Assembly (NCBI GenBank): GCA_965197905.1
Contig: CBDAOB010000002.1
Coordinates: 320,001 to 384,000 of the forward strand
Length of the DNA stretch: 64,000 bases
Direction of reading: 5' to 3'
Source: Candidatus Latescibacterota bacterium
GTDB lineage: Bacteria; Latescibacterota; UBA2968; UBA8231
Each line of letters begins with the position of its first letter. The first letter of the stretch is position 1. Positions 1 to 64,000 of this stretch are shown here, piece after piece. The notes under the pieces were generated by a model. That model did not search any database, was not told the DNA's origin, and worked only from the letters and a program-made list of their open reading frames with translations. Made by a program: the position numbers and the translations under genes.

Positions 1-1811
1 CTGCCGAAGTTGTCGCCCGTCCGGTAGGAAACCTTGCCGCGGAAGCGCGGATAAGGCCCGACCTCCAGCGAGAAGGCGCGCTGCGTATTGCGATAGCGCT
101 CGCCGTCCTCGGGAAAGAAGAATCGGCTGCGCTCCACCTGAAGACCAGGCCGTATACGCCCCCAGGTTTCAACCGAGAATTTGGTCGAAAAGCCGTCCTG
201 CACCCGCACCGTACCGGCCTGGTTGTGGAAGTACCACGCCTTCTGATCCAGGGCGATCTGCTCGAGACCGCGACGCTTGATCGAGTTGTGGTATCTGATC
301 CAGGTACGTCCCCCCCGCCGGTCGAGGTGAGTGTTGCGGATGAAGCCGATCTGCTGGATGTCGAAGTCAGCGGTCACGTCTTCCAGGGTTGCGTCTATAA
401 CGAGGTTGTCGCGCGCATTTAGCAGGCGGCCTGCATAGCGGAAGGCGAGGCTGCCCGCATAGCCTTCTCCAGCAGCGGCACGCTGACTGCGGTTGAGATT
501 CGCCACCAGGCGCATGGTCTGGCTGAGCTGGAGGTTCAGATCCATGCCAGCCGCCCGGTTGAGGTCGTTGCGGTTTTGCGCGACCGCATCCTTGCTCACG
601 GCCAGAAGTCCGATGGTCGAGGAGCCGAAGAGATCCTGCTTGAGACGCAGGGCGGTGAAGTTGTGCTGCGGATCGCGGCCGTCACCGGTCAGGACATCCA
701 TGAAGCCAAAAGCAAGCGAGCCTGTCTTCCCCAAAAGCTTGCCGCCGGCGAGCATCTCTTGATCGCCCAGTCCGATGCGGCGGGTATAGAGCAACCGGGT
801 GGGGGTCTGGAAGATCTCGGTGCCCTCGATAAAGAAGGGGCGCTTCTCGGGCAGGAAGAGCTCGTCGATACCCAGGTTAAATAGGAACTGGTCGGTCTCG
901 AGGGTGGCAAAGTCGGGATTGAGAGCCAGGTTCATGCGCAGAGCGCTGGTGGGACTGTAGCGCAGGTCCAACCCCAGGCCCCGCTCCCAGGTGCCGGCCC
1001 GGCGGGCCGCGTCGGGTCTCTGGTGCTGGCCAAAGACCGAGCCCTGCGTGAGGTAGGGCAGGAAGACGACGGGCTGGCGCGTCGCCAATCCCTTCAATCC
1101 GGTAAGGTGGCCGTAGCGCGATACCTTAACGGCGCTCTTGCCGTAGTTGGGCCAGATGATGCGCTCCCGGGCGGCGATAGCGCGTACCGAGCTGGCAAAA
1201 CCCCAGGTGCCGTCCTCGGTCTCGCGGAAACGCAGTTCGCGCAGAGGCAGGGCGATTTCTCCGGACCAGCCGTCTTCTAGCAAGTGGATTTCGACCTGCC
1301 AGATGCCGTCCCAGTTGATATCGATGCTGACGCCCTCGTCGCCAATACGGCCGTCGAGCCGCGTGCCGGCGGGGTTGACGATGAAGAAGTAGGCATCGCG
1401 GTGGTCGTGAAAGGTGTCGAGCGCGAAGATGAAAGCATCGTTGTCCAGGATGCGACCGTCGCGCTGGAGCACGTTGGCGATCAGGGACGAGGGGTCGCCC
1501 GAGTGAATCTCAAAGCCGACGTAAAGGGTGTGCGCATCGTAGGCCACGCGGACGGCAGCGGGAAAGCCGGGTTCGGCTCCCTGGTTGGGCTGGCTCTGGA
1601 CGAAGTCGGTGATGGGCTCTGCGAGCTGCCAGCAGAGGTCGTCCAAACGGCCGTCCAAGACCGGGGGTTCATCGATGCGCAGGGCTCTGACTGTAGGCGC
1701 CGGTTCCCCCGACCTCGCCGGTGTGGCGAGAAGAGGAAAGCCGACGAGCAAGCTCAGAAGACCGAAGTGGACAAAGGCGTTCTTTGGGCGGAACGATTCT
1801 GATCCGTTCAT
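1..1811 (-). CDS. DUF5916 / CBM9-like domain exported or outer-membrane protein; 3' end runs off the window
   Basis: Not in the ORF track because it is open to the window edge. My translation from ATG 1811 (SD AGGAGG near 1821-1826) gives a signal-like N-terminus, then PPVLDGRLDD..W, YD...LYV, FALDTFHDHRDAYFFIVNPAG, WSGEIALPLRELRF and NPDFATLETD..LFLPEKRPFF, motifs typical of this family. Confidence 0.8.
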   Translation of the reverse strand, partial: MNGSESFRPKNAFVHFGLLSLLVGFPLLATPARSGEPAPTVRALRIDEPPVLDGRLDDLCWQLAEPITDFVQSQPNQGAEPGFPAAVRVAYDAHTLYVGFEIHSGDPSSLIANVLQRDGRILDNDAFIFALDTFHDHRDAYFFIVNPAGTRLDGRIGDEGVSIDINWDGIWQVEIHLLEDGWSGEIALPLRELRFRETEDGTWGFASSVRAIAARERIIWPNYGKSAVKVSRYGHLTGLKGLATRQPVVFLPYLTQGSVFGQHQRPDAARRAGTWERGLGLDLRYSPTSALRMNLALNPDFATLETDQFLFNLGIDELFLPEKRPFFIEGTEIFQTPTRLLYTRRIGLGDQEMLAGGKLLGKTGSLAFGFMDVLTGDGRDPQHNFTALRLKQDLFGSSTIGLLAVSKDAVAQNRNDLNRAAGMDLNLQLSQTMRLVANLNRSQRAAAGEGYAGSLAFRYAGRLLNARDNLVIDATLEDVTADFDIQQIGFIRNTHLDRRGGRTWIRYHNSIKRRGLEQIALDQKAWYFHNQAGTVRVQDGFSTKFSVETWGRIRPGLQVERSRFFFPEDGERYRNTQRAFSLEVGPYPRFRGKVSYRTGDNFG

Positions 1812-1824
1812 GGTTGCCTTCCTC

Positions 1825-1953
1825 CTAGGCGCCCAGGACCGCTTTGATTGCGAAGATCAAGATGATCGGAGCTGCGATGATCAGGTTGACGAAACCGAAC
1901 GCGGCCAATTCGCGCTTCACGTCTTGTGAGTTTCTGATGATATTGGGGTTCAT
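1825..1953 (-). CDS. 42-aa single-transmembrane small protein
   Basis: ATG 1953 with GGAGG upstream; translates as MNPNIIRNSQDVKRELAAFGFVNLIIAAPIILIFAIKAVLGA*. The stop overlaps the SD of the next gene, and it lies just downstream of a sigma-54 motif. Confidence 0.6.
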   Translation of the reverse strand: MNPNIIRNSQDVKRELAAFGFVNLIIAAPIILIFAIKAVLGA

Positions 1954-2002
1954 TTTGGGCCTCCAGCGAGAAGGTTGATGTGTGTGTCTGGCATGCTCTA
2001 TC

Positions 2003-2017
2003 GCAACGGCTGTGCCA
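2003..2017 (-). promoter_or_regulatory. sigma-54 (-24/-12) promoter
   Basis: The minus strand reads TGGCAC-AGCCG-TTGC, an exact TGGCAC-N5-TTGC match, about 50 nt upstream of ATG 1953. Confidence 0.75.
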
Positions 2018-2679
2018 GAAGGAAGCCCGGGGTGAAAATTAGTTTTACTTGGAGGGGATTATGCTGTTTGAAAACAGGTACTTGGATCTATTGCGCTAGA
2101 CTGTGATGGCAAGGTGCTAGCGATCTTCTCTTGGTCCCGAAACTGACCACGAACTGGACAGCGTCATGGGAGAATAGTATGTAAGCTCAGTATATTATGA
2201 GGGTTACAAAGTCGACAATATACTTGTCAGCGGCTACAAAAAATAGTCGGCTCCTGAGCCCCGCCGTAGAGGTAAACCGGTTCATTTGAGCGCAGGGGTT
2301 CTGGTGCCGCCGACCTCTCCGGATATGACTGGAAAGCGGTACAGGATATGTCCGGTTTTCGATCTAGGCTGTTGTCAATGGAGATGGCGGAGAGAACGGA
2401 GGCTGCGAACCCGAGCAGTTACATATAATTGTAGAGCGAGCGGCCCCGTGGCACCTGATCGGCCGCGGCGATGTGCACGTGGAAGAATTCAAGAAGCCTC
2501 ATCGAGAACGCGGCGAGCTCGGAGGAGATCCGCTGTTTGGAATCCCTCGGTGGATCTGCTGTAGATTCCGTCCAGCTGAGCATTCGCTTCATCGGCGCGG
2601 AACCCGGATCCCAACATGGCCACGCGCATGGTTCCTTGGCGCAACTAAAGATAGCGGCGTTTGTTTGTCCTATACTCGC

Positions 2680-3390
2680 CTAATAACAGGAACCCATTGG
2701 AAATTTGAAAAACACCTTCTGGCCCCGTTCCAGATAAACGGGCGCATCGACCGGGTACTCCACACTGCATAAAATGCCACGCTGATGCTCTGCATGGGCC
2801 ACGAAATTTTTGGTCAGAGAGGTATCATCATATGCTTTTGCGACGGCACGTCCTGTACGGCTGCAACCCTTTTGCTGGATATATTGGATCAGCGTTGCAA
2901 CAGGGGGCGTCGACGGCGCATCGGCATCCGGGGGCGCCATAACGAAATAGGTGTTCAGGGGCACATCGGAGATCGAAAAGGGCTCACCGTCTTCGCGGCC
3001 GATCACGAGATTCGCCCCGAGCAGTTCAGGTGTTATTTCAACATCGAGATGCTGACTCAACAACGTACACTCATAGGGAGAGACGGCAAAGATCTGCCGG
3101 CGGTTTACGATGGATGCGCCGGTATTTTTATAGAGCGGAGCTTCCCGGCCTGTGGAAGGTCTCGTGAGACCCCGATGCCGGTCACTTGCGACACCGTGGC
3201 AGTCGACGGAGAGTCGGTCAACGGACTGAGTCACAGAATGCCCGCCGGGGTTACTGGATATATCCTGATTGTCATTAGGCCCGAGAACATCCATTACAAC
3301 CCCTACCTCCGGAATGTTGGCCGATTTTAGTTTTTCCAGCTTTTCAGACTGTTTGTCGATGAACTCCGACAGGCTGTCATAAAAAAGCAT
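2680..3390 (-). CDS. MOSC domain-containing protein
   Basis: HGVASDRHRGLTR, NRRQIFAVS..E, ITPELLGANLVI and a conserved Cys (GCSRTG) fit the MOSC fold. Confidence 0.7.
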   Translation of the reverse strand: MLFYDSLSEFIDKQSEKLEKLKSANIPEVGVVMDVLGPNDNQDISSNPGGHSVTQSVDRLSVDCHGVASDRHRGLTRPSTGREAPLYKNTGASIVNRRQIFAVSPYECTLLSQHLDVEITPELLGANLVIGREDGEPFSISDVPLNTYFVMAPPDADAPSTPPVATLIQYIQQKGCSRTGRAVAKAYDDTSLTKNFVAHAEHQRGILCSVEYPVDAPVYLERGQKVFFKFPMGSCY

Positions 3391-3469
3391 GATTACTCAT
3401 TTCTGTTTAAAGATTAATAACCGGCTGCTCTGGCATCAGGACTTCTGAGGTCAGCCGCGCCGAGCAAGA

Positions 3470-4360
3470 GTGTCCGCTTCACCAATGACCGAGGTTACCA
3501 ACATGCACGCCAGCGCACAGCAGTACGCCGAGCACCGCCTGCCGGTCAACGGGCTTCGCCTCCACTATACAGACTGGGGTAATTCGCATCTGCCTCCAAT
3601 GCTGCTGACCCACGGCACAGTAGCTAACGCCGCTTTCTGGGACCTCGTTGCACCTGCATTTCGCGATCGATATCACGTGGTCGCGGTGACCGCCAGGGGG
3701 CGAGGCAAAAGTGACTATGCGCTCGATGGCAGGTACGGCACGGAAGACTACCTGCAGGACTTTCGTGCGCTCACTGTCGCGTTGGGTATGGAGAAGCTCG
3801 TCTACGTGGGCCAATCTCTCGGCGGGAAAGTCGGCATGCGCTACGCTTCGACGTATACGGACCAGGTAGATCGCTTAATCCTGGTCGATGTTGGCGGCGA
3901 AGCCACCACGGCTCCGATCGGCGACCCCGTAGCCGAACGCCCTGAAGTTTTCAATACGCTTGCTGAGGCCGAGACCTGGTTGAGGACATTCGACCGCTTT
4001 TCCAGGTTAAGTCAGGACGCGATGAAAATCGTTCTGCAAACCGGTTTTCACCAACTCGTCAATGAACAGTGGGCGTCCACAATGGCCCACGACCTATTGC
4101 GCCCCCGACAGGGGGGCGCTCGTAAAGAGCGACAACCGCTGTGGGACATGTGGGACACACTGCCCCGAATCTCGTGTCCGACTCTCCTCATTCACGGCTC
4201 TTTGAGCGATGTGTTGTCCAAGGAGATGGCCGTGCGGACCCGCAACGCTATTCCCGATTGCAAACTGGTGGAAATAGAGGCGGGGCACCTTGCCCATCTA
4301 GAAAACCCGAACGAGTTCATATCGTTGGTGAGAAAATTTCTGGTCTCCAAGCGTCGATAG
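3470..4360 (+). CDS. alpha/beta fold hydrolase
   Basis: HG oxyanion motif, GQSLGG nucleophile elbow, PTLLIHGSLSD and AGHLAH. The true start may be 3485 or 3503. Confidence 0.9.
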   Translation: MSASPMTEVTNMHASAQQYAEHRLPVNGLRLHYTDWGNSHLPPMLLTHGTVANAAFWDLVAPAFRDRYHVVAVTARGRGKSDYALDGRYGTEDYLQDFRALTVALGMEKLVYVGQSLGGKVGMRYASTYTDQVDRLILVDVGGEATTAPIGDPVAERPEVFNTLAEAETWLRTFDRFSRLSQDAMKIVLQTGFHQLVNEQWASTMAHDLLRPRQGGARKERQPLWDMWDTLPRISCPTLLIHGSLSDVLSKEMAVRTRNAIPDCKLVEIEAGHLAHLENPNEFISLVRKFLVSKRR

Positions 4361-4436
4361 GTGCAATTATCTCCAAATTCGCCGGCAGCGAAAACGGCAT
4401 CTCGTCTCTCACTAGAAATTCGGCTCGCATATCAAC

Positions 4437-4472
4437 AAAAAAGCCCCCATCGACCAAGTGTCGATGAGGGCC
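4437..4472 (-). terminator. intrinsic terminator for 4507..5214
   Basis: Stem GCCCCCATCGAC / GTCGATGAGGGC with a 5-nt loop; the A-run on the plus strand gives a U-tail on the minus transcript. Confidence 0.65.
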
Positions 4473-4506
4473 TCTGTATGGTGCGTGCTCTTAGCGCATT
4501 ATTCTT

Positions 4507-5214
4507 TTACGGACCGGCCGGATAGTCGACAAAGCTAACAGTGAAGACTGCGGCCGGGATATCGGATACCAGCAACTGGATCTGGTAAATCCCCTCGGTC
4601 AGGACCAGGGCCTCAAAAGCGGCCTGGCCGTCGTCGATCGAGTGCCAGACGACATCGCCGCTGCCATCGTTGATGATCTGGAACTCGTTGACCAGCGTCT
4701 CGATATCGGCGCCGGTGACTTCGAGCATAAAGCAGCCAGCCTCGCGCCCCGCGGGGAGGCTGATGGCCTCATTGGCGGGGCCCGGCGCCACCGAAACCGA
4801 GCGGACCACCTGGTTGCCGACATTGCCGCCGCACTCGCCCTCTGCCCATTCCTCGCCTTCCGGCGGCGGCTCTCCACCCTCCGGCGGGGGTTCCCCACCC
4901 TCTTCGGGCCCCATAAATAGAATGTGGGCCCAGGACACCCAGGCGCGCAGTTCCTCTTTGCTCACGACGCCGTCGCCATTGGCATCCATCCCGTCGTGGA
5001 AGTGGTCGGCGAGCCAACCCTTGGCCTCTTCGGGATCTGCGGGCGGTTCACCGGGATCTTCGGGCCCTACGAAGTCCGGCGGCGGCATCAAGATCAGCTG
5101 CGGTGTGTCCGGCGGGGGGGGCGGGGGCGGCTCTCCACCTTCGTGGTGGTCGGCCAGCGCGGGCCCGGCGCCCAGCGCCAGGGCGCTGGCGATCAAGATG
5201 ATATTCCTCAACAT
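4507..5214 (-). CDS. secreted acidic, proline-rich protein with an EF-hand loop
   Basis: Signal peptide ending ALA; DANGDGVVSKEE EF-hand; EGGEPPP repeated three times; SD GAGGAGG. Confidence 0.75.
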   Translation of the reverse strand: MLRNIILIASALALGAGPALADHHEGGEPPPPPPPDTPQLILMPPPDFVGPEDPGEPPADPEEAKGWLADHFHDGMDANGDGVVSKEELRAWVSWAHILFMGPEEGGEPPPEGGEPPPEGEEWAEGECGGNVGNQVVRSVSVAPGPANEAISLPAGREAGCFMLEVTGADIETLVNEFQIINDGSGDVVWHSIDDGQAAFEALVLTEGIYQIQLLVSDIPAAVFTVSFVDYPAGP

Positions 5215-5326
5215 GACAAACCCTCCTCAAGGATTAATCGGCGCGATGACCTGGATCCGCTTCTTTGCGGCTTGGGGATTCGCGTCGGTTGATAATAAAA
5301 ATATCGGTGGCGCCAGACTTTATTGC

Positions 5327-5342
5327 CGTGAGGCAGATCACA
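5327..5342. promoter_or_regulatory. CRP/FNR-family box 1
   Basis: CGTGA-GGCAGA-TCACA, one mismatch from TGTGA-N6-TCACA. Confidence 0.55.
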
Positions 5343-5362
5343 CACATAAACTTTTATTTTAG

Positions 5363-5378
5363 TGTGAGATAGATCACA
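5363..5378. promoter_or_regulatory. CRP/FNR-family box 2
   Basis: TGTGA-GATAGA-TCACA, a perfect TGTGA-N6-TCACA match in an AT-rich divergent intergenic region. Confidence 0.7.
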
Positions 5379-5464
5379 TCCCAATGTGGGAAATGGTGGT
5401 TCTGGAACCCGGATAAGGCGGCGTCGCGCTGCCGCAGGAAGGCACCCTTCGAAGCAGGGCACGG

Positions 5465-5519
5465 AGCATCAACGCCTGTTTCATTGGTGCATTCCGCTTA
5501 TTAGATTCCGGTCATGGTA
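5465..5519 (+). repeat. 55-bp direct repeat, copy 1 (copy 2 at 7642-7696)
   Basis: AGCATCAACGCCTGTTTCATTGGTGCATTCCGCTTATTAGATTCCGGTCATGGTA; 47/55 identical to copy 2 by manual alignment. Confidence 0.9.
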
Positions 5520-5622
5520 TCCGATCTGACAGCTTCTCAAGACCTGGGGTGTCCGTAACGGCGCGCCGGCTGCAGGGTGATACGTTCGTAACGAAATCGC
5601 ACTCTGAATTGGAGGCATTAAA

Positions 5623-7551
5623 ATGGCTGCTTCACGTGCAAAACCGGTGAAGGTCCCTGGATTGGTCGAGGTCAAGGCAACACAGGTTTCGCCACCCCCC
5701 GGATGGGCGCTCCTGGAACACCGGTTGATGAAACTCATGGAGGAGGCGGTTCCTCCCATGGTCGACAAATATGCTGAAAAGGGCGGCGCCTTCTACTATG
5801 CTGACCATGTGGACGATATCTACGAAATGGCGTACAACTGGAGCCTGTTCTACGCCATGGGGGCAGGCAAACAGGTGCTCGATCTGGCGCTGCAGCAATG
5901 GCATGCAACCACCCGTTTCTTCGCAGACGATATCGTCAGCCGCATCCACCCGCACTTCAGAGCTCAGATCCGCAACGAATACTTTAACCTGGTTACGCCC
6001 GGTGGCAGCGAGTGGTACCACAAAGGCGAGGCCAACATGGCGTTCTACCATTTTGGGCTGGCCGATCCCACGATCTCGGAAAACGTGCGTCGCGCGAGGC
6101 GATTTGCGGCCCTGTACATGGACGAGGATCCCGATGCCCCCAATTACGATCCTCAGCACAACATCTTCCGCTCCCCTGTACAGTCGAGCGTCGGTCCCCT
6201 GCGCCACGCAAATCTCGAACATACCCTCGGGTGGCTTCACGGTGGAGGGAATAATCACTACTACGGTGTGCGGGCGACGCTCTATCCGCTGGTCAAGGAC
6301 CTGGAGCCGGAATGGCACGAGGAGCCTGAGCGCCGCGATCAGATCCTGAAGCTGTTCGACGAAGTCGTCCTCAAGGGGGACATTCCCAATAGCCTGGGCG
6401 CCACCGCCCTCATTACCAACGCCTACCTCTACACCGGCGAGGACAAATACAAGCAGTGGGTCCTGAACTACACCGAAGGCTGGTTGGAGCGCATGCAACG
6501 CAACGGCGGCATCATGCCCGACAACGTCGGACCCACCGGCCAGATCGGCGAAAACCGTCAGGGCCAGTGGTGGGGCGGGCTCTACGGCTGGAACAGCTTT
6601 GTCGGCAACTACATCATGTTCTGCTCGCTCACTATTGCCGCCGAATGCGCCCTCCTGCTTTCCGGCGACTTCGGCTATCTGGAATTGCTGCGCTCGCAGA
6701 TCAGGCTCCTGATGGACAACGCCATCACCCGCGAAGACGGCCAACTCCTGCTGCCGGCCCGTTATGGCCCGGATGGCTGGGAGTACGCTATGGAGAATCT
6801 CGATCGTGAGAAGGGCAGGTTCGTGCCGTTCCGCATGCAGGAGCTGGCCCACCTTTACCATGCCTCCTTGGCGGCCGAAGATTACGATCTCATCACCAGA
6901 ATACGCGAGACCGACAAAGAGCGCGATTGGAATCACGTGCCGGTCCTCGGAGAAAAGAGCTACGGCGACACCGAACTGGCCCGCTTCCAGTACTATGACG
7001 GCAAGAACCCCGACTGGCCCGAGAAGATCCTGCGGGCGGAGTACCACAATGCCCAGACTGCCTTCGAGTCGATACAAAACGAAACCCGCGATGCCCACAC
7101 CCTGATCGCGGACAACGACGGTCCCCCCGCTCCGGTTTACACCAAGGGTTTGACGCAGGTGATGATGGGCGCACCGCAATCTGTGTACACGGGCGGGCTC
7201 TTGCGCGCGACCGTGCGCTACTTCGATTCAGACCGCACTCGGCCCGGCCTGCCTCCCGACGTAGTCGCTCTGGTCGACAAAGTGGAAGCCGAGGGTGCGG
7301 GTGTGCATTTGGTCAACCTGAATGCCGGTGAGACGCGAAACCTGATCGTGCAAGCCGGGGCCTTTGCCGAGCACCAGTTTGTCGACCTGACGTATGAAGA
7401 TCAGACCGTCCCCGTGGAGTCGAAGTACTTCGCGGTTCAACTGCCACCCGCTGCATCCATCCGGCTGGATGTGGGCATGCGCCGCTTTGCCCACCGTCCC
7501 ACCTATGCTTTTCCCTGGCACGGAGACAAGATTCCAGTGCCGTACCAGTAG
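5623..7551 (+). CDS. conserved hypothetical protein, probably an alpha/alpha-toroid enzyme
   Basis: 642 aa with SD GGAGG and coding-like composition; W/Y/G-rich motifs (DDIYEM..NW, GIMPDNVGPTG, WWGGLYGW). Function not assignable. Confidence 0.75.
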   Translation: MAASRAKPVKVPGLVEVKATQVSPPPGWALLEHRLMKLMEEAVPPMVDKYAEKGGAFYYADHVDDIYEMAYNWSLFYAMGAGKQVLDLALQQWHATTRFFADDIVSRIHPHFRAQIRNEYFNLVTPGGSEWYHKGEANMAFYHFGLADPTISENVRRARRFAALYMDEDPDAPNYDPQHNIFRSPVQSSVGPLRHANLEHTLGWLHGGGNNHYYGVRATLYPLVKDLEPEWHEEPERRDQILKLFDEVVLKGDIPNSLGATALITNAYLYTGEDKYKQWVLNYTEGWLERMQRNGGIMPDNVGPTGQIGENRQGQWWGGLYGWNSFVGNYIMFCSLTIAAECALLLSGDFGYLELLRSQIRLLMDNAITREDGQLLLPARYGPDGWEYAMENLDREKGRFVPFRMQELAHLYHASLAAEDYDLITRIRETDKERDWNHVPVLGEKSYGDTELARFQYYDGKNPDWPEKILRAEYHNAQTAFESIQNETRDAHTLIADNDGPPAPVYTKGLTQVMMGAPQSVYTGGLLRATVRYFDSDRTRPGLPPDVVALVDKVEAEGAGVHLVNLNAGETRNLIVQAGAFAEHQFVDLTYEDQTVPVESKYFAVQLPPAASIRLDVGMRRFAHRPTYAFPWHGDKIPVPYQ

Positions 7552-7641
7552 TGTGCCTATATAGCCCTCGTCTTGAACGCAGTGCTGCAGGTTCATCACA
7601 AGGGTAGATAAGAGATTCTTGGAGATGTGACCGACGTCCAT

Positions 7642-7696
7642 AGCATCAACACCTGTTCCTTTGGTTCATTCCGCTTATTAGATTCAAACCATGGTA
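7642..7696 (+). repeat. 55-bp direct repeat, copy 2, including the lhr start codon
   Basis: AGCATCAACACCTGTTCCTTTGGTTCATTCCGCTTATTAGATTCAAACCATGGTA; its ATG is position 7691. Confidence 0.9.
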
Positions 7697-10600
7697 ACCG
7701 CTGTAGCAGATTCCCAGACTGTACTGGATCAGTTCCACCCGGCGGTGCAGGGGTGGTTCAAAGAGACCTTTGAGGCCCCGACCTCCATTCAGGAGCGCGC
7801 CTGGGAGGAGTTCACCAACCGCACTCATACACTGATTGCTGCCCCTACCGGTTCGGGTAAGACACTGGCTGCTTTCCTTGCCGCCATCGACGATCTGGTC
7901 CAGCAGGCAGTGGCCGGTACGCTGTCGCAAGCAACCCAGATCCTCTACGTCTCGCCGCTCAAAGCGCTCAGCAACGACATCGAGAAGAACCTCCAGCTCC
8001 CACTTCGGGGAATCGAGGAGCGGCTGACTTCCGACATGCCGCATCAGGCGATCGAAGTCATGGTCCGCACCGGAGACACGCCGCAGGCGGCGCGAACCAT
8101 GATGGCCAAATCGCCGCCCCATATCCTCGTCACCACCCCCGAGTCCCTCTACCTGCTTCTGACCAGCGAAAGTGGGCGCAACATGCTGTCGACGGTGCAA
8201 ACGGTCATTGTCGACGAGATTCACGCCGTCGTCGGCAACAAACGGGGCTCGCACCTGGCTCTTTCCCTGGCGCGGCTGGACGGATTGGTGATGGGTGACC
8301 TGGTCCGGATCGGTCTATCGGCGACCCAGCGCCCTATCGAAAGGGTCGCCGGATTTCTGGTGGGTCGCGAGGCAGCGGGCGATGAGGTTTCCTGCACCAT
8401 CGTCGATGCGGGTCATCGCCGCCATATGGATGTCGGCATCGAGGTGCCGCCTTCGCCGTTGACGGCGGTTATGCCGAACGAGGTCTGGGATGAGATCTAT
8501 GAGCGGCTCGAGGCCCTCATCCTGGAACACGAGACAACCCTGATCTTCGTGAACACCCGCAGGTTGGCCGAGCGCATGGCGTTCAATCTGAGCGCGCGGC
8601 TGGGTCCTGAAATGGTCACCGCCCATCACGGCAGCATGTCGAAGGAGCACCGCCTGGATGCCGAACAGCGGCTGAAGAGTGGCTCGCTTAGGGCGCTCGT
8701 GGCCACGGCCGCGCTGGAATTGGGCATCGACATCGGCTCGATCGATCTGGTCTGCCAGATGGGGTCGCCGCGCTCGATCGCCGGTCTGTTGCAGCGCGTC
8801 GGACGGTCCGGGCACACGGTGCACGGGACACCGAAGGGACGATTGTTTCCGCTCAGTCGCAACGATCTGGTGGAATGCGCGGCTTTGCTCCAGGCGACCC
8901 GTCTGGGTGAGCTGGACCAGACGACCATTCCACAGAAACCGCTGGACGTGCTGGCCCAGCAAATCGTCGCCGAGCTGGCCTGCAGGGACTACTCCGAAGA
9001 TGAGCTGTTCGACCTGGTACGCCGAGCCCTTCCATACGCGGATCTGACCCGGCGGGAGTTTGACGAAGTGCTGGCCATGTTGAGCCAGGGTTTCTCCACG
9101 CGCAACGGCCGGCGCAGTGCCTACGTTCACCACGACATGGTCAATCAACAGCTGAAGGGCAGGAAGAACGCCCGCCTGACCGCGCTGATTGCGGGTGGCG
9201 TTATTCCCGACAACTTCGACTGCGACGTGATTCTCGAGCCCTCCAACACCTTCATCGGAACCCTAAACGAGGATTTCGCTATCGAGAGCATGGCGGGAGA
9301 CGTCTTTCAGCTGGGCAACAATTCGTGGCGAATTCTGCGCACGCAGATGGGCAAGGTTTTTGTCGAGGACGCCCAGGGACTATCGCCTTCCATCCCGTTC
9401 TGGCTGGGTGAGGCACCCGGCCGCACCGACGAGCTCTCTTCTGCGGTCTCGCGCCTGATGGAAACTGCCGACAAAACGCTGGCGACGGCAGAGGTGGAAT
9501 CACTGGAGGGGAGCGTGAAGGTGGCCACCCAGTTGGTGGAGGAGACCGGAGTTTGTCGGGAGGGAGCCGAACAGATAGCCGCCTACCTGGCAGCGGGGCG
9601 GGCGGCGCTGGGTGCCATGCCGACCCACGAGCGCATCGTCATGGAGCGCTTCTTCGACGAGGCAGGCGATATGCACCTTGTCATCCACTCGGTGTTCGGC
9701 AGCCGCCTCAACCGGGCGTGGGGGTTGGCCTTGCGCAAGCGCTTTTGCCGCAAATTCAACTTCGAGCTGCAGGCGGCGGCGACCGAAGAGGGCATCATTC
9801 TCTCGCTGGGTTCAACCCACAGCTTCCCACTGGATGAGGTTTTTGACTATCTGAATCCGGCCACGGTCCGCGACGTTCTGATCCAGGCACTGCTCGACTC
9901 GCCGATGTTTCAGATCCGCTGGCGCTGGAACGCCGCTAACGCTCTGGCCATTCCGCGGCGGCGCAACGGCAAGCGGGTAGCCCCGATTCTGCAGCGGATG
10001 CAGGCGGAAGATCTGATCGCCGTCGTTTTTCCCGATCAGCTGGCCTGCGTCGAAAACATCGCCGGGGAGCGCGAGTTGCCCGATCACCCGATCGTTAACC
10101 AGACCATTGGCGACTGCCTGCACGAAGCCATGGACGTGGAGCGTTTGGAGCAGATCCTCACCCGGATGCAGTCGGGGCAGATCGAGGTCGTGGCTCGAGA
10201 CCTGCGGGAACCATCCCCGTTGTCAGAGGCAATGGTCACGGCTCGCCCGTATGCCTTTCTGGACGACGCGCCGCTGGAGGAACGCCGCACCCACGCCATT
10301 CGCAATCGCCGCTGGATCGATCCGGCCGAGGCGGCGCAGTTCGGCATGCTCGATGCGGCCGCTATCGCTTCGGTTCGGGCCGAAGCCTGGCCCGAGGTTC
10401 GCGATGCCGATGAGCTTCACGACGCTCTCGTGCTATGCGGTTTTCTGTCTGCCTCGGAGGGGGAACGGGGCGACGAGGAGCAGAGCTGGCAGCCTTTCTT
10501 CGAGCCGCTCACCGAAACCGGCAGAGCAGCGGTGTTTGCGGCTGCCGGTCGCCAGTTCTGGGTCGCCACAGAACGCAGCACCCAACTGAACGATCTTCAC

Positions 10601-12040
10601 CCCGAAGGCGACTTTGAGCCGCCGTTGGTAGTGCCGGAACGTCTGCAAATGCAAATAGCGGATCAGGACAGTCTCGTCGAGATCCTGCGATCGCGCCTGG
10701 AAGCCCTCGGCCCGGTGACAGTCGAAGAGCTGGCGCAGAGCATTAGCCTGGACTCCTCCAGGATAGAGAGCGCCTTGCTGGCGCTGGAGAACGAGGGCGC
10801 CATTTTCCGCGGGCAGTTCACCGGCGGCCAGCAGCAGGAGTGGTGCGATCGTCGCTTACTGGCGCGCATCCACCGGTACACCTTGAACCGCTTGCGCAAA
10901 GAGATCGAACCGGTATCCCCCGCAGACTTCATGCGCTTTCTGTTCTCCTGGCAGTGCCTCGGCGCCGACGCCATGGAAGGCCCGGCCTCCGTGGCCAAGG
11001 TGATCGACCAGCTGGAAGGGTACGAAGCGCCGGCGGCCGCGTGGGAAGGGGACCTCTTGCCCGCGCGCATCGGAGATTACGATTACGCCTGGCTCGATGA
11101 GCTCTGCAACTCAGGGCAACTGGTTTGGGGGCGACTACACCCGCAGAGCAATGGCAAGTCGCCGGCCGGACCGATCAAGACCACGCCGATCTGTTTCGCA
11201 AATCGACCGAACCTTTCCACCTGGCTTGGTAGCACACGTAGTGAGACGATACAAAACCTGACGCAGCCGGCTCGAGAGGTCCTGGAGCTCCTGGGTTCAC
11301 AGGGGGCTCTGTTTTTCGACGAGGTTAGAGTTCGAACCGGCTTGCTGGAGGACCACGTAGAGCAGGGAATCAGCGAGCTGGTAGCTCGAGGTCTGTTGAC
11401 CTCGGACAGCTTCGTCGGCCTGCGTGCTTTCCTTGTCGATGCCAAGTTCAGGTCTAGCCGACGGCAGTCGCGGCGCCAGGTCTTTACGATGCAGATGGCC
11501 GGCCGCTGGTCGATCCTTCCGGAGCCACCCGAGGAGAGAGCCGGCGAAGGGCTGATGGCCATGGCTCGTACCTTGCTCCGCAGATACGGCGTCGTCTTTC
11601 GCAAGCTGGCAGCTCACGAAGGAAACGCACCATGGCGCGACCTGGTGCGGGTCTTCCGGACCATGGAAGCTCGCGGGGAAGCTCGTGGGGGCCGCTTCGT
11701 TGGTGGTGTCTGGGGAGAGCAATTCGCTCTACCCGAAGCGATACCTCGACTTCGAAGGATCTCACGCGAGTCGGGCAGCGCCGCCCTGGTCGCCGTCAGT
11801 GCCGCCGATCCGCTCAATCTTACGGGTATCATCACGCCCGGCCCGCGGGTACCTGCTATCTTCAGTAATCGAATCCTCTACCGGAATGGTGTGCCGATTG
11901 CCGCCAAGGAAGGCAAGAACATCCGTTTCCTGGTCGACCTGCCTCAGTCCGAGCAATGGGAGCTGCAGAAGAAACTGGTGCAGCGAAAGATCTCCACGAA
12001 GATCCGGCCTCATCTGGGGCGTGGAGTGGGCTGGCAGTAA
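7691..12040 (+). CDS. lhr: Lhr-family SF2 DEAD/DEAH-box helicase, full length with C-terminal extension
   Basis: APTGSGKT, SPLKAL, TTPESL, DEIH, LSAT, LELGIDIG and QRVGRSGH; Lhr-specific PFWLGE, ERFFDE and RWRWNA; C-terminal LLRRYGVV..GRFV..GEQFALPEA. Confidence 0.93.
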   Translation: MVTAVADSQTVLDQFHPAVQGWFKETFEAPTSIQERAWEEFTNRTHTLIAAPTGSGKTLAAFLAAIDDLVQQAVAGTLSQATQILYVSPLKALSNDIEKNLQLPLRGIEERLTSDMPHQAIEVMVRTGDTPQAARTMMAKSPPHILVTTPESLYLLLTSESGRNMLSTVQTVIVDEIHAVVGNKRGSHLALSLARLDGLVMGDLVRIGLSATQRPIERVAGFLVGREAAGDEVSCTIVDAGHRRHMDVGIEVPPSPLTAVMPNEVWDEIYERLEALILEHETTLIFVNTRRLAERMAFNLSARLGPEMVTAHHGSMSKEHRLDAEQRLKSGSLRALVATAALELGIDIGSIDLVCQMGSPRSIAGLLQRVGRSGHTVHGTPKGRLFPLSRNDLVECAALLQATRLGELDQTTIPQKPLDVLAQQIVAELACRDYSEDELFDLVRRALPYADLTRREFDEVLAMLSQGFSTRNGRRSAYVHHDMVNQQLKGRKNARLTALIAGGVIPDNFDCDVILEPSNTFIGTLNEDFAIESMAGDVFQLGNNSWRILRTQMGKVFVEDAQGLSPSIPFWLGEAPGRTDELSSAVSRLMETADKTLATAEVESLEGSVKVATQLVEETGVCREGAEQIAAYLAAGRAALGAMPTHERIVMERFFDEAGDMHLVIHSVFGSRLNRAWGLALRKRFCRKFNFELQAAATEEGIILSLGSTHSFPLDEVFDYLNPATVRDVLIQALLDSPMFQIRWRWNAANALAIPRRRNGKRVAPILQRMQAEDLIAVVFPDQLACVENIAGERELPDHPIVNQTIGDCLHEAMDVERLEQILTRMQSGQIEVVARDLREPSPLSEAMVTARPYAFLDDAPLEERRTHAIRNRRWIDPAEAAQFGMLDAAAIASVRAEAWPEVRDADELHDALVLCGFLSASEGERGDEEQSWQPFFEPLTETGRAAVFAAAGRQFWVATERSTQLNDLHPEGDFEPPLVVPERLQMQIADQDSLVEILRSRLEALGPVTVEELAQSISLDSSRIESALLALENEGAIFRGQFTGGQQQEWCDRRLLARIHRYTLNRLRKEIEPVSPADFMRFLFSWQCLGADAMEGPASVAKVIDQLEGYEAPAAAWEGDLLPARIGDYDYAWLDELCNSGQLVWGRLHPQSNGKSPAGPIKTTPICFANRPNLSTWLGSTRSETIQNLTQPAREVLELLGSQGALFFDEVRVRTGLLEDHVEQGISELVARGLLTSDSFVGLRAFLVDAKFRSSRRQSRRQVFTMQMAGRWSILPEPPEERAGEGLMAMARTLLRRYGVVFRKLAAHEGNAPWRDLVRVFRTMEARGEARGGRFVGGVWGEQFALPEAIPRLRRISRESGSAALVAVSAADPLNLTGIITPGPRVPAIFSNRILYRNGVPIAAKEGKNIRFLVDLPQSEQWELQKKLVQRKISTKIRPHLGRGVGWQ

Positions 12041-12076
12041 ACCGACTTGATGCCGAGCAATCCAAGGAGAACGCAT

Positions 12077-13948
12077 ATGTTCCACAAGATTTCCGATCAT
12101 TTGTACCGCTTCGAAGACACTTGCAATGTCTACGTAGTAACGAATGGTTCGAAAGCGGTTCTGATCGACTTCGGCAGCGGTCGGGTTCTGGATCATCTCG
12201 GCGAGCTGGGCGTTACCCAGATCGACTGGATCTTGCACACCCACCACCATCGCGATCAGTGTCAGGGCGACAAGATAGCCAACGAACGAAACATTCCGAT
12301 CGCGGTACCATCCCACGAACAGCCGTATTTCGAGGAAGTCGAGGTCTTCTGGGGTTCCAGGCAGATCTACAACATCTACAATGTGCGCCAGACCTTCTTT
12401 ACTCTTGCAGAGAGCGTGCGAACCGCACGCACACTTGACGACTACGAGACGTTCGAGTGGGGCCCGTACCGTTTTTTCATACAACCCACGCCCGGTCACA
12501 CCCTCGGTCATATCGCGCTTATCGCCGAAATCGACGGGGCGCGGGTCGCCTTCAGCGGCGATCTCATTAGCAAGCCGGGAAAGATCCAGACCCTCTACGA
12601 TCTGCAGTATTCCTACGGGTCAGGTGATGGATCCGATTACATGGTGTATTCCCTGGCCAAGATGCGTGAACGAGAGACGGATCTGCTTTGCCCCTCCCAT
12701 GGCGATCCGTTCGGTGATACCGCGACAGCGCTGAATGATCTGGAGGTCAAATTCCGTGAATATTTAGCGCATCGATGGGGGATCACGACACCGACGCACG
12801 ATATCGCGCCTACCTCCATTTCTCCGCACCTCATCCATATACCAGGTTGTTCGAACACCTGGATCGTGGTCAGCGACAGCGGCAAAGCGCTCTTCGTCGA
12901 TTACGGCTCGCAGAGCCTCACGTTCATGTACTCATACACGGTGTTCTTCGAGGCCGGCAATCGCCTGCGTATGCAGGAGCACAACTTGGATTTACTGCGT
13001 GAGAAGTTCGGCGTAAAGCAGATCGATCTGGCGCTGCCCAGCCATTACCACGACGATCATGTCAACGGGCTGCCTTACCTGCAGAAGCACCACGACACCC
13101 GAATCTGGTGTTATGAGAACATGGTGGATATCCTTCAGCACCCGCACGGCTACAAGCTGGGCTGCACCCATTTCGAGCCCCTCACCGTCGAGCGCGGGTT
13201 GGGACAAGGAGAGACCTTCAAGTGGGAGGAGTACGAGTTCCAGGTTTTTCATACACCTGGACATGCCGATTATCACATGGCGATGTTCGGCACCATCGAT
13301 GGCAAAAGGGTGGCCTTCTCAGGGGATGAGGTCGGCTTGAGAGATGGCGGATACAAATCCAACAACATCTGGCGCAACCATGTTCATGCCAACTCACATG
13401 AGATCACCGGTAAGCTGTACCTAGAACACCAGCCTGAGTTGACTTGCCCTGGCCACGGGGGGCCGTTCGATATCGGACCTGATGACTGGCAGAAGTATCA
13501 TGACTGGTGCATGAAGGAACAGCAGCACTGGCGTGGTTTGGCGGCACCCGAAAACTTGGAAGAGGCCGTCTATCCGGACTACGTATTCCTCTATCCGTAT
13601 CAGCCACCGGCTGAACCTGGCGGCGAGGTGCGGATGCAGGTCTGGTTCGAGAACATCTTCCCCGAGACCGCTACGTTGGACTACCGTCTCGTTTTACCGT
13701 CCGGATGGTCCGCGGAACCTGACAGCGGCAGCCTCACCGCATCTGTAGGCGAAAAGGTCGTGCAGGATTTCGTGCTGCGGGTCCTGGCATCACAGCCGAC
13801 AACCTATCGACGACAGGCGTTCACGCTGGATGCTACTATCAATGGGAAGCATTTGGGAGAGCTGGCCGAAGCCGTGGTAGACCTGCGCCCCGATCTCGAC
13901 TGGGGTACTCGCGGGCAAGCTCCGCGGCGCTCGGCAGCGGACGAATAG
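12077..13948 (+). CDS. tandem metallo-beta-lactamase-fold hydrolase with C-terminal Ig-like domain
   Basis: Two MBL motif sets (THHHRDQ/TPGHT/SGD/PSHG and SHYHDDH/TPGH/SGD/PGHG). Start 12077 chosen for SD AAGGAG. Confidence 0.88.
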   Translation: MFHKISDHLYRFEDTCNVYVVTNGSKAVLIDFGSGRVLDHLGELGVTQIDWILHTHHHRDQCQGDKIANERNIPIAVPSHEQPYFEEVEVFWGSRQIYNIYNVRQTFFTLAESVRTARTLDDYETFEWGPYRFFIQPTPGHTLGHIALIAEIDGARVAFSGDLISKPGKIQTLYDLQYSYGSGDGSDYMVYSLAKMRERETDLLCPSHGDPFGDTATALNDLEVKFREYLAHRWGITTPTHDIAPTSISPHLIHIPGCSNTWIVVSDSGKALFVDYGSQSLTFMYSYTVFFEAGNRLRMQEHNLDLLREKFGVKQIDLALPSHYHDDHVNGLPYLQKHHDTRIWCYENMVDILQHPHGYKLGCTHFEPLTVERGLGQGETFKWEEYEFQVFHTPGHADYHMAMFGTIDGKRVAFSGDEVGLRDGGYKSNNIWRNHVHANSHEITGKLYLEHQPELTCPGHGGPFDIGPDDWQKYHDWCMKEQQHWRGLAAPENLEEAVYPDYVFLYPYQPPAEPGGEVRMQVWFENIFPETATLDYRLVLPSGWSAEPDSGSLTASVGEKVVQDFVLRVLASQPTTYRRQAFTLDATINGKHLGELAEAVVDLRPDLDWGTRGQAPRRSAADE

Positions 13949-13977
13949 GTGCCGATTCGGGCGAGTCTATACCGGAC

Positions 13978-14556
13978 TTACCGCCCCGCGTTCATGCGTT
14001 TGCGCTCGGCGATGAGCAGCTCGATCCAGTGTTTCATGTACTGACCGTGGTCCATCCAGGTACGGCCGCTGATCAGGTTGCCGTCGATGACGCACGCTTC
14101 GTTGACGAAGGTGCCGCCGCACACCTCGAGATCAAACTGACATTTGGGCACGGTGGCCATGCGGCGTCCCTCAACACAACCAGCGCGGGCGGGGATCTCG
14201 ACCCCGTGGCAGACGCAGCCGATCGGCTTGTCGTGATCGAAGAACCAGCGAGTGACACGGATCAGGTCGGGGTTGTCGCGGGTGTATTCGGGGGCGCGGC
14301 CGCCGGAGAAGAAGATGCCGGCGTACTCTTCGGGCACGATGTCGCGGAAGGCGATGTCGGCCTGGATGGTATACCCTTCGAACTCGCGCGTGATGTCCCA
14401 GCCCTCCGGTGGCTCGTGCAACACCATGTGGTAACGCTTGGCCTCGGGACCGGCGCAGACGGGGACGAAGCCATCCTCCTGGACGCGAAGGACGGGGTAG
14501 AGGGTGTCGACGGTTTCAGTTGCTTCGCCGATGATGATAAGAACTCTGTCGCTCAT
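13978..14556 (-). CDS. DJ-1/PfpI family protein
   Basis: GGRAPEY, VCHG nucleophile and VIDGNLISGRTW; start chosen at MSDRVLII. Confidence 0.9.
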   Translation of the reverse strand: MSDRVLIIIGEATETVDTLYPVLRVQEDGFVPVCAGPEAKRYHMVLHEPPEGWDITREFEGYTIQADIAFRDIVPEEYAGIFFSGGRAPEYTRDNPDLIRVTRWFFDHDKPIGCVCHGVEIPARAGCVEGRRMATVPKCQFDLEVCGGTFVNEACVIDGNLISGRTWMDHGQYMKHWIELLIAERKRMNAGR

Positions 14557-14648
14557 GAAATAACTCTCCGTGGACAGAACTGTGGTTGCGAAGATAACCC
14601 GAGTGGGCATGTCGGGCGACCCCTTGATCCCAACGTCCCGGCGCTCAT

Positions 14649-15536
14649 TTACAACCCGTGCTTCTCCACCCAATCCAGATAACGACTCGCGCAAAAGTCC
14701 AGATTCTTCTCGCTGCCCCCGCCTCGCAGGGGAGAGCACATCTCGAATGTAGATGCACCGTCGAATCCGCCCTCAGCCAAGCCCTGGAAGAATCCCTCGT
14801 AATCGATGAAGCCGTCCCCAAAGGGCACGGCGCGGACCATCGAGGGTTCGGCCGGCTGGTAGTTGACCGCATCGGGCCGGTAGTGAAAGCGCGGCAAACG
14901 CACGTAGTCGGCGCTGGTGGTTATGGCTGTATGCGGGGCCATGCGTTTTGCCACTTCGGCGACATCCTCTCCCCGCAACGCGGGGGACCAGGCGTCAAAT
15001 CCCAGCTTGCAGTTGCGTCGGTCTATGTCGGTAAGAAGCTCCAGCAGACTGTCGCTATGAACCCCAATGTCGTGGTGGTTCTGAATCGCGATGGTGACCT
15101 GATGCTCTGCGGCCCTATCGCTGCATTCTTGCAGGCTGGTGACCACCCGGTTCCATACCGTAGCCAACGGCTGCCCCTCTGCCTCGTAAGCGGTGAACAC
15201 CCGAACGACTCGAGCGCCCAAGCCAGCGGCTGTGGCGGCCAGTGCCTCGACGTAGCCGATTTGCATCTCAAGGGCGGGAATGTCGGACGGGCCGGCCCCC
15301 GAGAAGTCCGTATAACCGGCGATCACTTCACAGGTGACGCCTTCCTGATCCAAATGGGATTTGAGCTCGCCAATCAGCTCCGGTGTTGCATCCAATGGTG
15401 ACAGATGCGGACGTTTGCCCGCGATCATCACGCCGTCGTAGCCCAACGCCGCTGCCTTGCTGATGAACTCGGTCAGCTCGAGGCGGTGCTGTCCCCAGAA
15501 CCCGGCGTAGCTTATGGAAAACAGGCAATGTTTCAC
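14649..15536 (-). CDS. sugar phosphate isomerase/epimerase (xylose isomerase-like TIM barrel)
   Basis: AAALGYDGV, IAIQNHHD, LGFDAW, VPFGDGFIDY and FEMC; probable GTG start. Confidence 0.85.
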   Translation of the reverse strand: MKHCLFSISYAGFWGQHRLELTEFISKAAALGYDGVMIAGKRPHLSPLDATPELIGELKSHLDQEGVTCEVIAGYTDFSGAGPSDIPALEMQIGYVEALAATAAGLGARVVRVFTAYEAEGQPLATVWNRVVTSLQECSDRAAEHQVTIAIQNHHDIGVHSDSLLELLTDIDRRNCKLGFDAWSPALRGEDVAEVAKRMAPHTAITTSADYVRLPRFHYRPDAVNYQPAEPSMVRAVPFGDGFIDYEGFFQGLAEGGFDGASTFEMCSPLRGGGSEKNLDFCASRYLDWVEKHGL

Positions 15537-15652
15537 TTGCAACCTCTTGGCTGTTATGCAACCAACCCACTTTAGTATCGAGGATCGAATATCGCACGAT
15601 ATTCTGTTTTTATACATAGTTTGAGGAATCATCTCAACATCCCGAGCCACCA

Positions 15653-16396
15653 ATGGAGCAAGCCATGCTCACCTACGAAAGCACCTGGGAAGAGATCGAA
15701 ACTGCAAAACCAGAGGGCGCCGTGATCGGTATTGGCGCCATCGAGCAGCACGGACCCCACCTGCCGCTCAACATGGATTGTCTGAGCGCCGAGTACCTGG
15801 CGCGGGGCATTGCCGAGGAGTTCGGTTGGTATCAACTCCCGACCTCGCCCATCGGCGCTAGCGCCGAGCACATGGATTTTCCGGGAACACTGACCCTTCG
15901 TTCAGAGACCCTGATCGCCATCTTCTCGGACATTCTGGACTCCATCAAGCGTCACGGGATCGCCAAGCTTACCATCGTATCCGGGCACGGGGGGAACTGG
16001 TTCTTGAAAATGATGGTGCGGGAGCTCAACTACCGACATGCCGATTTCACCACCTTCCTGGTCAACACGGATCGATGGTTCTATCCCGTGCTTTTGCAGA
16101 TGTCGGAGGACGCGTCTCTGCACCACGCTGGAGAACACGAAACAGGTGTGGTGATGTTTCTGCGGCCCGATCTGGTAAAACCTGCTCCGCACGAGGATTG
16201 CAACCCAGATTACGGGTTCGACATGTTGGACCTGGTTCAATCCCGCAAGCTGGTTCCATCCGGGGTTTGGGGATACGCTGCGAAAGCGACGCCCGAAAAG
16301 GGCAAGGAATTTCTGGAGAAGGGGCTGCAGGCCGCAGTCACGTATATTCGGTCGCGACTCGAGCTGGTCAGCGAACTGAGCGGCGCGAGCGACTAG
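15653..16396 (+). CDS. creatininase family amidohydrolase
   Basis: GAIEQHGPHLPLNMD, SAEHMDFPGTL, SGHGGN and HAGEHET. Confidence 0.92.
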   Translation: MEQAMLTYESTWEEIETAKPEGAVIGIGAIEQHGPHLPLNMDCLSAEYLARGIAEEFGWYQLPTSPIGASAEHMDFPGTLTLRSETLIAIFSDILDSIKRHGIAKLTIVSGHGGNWFLKMMVRELNYRHADFTTFLVNTDRWFYPVLLQMSEDASLHHAGEHETGVVMFLRPDLVKPAPHEDCNPDYGFDMLDLVQSRKLVPSGVWGYAAKATPEKGKEFLEKGLQAAVTYIRSRLELVSELSGASD

Positions 16397-16480
16397 GACG
16401 ACCGAGCAGCAGCGGAGTGGGGCGGACAGCGCCTGGCGGAGCGAGCGGACCCAGAGACTCAGAATTAGTCGTCACAGCTC

Positions 16481-17655
16481 TCAAAACAGAATCTCAACAC
16501 CCTTTTGCAGCAGCCCTCGGGCCACGACACCCCGATGGATCTCCGAGGTTCCGTCGTAGATGCGCGCGACCCGGGCATCGCGGTAGATCCTCTCGATCGG
16601 CAGGTCTTTGCAGTAGCCCATGCCCCCAAACATCTGCACCGCGCGATCGGCGATTCTGCCCAGCGTTTCCGCGGCATTCACTTTGACCATCGACACCTTC
16701 TCCCGCGGGTCCCTGTCCTGATCGATCTCCCAGGCCGCTTCCAGCACCAGCAAGCGCGCGCAGTCCAGCTCGATGGCGCTGTCGGCCAACATGGTTTGCA
16801 CCATCTGGAAGTCGCCGATCGGTTTCCCGAACTGGTGTCGCTCATTGGCGTGATCGATCATCATGGACAACACCCGACGCGCCATGCCAATGGCTCGGGC
16901 GCCGATATGGAAAAGACGGATGCGGCCGAGGGTGGATAACAACAAGCCCGACCACGGCCGCGCTCGCCGAGCAGGTGCTCCGGCCCCAGCTTCACGTTCT
17001 CAAAGACCAGCTCCACGAAGCTGGTTCCGCGCAGCCCCATCATCGGCATATCTCGCGTCACTGTCAGGCCCGGCATCGATTTGTCTACAATGAAGAGCGA
17101 GATTCCCCGCGATCCTTCCGCCGGCTCGCTGCGTGCCGAGACCACGAAGAAATCGGAGAAGGCGCCATCGCCGATTGGGCGCTTGCAGCCGTTCAAAATC
17201 CAGCCATCACCGTCAGGTTCGGCAGAGGTCGTAATGCCGGCGGCGTCGGAGCCGGCTTCCGGCTCGGTCATGGCGATGGAGCAGGTGCGCTCGCCACGCA
17301 CGGCGGGCAGCAGCCATTCCTCGCGTTGTGCTGCGTTGCAGGCCAGGAGCACCTCGTAGACGTTGCCGAAAGCACGGCGGACGAGAATGTCGGTGGTCTG
17401 CCCCATCTCCTGCTCGACGTGGCTCATCTCCACCGCGCTGAGCCCACCACCTCCAAATTCCGTGGGGATGTTCATGGCGTAGAAACCGACATCCCGCGAC
17501 TTTTCAAAGATCTGGAGCGCTGTTTCGGGCTCCAATATCCCCTTCGTTTCGACCTCTTCCTCAAGGGGTTGCAACTCGTCGCGCACAAATCGACGGACGG
17601 CTTCCACTTGAATTTGCACCTGATCGCTCAACGAAAAATCCACGAGAGTCCTCAC
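16481..17655 (-). pseudogene. acyl-CoA dehydrogenase split by a 1-nt frameshift near 16950
   Basis: The N-terminal ORF (AMTEPEAGSDA, MMGLRG) and C-terminal ORF (RHQFGKPIGDFQ, QMFGGMGY, RIYDGTSEI) are in different frames; adding one base restores GRGLGLLLSTLGRIRL. Confidence 0.85.
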
Positions 17656-17793
17656 CTAGGTTTTCGCGCTTGGCCCCATTGCCAACAACTCGGCGTTTTC
17701 CCCGAACGTCGCCCGGTAGTTGCAGAAACAGTATAGCAATCGCTTCTTGTTAGGGCGATTCTATTCCCCGTTTCGAACCGGAGATTTGTCCCA

Positions 17794-19308
17794 TTGAAAG
17801 CGATCATGGTAATGTTCGATTCCCTGAATCGACGCATGTTACCCCCTTACGGCTGCGACTGGGTGCAGGCGCCTAATTTTCAGCGCCTCTCCGAGCACAC
17901 CCTGACCTTCGACTCGAGCTACATCTGCTCCATGCCGTGTATGCCGGCGCGTCGCGATCTGCATACCGGCCGGCCCAACTTTCTGCACCGCTCCTGGGGC
18001 CCGCTAGAGCCGTTCGACGATTCGGTACCGCGCATGCTACGGGACAACGGGGTCAGCAGCCATCTGGTTAGCGATCACCAGCACTACTGGGAAACCGGCG
18101 GTGCCACCTATCATACCCAGTATAGCACCTGGCAGTTTCATCGAGGTCAGGAGGGGGACCCATGGATGGGGCAGGTGGCCGATCCTCCGGAGCTTCGCGC
18201 CCACGGCCGCAATGCCAGCGACACCGGTGTAGAGCGCCAGGATCGCATCAATCGTGAGTTCATACAACGGGAAGAGGACCAGCCGCAGGCCAAGACCTTC
18301 GCCTCCGGCATCGATTTCATCCGTCGCAATCATAGCGAAGACAACTGGTTCCTGCAGATAGAAACCTTCGACCCACACGAACCGTTCTTCAACCAACCGC
18401 AGTATCAGGACCTTTACCAGGAGTTGATGGGAGACCGCACGGCACCGTTGTTTGACTGGCCTTCCTACGGCAAGGTTACAGAAAGTCCCGAGCTGGTGGC
18501 GCAATGCCGCGGACATTACGCCGCTCTGGTAAGCATGTGCGACGCCCGGCTGGGGGAGGTGATGGACGAGATGGATCGACTGAATCTGTGGGAGGACACC
18601 ATGTTGATGGTCTGGACCGACCACGGATTCCTCCTGGGTGAGCACGACTGGTGGGCCAAGCTGCGCATGCCGTGGTACCAGGAGCTGGCGAACACCCCGT
18701 TTTTCGTCTGGGATCCGCGTACGGGTCAAAGCGGCGAGAGGCGTCAAAGTCTGGTGCAACCGTCCATCGATCTGGGTCCGACACTACTGGATTTCTTCGG
18801 CCTGGCTTCCGCCCCGGACATGCTGGGGAAGAATCTGTGCGAGACGATCGCCTCGGATGCAGCTGCTCGAGAGAGCGCCATCTTCGGTCATCACGGTGGT
18901 CACGTGAACCTGACCGACGGCCGTTACGTATACATGCGGGCGCCGGCAAATGCTGACAACGAACCGCTCTTCGACTACACGCTGATGCCGGCGCGCATGA
19001 AGAATTTGTTTCGCACCGAGGAACTCAAAGATGCGGAGCTCGTATCGCCGTTCTCTTTCACGAAGGAGTGCCCGCTGTTGAAGATGGGTCGGCCCAACCT
19101 GGAGCCCGATCCACATGCTCCCGGCAAGTTGCGGTCCGTTGGTACCGCCGATGTTTTCGAGACGATGCTCTTCGATCTAGACAGCGATCCGCAGCAGCTG
19201 CAGAGAATCGACGAACCGGATCTTGAAGCGAAGCTTGCTGCGCAAATGGTAAAGCTTATGCGTGAGTGCGACGCACCAGAGGAACAGTATCAGCGACTGG
19301 GATTGTGA
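17794..19308 (+). CDS. sulfatase (Cys-type, formylglycine-dependent)
   Basis: MFDSL, CMPARRDLHTGR signature, FDPHEPF and TDHGFLLGEH; TTG start. Confidence 0.92.
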   Translation: MKAIMVMFDSLNRRMLPPYGCDWVQAPNFQRLSEHTLTFDSSYICSMPCMPARRDLHTGRPNFLHRSWGPLEPFDDSVPRMLRDNGVSSHLVSDHQHYWETGGATYHTQYSTWQFHRGQEGDPWMGQVADPPELRAHGRNASDTGVERQDRINREFIQREEDQPQAKTFASGIDFIRRNHSEDNWFLQIETFDPHEPFFNQPQYQDLYQELMGDRTAPLFDWPSYGKVTESPELVAQCRGHYAALVSMCDARLGEVMDEMDRLNLWEDTMLMVWTDHGFLLGEHDWWAKLRMPWYQELANTPFFVWDPRTGQSGERRQSLVQPSIDLGPTLLDFFGLASAPDMLGKNLCETIASDAAARESAIFGHHGGHVNLTDGRYVYMRAPANADNEPLFDYTLMPARMKNLFRTEELKDAELVSPFSFTKECPLLKMGRPNLEPDPHAPGKLRSVGTADVFETMLFDLDSDPQQLQRIDEPDLEAKLAAQMVKLMRECDAPEEQYQRLGL

Positions 19309-19338
19309 GCATTTTTATCATCGATTAGGGAGATTCTC

Positions 19339-20703
19339 GTGACCACTACCGCAACGCTGTCCCTCGATCAGTTGCTGGCTACCTACGAGCAGAACAATCC
19401 AAATTCCGAACAGCTGTTCCAGCGCGCCCAGAATTCTCTGCCGGGCGGGAATACCCGCACCGGTGCGTATTTCCCACCGTTTCCGATCTACATCGAGCGC
19501 GGTGAAGGGTCGTTTCTGATCGATGCGGATGGCCATCGGTTAGTCGATTTCGTCAACAACCAGACGGCGCTGATCCTGGGACACGCCCATCCTGACATCG
19601 TCCGCGAGCTGCAACAGCAGGTGGCGAAAGGAACGGCGTTCTCTCGACCTACGCCTCTCGAAGTAGAGATGGCGGAAGTGCTGCGGGAAAGGGTGCCCTC
19701 GATGGAACGGGTGCGTTTCTGCAGCTCCGGCACCGAGGCGGTAATGAATGCATTCCGCGCGGCACGAGCGTTCACCGGGCGTTCGAGGATTGCCAAGTTC
19801 GAAGGGGCGTACCACGGCATGGATGCACCTGCCATGATCAGCCATGCCCCGGGCGCGGGACCACATCTGGGGGAGGCGGTGTGTCCGAATTCGGTAGCTT
19901 CGACGGCTGGACTTCCCCCCGGCACTAACCGCGAGGTCCTCGTGCTTCCGTTCAATGATGCTGTGGCGTGCGATGCCCTCATCTCCGAACATGCCAACGA
20001 TCTGGCCGCCGTGATCGTGGACCCGGTTTCTTCCGGAGCGGGTTTAGCCGCACCTCAAGAAGGCTTCCTGACCCAACTCCGCGAGATGACGAGCCGTGCG
20101 GAGATCCTGTTGATCTTCGACGAGATCATCAGCTTCCGCGTCGCTCCCGGCGGCGCCCAGGAACTCTACGGGGTTCGACCCGACCTGACGACGTTGGGCA
20201 AGGTGATCGCCGGCGGCACGGCGGGCGCAGCGTTTGGTGGGCGCCAGGATATCATGGCGGCCTACGATCCAACGTCGGGCCGTCCATCCATTCCGCACAA
20301 CGGCACCTACAACGGCTGGCCCCTGGCGATGGTCGCCGGTCTCACGACGTTGCAACACCTGACACCGGATGTTTACGAGAAGTTGGGATCAGAAGTGGAG
20401 CGCATCGGCTCCGAGCTGAATAGTGCGTTCGAGGCCGGTGGAATTCGTGCCCGGGTAGCCGTTATCGGTTCTATCTTTCGGATTCACTTCGCCGACGAAC
20501 TGCCCACGAACTATCGCGAGGCGGCGGCCGGCAACAAGGAGATGTTTCGGTGGTTGTTCTTCTGGCTCTTGAACCACGGCATCAATTGGGCGGAACACGG
20601 GAATGTGTCGATCGCCACCGAGTCGGAGCAGGTGGATCGGTTTATCGAAACGATCGTCGAGGCTTTGCCTCACTTAGAGGCGCTGCAGCAGGACGTGCGC
20701 TAA
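19339..20703 (+). CDS. class III PLP aminotransferase (glutamate-1-semialdehyde aminomutase-like)
   Basis: SGTEAVM, KFEGAYHG, LLIFDEII and TTLGKVIAGG. Confidence 0.9.
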   Translation: MTTTATLSLDQLLATYEQNNPNSEQLFQRAQNSLPGGNTRTGAYFPPFPIYIERGEGSFLIDADGHRLVDFVNNQTALILGHAHPDIVRELQQQVAKGTAFSRPTPLEVEMAEVLRERVPSMERVRFCSSGTEAVMNAFRAARAFTGRSRIAKFEGAYHGMDAPAMISHAPGAGPHLGEAVCPNSVASTAGLPPGTNREVLVLPFNDAVACDALISEHANDLAAVIVDPVSSGAGLAAPQEGFLTQLREMTSRAEILLIFDEIISFRVAPGGAQELYGVRPDLTTLGKVIAGGTAGAAFGGRQDIMAAYDPTSGRPSIPHNGTYNGWPLAMVAGLTTLQHLTPDVYEKLGSEVERIGSELNSAFEAGGIRARVAVIGSIFRIHFADELPTNYREAAAGNKEMFRWLFFWLLNHGINWAEHGNVSIATESEQVDRFIETIVEALPHLEALQQDVR

Positions 20704-20758
20704 CAATCTTACTTGGATGGCGACAGCGCTGAGGGGGCCGGCGATGCGCTCGCTGTCG

Positions 20759-21841
20759 TCACTCGGAAGCAAGTTTCTCTCTCAGCAGCTTCGTTCCCTC
20801 GCACATGGCCGCAAGCTTCAGGTAAGCGCGGTCCAGCAGCTCGCCGCGTCCGGCGGTTGTGGCAAAACCACAGTCCGGGTTGATCGTGATCCGGTCGGGG
20901 TCGACAAACTCGAGCGCCGCTTCGGCTCGCCGAACCACGACCTCCGGGGTCTCGACCACCTCGTCGCGGGGCACTACAACACCCAACCCCAGGATTTTGT
21001 TCGTCGGAAAGTCAGCCATGGACTGCAGGCTTCGGGCAACGGTGCTGTTGAATTCCATCGCCAAGCGGTCCGCATGTATGCCCTCGACCGCTTTCTTCAT
21101 CAGATCGGTCCCTTCGGGAAGGGCGGATCTGGGTTCGCCGTGGCCGTGGCACAAATGCACCGTCATGAAGATATCGTCCAAACCGTCGGTGACCCGGTTG
21201 ATCGTTTCCACTGACAGTGCCACAACCTCTTCGGGAGTATCGGATTCATTGCCGTAGACGGCCGGGCTCGCCAGGCGGGGTAACAGCGGTTCGTCCAATT
21301 GCACCGCGTCGACGCCCATCTTACCCAGCTCCACGATCTCCTCGCGGATGATAGGAGCGCAGGCCAACACAAAACTGCGTTTGGTGGGATAGGCCGTGGC
21401 CGAGTGTTCCGGATGCCACATCAGATCGGCCAGGGTGCACGGCGCCGGCAGGGTCACCAGGGTTTTGCGGTCGGTGTTCTTCAAGAGGAACTCCGCGTCG
21501 TCGGCGGCGATAGGACCGCGGCGCTCGAGCGGTTTTTCAACGAAGGCAAGCTGGGTGAGTGGTCCGCGCTGAACCCGCTCGCGTCGGAAACCGCCCACCT
21601 TGTCCGCAAACACGCGGACGTAATTCTCCCGCCGCCACTCTCCGTCGGAGATGTAGTCCAACCCGGTGCGTTCCTGCATGCGGATTGCACTTAAAACCGC
21701 GGTATCGAGGAGTTGGTCCGCATCCGCCCAGGACAACGCGCCCCTGGTTCGTTGCTGAATTATGTCCACCACCCACCGAGGGCGCGGCAGGCTGCCCACA
21801 ACCATCGTGGGAAAGAGGGGGTCAAACCTCGGTCTGGCCAT
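20759..21841 (-). CDS. cobalamin-independent methionine synthase II family protein
   Basis: VVGSLPRP, SDGEWRR, VQLDEP and Zn ligands VHLCHG and NPDCGF. Confidence 0.88.
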   Translation of the reverse strand: MARPRFDPLFPTMVVGSLPRPRWVVDIIQQRTRGALSWADADQLLDTAVLSAIRMQERTGLDYISDGEWRRENYVRVFADKVGGFRRERVQRGPLTQLAFVEKPLERRGPIAADDAEFLLKNTDRKTLVTLPAPCTLADLMWHPEHSATAYPTKRSFVLACAPIIREEIVELGKMGVDAVQLDEPLLPRLASPAVYGNESDTPEEVVALSVETINRVTDGLDDIFMTVHLCHGHGEPRSALPEGTDLMKKAVEGIHADRLAMEFNSTVARSLQSMADFPTNKILGLGVVVPRDEVVETPEVVVRRAEAALEFVDPDRITINPDCGFATTAGRGELLDRAYLKLAAMCEGTKLLREKLASE

Positions 21842-22910
21842 ACTTGCCTTCGATGCCCAGCTCGCCAAGAATGGTTTCGATCTTCCGCCAGACGGGGGCT
21901 TCAATCGGGACGCCCTCGGACTGACGCCTTGTCCGCTCGCGGGCAGCTCGCTCTCCGGGCATCAGGATCTCATCCACACCCGGCGCCCGTTTTACACCCT
22001 TCAAGTCGGAAACGTATTGTCGAACGAGCTCTCCAAACCTTTCCTTCGAAACGAATCTCTCCGGATCGATAACCAGCACGAACAGACCGTTGCGATCGGT
22101 CACCTCGACCTTGCCGGCGCTGCAGCCGGCGCCGCTCAGTCCGCCGGCCAGGACATCGACGATCAGTGAAAGGGCGAATCCCTTATGCCCCGCCACCATT
22201 CCACCCAGCGGCAACAGGGCACTCAGCGGAGGGGACTTCAAGGCCGGCGCCACGTCCGTTGACGGCCGGCCCCGTTCGTCGATCAGCCAACCCTCAGGGG
22301 CGTCCTTGTCTTCGGCGGCAAGCATCGAGAGCTTGCCTCCGGCAGCGACGCTGGTGGACATGTCGATGACGATCGGCTCGTCGTCTTTCCACGGGATTCC
22401 CGCTGCGATCGGGTTGGTGCTGAGGAACGGTTCGACACTGCCCCAGGGCGCCACAAACGGATTGCCACCTGCGTCATTGACCATCACTACCGCAACCAGC
22501 CCATCCAGAGCGGGGGCTATCACGTAGCTGCCGAGGCGAGCGACATCGGTGCAGTGCACGACGCTGAGACAGCCGATGCCGGTGACAGCGGCCTTGGCGG
22601 ACGCCTGGCGAATTGCTTCGACGGCGGTTACCGGTCCGAATCCGAAGTGTGCGTCCAGGTGTGCCACCGAAGCGGTTTCACAAAGGGTCTCAAGCCGCGC
22701 GTCGGGAACAATAGATCCGCTGCGAATACCCTCGACGTAGAGCGGCAGGCGCATGAAACCGTGGGAATCGTATCCGGAGAGCGAGGCTTCCAGTAGGGTT
22801 TCGACGACGATCTCGCACTCCTCGGGCGGGACCTTAAGGCGCGAAAAGATGTCTCGCATCAAGTCGGCGAGTGAGCGGTGAGCAAGCCGCACAGAGGGCG
22901 TTTCAGGCAT
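21822..22910 (-). CDS. Ldh_2 family (malate/L-lactate/L-sulfolactate) oxidoreductase
   Basis: DSHGFMRL, STNPIAAG, IDMSTS, GHKGFALS and MPGER. Confidence 0.9.
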   Translation of the reverse strand: MPETPSVRLAHRSLADLMRDIFSRLKVPPEECEIVVETLLEASLSGYDSHGFMRLPLYVEGIRSGSIVPDARLETLCETASVAHLDAHFGFGPVTAVEAIRQASAKAAVTGIGCLSVVHCTDVARLGSYVIAPALDGLVAVVMVNDAGGNPFVAPWGSVEPFLSTNPIAAGIPWKDDEPIVIDMSTSVAAGGKLSMLAAEDKDAPEGWLIDERGRPSTDVAPALKSPPLSALLPLGGMVAGHKGFALSLIVDVLAGGLSGAGCSAGKVEVTDRNGLFVLVIDPERFVSKERFGELVRQYVSDLKGVKRAPGVDEILMPGERAARERTRRQSEGVPIEAPVWRKIETILGELGIEGKYGQTEV

Positions 22911-22916
22911 ATGTGA

Positions 22917-23954
22917 CTACGCGGCGGCGTCGCGGGTCATCTTGAGTGCTGTCACCGGATGCCCGTCGGGAAGAGCCCGTAACCAGACGCCGTCGAGGAA
23001 GAAATCTTCGCCGCGTCCGGTAACCTCGAATCCCAGCTGCCTGAATAGCTCCTGCTTCTGTTCATCCTCCTGCGACACGGTGACGACGAACCCTCGGGCG
23101 TTGCGCGCACGTGCCCAATCCATTACGGCGCGGATGAACTCGGCCCAGTTCTCCAGATAATACGGATGCGTAAAGCCATCGACCGAGCAAATTCGATCGT
23201 CGACGAATTTCGCGCTTGAGAGTCCCACCACCTTCTGCCGGTCGCCCGCTCGCGCCGCGAAGAAGGTAGAGGAGGGTTGATCGAGCATATCGACGTATGC
23301 CCCGCACTGACCCGCGAAGCTGCGGCGCACGAAATATCGCGTGGTGTAGATCTTTGCATTGCAGTCCATCACCTGCCAGTCGTGGGGCGTGTGCACCAAT
23401 GGCACCGAAGGAGTGCGGTCATCTGCCTCGCCAGGATGGATCGTCGCCGGCCCCAGGTTGCGGAAGTAGTCGGTGAAATACGCCTCCGGTGATTCACCCG
23501 ACATTGCCTGCACCAATGCATTGGAGCCGACGAGCTTGGAATAACCGACGCGGGCGTAGATACGGTCAGCCTCCTGGTTGCCGCCGCCCATAACGATCGC
23601 TTCGCCGCCGGCCGCGCGGAATTCAGCGACCGGTTGCTCGAAGAGGACGCGACCGATGCCGCGGCGGCGATATTCGGGATCGGTTCCCGGCATGCCAAAT
23701 TCGGCGAGCTTGGGATCGCGACGAGAAACCCACAACATGGAGGTTCCTACCAACAGGCCATCTAACCGGGCGACATAGAGCAGCTTGCGATCTTCCGGTC
23801 GGTCGCGGTCGTTGAGGGTTTCGATGTAGGCGGACAGGTCCGACGACTGGCCGATCTGCTCCGGCACCTTGTTCCACAGCTCGAGGATCTCCCTGGCCAG
23901 GGCTTCGTCTTCGATGGGAGATTCGAATCGGATAATCTGGAATTCACTCGCCAT
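22917..23954 (-). CDS. GNAT family N-acetyltransferase, probably two GNAT domains
   Basis: DPEYRRRGIGR and IYARVGY; C-terminal FRQLGFEV. Confidence 0.8.
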   Translation of the reverse strand: MASEFQIIRFESPIEDEALAREILELWNKVPEQIGQSSDLSAYIETLNDRDRPEDRKLLYVARLDGLLVGTSMLWVSRRDPKLAEFGMPGTDPEYRRRGIGRVLFEQPVAEFRAAGGEAIVMGGGNQEADRIYARVGYSKLVGSNALVQAMSGESPEAYFTDYFRNLGPATIHPGEADDRTPSVPLVHTPHDWQVMDCNAKIYTTRYFVRRSFAGQCGAYVDMLDQPSSTFFAARAGDRQKVVGLSSAKFVDDRICSVDGFTHPYYLENWAEFIRAVMDWARARNARGFVVTVSQEDEQKQELFRQLGFEVTGRGEDFFLDGVWLRALPDGHPVTALKMTRDAAA

Positions 23955-24008
23955 TGGCTTCTTTGTCTCCGAACCGTCGCTTCAAATGGCCCGAGGACGC
24001 GACCTGGT

Positions 24009-25505
24009 TCAGCCTTCGTTCACGTAGACCGCATACAGATGGGTGTCGTCCGGCCGTTTACCCAACCAGGTGACCTTGGTGCGGATGGTCTGGCCTGCAA
24101 GGTCGACGGTCTGCGAGCCGTTCCAGACGGCCGTTTGAGACAAGCCCGGTTCGCGAATGGTTGCGGCGTTCGCTCCCGACAGACCTTCGATAGGACGGTA
24201 CTGCTCGTCCAGCAACTCGACGGAAAGGTAGGAGTCCTCGGAGATCCCGTCTGCGTTTACCGAGACACGTGCGGCATTACCATCGATGCGAATGGGACAC
24301 GACACCGTATGGGGATCGGTCTGAGCGATAGGAATGTCCACGTGCCGACCCCAGAACATGGTGTGGGTGTCTTCCGGCATGAGCAGATTCGGCTTGGGGT
24401 CTGCCACCACCTCGAAGTAGCCCAGCCGATCGCGGGGCCAGCGGGCGACGCAGATGAAATCGCATTCCCAGCCCCAGTACCATATGAGGGTCTCGTCGCC
24501 GATATTCTCGTAGCCCTGTCCCTGTTCCGCCTTGGGGGCGTGCACCATCTCTTCCCGTTCCTCCGAAAGGAGTTCGTAGCCGGAGATGATGTGGAAATCC
24601 GGGACCGGTTCATCGAAGTAGAGGGCGTCGTGGCTCACCACTAGGCCGAGGTCCTGGGATACGAACCCGCGATCGTTCGACTCGCCATGCCATTGCCCGT
24701 AGAGGCCGAGAATGACGTTGCCTCGGTTCCAGTAGCTGGCGCCCAGATGCACCTGCTCTCCCGCGTGCGGTCCAGGCATCGCCGGATAGGGTGGTATGTC
24801 TTTTCGCAGACCGACGGCAACCGCGTCGCTCCAGTGGTCGAAGTCGTAGGATATGTAGGTCACCAGTGCCCGTTTGGTGCCGACATTGCCGCCCTGTCCG
24901 GACAGATAGAAGCAGCCGTTGTACTTCATGAGGCCGCCCGGCTCGACGGCGTTGTGTTTGAGCACCGGATTGTGGCTGGACTCTGTCCAGACCAATCCGT
25001 CCGGACTGAAGGCCGCAATGTTGATGAACGGGTGAACCTCGTTCACCAGCTTGAACCGGCGGTTGGGGTCTGGGTCGTCGGTGTCGTGGACTACGAGAAT
25101 GGAAGCCATGCTGGTGTTGTGTTCGCTGTCGAACCGCAACAGGTTGTTCTTGGCGCTGCCGTTGAACTCCACCAGACCCAGTTCAGGTTTTTCCCAGTTG
25201 ATGCCGTCGGTGCTGACGGCATAACACATCCGCATCCCTTTCTTGCCGTTGTCCTCCCCCATGCCCCCGTACCACATTCGGAGCTCGTCCCCGACGCGAA
25301 TCACCGTGCCATAATAGTGCAATCCGAGACCATCCGGAGATTTGGGATCGCCGCTGTGCAGCACCTTCGGGTGTGGCTTGTACGGATTCGTAGCGGTAAC
25401 GAGACCGTATCGCAAACGATACCGGAGCGGCATGCTCCACTTGTCGAAGGGGAAGAGGACCGCCTCGTCGAGGGTTATGTCGGGTCCACCGTTTTTCACG
25501 ATCAT
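24009..25505 (-). CDS. GH32/GH130-like beta-propeller hypothetical protein (paralog 1)
   Basis: LRMWYGG, CYAVSTDGINWEKPELGLVEFNGS..NN, DPDPNRRFK, WPRDRLG and VNAD..VELLD..PIEG. Confidence 0.75.
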   Translation of the reverse strand: MIVKNGGPDITLDEAVLFPFDKWSMPLRYRLRYGLVTATNPYKPHPKVLHSGDPKSPDGLGLHYYGTVIRVGDELRMWYGGMGEDNGKKGMRMCYAVSTDGINWEKPELGLVEFNGSAKNNLLRFDSEHNTSMASILVVHDTDDPDPNRRFKLVNEVHPFINIAAFSPDGLVWTESSHNPVLKHNAVEPGGLMKYNGCFYLSGQGGNVGTKRALVTYISYDFDHWSDAVAVGLRKDIPPYPAMPGPHAGEQVHLGASYWNRGNVILGLYGQWHGESNDRGFVSQDLGLVVSHDALYFDEPVPDFHIISGYELLSEEREEMVHAPKAEQGQGYENIGDETLIWYWGWECDFICVARWPRDRLGYFEVVADPKPNLLMPEDTHTMFWGRHVDIPIAQTDPHTVSCPIRIDGNAARVSVNADGISEDSYLSVELLDEQYRPIEGLSGANAATIREPGLSQTAVWNGSQTVDLAGQTIRTKVTWLGKRPDDTHLYAVYVNEG

Positions 25506-25648
25506 GGTTGATTCTCCGGTTTCTCAGTCCTAGCGGCGTCCAATCGATACTCCGCTGCGTCTTGGGCATCGAAAAGGAATTCGGGTTCTGGGAAGGCGGT
25601 AGCCAACGCGCAAACTTGCTTCAACTCCGGAACTCTCACGGCCATTCT

Positions 25649-26434
25649 TTAACGAACACACCCGTCAAAGCTGCGACCGCAGATCGGGTACCACTCCGGC
25701 TCCTCCTCTTCGCCCGTGTAGGTCGACCGAGCCGACATGTAGGACAGGGCGATGGCCCGTCGCCATTTGTTCGAATGATTGGGGGCGGTGTAGTGCGGCA
25801 GCAGGGAATGAAAAAAGAGTCCGCCCCCTGCCGGCACCGGAACCAGCTTCATGTCGTCGAAGTCGTAGTGCCCTTCTTCCACGACAAAATCATCGGTCAC
25901 CTTCACGTGCGGCAGCGGCCCTTTCTTGTGGGTGCCGGGAAGTGCCCCCATGCAGCCGTTCTCTTCGGTGGAATCGTCGATGGCAAACCAGCAGCTGCAC
26001 AGATCCATCGGCTCGATCGGCCAGTAGGGCGAATCCTGGTGCATGCCCTTTTGAGAGCCGACATCGGGGGGTTTCAGCAGGAGGGAATTGCGGTACATCT
26101 TGATATCGGGCCCGAGAATCTGCTGGAGGACACAAAGTATGTTTGGATGCAAACCGAGCTTGTTGTAGAGCTCGTCGTTCTCCACCAGTCCATCGATCTT
26201 GCGGATCCCGTCTCCGGGATGTTTCACCGACATCTCTCCCCGTTCGACTCGGGGTTCGATCCAGACTCTGACCTTTTCCGTCGACCGCCCTTGGTGGGTG
26301 TATTCGCGCAGCCGTTTTTGCAGACCGGTGACCTCATGGGGCGAAAGCAGGTTCTCCACCACGACAAATCCATCGCTCCGGTACGCCGCGAGCTCCTCAG
26401 CTTGAAGCAGGCGCGGCTCTTTCAAGCGAATCAT
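25649..26434 (-). CDS. phytanoyl-CoA dioxygenase (PhyH) family protein
   Basis: YRSDGFVVV, HQD, ENGCM..PGTH, FHSLLPH and NHSNKWRR. Confidence 0.92.
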   Translation of the reverse strand: MIRLKEPRLLQAEELAAYRSDGFVVVENLLSPHEVTGLQKRLREYTHQGRSTEKVRVWIEPRVERGEMSVKHPGDGIRKIDGLVENDELYNKLGLHPNILCVLQQILGPDIKMYRNSLLLKPPDVGSQKGMHQDSPYWPIEPMDLCSCWFAIDDSTEENGCMGALPGTHKKGPLPHVKVTDDFVVEEGHYDFDDMKLVPVPAGGGLFFHSLLPHYTAPNHSNKWRRAIALSYMSARSTYTGEEEEPEWYPICGRSFDGCVR

Positions 26435-26446
26435 TCGTAAACTCGC

Positions 26447-28018
26447 TCAGCCTACGTATACAGCGAATAACTGAGCGTCTTCAGGACGCAGGCCGTCCCA
26501 GTTGACCCGCACCCGCACGGGACCTTCGATACCGTCGATGCGGTTTCCTTGCTTCCATGCCACCCTTTGGCGCAAACCGGGTTCGGCCATCGAGATGCAA
26601 TCGTCTCCCGAATATCCTGGAATTGGATAGAAGGACTCGCTCAGCAGCTCAACGTTGAGCCGGCTGTGCTCGTGTAGCCGATCGGCGTTGATGTAGACGC
26701 TCAGTCCGTCTTTGCGCAGAGAGATCGGACAGGAGATCACGTGGGGCTCTACCGCCACGTCGCGGTAGCCCTGACCCTGGAAGATCGGCGCCGAGACGGC
26801 GGAGAAGAACCCGAGACGATCGCGCGGCCAGGTGGCGACGCGAACCATGCCTCGCGCCGGGTATTCCCACGTGGAGTAATAATGCACCGTCCGCTCGCCG
26901 ATGTTGGCGAAGCTACCCTGCACTAGCTTCGAGCCGGCGCCCCAGCCGGGATGTCCGACGGGGTTCTCCTCAAAACAACGCACGATCTTGAAATCGGGCA
27001 CCGGCTCGCGGAAATGCATGGCGTCGTGGCTTATCACGAGCCCGATGTCCTGGGTGGCGTAGACCCGATCGTTGCTCTCGTTGTGGTACATGCCGTAGAA
27101 ACCGATGATCACGTTGCCACGGTTCCACACCATCGCTCCTTCGTGCACCTGCTCCCCCCGATGCCATTCGAAGTCCATTATTGGCTTGGGGGGAATGGGG
27201 TCGCGTCGAAAGCTCGGCACCGCAGCCAGGGTCCACTTCTCGAAGTCGTAACTCGCCCAGGTCATCATCTCGCGCTTGGCGGCGCCATCCACAGGGTGGG
27301 GAATGGTCTTGTTGAACGGCCCTGGCCCGCCCTGTCCGTTGACGTACCAGCACCCCCTGAATTTAAAAGGCGGGGTTCCGGGTTCGATTCCCTGGCCCAC
27401 CGCCTTGCCTTTGGTCCAGGTCAATCCGTCGGCACTGTAGTGTATATGCAGTCGCATCATCCCCCCGATGCTGACCATCTTAAATCGTTTGTTCGGATCG
27501 GTTTCCTCCGGATCGTAGGCGGTAAATCGCAGCTCGCCGCCGTCCTCATCCACCAGGTTGTTCTGTTTGGAGCCGTTGTACTCCACTAGGCCGAGGATGG
27601 GCTTCTCCCAATTGAAGCCATCCTTGCTGATCGCGTAGCCGATCTGGCGGCGGTTGTCGATTGGCGGTCCTCCGGAATAGTAGCAGGGAGAGGTGTCACC
27701 GGACGAATCGCCACGGCAGGTGTACCACATGCGGTATTCGTCGCCCACCTGCAGAATGGTCGGGAAGATGATCTCCGTGCTGTCCGGTGTGCCAGGTCCG
27801 CCCAGCTGAAGCACCGGATCGCCGGGATGGTCCCGATCTTCGTAGGGGCCTCCCTCCCGGTGCTCCCCAGGCCCGCGGGCGCCAGGGATCAGATGCATCA
27901 GCACGTCCTTGCGGAAGGGGATGCTGCAGTCATCGAACGGAAAGAGCACTGCCTCTTCCACCTCGAAACTTGGGCTGCCGCTGTTGACTCCTACAGCCGG
28001 ATTTGTCGCGGTTGCCAT
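26447..28018 (-). CDS. GH32/GH130-like beta-propeller hypothetical protein (paralog 2)
   Basis: Collinear with 24009..25505 (EAVLFPFD, YAISKDGFNWEKPILGLVEYNGS, GEQVH, WNRGNVIIG, WPRDRLG); start 28018 has SD GGAG. Confidence 0.75.
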   Translation of the reverse strand: MATATNPAVGVNSGSPSFEVEEAVLFPFDDCSIPFRKDVLMHLIPGARGPGEHREGGPYEDRDHPGDPVLQLGGPGTPDSTEIIFPTILQVGDEYRMWYTCRGDSSGDTSPCYYSGGPPIDNRRQIGYAISKDGFNWEKPILGLVEYNGSKQNNLVDEDGGELRFTAYDPEETDPNKRFKMVSIGGMMRLHIHYSADGLTWTKGKAVGQGIEPGTPPFKFRGCWYVNGQGGPGPFNKTIPHPVDGAAKREMMTWASYDFEKWTLAAVPSFRRDPIPPKPIMDFEWHRGEQVHEGAMVWNRGNVIIGFYGMYHNESNDRVYATQDIGLVISHDAMHFREPVPDFKIVRCFEENPVGHPGWGAGSKLVQGSFANIGERTVHYYSTWEYPARGMVRVATWPRDRLGFFSAVSAPIFQGQGYRDVAVEPHVISCPISLRKDGLSVYINADRLHEHSRLNVELLSESFYPIPGYSGDDCISMAEPGLRQRVAWKQGNRIDGIEGPVRVRVNWDGLRPEDAQLFAVYVG

Positions 28019-28121
28019 TGACGTTTCTCCCATTGATTTGTTTGATTCCATTGCCGGCCTCAAAGGCTGCGCAACCATTGGCAAGCTGTCAATTCGCACG
28101 AAAACCAAGTGGAGAACTGTC

Positions 28122-28250
28122 ATGCTGGAAATGACCGAGCGCGAGAAGTTCCTCTTCGACCTGAACGGCGTACGCGATAGTGTTCGGCTTTTCAGAGGCC
28201 AGATGGCCGCGGTGGCGATAGACCAGACGTTATTTGCCGAGATAGCCTGA
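28122..28250 (+). pseudogene. N-terminal stub of a PhyH-like gene
   Basis: SD GGAG, then MLEMTEREKFLFDLNG, resembling PhyH-family N-termini, followed by unrelated sequence and a stop 8 nt before the next gene. Confidence 0.5.
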
Positions 28251-28258
28251 AGAAGACC

Positions 28259-29758
28259 ATGGACCTTCAGCTAATCGAACCTCACAAACACCGTCAGCTG
28301 TTCGTGGACGACGCCGCGTTGGAAACGGGGGCCGGCGCACAAAACCACGGTTGGACGCGGACCATGCATCCACCCAAGAAGTGCGGCCCCGTCATTCGTC
28401 CTGATCTATCCCGCGGTCAACGGTCGCTGCAAAGCCGCAGCGCGCCGCAATGGAATCCCGAAAAGGGAGTCTGGGAATGGTGGTATTTCGGCGAGCACGT
28501 CTACTACGCAACCTCGACCGACGGTGAGAACTGGGATCGCCCATCCCTAGGGCGTTACGAGTGGGAGGGTTCGAAAGAGAACAACATCGCGGACGATCCC
28601 GATAGCGGCGAAACCCGGCGATTGACCCACGTGCTTCGCGACGAAGCCGAAGATAGTCCGCAGCGACGCTACAAAGCGCTCTTTACCCGCAGGGCGGTCA
28701 TCAATGCCAGTAGCCGCTTCCTGGCAACGTCCCCGGACGGGTTCGACTGGACCATTCTGGATCGCCCTCCGATACCCAGCAGCGACGAATGCCACTTCAC
28801 TTACGACGAGTTCGGCCAGCAGTACCTGGCGCTCGTTAAGCACGGCACCGAATGGGGGCGCTCGGTTTTTCTTTCCACCAGCAAAGACTTCGAGCAGTTC
28901 ACTGAACCACAGCTCATCTTTCATTCCGACGAGCTCGACCGAGCGAACTGCCGGCGACGCGTACGCGAAGTGATCGAAGACCCCGACTATATTACACCGC
29001 CCATCGTCGACGATGTGGACTACATAGCCGAAGTCTACCAAATGGCCGTCATGCCGTACGAGGGATGTTATTTCGGGTTCCCCGGTCTGTTCAATCCGTT
29101 CGGAGCCATCGCCCCACCCACCAAGAACTTCACTCGCATCAACCAGGTGGAGCTGGCGTTTTCCCGCGACCTCCACAACTGGGATCGGCTCGGGGATCGA
29201 CAGGTGTTTGTCGGCCTCGACCGGTGGGACGGCGAAAACTACGGCACGAGCCAGATCCTGTTGACCGGCCGTCCGGTTGTACGCCCCGATCTTGGTGAGA
29301 TCTGGGTTTATTACAACGCCCTGCGCATGCCGGGGAACCGGGAACAATACCAGCAGCTGGACCGCAACCGGGAACTCTTCAGACTCAATGTGGATCCGGA
29401 GCTCTTCGAGGACGCGGGCGCCCTGTCGTTGGCAAAGCTCCGCCTGGACGGTTTTATCTCGCTCGACGGAGGTGAGGCGGCGACCATCACCACCAAACCG
29501 TTCATGCTAAGAGGTGAAGAGGTATACATCAACGTCGACGCCAAATGGGGGACGATCTTTGCCGAGATCGTCGATGGGGAAACCATGAAACGCTTCCCTG
29601 GGGGCTTCACCGTCATTGGCGAACCAGTCAGCGGCGATCACAGGCGCGCGAAGATAATCTGGCAGGGAGAACACGACCGGGTCTTCGAGCGGCCGGTTCG
29701 CATCATCTTCGACCTGCACCAGACGCGCTTCTACTCCTTCTGGCTGCAGAAGGAATGA
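28259..29758 (+). CDS. GH32/GH130-like beta-propeller hypothetical protein (paralog 3)
   Basis: RQLFVDD, YATSTDGENWDRPSLG, SPDGFDW, ELAFSRDLHNW, LAKLRLDGFISL and YINVDA. Confidence 0.75.
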   Translation: MDLQLIEPHKHRQLFVDDAALETGAGAQNHGWTRTMHPPKKCGPVIRPDLSRGQRSLQSRSAPQWNPEKGVWEWWYFGEHVYYATSTDGENWDRPSLGRYEWEGSKENNIADDPDSGETRRLTHVLRDEAEDSPQRRYKALFTRRAVINASSRFLATSPDGFDWTILDRPPIPSSDECHFTYDEFGQQYLALVKHGTEWGRSVFLSTSKDFEQFTEPQLIFHSDELDRANCRRRVREVIEDPDYITPPIVDDVDYIAEVYQMAVMPYEGCYFGFPGLFNPFGAIAPPTKNFTRINQVELAFSRDLHNWDRLGDRQVFVGLDRWDGENYGTSQILLTGRPVVRPDLGEIWVYYNALRMPGNREQYQQLDRNRELFRLNVDPELFEDAGALSLAKLRLDGFISLDGGEAATITTKPFMLRGEEVYINVDAKWGTIFAEIVDGETMKRFPGGFTVIGEPVSGDHRRAKIIWQGEHDRVFERPVRIIFDLHQTRFYSFWLQKE

Positions 29759-29964
29759 CGCAAACCGTTCTTCTACGGCCTGAAGGTCGGCTACATTGTC
29801 GGGGTTGCCTCTTCCATCGTCGTCGATCTGATCTGGTTCCCCACCGCGGGGGGGTCACGCCGCGGCCGGACCGCGCGGAGTTGGGGAGCGCAGCGATGCC
29901 GGCGGCGTTTCGACCGGCGCGGTGCGCTTGACCGGCGGAACCGGTTCTAAACAAAGGAGCTATC

Positions 29965-31254
29965 ATGACCGTCTTGAGTACTCGCGATTGGGACTTCTGG
30001 GAAGAAAACGGCTACGTCGTCGTACCGAATGCCGTCCCTCAGGAAAACCTGGATGCCGTCGTTGAAGCCATGCAGGTGTTCTGCGGTCGCGACTTCTCGA
30101 GGCCGGAGGAATGGTACGGCATTCCCCGCAACCCGGGCAGCAGCCTCATCAACATGATGCGCCACCAAACCCTTTGGGAGAATCGCCAGTGTCCGCGTAT
30201 CCACCAGGCCTTTGCTGAGATTCTGGGCACCGAGGCGTTGATCGTCTCGCAGGACCGGGTCGCCATGAATCCGCCCAACTACGGCGACTGGCAGTATAGC
30301 GGGTTCATACACTGGGACATGGATTCGACTCAGCGCCCCATCCCACTGCAAGTGCAGGGCGTCCTCTACCTGGCCGATACCGCCGCTAATCAAGGAGGAT
30401 TTCAATGCGTGCCCGGTTTCCATCGGAAGCTGGAGGAATGGTCGAAAACCCAACCACCCGACCGCCATCCCAAGTGGCCCGAGGATATGGCAGCCTTCGA
30501 CGTTCAGTCCATTCCCGGGGAAGCCGGCGACCTGCTCATATGGCACAGCGCCTTACTCCACGGCAATGGCGCCAACTGCTTCAGTCGCCCCCGCCTGTCC
30601 CAGTTTATGCTGATGACGCCGGCCCAAGATCGAACCGGCAGCGGCGTGTTGCCCCTGGCTCGGACCCACGAGGAGGTCGTCGCTGAAGCCCTTGGTGCCC
30701 CGCAGGTTTTGGTGGAGCGCTGGTTGGCCGAACATCGCGGCAGTGACCTGGTGCATGCGCGGATCGAGGAGATACTCGGGGAACACCCCAGCTACCCGGC
30801 CTGGAAGATTCGCTCCAACGGCGACCTGTTCGTCGCCAAGAAATCGTTGGTAAAGCCGGTAGACGAGACCACCGTTGAGCTTACTCGCGCCGATGCTCAG
30901 AGTTTTGGTCTGCCAATCTTGCACCACCTGGAGGAAGGCCTGATCGAATCGATCCTGCGCATTCCGCAGCCGCAGCACGAACCGAAACTCAGTTCCGACC
31001 AACTGGCTCGCTTGCCCGATCTACTGCGACAGACTCCGGCCGCTTTCGACCTTGGCGACAGCACCATCTGGAATGAACACCATTGGCAGCACACGATTTG
31101 CGGAGGAGCGGCCTTTGGATGCGGCGACGACCGCATCTGGAACGAACGGGATGTCGCCTACCTGATGCACGTCGAGTTCGGTCTAGAGCTTGACGTCCGG
31201 GACGCCGTGCTCACACCCTTGGGCCGCAAGCTCGCTGGCGTCGATTCCTGGTAA
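29965..31254 (+). CDS. PhyH family dioxygenase with long C-terminal extension
   Basis: FWEENGYVVV, HWD, GGFQCVPGFH and GDLLIWHSALLHGN; SD AAGGAG. Confidence 0.88.
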   Translation: MTVLSTRDWDFWEENGYVVVPNAVPQENLDAVVEAMQVFCGRDFSRPEEWYGIPRNPGSSLINMMRHQTLWENRQCPRIHQAFAEILGTEALIVSQDRVAMNPPNYGDWQYSGFIHWDMDSTQRPIPLQVQGVLYLADTAANQGGFQCVPGFHRKLEEWSKTQPPDRHPKWPEDMAAFDVQSIPGEAGDLLIWHSALLHGNGANCFSRPRLSQFMLMTPAQDRTGSGVLPLARTHEEVVAEALGAPQVLVERWLAEHRGSDLVHARIEEILGEHPSYPAWKIRSNGDLFVAKKSLVKPVDETTVELTRADAQSFGLPILHHLEEGLIESILRIPQPQHEPKLSSDQLARLPDLLRQTPAAFDLGDSTIWNEHHWQHTICGGAAFGCGDDRIWNERDVAYLMHVEFGLELDVRDAVLTPLGRKLAGVDSW

Positions 31255-31357
31255 TCGTAACTTTCCTGCTCCACGCCGCGAGCCGGGATGGATCGGCGGC
31301 AGCATGTCAGCATGGGGAATGCCAAGTTACATTTGCGCCGAAAACTGGAGGATGCCC

Positions 31358-32149
31358 ATGTCCGAATTCGTTTTTCCCGACCTGCAGGGCATAAGCGACG
31401 CCTACGATCGGGACGGTTACGCCATCGTACGTCAGGTCCTGGATTCCGAGCTGTTGGAGGAGCTGAACCGGCATATCGATTGGCTCATTGAGCGGCACCC
31501 TGAGCTCGAGCCGGAGGGCCTCGGATGCCACCTGATAGCCGACGACCCCTTCTGGGTCCGTTTCCTGAGCGATCCGCATTTGCTGGACGTGGCGGGGGCG
31601 CTAATCGGCCCCAACATCGCCTTGTTTGCAGCAGACTACATCTGTAAGCCCCCAGGCAAAGGGAAAGGCGTACAGTGGCATCAGGACGGCCATTACTGGC
31701 CCCTTGAACCGCTGGAGGTAATCACCGCATGGTTTGCCGTCACCGAATCTGTTCCACAAAACGGCGGCGTTCGTGTCATTCCCGGCAGCCACCTCATCGG
31801 CCTGCAGAAACATGCGGCAAAGCGGGAGGATCACCTCCTGCTCAAGAAGGTCGATCCAGCTGTTGTGGACGAAAGCAAGGCGATCGATATCGAGCTCAAT
31901 CCGGGAGACATATCGGTGCACCACCCGCTGATTCTTCACGGCTCTGAGCCCAACACCAGCGACCGTTGGCGGCGGGGAGGATCTATTCAGTACATGCCGG
32001 CCACGACGTTGGTCACCAAGCAGGATTGGCCCTGCCTCTTTCTATTCCGTGGCGAGGCGGTGGACGGCATCAACGAGTATCGCTCATGCCCGCCTTTCAA
32101 CGCCGATCGGCACATGGAATTTCGCAGCTGCGAAACCTGGTTGCAGTGA
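31358..32149 (+). CDS. PhyH family dioxygenase
   Basis: YDRDGYAIV, WHQDGHYWPL, NGGVRVIPGSH and HGSEPNTSDRWRR; start 31358 chosen for SD GGAGG. Confidence 0.92.
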   Translation: MSEFVFPDLQGISDAYDRDGYAIVRQVLDSELLEELNRHIDWLIERHPELEPEGLGCHLIADDPFWVRFLSDPHLLDVAGALIGPNIALFAADYICKPPGKGKGVQWHQDGHYWPLEPLEVITAWFAVTESVPQNGGVRVIPGSHLIGLQKHAAKREDHLLLKKVDPAVVDESKAIDIELNPGDISVHHPLILHGSEPNTSDRWRRGGSIQYMPATTLVTKQDWPCLFLFRGEAVDGINEYRSCPPFNADRHMEFRSCETWLQ

Positions 32150-32208
32150 TCCTTCCCTATCGTTTCTTGTGCGCCCAGCTCCTACGGCCGCTCCGTCCCG
32201 GTGCTATC

Positions 32209-33882
32209 CTATTCCACGAGTCCGAACCCTTCTCTAACGATCAGTAGGCGATCGACAGACAGATCGGCGATGCGGTCCACGGTCCCTGAGGGCCAGCGCA
32301 CTTCGACCGTGTCCACCCGCGTGCGCTCGCCCAGCCCAAAGTGGGCGCGCATATCGTTCTGCGACAGATAACTCGACCCCGAGCGGATCTCCCGCAGCTG
32401 CACCAGTGAGTCCACTCGGACCCGGACGCGGGCTCCGATGCCCAAACGATTGCTCTTTGTGCCCACCGTTTTTACCTGCAGCCAGTGGCGGTCATTGCCT
32501 CCCTTGTTGCGCAGAAGATTGGGTGTATCGTCGATGTTGAACACGGCGATATCGATATCCCCATCGTTGTCGTAGTCGCCGAAAGCCGCCCCGCGACTCG
32601 ATTGCACCAGGGCCAACCCTGGACCGGCCTGCTCGGTGACCTCTTCAAAGCGCCCGCCATCGTTGCGAAAGAGCTGGTTCGACTGCCGGTAGCGCTCTGC
32701 ATGTCCCTCTACCGCATCCAGCTGCGGGTAGATGTGACCGTTGGCAATGAACAGATCCAGATCCCCGTCGTGATCATAGTCGAAAAACGAGGTCCCCCAG
32801 CCCAGGGTCGCGTAGGTCGGTTTATACAGACCGGTGGCAGGGGTAATGTCGTCGAAGTACTTGCCCTGGTTCGTGTACATGGTTGAATAGTCATTGGCAA
32901 AATTGGTGACGAAGAGATCGAAATCTCCATCGTTGTCGTAGTCGCCTGCATCGACCCCCATACCCGCCTGCGCTACCCCGTGCCAGGAGCGCCCTGCGCT
33001 CATGCGTGCCCCCACCTCTTTAAAGGTGCCGTCCCCGTTGTTCCGGTAGAGAAAATTCTGATGGATGTCGTTGGCGACGTAGATGTCCGGATCGCCGTCG
33101 TTGTCGTAATCCGTGAGACAAACCCCAAAGCCGTAGGAAGGAACCCAATCCTTCAGACCCGCCTGTTCGGTCACATCCGTGAAGGTGCCGTCCCCGTTGT
33201 TGCGGTAGAAAACATCGGGGTCGCCCTTGAGCCCGCGAGGTCCTACCAGGACGTTTCCGACACCCATCCAGACCAAACTCCGCTCCGCCTTCAGGACCTC
33301 TTCTATGGGGTAGTTCACATAGTTGGCCACATAGAGATCCAAGTCGCCATCCCCGTCATGATCCACGAAGATCGCGCCGGTACCCCCGCTGTCGTCGCCG
33401 ACTCCGGTCATGCTCGTGACGTCGGCAAAACTGCCGTCACCGCGGTTGCGGTAGAGCACGTTCGAGCCCGTGTTGGTGACGTATAGATCCGGATGGCCAT
33501 CGTTGTCGTAATCGCCCACGCTCGCGCCAACGCCCCAACCCCGGTCCCCAACTCCGGCACGGGTCGTCAGATCCTCAAAGCTTCCATCTCCTCGGTTGCG
33601 GTAGAGCACATTGGCTCCCCTCAGCGTCACCTTCCGGTCTTGGATCCTCCAGCCATTGACCACGTAGAGATCGAGATCGCCGTCGTCGTCGTAATCGAAG
33701 AACGCCCCTCCGGTGCCGCTCGCCTCCTGGATGTGGTTCTTTTCCAGGCTGCCGCAGTAGGTCACCACATCCAGGCCGGCCTGGGCTGCCACGTCCTCAA
33801 AGACGACCTCCGCCCACACCTTCTGCCCCAAAGCAGGCGGGAGGAGCAATATTGCCGCAACCGCATACCAGACCTGCACCAT
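32209..33882 (-). CDS. CRTAC1-like secreted protein (FG-GAP repeats plus ASPIC/UnbV domain)
   Basis: Signal peptide; repeated DYDNDGDxDLYVxN and LYRNxGDGxF; C-terminal GSSYLSQN..HFGLG..VRWPSG. Confidence 0.93.
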   Translation of the reverse strand: MVQVWYAVAAILLLPPALGQKVWAEVVFEDVAAQAGLDVVTYCGSLEKNHIQEASGTGGAFFDYDDDGDLDLYVVNGWRIQDRKVTLRGANVLYRNRGDGSFEDLTTRAGVGDRGWGVGASVGDYDNDGHPDLYVTNTGSNVLYRNRGDGSFADVTSMTGVGDDSGGTGAIFVDHDGDGDLDLYVANYVNYPIEEVLKAERSLVWMGVGNVLVGPRGLKGDPDVFYRNNGDGTFTDVTEQAGLKDWVPSYGFGVCLTDYDNDGDPDIYVANDIHQNFLYRNNGDGTFKEVGARMSAGRSWHGVAQAGMGVDAGDYDNDGDFDLFVTNFANDYSTMYTNQGKYFDDITPATGLYKPTYATLGWGTSFFDYDHDGDLDLFIANGHIYPQLDAVEGHAERYRQSNQLFRNDGGRFEEVTEQAGPGLALVQSSRGAAFGDYDNDGDIDIAVFNIDDTPNLLRNKGGNDRHWLQVKTVGTKSNRLGIGARVRVRVDSLVQLREIRSGSSYLSQNDMRAHFGLGERTRVDTVEVRWPSGTVDRIADLSVDRLLIVREGFGLVE

Positions 33883-34264
33883 TCTGTGCTCCTTCAATTT
33901 ACCCCAACTAGTAGGGGTAGAAACGCGCCTCATGATCCGCTATATCCCCTCCTGCCATTCCACGGTGACCGTCGCCAATGTACTCACATTGATATTCTGG
34001 GCATCTATCGTAAAATTGTGTCGCATATCTATGCTGGCCAACTGTCGTCACGCCCTCCCCCGGCTCAAAGGTCAAAAACATGCAGCAAGCACCATTTTTT
34101 TATATTCATAATGATAGCGCTTGGCTTTGCCCGGCGACACAGGTGGGCCCTGGTTGACACGCTGGCGGAATTGGGTCTGGATGTGGAAGGGATCGAAGCG
34201 GAAGTGGATTTTATTGGTCGGCTGGTCGAGAAGATGAGAACCTGATGTTCAGGAGGAGGCGCAG

Positions 34265-35284
34265 ATAAAACGGTGGCTAATGGCCCTATTGCTTAGCGCT
34301 GTGTACAGCGCCTCTGTATGGGCCCAGAACGTTGACTTCGAGACCGCCCGTAGCCAAGCAGAGGTAGTAGTCCTGGAGGGCGACTTTGCGATTGGTTCCC
34401 AAGAAGATCTCGACGGGCTGATCACTGCTGCTGGAGACAGGTCCTTCGCTATTGCGGGCAACCTGACCGTGGAGCAGTCTCCTCTCACCACGCTGGCCGG
34501 TTTGAAGAATCTCACCAGCGTCGGGAGCCTGGTTATCGATCGCAATGCCGCTCTGACCAGCTTGGTGGGGCTGAGTAACCTCACCGGCGTCAAGAGCTTG
34601 ACGATTCGCTTCAATGGGTCTCTGACTACCCTGGAAGGTCTGAACAACTTCACCAGCGTCGGGGGGTACTTGGCAATCGCAAACAATGCTGCACTGACGA
34701 GTGTGGCGGCGTTGAGTAACCTCACCCACGTCGGGGGGGACCTGAGAATCAGCGGCAATGCCGCTCTGACCAGCCTGGTGGGGTTGAGTAACCTCACCCG
34801 CGTCAAGAGCCTGACTATTCGCTTCAATGGGTCTCTGACTACCTTGGAAGGTTTGAATAATCTCACCAGCGTCGGGGGGGACCTGGTAGTCGAGAACAGT
34901 GTCGGTCTGCCGAATCTGGCGGCGCTGAGTAACCTCACCCACGTTGAGGAGGATCTGGTCATCGACTTCAATCCTGCTCTGACCAGCCTGGAAGGCCTGA
35001 ACAACCTCACCCGCGTCGGGGGGGACCTGGTAGTCAAGAACCATGGGTCTCTGACTACCTTGGAAGGTTTGAATAATCTCACCCGCGTCGGGGGGGACTT
35101 GGTAGTCAGGATCAATGGCGCTCTGACCAGTCTGGCGGCGTTGAGTACTCTCACCCGCGTTGGGGGGGACCTGGTAGTCAGTGACAACTCAGTTTTACCA
35201 ACCAATTCAGCTCAGGCCTTTGCAGACAGGCTGATTGCGGGTGGCTTTACAGGTCAGGTCACAATCAGAGCGAATAAACCATAG
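34265..35284 (+). CDS. secreted leucine-rich repeat / receptor-L-domain-like protein
   Basis: About 10 repeats of 23-24 aa (VGGDLVxxxNxxLTSLxGLxNLTx) after a signal peptide. The first ATG is 34280, but the SD points to an in-frame ATA at 34265. Confidence 0.82.
   Translation: MKRWLMALLLSAVYSASVWAQNVDFETARSQAEVVVLEGDFAIGSQEDLDGLITAAGDRSFAIAGNLTVEQSPLTTLAGLKNLTSVGSLVIDRNAALTSLVGLSNLTGVKSLTIRFNGSLTTLEGLNNFTSVGGYLAIANNAALTSVAALSNLTHVGGDLRISGNAALTSLVGLSNLTRVKSLTIRFNGSLTTLEGLNNLTSVGGDLVVENSVGLPNLAALSNLTHVEEDLVIDFNPALTSLEGLNNLTRVGGDLVVKNHGSLTTLEGLNNLTRVGGDLVVRINGALTSLAALSTLTRVGGDLVVSDNSVLPTNSAQAFADRLIAGGFTGQVTIRANKP
35184..35210 (+). repeat. 27-bp perfect direct repeat, copy 1 (copy 2 at 36307-36333)
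   Basis: ACAACTCAGTTTTACCAACCAATTCAG, inside the 3' end of the LRR gene. Confidence 0.9.
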
Positions 35285-35461
35285 CAGGCCGAGTAATATT
35301 TGCGGTCCGCCGCGCAACCTGACCAGGATCGCGACCAACCCATCTGCGTGGATATCGCTACTCCGCCGCACTTCAAGTGGGTTTGGTGCCCGGTCAAACC
35401 AAGTAGTGCTTCTGAGGCGCGGAGAAGGAGTGTCGACGATAGACAACAGCAGGAGGATGTG

Positions 35462-36298
35462 ATGCGGCTAAGTCCAATGGTGGGGATTCCGAAAGACGGC
35501 GCGGCCGGGGATTCACTGGTGCAGACGGTAGATCGGTTCTCGGCGAAAACCATATCGACCTATACGGGCGGTGACTGGTCCGAAAAGGATGTGGTTCAGG
35601 CGCGCAGTATTCTGGACGAATGCGGGATCTCGGTGGGCGAGTTCTGCTGGATGAGGATCGATCTGAATGCCTCCCTGAGTGAGCAGACTGAAGAGTTTAA
35701 GCGGCATCTATCCCACGGTGCGCTACTCAAGGCCCATTGCGCCGGTTTTGCCATGAAACCAGAGGGAGCCACTCCCTTCGATCCGGTGACGGAAAAGAAC
35801 TGGAACCGCGAAACCTGGTTGCGGTGTCTCGATCGCGTTGCGGTTCTGCTGCAAATTGCTCAGGAGCAGGATATGGTGGTTGCCGCGCATCCGCATTTGC
35901 TCACGCCGTTGAACTCCATCGCTCGATACCGGGAACTGTTGGGAAGCTTCAACGCCAGACACTTGAAGGTGCTCTTCGATCCGGTAAACCTTGTGCATCC
36001 GGAGGATGTCTTCAACACGGCTCAGGTTATCAACGACCTCTTCGATGCCCTTGACGAGGACATCGTGGCCATTCACACCAAAGACGTCATCCTGACACAC
36101 GGATCGGGGGGATTGCTACAACTGGAAGAGACCGTACCAGGTCGCGGCGTCCTCGACTACAAGGTCCTGCTGCGGCGAGGCAGTGCGCTGGCGCCCGAGG
36201 TGACGATGCAAGTGGAGCATTTCGAGGGGGACGACATCGTCGAGGGCCAGGACTACATACGGCGCGTAGCCGGAGACCTGAATCTCACCATCGGCTGA
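35462..36298 (+). CDS. sugar phosphate isomerase/epimerase (xylose isomerase-like TIM barrel)
   Basis: LFDPVN, IHTKDV, PGRGVLDY and VEH; SD AGGAGG before 35462. Confidence 0.85.
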   Translation: MRLSPMVGIPKDGAAGDSLVQTVDRFSAKTISTYTGGDWSEKDVVQARSILDECGISVGEFCWMRIDLNASLSEQTEEFKRHLSHGALLKAHCAGFAMKPEGATPFDPVTEKNWNRETWLRCLDRVAVLLQIAQEQDMVVAAHPHLLTPLNSIARYRELLGSFNARHLKVLFDPVNLVHPEDVFNTAQVINDLFDALDEDIVAIHTKDVILTHGSGGLLQLEETVPGRGVLDYKVLLRRGSALAPEVTMQVEHFEGDDIVEGQDYIRRVAGDLNLTIG

Positions 36299-36306
36299 AG
36301 TCAATT

Positions 36307-36333
36307 ACAACTCAGTTTTACCAACCAATTCAG
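36307..36333 (+). repeat. 27-bp perfect direct repeat, copy 2
   Basis: Identical to 35184-35210; intergenic, 8 nt after the isomerase stop. Confidence 0.9.
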
Positions 36334-36388
36334 GCGCACTATCGGGCGGCCACACAACTAACTCGAATTTGAGCATTGCAATCGCGGG

Positions 36389-37671
36389 ATGGGGACGTTG
36401 CGTTTCCGAATAGAAATAGTCGTTTTTATCGCCGGGGCGGCAATAATGATATTCGAGCTCGTGGGTTCGCGTGTCATGGCGCCGTACCTTGGGACTTCGC
36501 TCTACGTATGGACCAGCCTCATCGGGGTTATTCTGGGCAGTCTCAGTTTCGGATACTGGTACGGGGGACGGCTTGCTGACAGGCGGCCCGAGCACTGCGG
36601 TGCTTTCAAAGATACTCTTCGCAGCTGCGATTCTTGTAGCCGGCAGTTTCGTATTTCGATTACCTCACATTGAAATTCGTGCGGAGCTTGCTTCCCGACC
36701 TGCGCGCTGCCTCCTTCGCTGGCGCGGTTATTCTGTTTGCTCCAGCGAGTGTGCTCTTGGGAATGGTGGCGCCCTTTGCCGTGCGCCTGCAGTTGAGCGA
36801 CATCGAAGAAACTGGTGAAGTTGTCGGACACCTATACGCGATTTCCACGGTTGGCAGCATTAGCGGGACGTTTCTCGCCGGGTTTTTTCTCATTGCCTTT
36901 TTCGGAACGACGCAAATCCTTCTGGTACTGTCTGTTCTTCTGCTGGCAGCGTCGTTTGTCGGGCTCACAATGAAAAAGACGAAGCGCCGGGTAGTAGCCA
37001 GCCTTCTTCTCTTACTTGCGGTATCTTTCCGCGCACATCTACATCACAACTCCGATACCGGGCGAATCGATATTGACACAGATTATAACCGAGTGTGGAT
37101 CGATGATTCAGTCTTTGGGGAATCGAAGCGACGGGGGCGCCTTCTTCGAATCGATGGCTTATTCGCGCAAGCGGCGGTGTACCTCGACAATCTCAACGAA
37201 CTCTACCCGAACTACACGCGATTCTACCGCCTCGCAGAACATTTTCGTCCGGACGCCCGTGCTGCGCTGGCCATCGGCGGCGGCGGCTATACCTTTCCTC
37301 GCGACTATCTTCGGCGCAATGCAGATGTGGCAATTGACGCTGTGGAAATAGATCCGCAGCTTACGGAATTGTCGCGTCAATATTTTGCTCTCCGCGATCA
37401 TCCGCGGATGAAGATTCATCACGAAGACGGCCGCATGTTCGTCGCGCGGACGGAGAAAAAGTACGATGTTGTGTTCTTAGATGCTTTTAACTCAGCAGCG
37501 ACCATTCCGTTTCACCTTACAACGCTCGAATTTACCAGAGAGCTCGTGGGCGTGCTCGGGCCCAACGGCGTTCTCATTACCAATGTCGTATCTGCGATTG
37601 AAGGCGACCGCGGCCGGATGCTTCGCGCTTTGTATGCAGCGTACCAAAAGGTGACGATGTTGCAGCATTAA
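36389..37671 (+). pseudogene. fused MFS-like membrane / spermidine synthase-like protein, doubly frameshifted and apparently C-terminally truncated
   Basis: MIFELVGSRVMAPYLGTSLYVWTSLIG in one frame, STAVLSKILFAAAIL in a second (shift near 36588), and LYAISTVGSISGTF, IGGGGY, VEIDP and FLDAF in a third (shift near 36665). Confidence 0.82.
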
Positions 37672-37902
37672 CAGATAATTATGCCCCCGTAGAGCACTAT
37701 TCGAAGGGCGTACTTCAGTACTACTTATGAGATGTGGTTTTGAGTAAAATCTGGCTCCAGCCGCGGAACGGGGCGGCGGCCAATGGCCCCCCTTCGCGGT
37801 TCTAAGACGCACCGCTCTCCTCGCACTCGCCGCTCGCCTTTGGTCATAGGGACTGGATGCTCGAGGGGCACGTTGCGCTGAAAAGGATCTACGCAGCAGG
37901 AC

Positions 37903-40797
37903 ATGCCTAGCGCGATGACCGCACCACGCCGCAGCTCCGCCTTGCTCGCCGGAGCGTTGTTCACGCTGTCAGGGGCGCTCGGACTGGGGTACCAGCTCGT
38001 GTGGATCCACAAAGCAACCCTGGTCGTGGGCGCAAGCCAGATCGCCCTGGCCACAGTGGTCACCAGCTTCTTCCTGGGACTTGCTCTGGGCAGCCTGGTG
38101 GTGGGGGGGCACCTTCGCAGCCGGCGTTTCTCACCGCTCTACGTCTACGGATTTTTCGAAGCAGCCATCGGCATCTACGCGCTCGCATTTCCGCTATTTT
38201 TCGAGTGGGTTGAGGCTGCGTACGTGGTCCTGTATCCCTTCGTTGCGATCAGCAGCGAGGCGCTCTTCCTGTTGCGCTTTGGACTGCTGTTCCTACTGTT
38301 CCTCGTGCCCACCTTCTTTATGGGAGGCACGCTGCCGCTGCTGCTGGACGGCCTCGTGGAACGAGACGCTGCGATCGGCTCCCTCACCAGCCTATTCTAC
38401 GGCCTCAACATTATGGGCGCCGTGCTCGGCGTGCTGTTAACGGGCTATCTGGCGATCCCCGGCTTGGGCATGAACGGAACCAGCCTTGCCGCCGGCATCG
38501 GGAATCTCTCCATCGCCGCATTGGCCCTCGTCGCCTTTCGGCGTGCGGCACCGATTCACATTCCGTCCGAGGCGGCCAAACGCCTGCCGGGACCGAACGC
38601 CTTCTTCTGCGTTTTGGCCGTTCTCTCAGGGCTCGCGGCGATCGGATACCAGGTTGCCTGGATGCGCTATTTCTCGCTTTTCAAACCAGCCAGCGTGTAC
38701 CTCACCGCGATCCTGCTGGCCGTGTTCCTCGCCGCGCTGGCCGCCGGGAGCATGATCATGGCGCGAGTGCTCGCGAGCGGCATTCACCCTCTGCGGGTCG
38801 TGGCCCTGCTGCAGCCGTTGGCCGCCTTGCTCGTGCTCTACAGCCTGGATTGGTGGACCCTGGCAGGCTACGAGATCCCCTCGCAGACTGCGACGGGGCG
38901 ACCGAGTTGGTACTTTGTTAGCGAAGCCGCCGACGCCACCTTCTTTGCGCCCCTCTTCCAGATCAGCCTCGTGGTCTTTCTTCCCGTGACGCTGCTAGGT
39001 ACTGCGCTCCCCGGTATCATCGCCGCTGCCACGCGACACAGCGCCGAGCTACGGAACGCGGCAGGCCGCCTGGTCTTCTGGAACACGCTGGGCGCGAGCG
39101 CCGGAGGCTTCGCGGCAGGCTATCTCCTGATTCCAGCGTTGGGCCTCACCAGCACGCTGTTCGCTTTGACGCTGCTGACTCTGGCGCTGGGAATTGCTGC
39201 CGAGAGCCGGCTCGTGAGCGCAGGCGGTCGTTCAAGGCGATTCCCCTTCGGTCTGGGTCACGGCTTCTGTATTCTGGTACTGGTCGCCTGCTTTTTGTTC
39301 TTACGGCGCGACGTGACCCTGCATACGGTGCGCACCCATGGTGTGGGTAAAAGGTTCAAGGATGCGCAGCTCATCGACATGGTGGAGGGACCGATCGCGA
39401 CGGCTTCTGTCTTCGCCGACCCAAAGAACCGCTACATCGCATCGGGGGATCAGGTCCTGGCGGTGGTGCGCGACGGCGTGCTCCCCGTCCAGGCGATCGA
39501 GGGCCACCTGCCCGCGCTCTTCTACCCGCGGCCCGGAACGCCGAAGCGCATCCTCGGCATCGCCCTCGGCTCCGGACAGTCCTTCGGGGCCCTGCTGCAC
39601 TATCCGATTGAACACATGGACGTGGTCGACATTTCGCCTGAGATAGTCGAGCTGGCCCTGGAACATTTCCGGGAATTCAACGGTGATCTAGGCAACGAGC
39701 CACGGGTATCCGTGCACCTGGACGACGGACGCCACTTCGTGCAGCGCGCTGCGCCGGCCTCCTACGACGTCGTCTCCATGGAGCCTCCACCACCTACCGC
39801 GGAGGGGGTGCACGCGCTCTACTCGCTGGAGTTCTACCGCGGTGTAGAGCGCGTCCTGCGCGAAGACGGTGTGCTGATGCAGTGGGTGCCTCTGTACTGG
39901 CTCACGCCGAATGAAGCGCGGGGGGTGGTGAAGACGCTGGCGGCCGTCTTCCCCCACACGTTCGTAGTGCGCACGGGCGCGGTCGACTTCATGACGCTGA
40001 GCTTCAAGCGGAAGGACCCGCCTCGCTTCAGCACCGCATGGATCGAGGAGCGCGCGAAGATCTTTGCACAGGAGCGTTGGGTGAAGGCCAAGCGCTGGAC
40101 CGAGGAGTGCCGTCACGAGACCGCGTCGCTGGAGGGCATCCTGGCGCTAATCCACGCTGGTCCGGAAGACATCGCACGCATGCGGGCACCGTACATCTAT
40201 CGGGATGACGACCAGCGCCTGAGCTTCTCTAGCGGCGATCGCCAGCTGTTGCGGCGCTACCCGTTCAAGCGTCGGATCTCCTTCACGTTCGCGGCGCTGC
40301 CGCTAACGCCGTTCCGCGAGCTCCAGCGCTACTTCGTCGAGCCCATTCCGGTGGCCGAGCTCGACGAGGAGCGGGCGCGGGCGCTGAGGGCCGGCCATCA
40401 CCTGGCCTCGCCCGCCGAGGTCGCCGAGGCAGAGAAGCGATTCCGCAGCGCCGCAACGCCGGCGGCTCGCGCGGATTGGGCGCTGCGTGTCGCCGAGCTG
40501 CGGCGCCTCGATTTTGAGGTGAGCCTGGCCTGGCTGCGCCGGGCCATCGACGCTCACCCTGCTAGCGGTAGCGATCGGCGTGCCAACGCGGTCGCGCGGT
40601 CGCACGTACACGTTCACGCGTCAGAGCTGCGGCACTGGATCGACGCGCTCCCGCCGCGGGCGCGGGCGTCGCGCCTTGTGCACGCCGTCGAGAATGAACT
40701 CAAAAGCTACCTGGAGGGCGAGCGCGAGCAGCGCTCGGCGTACCTGTGGCACAAATTGACGCAGACGTTGTCGGTGGGGACGACAGAGTCGGAGTAA
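37903..40797 (+). CDS. fused MFS-like membrane / spermidine synthase-like protein
   Basis: Two repeated membrane halves (LGYQLVW; PTFFMGGTLP; IGYQVAW), then a SAM-binding-like domain (IALGSGQS, VDISPEIV, DDGRHFV, LYSLEFY, MQWVPLY). Confidence 0.88.
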   Translation: MPSAMTAPRRSSALLAGALFTLSGALGLGYQLVWIHKATLVVGASQIALATVVTSFFLGLALGSLVVGGHLRSRRFSPLYVYGFFEAAIGIYALAFPLFFEWVEAAYVVLYPFVAISSEALFLLRFGLLFLLFLVPTFFMGGTLPLLLDGLVERDAAIGSLTSLFYGLNIMGAVLGVLLTGYLAIPGLGMNGTSLAAGIGNLSIAALALVAFRRAAPIHIPSEAAKRLPGPNAFFCVLAVLSGLAAIGYQVAWMRYFSLFKPASVYLTAILLAVFLAALAAGSMIMARVLASGIHPLRVVALLQPLAALLVLYSLDWWTLAGYEIPSQTATGRPSWYFVSEAADATFFAPLFQISLVVFLPVTLLGTALPGIIAAATRHSAELRNAAGRLVFWNTLGASAGGFAAGYLLIPALGLTSTLFALTLLTLALGIAAESRLVSAGGRSRRFPFGLGHGFCILVLVACFLFLRRDVTLHTVRTHGVGKRFKDAQLIDMVEGPIATASVFADPKNRYIASGDQVLAVVRDGVLPVQAIEGHLPALFYPRPGTPKRILGIALGSGQSFGALLHYPIEHMDVVDISPEIVELALEHFREFNGDLGNEPRVSVHLDDGRHFVQRAAPASYDVVSMEPPPPTAEGVHALYSLEFYRGVERVLREDGVLMQWVPLYWLTPNEARGVVKTLAAVFPHTFVVRTGAVDFMTLSFKRKDPPRFSTAWIEERAKIFAQERWVKAKRWTEECRHETASLEGILALIHAGPEDIARMRAPYIYRDDDQRLSFSSGDRQLLRRYPFKRRISFTFAALPLTPFRELQRYFVEPIPVAELDEERARALRAGHHLASPAEVAEAEKRFRSAATPAARADWALRVAELRRLDFEVSLAWLRRAIDAHPASGSDRRANAVARSHVHVHASELRHWIDALPPRARASRLVHAVENELKSYLEGEREQRSAYLWHKLTQTLSVGTTESE

Positions 40798-40858
40798 GGA
40801 GGAAGACGGGGGAGAGCAGCCGCCTGGCGTTCGCTGCGGACTTCCTCACGCACTACCC

Positions 40859-40898
40859 AAAAAAATACAGGGGCAGATCATTACAATCTGCCCCTGTA
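40859..40898 (-). terminator. intrinsic terminator for 40926..42872
   Basis: Perfect 13-bp stem TACAGGGGCAGAT / ATCTGCCCCTGTA with a 7-nt loop and an adjacent A7 run on the plus strand. Confidence 0.85.
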
Positions 40899-40925
40899 CG
40901 GTTTAACGGATCGATCAGATCAGGA

Positions 40926-42872
40926 CTATTTCAGCAGGGTCACAGAGCGGGTGGCCGAAAAATCGCCGGCCTCCATCCGGTAGAAATAGGTCCCGCTAGA
41001 CACGGCCTGACCGCTATGATCGCGGCCCTCCCACACCGTCTTGTAGGCCCCCGCACTCAAGGTCTCGTCCACCAGCTTCGCCACCCGCTGGCCGGCCGCG
41101 TTGTACACCTCGATCTTCACCAGCCCAGCGGCACCAGGCGGAACGGTGAACTCGATCGTGGTCGCGGGGTTGAACGGGTTGGGATAGGCCTCGTTCAACG
41201 AGTAGCTGTCGGGCGTGCCTGCGCTTTCGACCTCTTCGACCACGGTCACGCCAGCGCCCAACCTGCGGGTCTGTATATCGAAGGGAATGTGCAGCAACAT
41301 GCCCGGAGGAAAGAAGTCACCAGAATCGCCGAGTCCAGTATGGCCATCCAGTCCATATCTGCCATTCCAATACATGCCGTCCCACGGTCCCGGCTGGCCC
41401 GCATTTCTGCCCTCGTAGGGATCGCCGCCGACTCTGGATCTGTTGTTCTGAACGAAGATGTTCCACTTCGACCCAGACGGCACGAACGGACCGACCGTAT
41501 GGCTTATAAAAATACGGTACATCCCGAAGCCATCCCGTGAATAGGCGTTCCATTGGTGGCCCAATGGGTTGTGATTTTCGGCGCCCAAGACAAACTTTCC
41601 AGTCAGGTCGACCGAAAACCTGGTTAGTGCGGAGAACGAGCCCTGCGGATTCCCAAACCTGGCGGCCAGTTCATCGGGTATCACGTCGCCGTAAAAGTCG
41701 CCCGGGCCATTGGTCCAGATGGGGTCGCCGTTGTGGTCCATCTTGAGAAAGTGTTGGGACCCATGGCCGTGCACGTAGATTCCGCTGTCGTCAACGATAA
41801 TATTGTCCGGTCCACGGAGAGTATGTGTCTCATTGCCATCCGCATCAACATTGATCCAATCGGAGAACTCGGTGACGTCATACTCTTGGAGGAAGGTGCC
41901 GGTGGCCCTGTCCCAGACCTGGACCGTGCCCGTCGGTGGCTCGGATTTGGTGTTGTTCGCGTTATAGAGCTTATCCTGATAAATTTCAAGCACCTTAATT
42001 CTTTCATTCTCCCTACCCTGGGCAGTAGAGAACATGACACCATCGTCGGCCCAATCCGTGACCAGGTCAAACGTCCTGCCGGCGCGATTGATTTTTAGCT
42101 TCAAAATGGCCGGACCCGGTTCGGGCCTCGACACGACCATCCAGAAGATTTCTTCATCGTCGGGATCGGGACGTATACCGCCATCGCTCTGTTTAGTGCC
42201 TTCCCAGGGGATCTTGCTATGAAAGTCCCAGCGTTCCCAGCCATTGGGATTGGCAATGAGATCCGTACCAAACTCTACGCGCGCCACATTGCCAACCTCC
42301 AGACCGAACAACGGTTCGTCGACCTCCGTGGTCCAGTTCTCGGGAGGATCCTTGCGCATATCAATGATAGGGTCGATGAAGCCCGTGCGAGGGGCTACTC
42401 CCATCAGCACCGGGTTATCCAAAACATTGATCCCGATCACGTCGAATTCGTAGTTGCCGGGGCCGACCGCATTACCTTGCCAATCCCGGCCGTCCCAGGT
42501 CACCACGTTGTTGCCCGCTTCCAGATCGGCACCCGGAGTGTTGTTCAGGTACAGGTCCTGCGCCTGAAACCTGTGTATGGAGCCGTTGAGACCGGTGACT
42601 CCCGTCACGTTACTGCCGATCTCGTACACCGAGATCCACACCGTGGCGCGCTGGCTCAGGCTGATCGGAATGTCCACTGAGCCACTCCCGTTCCATGACA
42701 CGTCCGAAGCGGTAATACGCAGCGGGTTCGGAGTCCCTGATTGCTCGGGAAGCGCTGGATTTGTGCCTTCGGGAAGCGAGGGCTGTGCGGGAAAGGTTTG
42801 CGAAAATGTGGAGCTGGCGGCCATAAGGACTACGGCGAGCGCGGCTGCCAACACAAATTGCAGTTTCTGCAT
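40926..42872 (-). CDS. secreted protein with FlgD-like Ig domains and a T9SS type A-like C-terminal domain
   Basis: Signal peptide; N-terminal VTWDGRDWQGNAVGPGNY; C-terminal YSLNEAYPNPFNPATTIEF..VYNAAGQRV..WEGRD..SSGTYFY; SD AGGAGG. Confidence 0.85.
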   Translation of the reverse strand: MQKLQFVLAAALAVVLMAASSTFSQTFPAQPSLPEGTNPALPEQSGTPNPLRITASDVSWNGSGSVDIPISLSQRATVWISVYEIGSNVTGVTGLNGSIHRFQAQDLYLNNTPGADLEAGNNVVTWDGRDWQGNAVGPGNYEFDVIGINVLDNPVLMGVAPRTGFIDPIIDMRKDPPENWTTEVDEPLFGLEVGNVARVEFGTDLIANPNGWERWDFHSKIPWEGTKQSDGGIRPDPDDEEIFWMVVSRPEPGPAILKLKINRAGRTFDLVTDWADDGVMFSTAQGRENERIKVLEIYQDKLYNANNTKSEPPTGTVQVWDRATGTFLQEYDVTEFSDWINVDADGNETHTLRGPDNIIVDDSGIYVHGHGSQHFLKMDHNGDPIWTNGPGDFYGDVIPDELAARFGNPQGSFSALTRFSVDLTGKFVLGAENHNPLGHQWNAYSRDGFGMYRIFISHTVGPFVPSGSKWNIFVQNNRSRVGGDPYEGRNAGQPGPWDGMYWNGRYGLDGHTGLGDSGDFFPPGMLLHIPFDIQTRRLGAGVTVVEEVESAGTPDSYSLNEAYPNPFNPATTIEFTVPPGAAGLVKIEVYNAAGQRVAKLVDETLSAGAYKTVWEGRDHSGQAVSSGTYFYRMEAGDFSATRSVTLLK

Positions 42873-42948
42873 GTCAATTCCTCCTGGTTTGGGTCGAAAA
42901 CAAATAACCTATCCACCTGAGCCGGTCAAAAACTCAGGAACTTCAAAC

Positions 42949-42977
42949 ATTATAACGAGAAATTTTAGGGGTGTCAA
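42949..42977 (-). promoter_or_regulatory. consensus sigma-70 promoter for 40926..42872
   Basis: The minus strand reads TTGACA-17 nt-TATAAT exactly. Confidence 0.85.
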
Positions 42978-43005
42978 TATTTTTACGCAATTAGCATTTT
43001 AAGAC

Positions 43006-43034
43006 TTGACATTCGCCCTCTTATTGGTTATCTT
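43006..43034 (+). promoter_or_regulatory. transposase promoter overlapping the left inverted repeat
   Basis: TTGACA-17 nt-TATCTT, 35 nt before ATG 43070. Confidence 0.7.
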
Positions 43035-43069
43035 AAATATAAGAAAAACAAGCAATACGGGAGCGAAGA

Positions 43070-43939
43070 ATGAACTTGATTACCGTGACAGAGAGATTCC
43101 CGACGCAAGAATCCTGCATTGCTCATCTGGAGCGGATACGCTTCGGCGATGAGCCCTTTTGCCCCTTGTGCGGCACGGTCGGGGAATGCGCCCGCAAGAA
43201 GCAGGGGAATGTAATCGGGCGTTGGAACTGTCACGCTTGCAAATCCAGCTTCAATGTCTTATCCCAGACCATGTTTCAAGGCACGCATCTTCCCTTGCAA
43301 AAGTGGTTCTGCGCCATCGCCCTGATCGTGAACGCCAAGAAAAGCCTGTCCAGTTGCCAGCTCGGGCGTGACTTGAACCTGAATCAGCGGTCCGCCTGGT
43401 ACATGCAACAGCGCATCCGGGCTGAAATGGCTACCAAGCAGGGAAGAATCAGGTTAACTGGACTCATCGAAGCCGACGAGACCTACGTCGGCGGACGCCC
43501 CAGGAAGCGCAACAGGCGCGACGACGACAAACCCAACCTCAGAGGACGGGGAACGCGCAAGACCGCGGTTATCGGCGCTGTGGAGCGCTCAGGGAAGGTT
43601 GTGGCTCAGGTCGCCGACGATCTCTCCGCTAAGGGCGTGCTCGAGTTTATCAAACGTGCCATCAATCCTGACGCCTCGACGTTGGTCACGGACGAATATG
43701 GGGCCTACAACGTAGTGCGGCGGATCATGGATCACTGCGTGATTCAGCATTCCAAGCGTTATGTTGATGGCACGATTCACACGAACACGATCGAAGGCGT
43801 GTGGTCTTTGCTCAAGCGGGCGTGGTATGGATCGCATCATCACTACACGCCGCTTTACGTGGCCGAGGCTTGTTTCAAGTACAATCACCGCGACGACGAC
43901 AACGCCTTCGGTTCTTTCCTACAAGGGTGCTTCAAGTAA
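43070..43939 (+). CDS. IS1595 family transposase (ISXO2-like DDE domain, N-terminal Zn ribbon)
   Basis: CPLC..WNCHAC, IEADETYVGG, LVTDEYGAY and IHTNTIEGVWSLLKR. Confidence 0.95.
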   Translation: MNLITVTERFPTQESCIAHLERIRFGDEPFCPLCGTVGECARKKQGNVIGRWNCHACKSSFNVLSQTMFQGTHLPLQKWFCAIALIVNAKKSLSSCQLGRDLNLNQRSAWYMQQRIRAEMATKQGRIRLTGLIEADETYVGGRPRKRNRRDDDKPNLRGRGTRKTAVIGAVERSGKVVAQVADDLSAKGVLEFIKRAINPDASTLVTDEYGAYNVVRRIMDHCVIQHSKRYVDGTIHTNTIEGVWSLLKRAWYGSHHHYTPLYVAEACFKYNHRDDDNAFGSFLQGCFK

Positions 43940-44025
43940 TTGCGGATTCGCCGTTGGCCTGGCCTCGAAGTGAGGAAGCTTACGGGAATTATCGCAAACC
44001 ACTTTAGGGGGAAAGGCCAAAGTCG

Positions 44026-44458
44026 TTAATAAGAGAAGGTAAAATGACCGTCACATGACACCGTTAAAACGCCTCGTTTTAAAACGTCTTGGCCTAAAAG
44101 AACTCCATACTTAGCATTTGAACCAGGATTGAAATGTATAGCTTGAACCAACATAAGTTGTAATTTTGCTCCATTCGGATCTTGTTCGTCTTCAAACGCG
44201 AATCCAACCAGAACGTTATAAGCGTTCATGGTTAACGTTATAAGCGTTCATGGTTACAGCCCGCTCAGAGTTTTGAATATCTACTTGCCCGATTGGTTCT
44301 AAGTTTAGAGCTTCAACAACTGACGGTGATATGCATGTGTATGTGGCTCCAGTGTCAACTAATGCGGTGCAAGGATGGATATTATCTTCATCGACAGCTA
44401 TAGCAACGTCACATGTAATGCCAACTGCCCAGTCAAACCGAGATACTACCACGGACAT
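44026..44458 (-). pseudogene. retropepsin-like aspartyl protease broken by a 22-bp tandem duplication
   Basis: ALVDTGATYTCIS in ORF 44216..44458 and VLLGQDVL in ORF 44026..44229; removing one repeat copy gives a single 136-aa frame. Confidence 0.88.
44212..44255. repeat. perfect 22-bp tandem duplication
   Basis: AACGTTATAAGCGTTCATGGTT occurs twice in succession. Confidence 0.95.
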
Positions 44459-44690
44459 GAGAAAAATACCCCAAATCTATAGGTCGTGAAGATACCTTTT
44501 GAATGGAAAATAATTTTCCAGGCAGGAACGTTTTTCCTGCTTCAATAGCATCCTGGCCGGTTTCAAACAAAGCCACAATTCCCCCGTTATGCATTAGAGC
44601 CGTTTTCCCATAATCGGTCTTGGACAGATTTGCAAGTTGCTCTTTGAAAGCATGGTAATTTCTCTCCACTTCTTCCTGCTGGGTTGGCAT
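44433..44690 (-). CDS. small DUF5678-like protein, partner of the aspartyl protease
   Basis: 85 aa: EVERNYHAFKEQLANL..YGKTALMHNGGIVALFETGQDAIEAG..FSIQKV. Overlaps the protease start; GAGG upstream. The family name is from recall. Confidence 0.65.
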   Translation of the reverse strand: MPTQQEEVERNYHAFKEQLANLSKTDYGKTALMHNGGIVALFETGQDAIEAGKTFLPGKLFSIQKVSSRPIDLGYFSHVRGSISV

Positions 44691-44754
44691 GTGAGTACCC
44701 TCGTGGCTTTTAGTGGGTGCTACACTGAAAACCTAGTCGAATGGTGTATACGCT

Positions 44755-44783
44755 ATAATACGCGCATTTGAGCGTATTATCAA
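44755..44783 (-). promoter_or_regulatory. putative promoter with overlapping palindrome for the cargo operon
   Basis: Minus strand TTGATA-17 nt-TATTAT; inverted repeat ATAATACGC-8 nt-GCGTATTAT at 44755-44780. Confidence 0.55.
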
Positions 44784-44795
44784 GAATTATTCAGT

Positions 44796-45020
44796 TCACC
44801 CAGTTCCCAACCCCGGGCTCTTGCCAATTTCAACATAAAAATCTCCATCCAAATGCAAGAAGCGTTCTTCGAATTCGCTATAAGGTATGATTGTTTCTGG
44901 TTCACAAACCAACCTTAAGATTTTCGCATATCCCAACTTCTCTTCTATTATTCCTTTGCTTGTGTCTGTTCCTCCCGTTTGATGCTCCAATAGAATAACT
45001 GTTCCAATTGGCGAAGCCAT
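44796..45020 (-). CDS. hypothetical 74-aa passenger protein
   Basis: ATG preceded by strong SD AAGGAGG; no recognisable motif. Confidence 0.5.
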   Translation of the reverse strand: MASPIGTVILLEHQTGGTDTSKGIIEEKLGYAKILRLVCEPETIIPYSEFEERFLHLDGDFYVEIGKSPGLGTG

Positions 45021-45060
45021 GATACCTCCTTCTAAAAGTTGGGTAGTATCCTAATAACCG

Positions 45061-45114
45061 AATGTCAAGATTGTCGCCAGTCCAAATTGTTCTATTTTTG
45101 AAGTTGGGTTCCAT
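45061..45114 (-). pseudogene. N-terminal stub of an N4/N6 DNA methyltransferase-like gene
   Basis: MEPNFKNRTIWTGDNLDI resembles the N-terminus of such methyltransferases; no DPPY/DPPF motif follows. Confidence 0.55.
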
Positions 45115-45346
45115 TGCGCGTTGACAAGGGGAATGTATTGAAGTTACTTCGCGAGGGCAAGTCTTAAAATGCTAATTGCGTATTTTTTCGTGATTTTCAC
45201 AGCGATATATGGTGGTCGGAAACGTTTGAGAGACACGATCTGCGCTGTCGTATGCGGACGAAGGGAAATAACTTCCGAGACGGAAAGGAACTATTTTCCT
45301 GCGCCTGGGTATTCTCTGGGAAATTTAGTCTGGAAAGGGCGGTTTC

Positions 45347-48300
45347 TTAGGAAGGCGAACGGAGTTTGTGGGGTGCAAATGTGGATCGACGTCGCAAGGC
45401 GGATGCCACGATCTTGCGACTGAACTCGCGCACATCGTCCAGAAGGGTGTAACACAACGGTACGATAAGGAGCGTCAGCACCATCGACGCCAGAAGCCCG
45501 CCCATCATCGTACGTCCGAGCGGGGCGTAGTTGGCGCCGATCACCTTGCTGTTGCCGATAGCCATCGGAACGAGGCCGAAAATGGTGGTGAAGGTAGTCA
45601 TCAAGATGGGCCGAAAGCGGTGTCGCCCTGCCTCGATCAGAGCGTCGAACCGCTTCAAGCCCTCGGAGCGCAGGCGATTGGTGAGGTCCACCAGCACGAT
45701 GGCGTTGTTTACGACTACCCCCACGAGTATCACCGTGCCGATTCGGGACATGTCGTCGAACGTCGTTCCCGTTGCGTAGAGCGTCCAGTAGACCCCCAGG
45801 AAAGAGAACGGAATAGCGATAATGACCGAAAGTGGCAGTACAAACGATTCGAACAGCAGTCCCATCAGCAAGAACACGAAGGTCACCGCCAGAACAATGG
45901 CGAACTGTTGCGATGCGTCGCTCTCTTGCATGCGTACATAGCGTGCCCCCTTGTCCCAGCGATATCCGCGCGGCATCTCGAACCCTTCCATCGCCAGATC
46001 GATCTGCTCGAAGAGGTTCTCGGATTCTTCTTTCGTTGCCGTGGCAGTTACCGCCACCATCGTCTGCCGGTTGTGGCGGCGGATGCGACCGATGCTCTGG
46101 TTTACGTAGAACGAGCCCAGCGATTTCAGCTGCACCTGCTTGCCGTCCACGGTTGGAAAGCTCAGGTTGCGCAAGTGTTCCATGTTGCTGATGTCTTCTT
46201 CCTGCAGGCTCATGCGCATAACCAGCTCGCCGCGATCTGTCCGGAAGCGACTCAACTCAACGCCGCGAAGTTGGTTCGACGGCCATCGGATCCCGAGATT
46301 GCTTGAGATAGTTCTGGCTTCGATGCCGTACTGATCGAGCTTGGCCCGGTCGAGTCGAACCTGCAGCTCAGAGTTCCCTCCCACGGCCATTTCCGTATAC
46401 ACCCGCTCCAAACCCTCAATACCCAAGAGGCGACGTTCTACTTCCTCGGCCAACGCGGTCAATAGCCGCGTCTCGTGGCCGTAAAGATTCAGCGTCACGG
46501 AGGCGTCCTGACCGGTGCGCTCGCGGTTCATGGTCAAAACGATGCCGGGCTTCGACGGGATGCGGCTCTTGATATCCTTGACGACATCCTCATATTCCAT
46601 TCCGGTCTTTTCACGAAGACCAAGCTTGTCGACAATCTCGTAGAAAGCCACGCTGTACCACTCGAGGTTCTCCCCTTCTTTCAACACCACGCCGGCTCCA
46701 CCGCGCCCGGTCGTATACCAGATCCTGACGACGTCGGCGTTGTACTCGTCTCTGTGGTTCATCAGGGTATCCTCGACGCTGTCCATATAGTCGCCCAGCG
46801 CTTCCACGGAAAGTGCCGGTGGCACGTCGAACCTCATGTGAATCCAGCTGCGCCGATTCTGCTGGTCGGTTTTCTTCATGCCTTCGATGGGGATGTAAAT
46901 GGACCCCATCAAGAGCAGCACGACGATGAGTCCGTCCAGACGATGGTTGAGCGCAAATCGCAGGCAACGCAGGTACCGATCGCGTAGTTTGGCGATCAGT
47001 CTCAGCTCTTCCTTTTCTTTCTCGGTAGAAAGACGCTGCGCCGCCAAGGGAATGAAGATCAAAGCGATAAATAAGGAAGCCAGCAGGCCGACGATCACTG
47101 GCAAGCCGATGCGAAACATCCAGAAGGCGAACGATTCTTCATCGCTCATGAGAATCAATGGCAGGAACACGACCACAGTAGTCAAGGTCGCTATGGTTAC
47201 AGCGAGTCCCACTTCGCCGGCGCCCTCGATGGATGCCCGGCGCGCCCCTGTTCCAGACTGCTGCTTGCGATAGATGTTTTCCACGATAACGATGCCATTA
47301 TCGACCACCAGTCCGAGACTCAACATCAATCCCATCATCGTCGCGATATTGAGCGACCAGCCAGCAAAGTAGAGAACAGTTATCGTTACCAGTATCGACA
47401 GTGGAATCGCCAGCACGATCAGCATTGTCATACGAACCGCCCGGAGGAAGAAGAACAGGATCAACGCCGCGAAGAGCCCTCCCCACAACCCCGACTTCTT
47501 CAGATTTTCGATCGACTTGACGATATACTCTCCCTGATCCCACACAATCTCGATGTTGACTTTGTCGAAAACGGGATCGGACTTGAGCTCCTCCAGCAAC
47601 CCGCGTATGGCGGTCGTTACGGCAACTACGTTTCCCACGGCCGTGCGCTGAACGCCCATCCACATAGCTTCGTTGCCGTTGGTACGGTTGTACCAGTCTT
47701 TCTTCGCCTGCTGCATGTGAACATTGGCGACTTCGGACAGCCGCAGATCGAACTCGGAGTCGAGAACCAGGTCGCGAATCTCTTCCAGAGAATCGAGGCT
47801 GGCCACGGAGCGGACATAGAGCCGCTTGCCGCCATCGCGGACGGTTCCGCTGGGGAAGATGAAATTCTGATTCCGAAGCTTGTCTACGACGTCGATCAGG
47901 TTCGCCTTGTGGCTTTCAACCTTGCGCTGGTCCAGCTGAATCAGAACCTCTTCTCGAGGCACCCAGGTTTTGATGTTGGCGACGCCGTCGATACGTTCTA
48001 GCATCGGTTTGAGCTGACTCTCCACCAGGGCCATAGGCTGGGTGACCCCCGGTTGGAAATTGATGTTCATCCACATGATCTCGTCGTCGTCGTCGCTGTC
48101 CCATTTTCCCACTGTAATCGGTCCGTACGGCAGTTCGGGTGCGAGCCGGTCCATGCGCTCGGTGAGCTCGCCCCACGCCCGCGACATGTCAGCGTCGGCG
48201 CGAAAATAGATTTTGGCGATAGCCCGTTCCCGCATTCCGGCCGTTTCGAACTCCTTGACTTGCCCGAGGGTAGCCAGCGCCGCTTCTAGAGGCAGGACAA

Positions 48301-48508
48301 TCGACCGTTCCGTCTCTTCGGGGCTGGCGTTGGGATACGGTATCCACACCCAAAGGCGTTTGTCATCGCGCCCCCTAGGTACGAGGTTGAGCGGAATTAG
48401 GGTGTAAGCAATGTAGCCCACCACTAGTAGCGCAGTGAGGATCATCACCACAGTCACCGGCCGGTCGACCGACAGGCGTGGCAACAGATAATCGCGTTTT
48501 TTGGTCAC
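45347..48508 (-). CDS. RND efflux transporter permease (AcrB/AcrD/AcrF family)
   Basis: 1053 aa; SVDRPVT, LGLVVDNGIVIVENI, TTVVVFLP, GVVVNNAIVLVD and RFRPILMTT. Confidence 0.93.
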   Translation of the reverse strand: MTKKRDYLLPRLSVDRPVTVVMILTALLVVGYIAYTLIPLNLVPRGRDDKRLWVWIPYPNASPEETERSIVLPLEAALATLGQVKEFETAGMRERAIAKIYFRADADMSRAWGELTERMDRLAPELPYGPITVGKWDSDDDDEIMWMNINFQPGVTQPMALVESQLKPMLERIDGVANIKTWVPREEVLIQLDQRKVESHKANLIDVVDKLRNQNFIFPSGTVRDGGKRLYVRSVASLDSLEEIRDLVLDSEFDLRLSEVANVHMQQAKKDWYNRTNGNEAMWMGVQRTAVGNVVAVTTAIRGLLEELKSDPVFDKVNIEIVWDQGEYIVKSIENLKKSGLWGGLFAALILFFFLRAVRMTMLIVLAIPLSILVTITVLYFAGWSLNIATMMGLMLSLGLVVDNGIVIVENIYRKQQSGTGARRASIEGAGEVGLAVTIATLTTVVVFLPLILMSDEESFAFWMFRIGLPVIVGLLASLFIALIFIPLAAQRLSTEKEKEELRLIAKLRDRYLRCLRFALNHRLDGLIVVLLLMGSIYIPIEGMKKTDQQNRRSWIHMRFDVPPALSVEALGDYMDSVEDTLMNHRDEYNADVVRIWYTTGRGGAGVVLKEGENLEWYSVAFYEIVDKLGLREKTGMEYEDVVKDIKSRIPSKPGIVLTMNRERTGQDASVTLNLYGHETRLLTALAEEVERRLLGIEGLERVYTEMAVGGNSELQVRLDRAKLDQYGIEARTISSNLGIRWPSNQLRGVELSRFRTDRGELVMRMSLQEEDISNMEHLRNLSFPTVDGKQVQLKSLGSFYVNQSIGRIRRHNRQTMVAVTATATKEESENLFEQIDLAMEGFEMPRGYRWDKGARYVRMQESDASQQFAIVLAVTFVFLLMGLLFESFVLPLSVIIAIPFSFLGVYWTLYATGTTFDDMSRIGTVILVGVVVNNAIVLVDLTNRLRSEGLKRFDALIEAGRHRFRPILMTTFTTIFGLVPMAIGNSKVIGANYAPLGRTMMGGLLASMVLTLLIVPLCYTLLDDVREFSRKIVASALRRRSTFAPHKLRSPS

Positions 48509-48633
48509 GGCAGTGGGATGCTACTCACTAGCTGCTGGCTAGGCAGGATGACAATAAGAGGCCGCAGGCGCGTAGCGCGAGGGATAGGAGTGAGTCGTAC
48601 TGAGGGATACGAGGCTCACGTAGGGCTGAGTCT

Positions 48634-49563
48634 CTACTTTGGCAGACCGACGTCGTAGAAAACCTGGTTGATCTTCCATGAGCCGCTTTTGCGACTGGCC
48701 AGCCAAACTACGTGGCGGTCGAGGCTGTGTTCGGCAGGCCCTTTGTCGTATTTGGTAGTTACCGTCTCCCTGGTTACGGCAACCGCCTCCTGACCGTTGT
48801 CGCCTAGGGTAGCATAGACCACATTGCGATCAATCTCGTACTTGGCGTTTCCCAGTCGTTTCGTGAGCCAGCCTTCCCAATCCTCGGAATGGCCGAAGAT
48901 GATTTTCCACTTTGCCGGCTTCACCTCTTTTTCGCCGCTGTAGGCCGCCAGCTTTTCGGTGTAAAAGCCGGCGATCGATCCTGGACTGCCCTGCTCCCAC
49001 GCTTCCTTCTCCTGCTCTAGCAGCTCGGTCAATTCGGGAACGGGATCAAAGGGTCGGGTCACGCCCACAGTCGTGGAGTCACCCAGATTCTGCACGTATC
49101 CTGATACCAGCCACTCATCGTCAATCTTGTCGAAGAACCACAGTCGTTCCTCCCACAGCGGCTCAGGATTTCCCGTCGCCTTGTCGATGACAACACCGGA
49201 ATCGACGGTGGTCGCAATCGCTTTTTCGTGCTGGGGTGCCAACACGAGGATGAACGGCATCACCCGGTCGAAGTCGAAGCGCTTGGCCTGCAGCTCGATA
49301 GGAAGCGATCGACCGAGATCGGCTCGACTCTCATGGAGAACGGACCAGCCTCGCGGATCGATGGTCCCGTGACCTTCGTACACGGCGATTTCCTCCGTAT
49401 AACTCTCCAGCATCTGCTCGGTGTTGCCGCGCCGCTTGGCAAACTTCTCGTTGTCGATGGTCTTGCGGATCAGAATGGTCTCCGGTGTTTCGGCGGCTTT
49501 GGCGTGCGTCCCCAGTATGCCCACCATGATTGCTCCAACTCCGACGCATCTAGTGATTCTCAT
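48634..49563 (-). CDS. exported hypothetical protein, possibly two NTF2/SnoaL-like domains
   Basis: Signal peptide from MRITRC with SD GAGGAG; two similar halves ending WFFDKIDDEWLVS and WLASRKSGSWKIN. Confidence 0.6.
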   Translation of the reverse strand: MRITRCVGVGAIMVGILGTHAKAAETPETILIRKTIDNEKFAKRRGNTEQMLESYTEEIAVYEGHGTIDPRGWSVLHESRADLGRSLPIELQAKRFDFDRVMPFILVLAPQHEKAIATTVDSGVVIDKATGNPEPLWEERLWFFDKIDDEWLVSGYVQNLGDSTTVGVTRPFDPVPELTELLEQEKEAWEQGSPGSIAGFYTEKLAAYSGEKEVKPAKWKIIFGHSEDWEGWLTKRLGNAKYEIDRNVVYATLGDNGQEAVAVTRETVTTKYDKGPAEHSLDRHVVWLASRKSGSWKINQVFYDVGLPK

Positions 49564-49868
49564 GACAATCTCCTCAATTTCGCAATCCCTACTTCTCTTC
49601 AAGCGTGTCGTGATTTCCCTCAACCTGGACAGGGAGACCAGAACTAATATCACCAACGTCGGTCTGCAGCGCGAGGTCTTCCTCAAAGCCTTGGGGCAGA
49701 GGGATTTATATGCGCTATGGTGCGGCTGCAATGGCCTGCCTCCTAGCTCTGGCTGATCAGTTTCTCTTCCATCAAGGCCTGGATATTCGCCTCTGAGCAC
49801 ACGCCTTCGATGTCTTCGACCTATTCATTCTGCATGTGAAAATCCCCTATAGTTGAATCTGCGGACAC

Positions 49869-50594
49869 TCAGTGTTGCGCTTCCTTCAAGTACTCGTGGA
49901 GTGTTCGAGGGTCCGGCAGTGGCATCCCGACAACCCCGCACGCCACCGCCCGTTCCAGTTGCTCCCGCGTCCGCACAGTGGTGGATAGTATGAACAATCC
50001 GCTAGCCGCACACGATGCGGTCAGCTCGGAATTCAAAAGCTCGTTCCAGATTACTATATGATGAGCTCCCAACTCGCGCGCGCGCTCAATATTCTCCTGG
50101 CTCGGCTCCAGGCAGGTGAAACCAACACCGATATCAGGTGCCAGCTGTTTCACAAGTGCGAGGGATTCGGAATTTCTTCCTATTACATAAACCTGCTCCG
50201 AACGCCCACAATTCTGAACGACCTCCACTAGCTGCTCGACGACGTCCGGACCTTTTATGTCCAGCAGGTAGTTGACCCTGGCGCCGCAAACGTCGAATAG
50301 CTCCGCCAATGTTGGAATCCGCTCGTCCGCAAATTCAGCATCGAACCAGCTTCCAGCGTCGAGCCGCTTGAGATCATCGAGATCTAGATCGCCGACGGCT
50401 CCCTGCCCGTCCGTGCTGCGGTCAACGGTTCCATCGTGCAGAAGAACGAGGTGCCCGTCTCGTGACATGCGGAGATCCACCTCGATCCATCCGATGCCGT
50501 ACTCCATCGTACGTTTGAAGGAAGCAAGGGTATTCTCGGGCGCATATCCCTCTCCGCCTCTATGAGCTACATCCCAGAAACTGTCGCTACTCAT
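49869..50594 (-). CDS. glycerophosphodiester phosphodiesterase family protein
   Basis: VAHRGG..APENTLASF, IEVDLRMSRDG..LHD and IPTLAE. Confidence 0.92.
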   Translation of the reverse strand: MSSDSFWDVAHRGGEGYAPENTLASFKRTMEYGIGWIEVDLRMSRDGHLVLLHDGTVDRSTDGQGAVGDLDLDDLKRLDAGSWFDAEFADERIPTLAELFDVCGARVNYLLDIKGPDVVEQLVEVVQNCGRSEQVYVIGRNSESLALVKQLAPDIGVGFTCLEPSQENIERARELGAHHIVIWNELLNSELTASCAASGLFILSTTVRTREQLERAVACGVVGMPLPDPRTLHEYLKEAQH

Positions 50595-50607
50595 GGCATT
50601 TCCTCCT

Positions 50608-51585
50608 TCAGCTGCGATACCAGGCGATCGCTTCTTCGAGCGCGGTTCGAATCGAAGTATATGTAATGTTGAGCTCGCGTTCGGCCTTGCTACCGTCCGC
50701 GTCGATCCCCTCTTTGATGGTTCTCATCTGATCGACGGCCATTCCCCACCTTGGTGTCTTCTTCGTGATGTTCGACATGGCTGTAAGAGCAGCTGCGTTC
50801 AGCGTGACGAGTGGTCCGGGCATCTGCATCCTGGGCAACGGCACGCCTGAAATCTCGCTGACCATTCGGTTGAATTCGCGCATGGTCAAGCGCTCGCCGC
50901 AAACCAGGTACTTTTCACCCACGTTCCCCTCTTTCTCCAGCGCCCGCACGATGGCTTCCGCTACATCTTTGACGTGTACCCACGTTATGGTCGAGTCGTC
51001 GAACACCCGGGTCGGAAGTCCCCGGTTGATGAGGTCTAACACGTATTGACCGCTGGCCTTCGTGTCTCCTGGCCCCACGACCCCGCCGGGATAGACCATC
51101 AATACCGGTAGCTTCTTTTCTTGGTGAAGCTTCCATGCGATGAGGTCCCCCACGTGCTTGGTACGGGCGTACTCGCTGAACTGCACCGGACCCATCGGTG
51201 TCTCTTCCGTGAACGGCAGCTCCGCCGGCTTGCCGTAGGTCACAACCGAGCTTACGTGGGCAATCTTGGAGACACCGGTCTCGAGGGCCGCCTCCATGAC
51301 ATTCCGCGTACCTTCGATGTTGACCTCGGTGTAGATCTCCCGCCGCGGCTCCCAAAAGGAGTAGACGTTAGCGAGGTTTGCTACCCAATCGCAACCGTTC
51401 ATCCCGTTTAGCAAAGACACCCGGTCGGTCACGTTGCCGATCACGAGGGTCGCCCCTAGCTTTTCCAACTCGACCACATTGCTTGACGCTCTGACCAGGC
51501 AAGAGACCTGGTGGCTCGTAATGGAAAGTCGCCTGACCAGGTGAAGACCGATGAATCCCCTTGCTCCGGTTACCAGAATCTTCAT
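50608..51585 (-). CDS. NAD-dependent epimerase/dehydratase (dihydroflavonol reductase/HpnA-like)
   Basis: TGARGFIG, VNIEGTRNV, YARTK and VHVKDVA. Confidence 0.9.
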   Translation of the reverse strand: MKILVTGARGFIGLHLVRRLSITSHQVSCLVRASSNVVELEKLGATLVIGNVTDRVSLLNGMNGCDWVANLANVYSFWEPRREIYTEVNIEGTRNVMEAALETGVSKIAHVSSVVTYGKPAELPFTEETPMGPVQFSEYARTKHVGDLIAWKLHQEKKLPVLMVYPGGVVGPGDTKASGQYVLDLINRGLPTRVFDDSTITWVHVKDVAEAIVRALEKEGNVGEKYLVCGERLTMREFNRMVSEISGVPLPRMQMPGPLVTLNAAALTAMSNITKKTPRWGMAVDQMRTIKEGIDADGSKAERELNITYTSIRTALEEAIAWYRS

Positions 51586-51956
51586 GGGTTTTCGTTTTCC
51601 GTAGTCAGAATCACCACGGAGGCTTGGTCACCAAGATCGATGTTGACCGTTCCCGGTCCAACCGCCAAGACGCTCTGTTGTGAGTCTGTGCACCGCTGCG
51701 ACGACCGTCCACCTTCCGCTTCAACATCGATGCCGACGGTTCCGGTACACCGCCAGCTCAGCCGTATACGACCATCCGGTAGATTGTAGGCACCGCTATT
51801 GTCGATGCGCGCAGAAATACCAATCGGGAGAGTATCGCCCGGCGCCAGCGTAGTGGAGGGCTCTCCAATGTTGGACGTTGTGACCTTTTTCTCGGTGGAG
51901 CAACCGGCACGTAGAATAAATGTCAGCAGGAAAATAAGAAACGTGGCTCTGGTCAT
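51582..51956 (-). CDS. hypothetical lipoprotein-like protein
   Basis: Hydrophobic N-terminus ending AGC; ATGA overlap with the downstream gene. Confidence 0.5.
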   Translation of the reverse strand: MTRATFLIFLLTFILRAGCSTEKKVTTSNIGEPSTTLAPGDTLPIGISARIDNSGAYNLPDGRIRLSWRCTGTVGIDVEAEGGRSSQRCTDSQQSVLAVGPGTVNIDLGDQASVVILTTENENP

Positions 51957-52010
51957 CGGGTTCTTATCCTGTTCCAGGCGAAGGCGTGGAGCTTGCGTAC
52001 TCTTCCTCGC

Positions 52011-52880
52011 TCAATGCTGCTCCGAATGATCGAAGTCGATTGCCAGCGCATCTCCCACTGCTCGATAGCCGATCTTGGCATATATGCTGTTCGAGGTGGG
52101 ATTGGCCAGGTCGGTATAAAGGCTGCAGAACGAATATCGTTCGGAGAGCAACTTCCGAGTCAGGGAATGGACACATGATGTGGCGTATCCTTTGTTCCGA
52201 TTTCCTGCAGGAGTATACACTTTGTTGATGGTGATTCCATGCCGGGTAGCACGGGATTCCGCGGCCAGCGAAACAGGCTCGCCATCTTCCCATATATACA
52301 GCTGCTGCTCCTCGATATATCTGATCGTGCTGCTCTTGGCCTTTGCAAGATCGGTCGTTTCGCCGATCGCGTCCGAAAAATCATGTACCCATTGCGTCAT
52401 GAGATCGCAATCGGCCATCGACGCGACCCGCAGGAATCCTGAAGATAGAGGAAGATCCGAGACATCCCGAATCTCGAAGACACGCATCCGCATAGAGATG
52501 TTGACCGAGAACCCGGGCACCTCTCTCAACCAGGCATCTACAAAAGCAGTGGCTTCAGAGGCGGGTCCGACAACACCAGGCGTAAGCGCATCGCTGGAAT
52601 GTAGGTGTGCCGCGATCCCGGCGGTGCACACCTCGTGGCTCGCTTCCAATCGACTCAGGATGATCCTCTTCGGAGGTGTCATAACCGCAACGCCTGCAGG
52701 CTGGCCGTCGTCCAGGACGCTAAGTAAAAGCGCCGGTTCGGGACCGTAGTAAAGTGGGTTTTCAGCCAGCGTGTAAACGAGTCCTAGAGGCAGACTGTTT
52801 TCACTCTCGCGGTTCTCGAGGAACGACCCGGAGAGTGAAATGAGCTGGCGCGCATTGGAATGTGATAAAATCTCGATCAT
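52011..52880 (-). CDS. GNAT family N-acetyltransferase
   Basis: VYTPAGNRNKGYA and LYTDLANPTSNSIYAKIGY. Confidence 0.9.
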   Translation of the reverse strand: MIEILSHSNARQLISLSGSFLENRESENSLPLGLVYTLAENPLYYGPEPALLLSVLDDGQPAGVAVMTPPKRIILSRLEASHEVCTAGIAAHLHSSDALTPGVVGPASEATAFVDAWLREVPGFSVNISMRMRVFEIRDVSDLPLSSGFLRVASMADCDLMTQWVHDFSDAIGETTDLAKAKSSTIRYIEEQQLYIWEDGEPVSLAAESRATRHGITINKVYTPAGNRNKGYATSCVHSLTRKLLSERYSFCSLYTDLANPTSNSIYAKIGYRAVGDALAIDFDHSEQH

Positions 52881-52887
52881 GAGTCGG

Positions 52888-53733
52888 TCAGGGAGCTAGC
52901 GCCCGCGCTACCTCTTGATGGATCCAGTTAGCTGATGCCCGGGCAAAAAGCCAAAGTCGAACGCGCTCGCTATCCACCTCCAGCAGATCGGCGAATCGTT
53001 GCACAAGTCCTAGCGGATCCGCCCGCAACCGTTTCTCACAATTGAAGAGATGCTGGGTTGCATCGTACGCCGGATCCCCGACGAACGGCTTCGGATCGAT
53101 GACCAGCCATGGCTCACGCTGCGCCTCGAGCACGTTGCCGGCATGCAGGTCGGTCGCCAATAGCACCTGTCGGGAAGCCGTACGTGGAAGTTCCTGAAAC
53201 AACCGAAGTGCCTCTCGGACCAGGCCAGGGTCGAACCACTGCTCCTCCTTTTTGAGTGTCGATTCGCTCCAGTGGTCTAGCATGGCGGTCAACGGACGGA
53301 ACGGATGAGGCTCGGCCGGCGTGCGCCAGAGTCTTCGCAACATTCGGGCCATGACGACATCCTGCTCGGGCTCGGATCTTGCACGCAGCACTGTCCCTGG
53401 CTCACAGCGCTCCATTAACATCGCGTTGCGATCGACGTCTTCCTCCAGAAGCCACACGGTTGGGTCGCCGTTCCAGAAGCGTATTCCGTGAATCTCATGC
53501 ATCGCTTCCATGTGGGGCATCCCGAGCTTGATCATCGCAGTGGAGCCGTCCGCGCGCGTTACGGGGGCCACCCAGGAGCAGGTAACTTCGTCCCCGTCGA
53601 TGGGCGCACCGAGGTTGATGGACCAGCGCCGTTCCAACTCATGAAGAGCGCCGGGAAGTCCTTTGAGCCACGTCATTCTTTCCGGGTTACCTTCGCAATA
53701 ATTTTCTATTTTTTTTGGGATCGGTATGTCCAT
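52888..53733 (-). CDS. aminoglycoside/hydroxyurea phosphotransferase family (APH(6)-like) kinase
   Basis: MLMERCEPG, DLHAGNVL and WLVIDPKPFVGDPAYD. Confidence 0.85.
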   Translation of the reverse strand: MDIPIPKKIENYCEGNPERMTWLKGLPGALHELERRWSINLGAPIDGDEVTCSWVAPVTRADGSTAMIKLGMPHMEAMHEIHGIRFWNGDPTVWLLEEDVDRNAMLMERCEPGTVLRARSEPEQDVVMARMLRRLWRTPAEPHPFRPLTAMLDHWSESTLKKEEQWFDPGLVREALRLFQELPRTASRQVLLATDLHAGNVLEAQREPWLVIDPKPFVGDPAYDATQHLFNCEKRLRADPLGLVQRFADLLEVDSERVRLWLFARASANWIHQEVARALAP

Positions 53734-53794
53734 GTGACAGCTCGAATACACACGGGCGGGAAGAACGAAGGACGGGGCCACCTAGCCAAAGAGC

Positions 53795-54616
53795 CTAACT
53801 CAAAGGGATTAGGTACCGCTCTCGATTCGAAAAAGCGACCTCGGCCTCAATGCCGGACTCGCGAAGAATATCAGCTGCCTCGTCGAAGTGGTCGCCGATC
53901 TCCTCGAATTTGTGCGAGTCGCTCCCAATACTCACTACCCTTCCCCCTAACTCCACGTACCGCTCGATCGTCCATGGGGCCGGCATAGGTTCCCCCACAT
54001 TGTCTCGCAAGGTGCTCGTATTGATCTCTGGTGGAATATCCGCGGCAATCGTTGTTCGCAACACCTCGTCCACCAGATCTCCGTGCCGGCGAATATCGAA
54101 GGTGTTCCAGAAGCGTTGTGAATACCGCTTGGCCAGGTCCATGTGACTCAACACGTCAAACGGTCGCTCACCCTTCTCCTTCAGTGCCAGACAGAATTTC
54201 AAAGCGCACAGCACCTCTTCCAGGTAGAATCGGGTCAGTTCGTGACAGTCGGTCCAGTGATCCTTGACATGCGCAGGTTTGCCATCACACCAGTGAATGC
54301 TGAGAAGAACGAGGTCGAATTCGCGATTCGCCAAATATTCGAGGATCTCCGACATGACGATAGGCTGGTAACACACCTCGATGCCAAGCCCTATCTCCAA
54401 CCGGCCGGCAAACTCCTCTCGCAGCGCAAGAACCGATTCAGAGATGGCGGAGTAGTCCCAAATGCAACTTGGGCGGTCCTGCGGATGCATATCGTAGTGC
54501 TCGGTAAACGTAAGTCCACTCAACCCGCGGGCTATCGCCTGGAGGCAATTCCCCCTCGGATCGGCCTCCGAATCGATGGAGAAGCGAGAATGCAAATGTT
54601 GATCGCGCAGGTTCAT
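53795..54616 (-). CDS. PHP-family histidinol-phosphatase (HisJ/HisK-like)
   Basis: DQHLHSRFSID, FTEH, SHMDL, EINTS and IGSDSH. Confidence 0.88.
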   Translation of the reverse strand: MNLRDQHLHSRFSIDSEADPRGNCLQAIARGLSGLTFTEHYDMHPQDRPSCIWDYSAISESVLALREEFAGRLEIGLGIEVCYQPIVMSEILEYLANREFDLVLLSIHWCDGKPAHVKDHWTDCHELTRFYLEEVLCALKFCLALKEKGERPFDVLSHMDLAKRYSQRFWNTFDIRRHGDLVDEVLRTTIAADIPPEINTSTLRDNVGEPMPAPWTIERYVELGGRVVSIGSDSHKFEEIGDHFDEAADILRESGIEAEVAFSNRERYLIPLS

Positions 54617-54701
54617 CAGTTGGAAAACACCTGTGTGGAGTGAATAGTGTCAAAGTATTTCTCATCGTCATGCGAGAGTTCTCTTCTGTGACCCGCACCT
54701 G

Positions 54702-55682
54702 TTAGAATGCTGCCATCCACGTGGGCCGCGATGGTGGAGAAAGCACCTCGAGGTGGATATAGAGTTTCTTGATATCCGGATTTCCGATGGTTTCCTTCAC
54801 GCCCTGCGCATATTGATGCAACAAGACTGGGTAGGGTTGGTTCGCTTGCTGTTCCGGATTCAACGTAACTGGATCCAAACCAAGGTCATGTAGCCCCGCC
54901 TGGTAGATCTCCGAGATCTGCGAAGCGATGGCTGACCATTGACCTATCTGCTTATGGCCCTTTTGAATGAGAGGCAAACAGGTGGCAGCGGGTCCGGAAA
55001 GACGACTGAATTCTCGATACAGCCATTTGTGATACGGCGCGTATTGGTGAGCCAGTAAGAAACCGACCTTCATGGCGTAGGTAGAAAATCGACACCAATA
55101 CATCGAAGCAGCGATTTCGTCGCCTCTGGCTTCCGCTCGCGGCAGATGTTTGGCACCCCACTCGCCAAGCCAGGCGAGGCAAGCACTGAGCCTTTTCTTC
55201 CATACGTCGCTCGGATACGCCTCAAAAGATTGAAATCTCTTGGTGGCTTCCTCGGTAGCATCGTAGAAAACGGGACGGTGCGTTATCTCAAAGAGGTGCT
55301 CTTCGGGAATGTGAAGCCAGTCGACGTCACGTTCCGGTGCGGTCGCGCATCCAACGACCGAGGTTACGTACTCGTCGAGCTGCTCAACCGCACATGACCT
55401 CTTCGGAGACTTTGACCAACCTAGTCCGTTGTATTCTTGCGGCAGTCGATCGAGTACCTCCTGCAAAGACCGGGCGAATCGTTCGTGCGCAACCCCAGAT
55501 AGCCAGACTCCGAATCCTGGACCCCAAGCGTGGTCTCGAGATATCTCGTCATCGTTACCATGGCATTGCGAACCTCCAAACATGCCCGCCGCCATGAACC
55601 GAGTGCATTCAGGAAGGTCTCTCCGGATGGCTGGGAGACCAATATTCATGAAGAATTGCTCGCAAAGATCGCGTCCCTTCAA
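54702..55682 (-). CDS. DUF4037 domain-containing protein
   Basis: MKGRDLCEQFF, GSQCHGNDDEISRDHAWGPGF, WLHIPE and YAPYHKWL. Confidence 0.82.
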   Translation of the reverse strand: MKGRDLCEQFFMNIGLPAIRRDLPECTRFMAAGMFGGSQCHGNDDEISRDHAWGPGFGVWLSGVAHERFARSLQEVLDRLPQEYNGLGWSKSPKRSCAVEQLDEYVTSVVGCATAPERDVDWLHIPEEHLFEITHRPVFYDATEEATKRFQSFEAYPSDVWKKRLSACLAWLGEWGAKHLPRAEARGDEIAASMYWCRFSTYAMKVGFLLAHQYAPYHKWLYREFSRLSGPAATCLPLIQKGHKQIGQWSAIASQISEIYQAGLHDLGLDPVTLNPEQQANQPYPVLLHQYAQGVKETIGNPDIKKLYIHLEVLSPPSRPTWMAAF

Positions 55683-55701
55683 CGTTCCTAACTCCTATTC
55701 T

Positions 55702-56289
55702 TTAGCTGGCGTACTCGTGATCAACCGGCATGGGACGCAAATCCCCGTCGAAAAAGCGTCCAACAATGTGTCTGTCTGAATCAAAGGCCATGGCGGGCAG
55801 ATCTTCCACCGAGGATACCCATTGCAGTTCTTCAAGGTCATCCCCGGGCGCTTGGTCACCTCCAATGACCCGACCTTGTAGCACGATTACCAGGGTCTGA
55901 AGATCAAAGGCAAGAAAATTGGAGACGACGTTGATTATCGCTTCGACTTCGACAACAAGCCCGGTCTCTTCATACACCTCGCGCCGCGCGGCCGAGAGGA
56001 AATCCTCACCAAACTCGATGAATCCGCCTGGCAGACACCACTTGCCGGGTTCGAAGCTGTCCTTGCCTCGTTTGCCGACGAGGACATGCCCGTTTCTATG
56101 TACAATCGTCACAGCACCGGGCAACGGGTTCTTGTACTCCACGGCTCCGCACGAACCACAGATTCTGGAATTTGACGGAACGTCGGAGTCGAATAGAGTA
56201 CCACACCTCGAACAGAACGATTTCGGTTCGTGAGTATACTTCGTAACGTCTTTGACTTTGAATACCTGTCGTGTCGGCAAGTCGATCAA
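55702..56289 (-). CDS. NUDIX hydrolase with Zn ribbon
   Basis: FCSRCG..CGSCG..YKNP and WCLPGGFIEFGEDFLSAARREVYEETGL; TTG start overlaps the upstream stop. Confidence 0.9.
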   Translation of the reverse strand: MIDLPTRQVFKVKDVTKYTHEPKSFCSRCGTLFDSDVPSNSRICGSCGAVEYKNPLPGAVTIVHRNGHVLVGKRGKDSFEPGKWCLPGGFIEFGEDFLSAARREVYEETGLVVEVEAIINVVSNFLAFDLQTLVIVLQGRVIGGDQAPGDDLEELQWVSSVEDLPAMAFDSDRHIVGRFFDGDLRPMPVDHEYAS

Positions 56290-57053
56290 ACCTTCCGCAA
56301 GTACCAGATGTATCCGCCGAATTTCAGCGTCTTTTCTTGTTCTTGGAAAAATGGCGCCAAAGATGTCCTCAATGCGGATCGCATGCAACTCTCCTTTTTA
56401 CCCGAGGCCAGGGCAACTGCGACATTCGACTGGGTCAACAGATAGTCCACATACCCTGCCATGGTGAACCTCACGTCATTGGTATAATCATCGGAGCTCG
56501 TGAATTCGAAGCCGTACCCAAGCGCCTCTTCGGGAGAGATCGGAGACTCGTCTCTTGGCGGCTTCGGATACTCCTTGTGGAATGACTCCTCGTGCCACTG
56601 CGCCAATCCTACATCATCGTTCATGATTCCTTGGTGCGTGTTGTCGTAGACCACCACAAAACAGCCCGCTTTCAAGTTGCTCCTTGCCTCTTTGAAAAAA
56701 CTGGGGCGATGAATCCAGTTTATGGCTCCGGACAAGGTGATTAGCTCGAATTCACAGTTGAAAGGTAGACTCTCGGCGGCGCAGCTACAGTAGGTCACTC
56801 CGTCGTATTCAATCGCAGACCGTATCATCGAGCTGGAGGAATCCACGCCGACAACCCTCTTGGCAATCTTGGTTAGCGCCATGGTCGAAAGCCCCGCTCC
56901 ACATCCTACGTCCAAGGCTTTTCCAAGTTTGTCTTCGATTGAAAGTGTCGACATCACCCGCTCGATTACATGGGGATGAAAAAACGGCCTGTTTCGGGCG
57001 TAGCCGTTGGCTATTGCGTGCGTGTTGAAGTAGGACATCCCTACTGGAGGCAT
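56286..57053 (-). CDS. class I SAM-dependent methyltransferase
   Basis: ALDVGCGAGLST, VGVDSS and AESLPF. The start may be 57038. Confidence 0.9.
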   Translation of the reverse strand: MPPVGMSYFNTHAIANGYARNRPFFHPHVIERVMSTLSIEDKLGKALDVGCGAGLSTMALTKIAKRVVGVDSSSSMIRSAIEYDGVTYCSCAAESLPFNCEFELITLSGAINWIHRPSFFKEARSNLKAGCFVVVYDNTHQGIMNDDVGLAQWHEESFHKEYPKPPRDESPISPEEALGYGFEFTSSDDYTNDVRFTMAGYVDYLLTQSNVAVALASGKKESCMRSALRTSLAPFFQEQEKTLKFGGYIWYLRKV

Positions 57054-57089
57054 CTCCTCAAGCGCAACCGATCAGAGGGTGACTCTCGA

Positions 57090-57524
57090 TCAGTCGTGCT
57101 TCAACGGTTTCTGGAAGAATATTCGGCTGTGATCGGGCGGCAGGTTTGCGATCTCTCCCCAGGCCAGGTAGCCGTTCTTTCGATAGAAGTCCGGCGCTTG
57201 GAAACTCAGTGAGTCCACAAAGGCTCCCATGCATCCACGGTCAACTGCTTCCTTTTCCGCCATGGCCAGCAACCTCGTGCCAATCTGCTGATGGCGGTCG
57301 CTTTCGTTGACCCACAGTATGCTGATATGTAGCCATCGCCAGAACGTCTCTCCCAACAGACCACCGCGAATCGCGCCGCTGTCGTCGCGGGCGAAAATCG
57401 CAAGCGGCCTGAGATTGTCGGGGCCGGCGAATGGGCCGTTGTAGTTGTTCAATCCATCGCGAACGATCTGGCAATCCTCCTCTCGAGGGTCTGCTTCGAT
57501 CGCGAACTCGATAGCCTCTGCCAT
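57090..57524 (-). CDS. GNAT family N-acetyltransferase
   Basis: WLHISILWV..RHQQIGTRLL and SFQAPDFYRKNGY. Confidence 0.9.
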   Translation of the reverse strand: MAEAIEFAIEADPREEDCQIVRDGLNNYNGPFAGPDNLRPLAIFARDDSGAIRGGLLGETFWRWLHISILWVNESDRHQQIGTRLLAMAEKEAVDRGCMGAFVDSLSFQAPDFYRKNGYLAWGEIANLPPDHSRIFFQKPLKHD

Positions 57525-57541
57525 TGCGAGCGTAACCTGCG

Positions 57542-57910
57542 TTACAGCTTCTTGGACCAGCCGTAGGTCCAGTCTGACACTTTAAACCCGAAATTGCTGT
57601 AGAATACGAAGGCTCGGTGGTTGTCCCACGCCGTACTGATACCCATGCGCCGATATCCCAGAGCATAGGAATCATTCAATGTCTGCTGAAGAAGGAATTT
57701 TCCAACTCCCTTGCCCTGCCAGGGCTCCTCGACGCCCAGCCAGTCCACAAACCCTCGATCTTCGACCTCCTCGCTCCTCTGGGTCTCCGCGCTGGAAATT
57801 ATGCAGCACTGACCGACTTCCTTGCCGTCGATCCATGCTAAGTTCTTCAGCCCGGGCAACACGCCCTGACCTGGCGCCTCTTCGGATCTCACTTCAAGAT
57901 ACTGGACCAT
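57542..57910 (-). pseudogene. GNAT acetyltransferase, probably a C-terminal fragment
   Basis: WLGVEEPWQGKGVGKFLL and NHRAFVFYSNFGF; begins inside the truncated nitrilase. Confidence 0.6.
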
Positions 57911-58266
57911 GGGAGCAGGATCTTGGGATACACCTTCCGGTAACGCCCCATCACCGTGCCACGATGGAAGATGACCGCCGTGTTATACAGCGCTCCTGAT
58001 TCTGACGACTCGGTAATTCCTACAATGGTACTAACGGTATCACTTGTCAGTGGCGTCAGAACCTTCTCTATTGCGCCGTTCTCGACGCCGAACGCAAGCT
58101 CGAAGGGCTCCCTGGCGTAATCCGCCAACCCGCCGAGGACTGTTTCCGGACAGCACAGAATCTCGACTCGTTCTGCTTCACAAACAGCTACCTGCTCTCG
58201 CAGTCGATCGATCACCTCCATCGAGCCACCTTCGAGCAACGGAGCCTGGTAGGCAGCAACCCTCAT
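57889..58266 (-). pseudogene. carbon-nitrogen hydrolase (nitrilase family), N-terminal half only
   Basis: MRVAAYQ, CCPE, LYNTAVI and GRYRK; stops before the catalytic Cys motif. Confidence 0.8.
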
Positions 58267-58402
58267 CTACTTCGACTTCTCGTAGGAAAGGACCCTGCTT
58301 GAATTTCCACCTTGCCTGTTAGGTAATGGAGGCGAGGCTTCTGGTTCGGTGTGTGTGAGAATTCCAATTTCATTCCATCTGGGTCCTCGAAGTAAACCGC
58401 CT
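58263..58402 (-). pseudogene. VOC/glyoxalase C-terminal fragment
   Basis: AVYFEDPDGMKLEF with no N-terminus; its stop overlaps the nitrilase ATG. Confidence 0.65.
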
Positions 58403-58610
58403 CTACGTATCTCGCCTCATAAGGCTGTAGCTCTGAGCCGTCGGACGAACAAGAGGTTGAGTCGCCAGGAAAAGAGCCAGGGGAACGACTTCTTCCAGAG
58501 ACTTGACCCACTCGCTGTCTATGGCGAAGGCGGAGGTATCTCCCTCCTCCCTGTCCGCCATCGTCGTTCTCACCGGTCCCGGGATAAGCTCTTTCTGCAA
58601 TGCCTGTCAT
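58403..58610 (-). pseudogene. SDR oxidoreductase C-terminal fragment
   Basis: ELIPGPVRTTM..EWVKSLEEVVPLALFLATQP..PTAQSYSLMRR; Rossmann and YxxxK regions absent. Confidence 0.65.
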
Positions 58611-58771
58611 AGTATATGCGTCAAAGCTCGAGCTCTAGTCACCGGCGGGATTGTGAACAGCTGCTTGGTTGACCTGTAGCCGGAAGTGTTCTAGCGCGGT
58701 TTGTAGGCGCTTCCGGTTACACACCAAGAGTCACCGATAGAGGGGGAACTCAGCGCGATCGGTCGAGCTTC

Positions 58772-59477
58772 TTAGAGCTTGAGCTCAGAAATGCTCCGTA
58801 TGGTGCTGTCCGGGTTCACTGGTGAGTCTCTCGGAAGGCCTTCGTCGGCGAAGTCGACCCATATGGCGGTCAACCCAAGGCGCTTCAACATCCCATTCCA
58901 GATTGTCTCCGACCATCCAGGCATCTTCGGGCCCGACTCCCAGCCGTGCGAGCACCTCCAAATACACCCGCTCATCCGGTTTGCCAAGCCCAAACTCACC
59001 CTCAATGAGGATGACTTCGAAATATTGAGCGAGGTTGAATCGCTCGATTTTCGCTCTCTGGGTGTCGATCGAGCCGTTGGTGACGAGGGCCAAGTGGATC
59101 CCCTTGTCCGCGAGCCTGACGAGTGTCTCTATCGCCCCCGGAAACAGTCTGATACTCTCTTCTCTCAATTGGTCGTAGGAATCTGCCATTTCCATTGACA
59201 GACTCTCCTCGGAACAGTCGAGAGTGGCCAGCGCACTTGCGGTGATCCTTCTGCGCGCGGCAACCAGATTCATTCTGCCTTCTCGGTGGCGCTCGGGATC
59301 GGCCCAGAAGCTGGAGCGGCTGTTGTTCAGTGCTTCCAGCAATGCGGCCGGCGTGGCCCCTGACAGCTTATCCGCGAATTGGTAGGCAATCGTCCTCCAG
59401 GTTGGCTCCGCTCCTTCCGTGAAAGCAATGATTGTATCGTCGAGATCGAAGAGAATAGCTTTGGGCAGCTTCGTCAC
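58772..59477 (-). pseudogene. HAD family hydrolase with a frameshift near its C-terminus
   Basis: LFDLDDTI, LVTNG, GKPD and MVGDNLEWDV; the expected tail RLGLTAIWVD..PDSTIRSISEL lies in another frame (shift near 58880). Confidence 0.82.
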
Positions 59478-59525
59478 GTCGTTCTTTCGTTCACGCAGCG
59501 TATGATGCTCGGTCTCGGCGTGAAC

Positions 59526-60575
59526 CTAATTCACCTTGAAACGGATACTCTCGTTCGTTTCGACCCTCGACTTCCCACTCTCACCGAAGTCCAAGACTCC
59601 TCCCTCACCGATTCGATCGCCCGACATATTGGCGGGCACATTCTCAAAAATCACGTCCTCCCCGGCGTCTAACATCAACTTTCCGACGAACCCGCTGCCG
59701 ATCGACAAGGAGACATTCCCGTTCCGCGTCCGGGCCTTTACCGGACTAGGTGATTCGTCGCTCAGGTCAATCGAAATACGGCTGTTTGAAGTCTCGGCAT
59801 TTACAGATTGATGTGCGCCTGAAATTTCAATATCGTCATTTGTTGTTCGCGCTTTGACGCCCCCAGTGACATCGGAGATCATGATCCTGTCGTTGGAGGT
59901 TTGGGCGCTAACAGCTCCGTGATGATTCCTGATCTCTATGCGATCGTTGGTCGTATTGAGCTCAATCTCGCCCTTCGATCTAATCACCGAAATCGGACCA
60001 TTGGATGTTCGCGCAGAGATGTTTCCCACGTTGTCTGAAATCGTGATTCGATCGTTGCTTGTATTGAGGTTGAGATCACCGGTAACGTGGTCCACGACGA
60101 CCTTGTCGTTGGATGTCTTTGCTATAACTGGACCGTCGTGGTTCCGGATCTTGATGGGTCCATTTGTTGACTTCAATTCGGCGCGTCCAGAAAGCCCGAC
60201 AACCTCAATGGCATCATTTTGTGTGCGTGCATGAATTCCAGACACGGCAGGAACCTCGATCTCGAATCCTACACCCTCCTCGCCCGTCCTATCGGGCCAC
60301 ACGGCGTTAACTGTGAGTGAGTTGTCGTCATCGTATTTTACTTCGACATGGGGCAATTCCAGACGCGCGTTTGTGTTCGCCGTTATCTTGGCAGTTACGC
60401 GAACGTTCTCGCCGTCTTTCTGTTTCACCGATATCTCCGCATTCCATGCCTGGACCTTGAGCGATGTTCCCCCTACGAACGGTGCTGTCACAATCTCATC
60501 TTTGGAGGCTTTGGCATGAAGCAGTGAGCCTCCAACGAAAAGGTATATGGCAATTGTAACGATGGTGTTCGTCAT
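59526..60575 (-). CDS. DUF4097 family beta-strand repeat (adhesin-like) protein
   Basis: Signal-like N-terminus; repeated AxTSNDxIxI / TxNGPIxI units. Confidence 0.85.
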   Translation of the reverse strand: MTNTIVTIAIYLFVGGSLLHAKASKDEIVTAPFVGGTSLKVQAWNAEISVKQKDGENVRVTAKITANTNARLELPHVEVKYDDDNSLTVNAVWPDRTGEEGVGFEIEVPAVSGIHARTQNDAIEVVGLSGRAELKSTNGPIKIRNHDGPVIAKTSNDKVVVDHVTGDLNLNTSNDRITISDNVGNISARTSNGPISVIRSKGEIELNTTNDRIEIRNHHGAVSAQTSNDRIMISDVTGGVKARTTNDDIEISGAHQSVNAETSNSRISIDLSDESPSPVKARTRNGNVSLSIGSGFVGKLMLDAGEDVIFENVPANMSGDRIGEGGVLDFGESGKSRVETNESIRFKVN

Positions 60576-60837
60576 TTCCGACCTCCATTCAGAAAACAGC
60601 TGCGACAGATGAACATTGTCAACGAGTTTCCTGTGGATTCGCCTGCCCTTCAACGACATCCGCCGCGTCCACGATGCGAGTCATCTCGAGATCTCTCTAA
60701 CCTTGGTGCAGGATATGTGGGATATCTTTGTGCGGCTGTGCACTCTAGCCGCATGCTCCGCCCGCAAACAGACCCGAGATTGCCTCGAGCGACTTCGTCA
60801 TTGGTGAAGATCTGTTCCGACATCAGTGGAGCAACGA

Positions 60838-61170
60838 CTAGCCCGGTGGCTCCGAGCCGGTGCTGAATGGATGCCGCGACGCCCACGCTTCGAAGCCGCC
60901 GTCCATGCTATAGACCTCGGCGAAGCCGTGGTCGACCAGGTATTGGGCCGCCATCTGACTGCTGTTTCCGTGGTAGCAATAGACCACCACGGGATGCTCC
61001 TTCTCGCTTGACGTCAGAAACGACTCCGCGCTTTCGTCCGTCAGGTGAACGGAGCGTTCGATATAGACGGCTTCGCGCGATTCCTGGTCGCGGATATCCA
61101 GGAAGACTGCGGTCCCGGCATCGAGGTGACCCTTCGCTTGGTCGATATCGATATGTTGGAACTGGCTCAA
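60838..61170 (-). CDS. glpE: thiosulfate sulfurtransferase (single-domain rhodanese)
   Basis: FLDIRD, VYCYHGNSSQMAAQYL and VYSMDGGFEAW; TTG start with SD GGAGG. Confidence 0.88.
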   Translation of the reverse strand: MSQFQHIDIDQAKGHLDAGTAVFLDIRDQESREAVYIERSVHLTDESAESFLTSSEKEHPVVVYCYHGNSSQMAAQYLVDHGFAEVYSMDGGFEAWASRHPFSTGSEPPG

Positions 61171-61192
61171 AGGTTCCTCCTTGTGAAGACTC

Positions 61193-64000
61193 TCATAACA
61201 CCTTCACGATGTCGAGAAAGTCTGACCGCAGCTGGTTGGCAGCCTCGAGCTTGTCCGGCGCCCCGACGACCACGACTCGGCCGTCGCGGTTGAGTTGCTC
61301 CAGAATCTTTGCGAATTCGCGGAAAGCTGACACTTCCGTGCCCAGAACCTGATCGCGCATCATCTGCCGATACTCTTCCGTGACGCCGGTAAGGTGGCGC
61401 AACATGGAGGTGTACCCTTTGGCATCGGGAAGTTGATAGCCATCCATGTCCCCGATGGTGCCGATGATCGCCTTGTGAAGCTCGTCTTCGTTTATCTCGG
61501 TCTCCGCCAGAAACCGACTGGTTTGGTCGTACACCTCCACCGTTTCCAGCAGATTCGGATCGCGGTAGGAGGCGTAGGACAAGACGCCCGAGAAGTGATC
61601 GAAGGAGCAAAAAACCCCGTACGCACCGCCCTGCACGCGCACCCGATCCCAAAGCCACGAAGTCCCCATGAATCGGGTGATTACCGCGACCGAGCCATCC
61701 AGCTGGTAGCCCAGGTCGTAGATATTGGCCGCTTTGGCCACGTAGTTCACCTGACTTGGCACCGCCAGTCCTTCGTTGCGAGCGATGAACTCGGGCGACC
61801 AGGGAGTTGGACGGGTGTCTATTTCTGGGAGTTGTGCAGCGAATCGTGCGAGCTCCTTTTCCACGACGGCACGATCGTCACCGTGATATGTGCTGTTACA
61901 GATCATGGAACGACGGTTGACCAAACGGTTGCGGATATCCTCCAACCGTGCCTGCACCTGGTCCCAATGGTTCTCACAGTCTTCTGCCAGCTGTCGCAGA
62001 AAGAACAGATACTCGACCCCTTTCATTTGTTCGCTGGCCCAGCTGGCCTCGTCGTACTGGGCTCGAAGGCGCAGGTTAGCCACCCGGTGACCTCCCGGGA
62101 CCAGACCTGCCTCCTCGCCGGCTTTCTCTTCCAGCACCATCTGCATGAGGCGCTCTCGATTGTCGAGCCGGGCCGTCGCCAACACCTCCTGCATAATCTC
62201 CAGGAGCTCCGCGACCTGGTTGGTCATGCCTTTTCCCCGCAAGAAAAACCACGCTGCCGCTTCGCCTCCCTCCCGTTTCGAAGTGATCAATGAGTGGGAG
62301 CCGATACCGCCGGTTTTCATACCGATCCGTTGCCCCAGCGCGACGAAATCCTCGCGGTCGGTACCCGTTTCTACGAGCGCGCGGCCGAACAGAGGCACGT
62401 AAGGCAGTAGCTCTGAGGGCAATACGTGCAGATCGAAACCCATATCCAAGTAGACGATACCATTGGTGAACAGATCGTGATACAGGGTCATCAATCCGTT
62501 TTCGTTGCCCACTTCCAACGGGATCTTGCGAGTAGCACGATCAAGATCATCCAGCTGCAGACGGGGGAGTTTGGCCAGGTCCTCCGGCGCGTCCGGGGCT
62601 TCCTGCATGCGACGCAGTTCGAGGGTGTTCGCCACGTGTGACTGGAGCTCCTCGCTGTCCATGCCGGCACGCGCTCGTGCCAGACGTTCGGTCTCTTCAG
62701 CCTCTTCTGCGGCAACCAGATCTTCGTCCGGTTCTAGCACGATGGTCGTGCGGTGATGGTTGGAAAGCAATTGGGTGCGGATCAAACCTTCGAAAAATCC
62801 GGTTCCGGGTGCGGACTTTGCTTTGATCGTTCCCAGTGGGGCTTCGAATTTAAGCGGCTCGAGAGGATCGCGGTCGTGGAGCCAGGTGCTGAGTGCACGC
62901 AGCATCAACGCCAACCCGCGGGGATAGGAGCCGGTGTTGTTTTCGCGCAAGCGAAACTCGGTGGTGTTCAGAGCAGCAGCGATCGCATCTGGATCGAGGC
63001 CCTCGTCGGCAAGGGACTCCAGCGAGTTGAGGATCAGGTCCTCGACCTCGTCTACCCGATCTGGTTCCACGCCGCGGAGACCGACGGAGAAATAGAGCTG
63101 CATCAGCTCCGATTCCATTCCCACACCCGCCAGGTCCTCTCCCAATCCGGACTCGATCAGGGCCTTTCGCAACGGTGACGCCGGGGTGCCCAGCAGAATG
63201 TGCTCCAGGATGTGTAGTGCCATGATCGTCTCGGCATCGAGATCGTCGTGCAACAGCCAGCTGACTGTGGTCATGCTCCTGTTGTTCTCACCGTCAGCAC
63301 TTACTGGATACGGCTGAACGACTCTGCGCGGCTCGTCAAAGCGGCGTTGACTCGTCACTTGCGAGGTTATCTCCCGCGATTGGAAGTCGGCCAGGTACTC
63401 CTCCAGAAGTTCCAGGCGTCGCTCGGGATCGTCGTCGCCGTAGAGGTAGATGCGGCTGTTGGCCGGGTGATACAGGTCGCGGTGGAAGGTTTCGAACTGC
63501 TCCCAGGTGAGATCGGGAATGTGACGCGGGTGCCCCCCTGATTCCACCCCGTAGGTGGTGTCTGGAAAGATGGAGTGCTGCGCATACTCCGCCAGCCGGC
63601 GTTCCGGGTCGGAATAGGCTCCCTTCATTTCATTATATACAACTCCCTTGAAGGTCAGCGGCTTTTCCGTGTCGTCGAGCTCGTAATGCCAGCCCTCCTG
63701 TTGCAGAATCTCTGGCGTCAATCTCGGATAGAAGACTGCGTCCAAGTAGACGTCGACGAGGTTGTAGAAGTCCTGAAGATTCTGGCTCGCCACCGGGTAA
63801 CAGGTCTTGTCAGGATAGGTGAAGGCGTTGAGAAAGGTGTTGAGGGACCCCTTCAGCAGCTCGACGAACGGTTCTTTTACCGGGTACTTGCGAGAGCCAC
63901 ACAGTACCGAATGTTCAAGGATGTGGGCGATCCCGGTCGAGTCGGAGGGCGGCGTGCGGAAGTTGATGCCGAACACTTTGTTCTCGTCGTCGTTGACCAG
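61193..64000 (-). CDS. M16C insulinase-family metallopeptidase (presequence protease-like); 5' end outside the window
   Basis: HILEHSVLCGSRKYPVKEPF, FLNAFTYPDKTCYP, GVVYNEMKG, RVQGGAYG and SYRDP. Confidence 0.95.
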   Translation of the reverse strand: MVNDDENKVFGINFRTPPSDSTGIAHILEHSVLCGSRKYPVKEPFVELLKGSLNTFLNAFTYPDKTCYPVASQNLQDFYNLVDVYLDAVFYPRLTPEILQQEGWHYELDDTEKPLTFKGVVYNEMKGAYSDPERRLAEYAQHSIFPDTTYGVESGGHPRHIPDLTWEQFETFHRDLYHPANSRIYLYGDDDPERRLELLEEYLADFQSREITSQVTSQRRFDEPRRVVQPYPVSADGENNRSMTTVSWLLHDDLDAETIMALHILEHILLGTPASPLRKALIESGLGEDLAGVGMESELMQLYFSVGLRGVEPDRVDEVEDLILNSLESLADEGLDPDAIAAALNTTEFRLRENNTGSYPRGLALMLRALSTWLHDRDPLEPLKFEAPLGTIKAKSAPGTGFFEGLIRTQLLSNHHRTTIVLEPDEDLVAAEEAEETERLARARAGMDSEELQSHVANTLELRRMQEAPDAPEDLAKLPRLQLDDLDRATRKIPLEVGNENGLMTLYHDLFTNGIVYLDMGFDLHVLPSELLPYVPLFGRALVETGTDREDFVALGQRIGMKTGGIGSHSLITSKREGGEAAAWFFLRGKGMTNQVAELLEIMQEVLATARLDNRERLMQMVLEEKAGEEAGLVPGGHRVANLRLRAQYDEASWASEQMKGVEYLFFLRQLAEDCENHWDQVQARLEDIRNRLVNRRSMICNSTYHGDDRAVVEKELARFAAQLPEIDTRPTPWSPEFIARNEGLAVPSQVNYVAKAANIYDLGYQLDGSVAVITRFMGTSWLWDRVRVQGGAYGVFCSFDHFSGVLSYASYRDPNLLETVEVYDQTSRFLAETEINEDELHKAIIGTIGDMDGYQLPDAKGYTSMLRHLTGVTEEYRQMMRDQVLGTEVSAFREFAKILEQLNRDGRVVVVGAPDKLEAANQLRSDFLDIVKVL

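Follow-up and report, generated by a model that had tools for sequence, protein, structure and literature searches.

The question raised by this locus is what an insertion element of the IS1595 family carries in the form of a small gene overlapping a broken gene for a retropepsin-like protease, and what the two products may do to each other. The window, i.e., the whole stretch of 64,000 nucleotides from a Candidatus Latescibacterota genome that was analysed, contains one copy of this element. The answer to which about an even chance is given here is that the pair is a widespread, toxin-antitoxin-like module, in which a harmful cytoplasmic protease would be held by its partner acting as an inhibitor, and which would be disarmed in the present genome.

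The element occupies positions 42986-45180 and has intact ends: the left (42986..43008, + strand) and right (45158..45180, − strand) terminal inverted repeats are perfect over 23 bp. The inverted-repeat search returned 25 perfect nucleotides (42984-43008 / 45158-45182), which were trimmed to 23 bp, the outermost TA being part of the target duplication, at both ends of which it occurs. This duplication is of 8 bp, TATTTTTA on the left (42978..42985) and TATTTTTT on the right (45181..45188), the two flanks agreeing at 7/8 positions. A promoter-like site (43006-43034) overlaps the inner end of the left repeat and faces the transposase gene (43070..43939, + strand). The latter encodes an intact IS1595-family DDE transposase of 289 aa with a zinc ribbon, matching PF12762 (E = 8e-34, 117 bits) and PF12760 (E = 6e-7, 29.7 bits), both above the cut-off. 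Its motifs hold D136, D208 and E242, which we take to be the catalytic residues. The earlier note had described an IS1595 element with these ends, this duplication and a transposase, and the description is borne out.

A second copy, which the earlier note had not seen, is present in the same genome (G000:C3:784944-787144); it carries the same pair and has a target duplication of 8/8. It differs from the copy of the window by 6 extra bases at the duplication in the protease gene and by one substitution, and is otherwise identical; mobility is thus indicated by two near-identical copies at different genomic sites. Three sister elements of the genome have transposases 88-92% identical, are also flanked by 8-bp target duplications and carry other cargo. 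The insertion in the window adjoins, without disrupting it, the −35 box of a promoter match (12/12) that belongs to the neighbouring gene for a FlgD-Ig protein. Two side observations come from sequencing runs. Runs X1 and X2 come from a single sample, from which the assembly itself may have been made; in X2, a weak contig joint 43914 -> 44815, whose short side has 30 letters, points to a sister element that lacks the pair. In the RNA run X4, one contig spans 43864-44134 without differences, contigs being unable to show transcription.

The cargo has a GC content of 0.42-0.43, against 0.56 for the transposase gene and 0.58 for the genome, and its open reading frames are on the minus strand. It is made of three unrelated parts, i.e., a methyltransferase stub, a 74-aa ORF and the 85-aa gene with the protease. 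The low GC, the opposite strand and all these components, including the overlap of the 85-aa ORF with a DTG protease, had been pointed out previously and were found again; the status of IS1595 passenger is also supported. The stub (45058..45114, − strand) corresponds, by sequence matches, to the initial 18-19 codons of a gene for an N6/N4 DNA methyltransferase, 17/17 residues being identical to the N-terminus of the best match. It is matched in 12 of 167 other genomes, among which three full ORFs match PF01555. The 74-aa orphan ORF (44796..45020, − strand) is a separate passenger. Its relatives are solely 99%-identical ones: among 168 genomes it is present in that of the window, with no match in the 167 others, and nothing above 0.78 was obtained in the Atlas search. 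Its variants in the deeper X1/X2 contigs (three changes at third codon positions, one at a second position and an in-frame insertion of 3 bases; positions worked out by hand) give weak support to the idea that it may be a real gene. It was considered as a third component of the pair and rejected, being absent from every related locus; the weak X2 contig joint mentioned above is a second reason.

The protease gene is in two pieces, both on the minus strand. The N-terminal piece (44216..44458) contains the DTGA motif and matches PF13650 (E = 3e-7) and PF13975 (E = 4e-7), both above the cut-off. The C-terminal piece (44026..44229) contains an LLGQD motif and a terminal HFTFSY strand, and is equivalent to positions 80-147 of the family profile. 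The two marks of a retropepsin, i.e., D[TS]G and a downstream hydrophobic-G-R-D motif, are thus both found, as DTGA and LLGQD, in separate pieces. The gene is frameshifted by a 22-bp tandem duplication (44212..44255). In the second copy of the element a different duplication, of 28 bp, shifts the frame over the same bases, and Thr is changed to Pro two residues past DTG. The open frame is interrupted in both genome copies and the protease is full-length in neither.

Of the intact relatives of the protease, 43/43 match PF13650 and PF13975, and L, D, G, A and G-x-D are invariant across the 43. With TIGR03698 and TIGR02281, the first protease member gave 21.5 bits vs. a cut-off of 57.35, and weak matches were seen in 20 and 19 of the 43, respectively. 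A word-based search among longer proteins gave no match for the protease piece. Among solved structures, the closest in sequence are those of Ddi1 (E = 5e-6) and of retroviral proteases. In the family, DTG is found at residue 36-53 and there is no clear signal peptide.

The partner (44433..44690, − strand) is an intact protein of 85 aa. The 3' end of its gene overlaps the start of the protease gene by 26 nt, the protease ATG sitting inside the His-Val codons of the partner tail; in the listed pairs, this ATG is mostly 13 to 31 bases ahead of the partner stop. Since the ATG lies within the last codons of the partner, coupled translation is suggested and part of the tail conservation is explained. 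Among the 101 relatives holding the tail motif, 82 have residues compatible with the embedded ATG; because these residues fit the ATG, the tail is weak evidence for a binding motif. A promoter-like site (10/12, consensus match only) with an overlapping 12-bp inverted repeat is located upstream of the partner gene (44755..44783, − strand). The promoter of its own that the pair had been credited with is thus retained as this match, in a region where 5 such sites were found vs. 3.2 ± 1.9 in shuffles, i.e., not above chance. No conserved palindrome or operator was found upstream of the partner relatives.

A word-based protein search with the 85-aa protein returned only itself, and a full HMMER search returned 350 clusters at 50% identity. 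With DUF5678 (PF18929) the partner scores 12.3 bits, below the cut-off of 23.2; 10 of 100 relatives match DUF5678 at E 0.01 or better, and a profile-profile comparison of the partner family with DUF5678 members gives 85% probability (E = 6e-6, 43 columns). In the Atlas, the partner scores 0.89 to a cluster with 10% DUF5678, which is a lead only. By this profile comparison, the partner family is a subfamily related to DUF5678, distinguished by an additional helix at the N-terminus and by its conserved tail. Its predicted model (pLDDT 76) is helix-strand-strand-helix-strand with an unstructured tail, and no DNA-binding fold is recognisable in this model. Compared with solved folds, the model gave no Foldseek match at E 0.001 and, in a further comparison, a best Z of 4.2, and no solved relative was found by sequence; this absence does not show that the predicted fold is new. 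HMM and structure searches had been recommended for both proteins: the former placed the protease with PF13650/PF13975 and the partner near DUF5678, the latter left the partner model without a fold match.

Linkage of the two genes was examined from both sides. Starting from the partner, 41/168 genomes of the own phylum match, and the best 30 loci were fetched. Behind the partner, a protease or what remains of one is present in 29/30 of these: 16 proteases are intact and 14 are broken or stubs, the copy of the window being among the 14. In the genome collection, the best 80 of 129 loci (14 named phyla; five loci common with the own-phylum set) were obtained with a search motif that favours partner tails holding the ATG. 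They comprise 54 intact proteases, 25 broken, truncated or active-site mutated ones and 1 at a contig end, and in at least 78 of the 79 testable loci among these best 80 the partner has a protease, whole or as a remnant, behind it. In these best loci, the protease is thus broken behind an intact partner in 14/30 and 25/79 cases, respectively, and the lesions include DTG to DTE, DTG to DAG and many different deletions.

Starting from the protease in the same 168 genomes, the partner is intact in 28 of the best 30 loci, the two others being a contig end and a protease fragment whose partner lies 38 kb away. By our own count, an intact partner precedes the full-length protease in 23/23 cases, 7 rows of the best 30 (non-full-length or untestable) having been dropped. 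In metagenomes, the best 80 of 353 loci contain 75 intact partners, 4 cuts at contig ends and 1 truncated protease without partner, i.e., the partner is ahead of the protease in 75/76 testable loci and in 75/75 before a full-length protease. In viral contigs, the partner is ahead of the protease in 60/66 loci. Plasmids and cultured phages were searched without any match, and no family was found in PHROGs beyond SEC-C tails. An apparent partner-protease fusion at L090 proved to be a partner whose stop codon is lost ahead of an intact protease gene, and a fusion was found at none of the loci L011-L298.

The loss is thus one-sided. Fisher tests give p = 8e-5 and 8e-9, values that are overstated as kin are not independent; when about 11 independent breaks are scaled by gene length, p is estimated at ~0.005. 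The larger of these comparisons is between two collections, with motif-biased searches ranking intact anchors first. A protease that does harm when its partner is missing would be expected to leave such a one-sided loss. Since relatives often lose the protease and the partner was never seen to be lost first, the partner is likely to be an inhibitor.

The co-occurrence that the earlier note proposed to measure holds for the two genes, which are linked in nearly all relatives, but hardly for IS1595, since a transposase of this type is near just 4/80 genome loci (best 80 of 129). At L046, the pair and a C5 methyltransferase-HNH gene are enclosed by a distinct IS1595 element, which has ends of its own and is flanked by an 8-bp duplication; at L354, a more distant pair is beside an IS1595 transposase and a truncated methyltransferase. 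The neighbours (140/241 called ORFs at 37 loci) are for the most part housekeeping genes, and no third partner recurs; about 8/37 loci (raw count) have a methyltransferase, toxin-antitoxin-type or mobile gene nearby. In viral contigs (91/132 ORFs, 34/66 loci), where the pairs mostly belong to more distant subfamilies, an integrase, a recombinase or a repressor-type gene lies next to the pair at 9 loci and an endolysin at 2, i.e., 11/34 as a raw count. Neighbourhoods of integrases, repressors and endolysins are the usual slots of prophage accessory genes.

Contact between the two proteins was approached by mean-field coupling on 144 dereplicated pairs, for which the effective number (89) is low. 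The top inter-protein coupling joins an Asp of the partner helix to a Lys of the protease (z 10.5); the controls stay below this value, 8 shuffles reaching at most 8.4 and 10 near-neighbour swaps remaining under 2. The second- and third-ranked couplings, in the partner tail, are overlap artefacts and serve as a positive control. In the main clade, a basic protease residue occurs with an acidic partner residue in 60/64 cases and with a basic one in 0. On the tree, the coupled states change 16 times each and 23 jointly; the tree-aware test (independent pairs 4.4 to 0 of 9, sign test p 0.06) is not significant, and partner column 14 behaves in it much like the coupled partner column. The proteins of the window have Glu and Gln at the coupled positions instead of Asp and Lys. 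By analogy, the coupled Lys is presumably on the strand before the flap. The coupling, i.e., one residue pair in alignments, points to a partner-protease contact that is suggestive, not established.

The following course of events is proposed. A recently transposed IS1595 element would have as its main passenger the two-gene partner-protease unit, both genes of which would be translated in a coupled way. The protease would be a cytoplasmic homodimer, as the lack of signal peptide and the analogy with retropepsins suggest, and the first helix of the partner could touch, via the Asp-Lys pair, the strand leading into the protease flap. The partner would bind and inhibit a protease that would damage the cell if free; its removal, either by turnover after loss of the unit or during phage infection, may free the protease. 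In this genome, the unit appears to be disarmed, both copies having a frameshifting duplication in the protease next to an intact partner. A more ambitious version is regarded as somewhat less likely than not: DUF5678-type proteins might be dedicated inhibitors of a toxic retropepsin-like protease and, with it, might form an undescribed class of toxin-antitoxin or abortive-infection systems with an aspartic protease effector, spread by IS1595 and prophages across many phyla, the protease being freed by a phage protein or host shut-off that eliminates the inhibitor.

Linkage, gene overlap and a coupled residue pair fit any complex, and the partner might then be an activator, an assembly factor or a substrate adaptor of a regulatory protease of limited cleavage, like the characterised RimB and Rlo, which are regulatory. 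This is considered unlikely: harmless loss of the partner would leave intact proteases with broken partners, none of which was seen in 75 and 23 cases, and neither a third gene nor a pathway context is conserved. The pair could also be passive cargo, the one-sided loss coming from a benefit of the small gene on its own or from position or search bias. The neighbours indeed vary widely, and unrelated cargo is found in IS1595 elements of this genome; moreover, intact anchors come out on top in the searches, and each of the two larger sets was drawn from a different collection. However, the same asymmetry is obtained when the same 168 genomes are searched from both sides, the breaks include point changes in the catalytic motif besides the various deletions, and partners without trace of a protease are rare (1/30; at most 1/79), so that passive cargo also seems improbable.

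The duplications themselves might be assembly artefacts or minority alleles, the living element having an intact protease. The two copies differ only at the duplication and at one base, and no X1/X2 contig carries the extra base change of the second copy; the X1/X2 contig graph fits the 28-bp allele plus at least one other, either the 22-bp or the unduplicated form. However, contigs of both runs break exactly at 44234/44236, the loose end matches the 28-bp allele and there is extra depth over the repeat, from which at least two alleles are read in this graph. Moreover, the duplication site folds as a hairpin and broken proteases are common in relatives. Artefacts of this kind are thus regarded as quite improbable.

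If the protease is indeed a harmful enzyme held by its partner, (i) an aspartic protease would join the known toxin or defence effectors; (ii) the partner would be a natural protein inhibitor of an HIV-protease-like fold; (iii) a hint would be given of how the phage defence candidate PDC-M08 may work. Few bacterial clan AA proteases have been characterised so far, and one-sided loss together with coupled residues makes a common, unannotated gene pair sharply testable. The element of the window is the mere carrier of a disarmed copy, and the value lies in the family.

The element by itself is an IS1595 transporter of the usual kind. In the sections of PMC5704250 that deal with them, published IS1595 transporter elements have terminal inverted repeats of about 25 bp and an 8-bp target duplication. 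tISCpe8 and MTnSag1 have, like the window, a DDE transposase, repeats, an 8-bp duplication and passenger genes; the passengers differ: instead of resistance genes, the element of the window has the protease pair, the orphan ORF and the methyltransferase stub.

The nearest listed system is PDC-M08 of PADLOC, an untested phage defence candidate obtained by guilt-by-embedding. It has the same layout as the pair of the window, in which a gene of small size (model of 86 positions) overlaps one for a retropepsin-like protein (127-128 positions), and this layout was seen directly in loci L301, L307 and L309. The protease family matches PDC-M08B partially, at E 2e-3 to 4e-6, whereas true members reach E 1e-31 or better; the partner does not match PDC-M08A, the profile comparison giving 0.8% probability for a three-row alignment. 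The pair of the window thus fails both PDC-M08 models and does not qualify as a member. In the preprint on this set (10.1101/2024.01.29.577857), the authors call their 145 candidates untested, and the main text does not name M08. PDC-M52B was also considered and rejected: it weakly matches two DUF5678-linked proteases, and a search of the 168 genomes found no member. Several canonical DUF5678 (PF18929) genes precede D[TS]G proteases, as the partner does. In the literature searched, subscription journals being outside its scope, there is no described function for DUF5678 and no paper on the pair. The previous statement that no such system is characterised stands as far as the papers searched are concerned, and is to be qualified by the DUF5678 relationship and by the layout shared with PDC-M08. 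A survey of archaeal CRISPR lists, in its relevant part, a small retropepsin beside type III systems (PMC3973734), kinship with the protease of the window not being implied.

The protease of the window has the clan AA DTG motif in common with RimB, RloA of Pseudomonas and the Ddi1 domain. According to PMC12239564, RimB and Rlo, which are characterised bacterial enzymes of the retropepsin-like type, have a regulatory function, Rlo proteases being secreted and RimB acting with RimK. Unlike RimB and RloA, the present family has no clear signal peptide and has a dedicated overlapping partner.

Type II toxin-antitoxin systems consist of two small overlapping genes, antitoxin first, and are, like the present pair, mobile and patchy; most of their antitoxins have a DNA-binding fold and an operator. 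Unlike these antitoxins, the partner has no DNA-binding domain or conserved operator that could be found in the present searches. To our knowledge, no type II toxin is an aspartic protease. The toxin-antitoxin-like reading put forward in the earlier note is fitted by the conserved overlapping unit, the one-sided loss and the one coupled residue pair. The pair resembles type II systems in being a two-gene operon, with the small presumed antitoxin upstream, an overlap between the genes and the second gene as the one that is lost first.

The same rare 8-mer serves as insertion site of both IS1595 copies: the target duplications lie at 42978-42985 and 45181-45188 for the window copy and at C3:784936-784943 and 787145-787152 of the same genome for the second. 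In 6.7 Mb, TATTTTTA occurs 46 times and TATTTTTT 74 times. The 8-mer common to both copies may reflect a target preference of the element. Three sister IS1595 elements (C3:205973-207892, C3:1035024-1037078 and C5:1661331-1664753) have ends similar to those of the window element; their target duplications are unrelated to this 8-mer, and their passenger ORFs are unannotated and different in each.

The insertion site of the window element immediately adjoins a 12/12 sigma-70 promoter match (42949-42977, minus strand) for the gene of a 648-aa FlgD-Ig protein (40926-42872). The second copy is likewise located upstream of a long gene. On the other side, the gene of an AcrB/AcrD/AcrF-family transporter (45347-48508, minus strand) ends 160 bp from the element's right end and is an ordinary neighbour. 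The methyltransferase N-terminus of the cargo has 11 matches within another genome, G037 (including locus L337), which suggests that G037 carries many methyltransferase-carrying elements.

Five relatives of the partner protein (P0007, P0009, P0010, P0139 and P0050) comprise tandem two-domain forms plus one fusion, in which the partner domain stands behind a helix-turn-helix-like region. The proteases of L033, L248, L256, L260, L261, L271 and L276 belong to a more distant subfamily and have a SEC-C-like C-terminal tail, CxCGSxxxYKxC.

At L264, L265, L267, L269 and L277, an overlapping small basic ORF, unrelated to the DUF5678-like gene, takes its place 5' of a viral protease of the window protease's family; a partner swap is possible at these viral loci. 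In the host's phylum, the PADLOC phage defence candidate PDC-M08A + PDC-M08B (L301-L309) also consists of a small gene overlapping a retropepsin gene. A third kind of small partner, besides the DUF5678-like and PDC-M08A genes, precedes the retropepsin at L310-L314.
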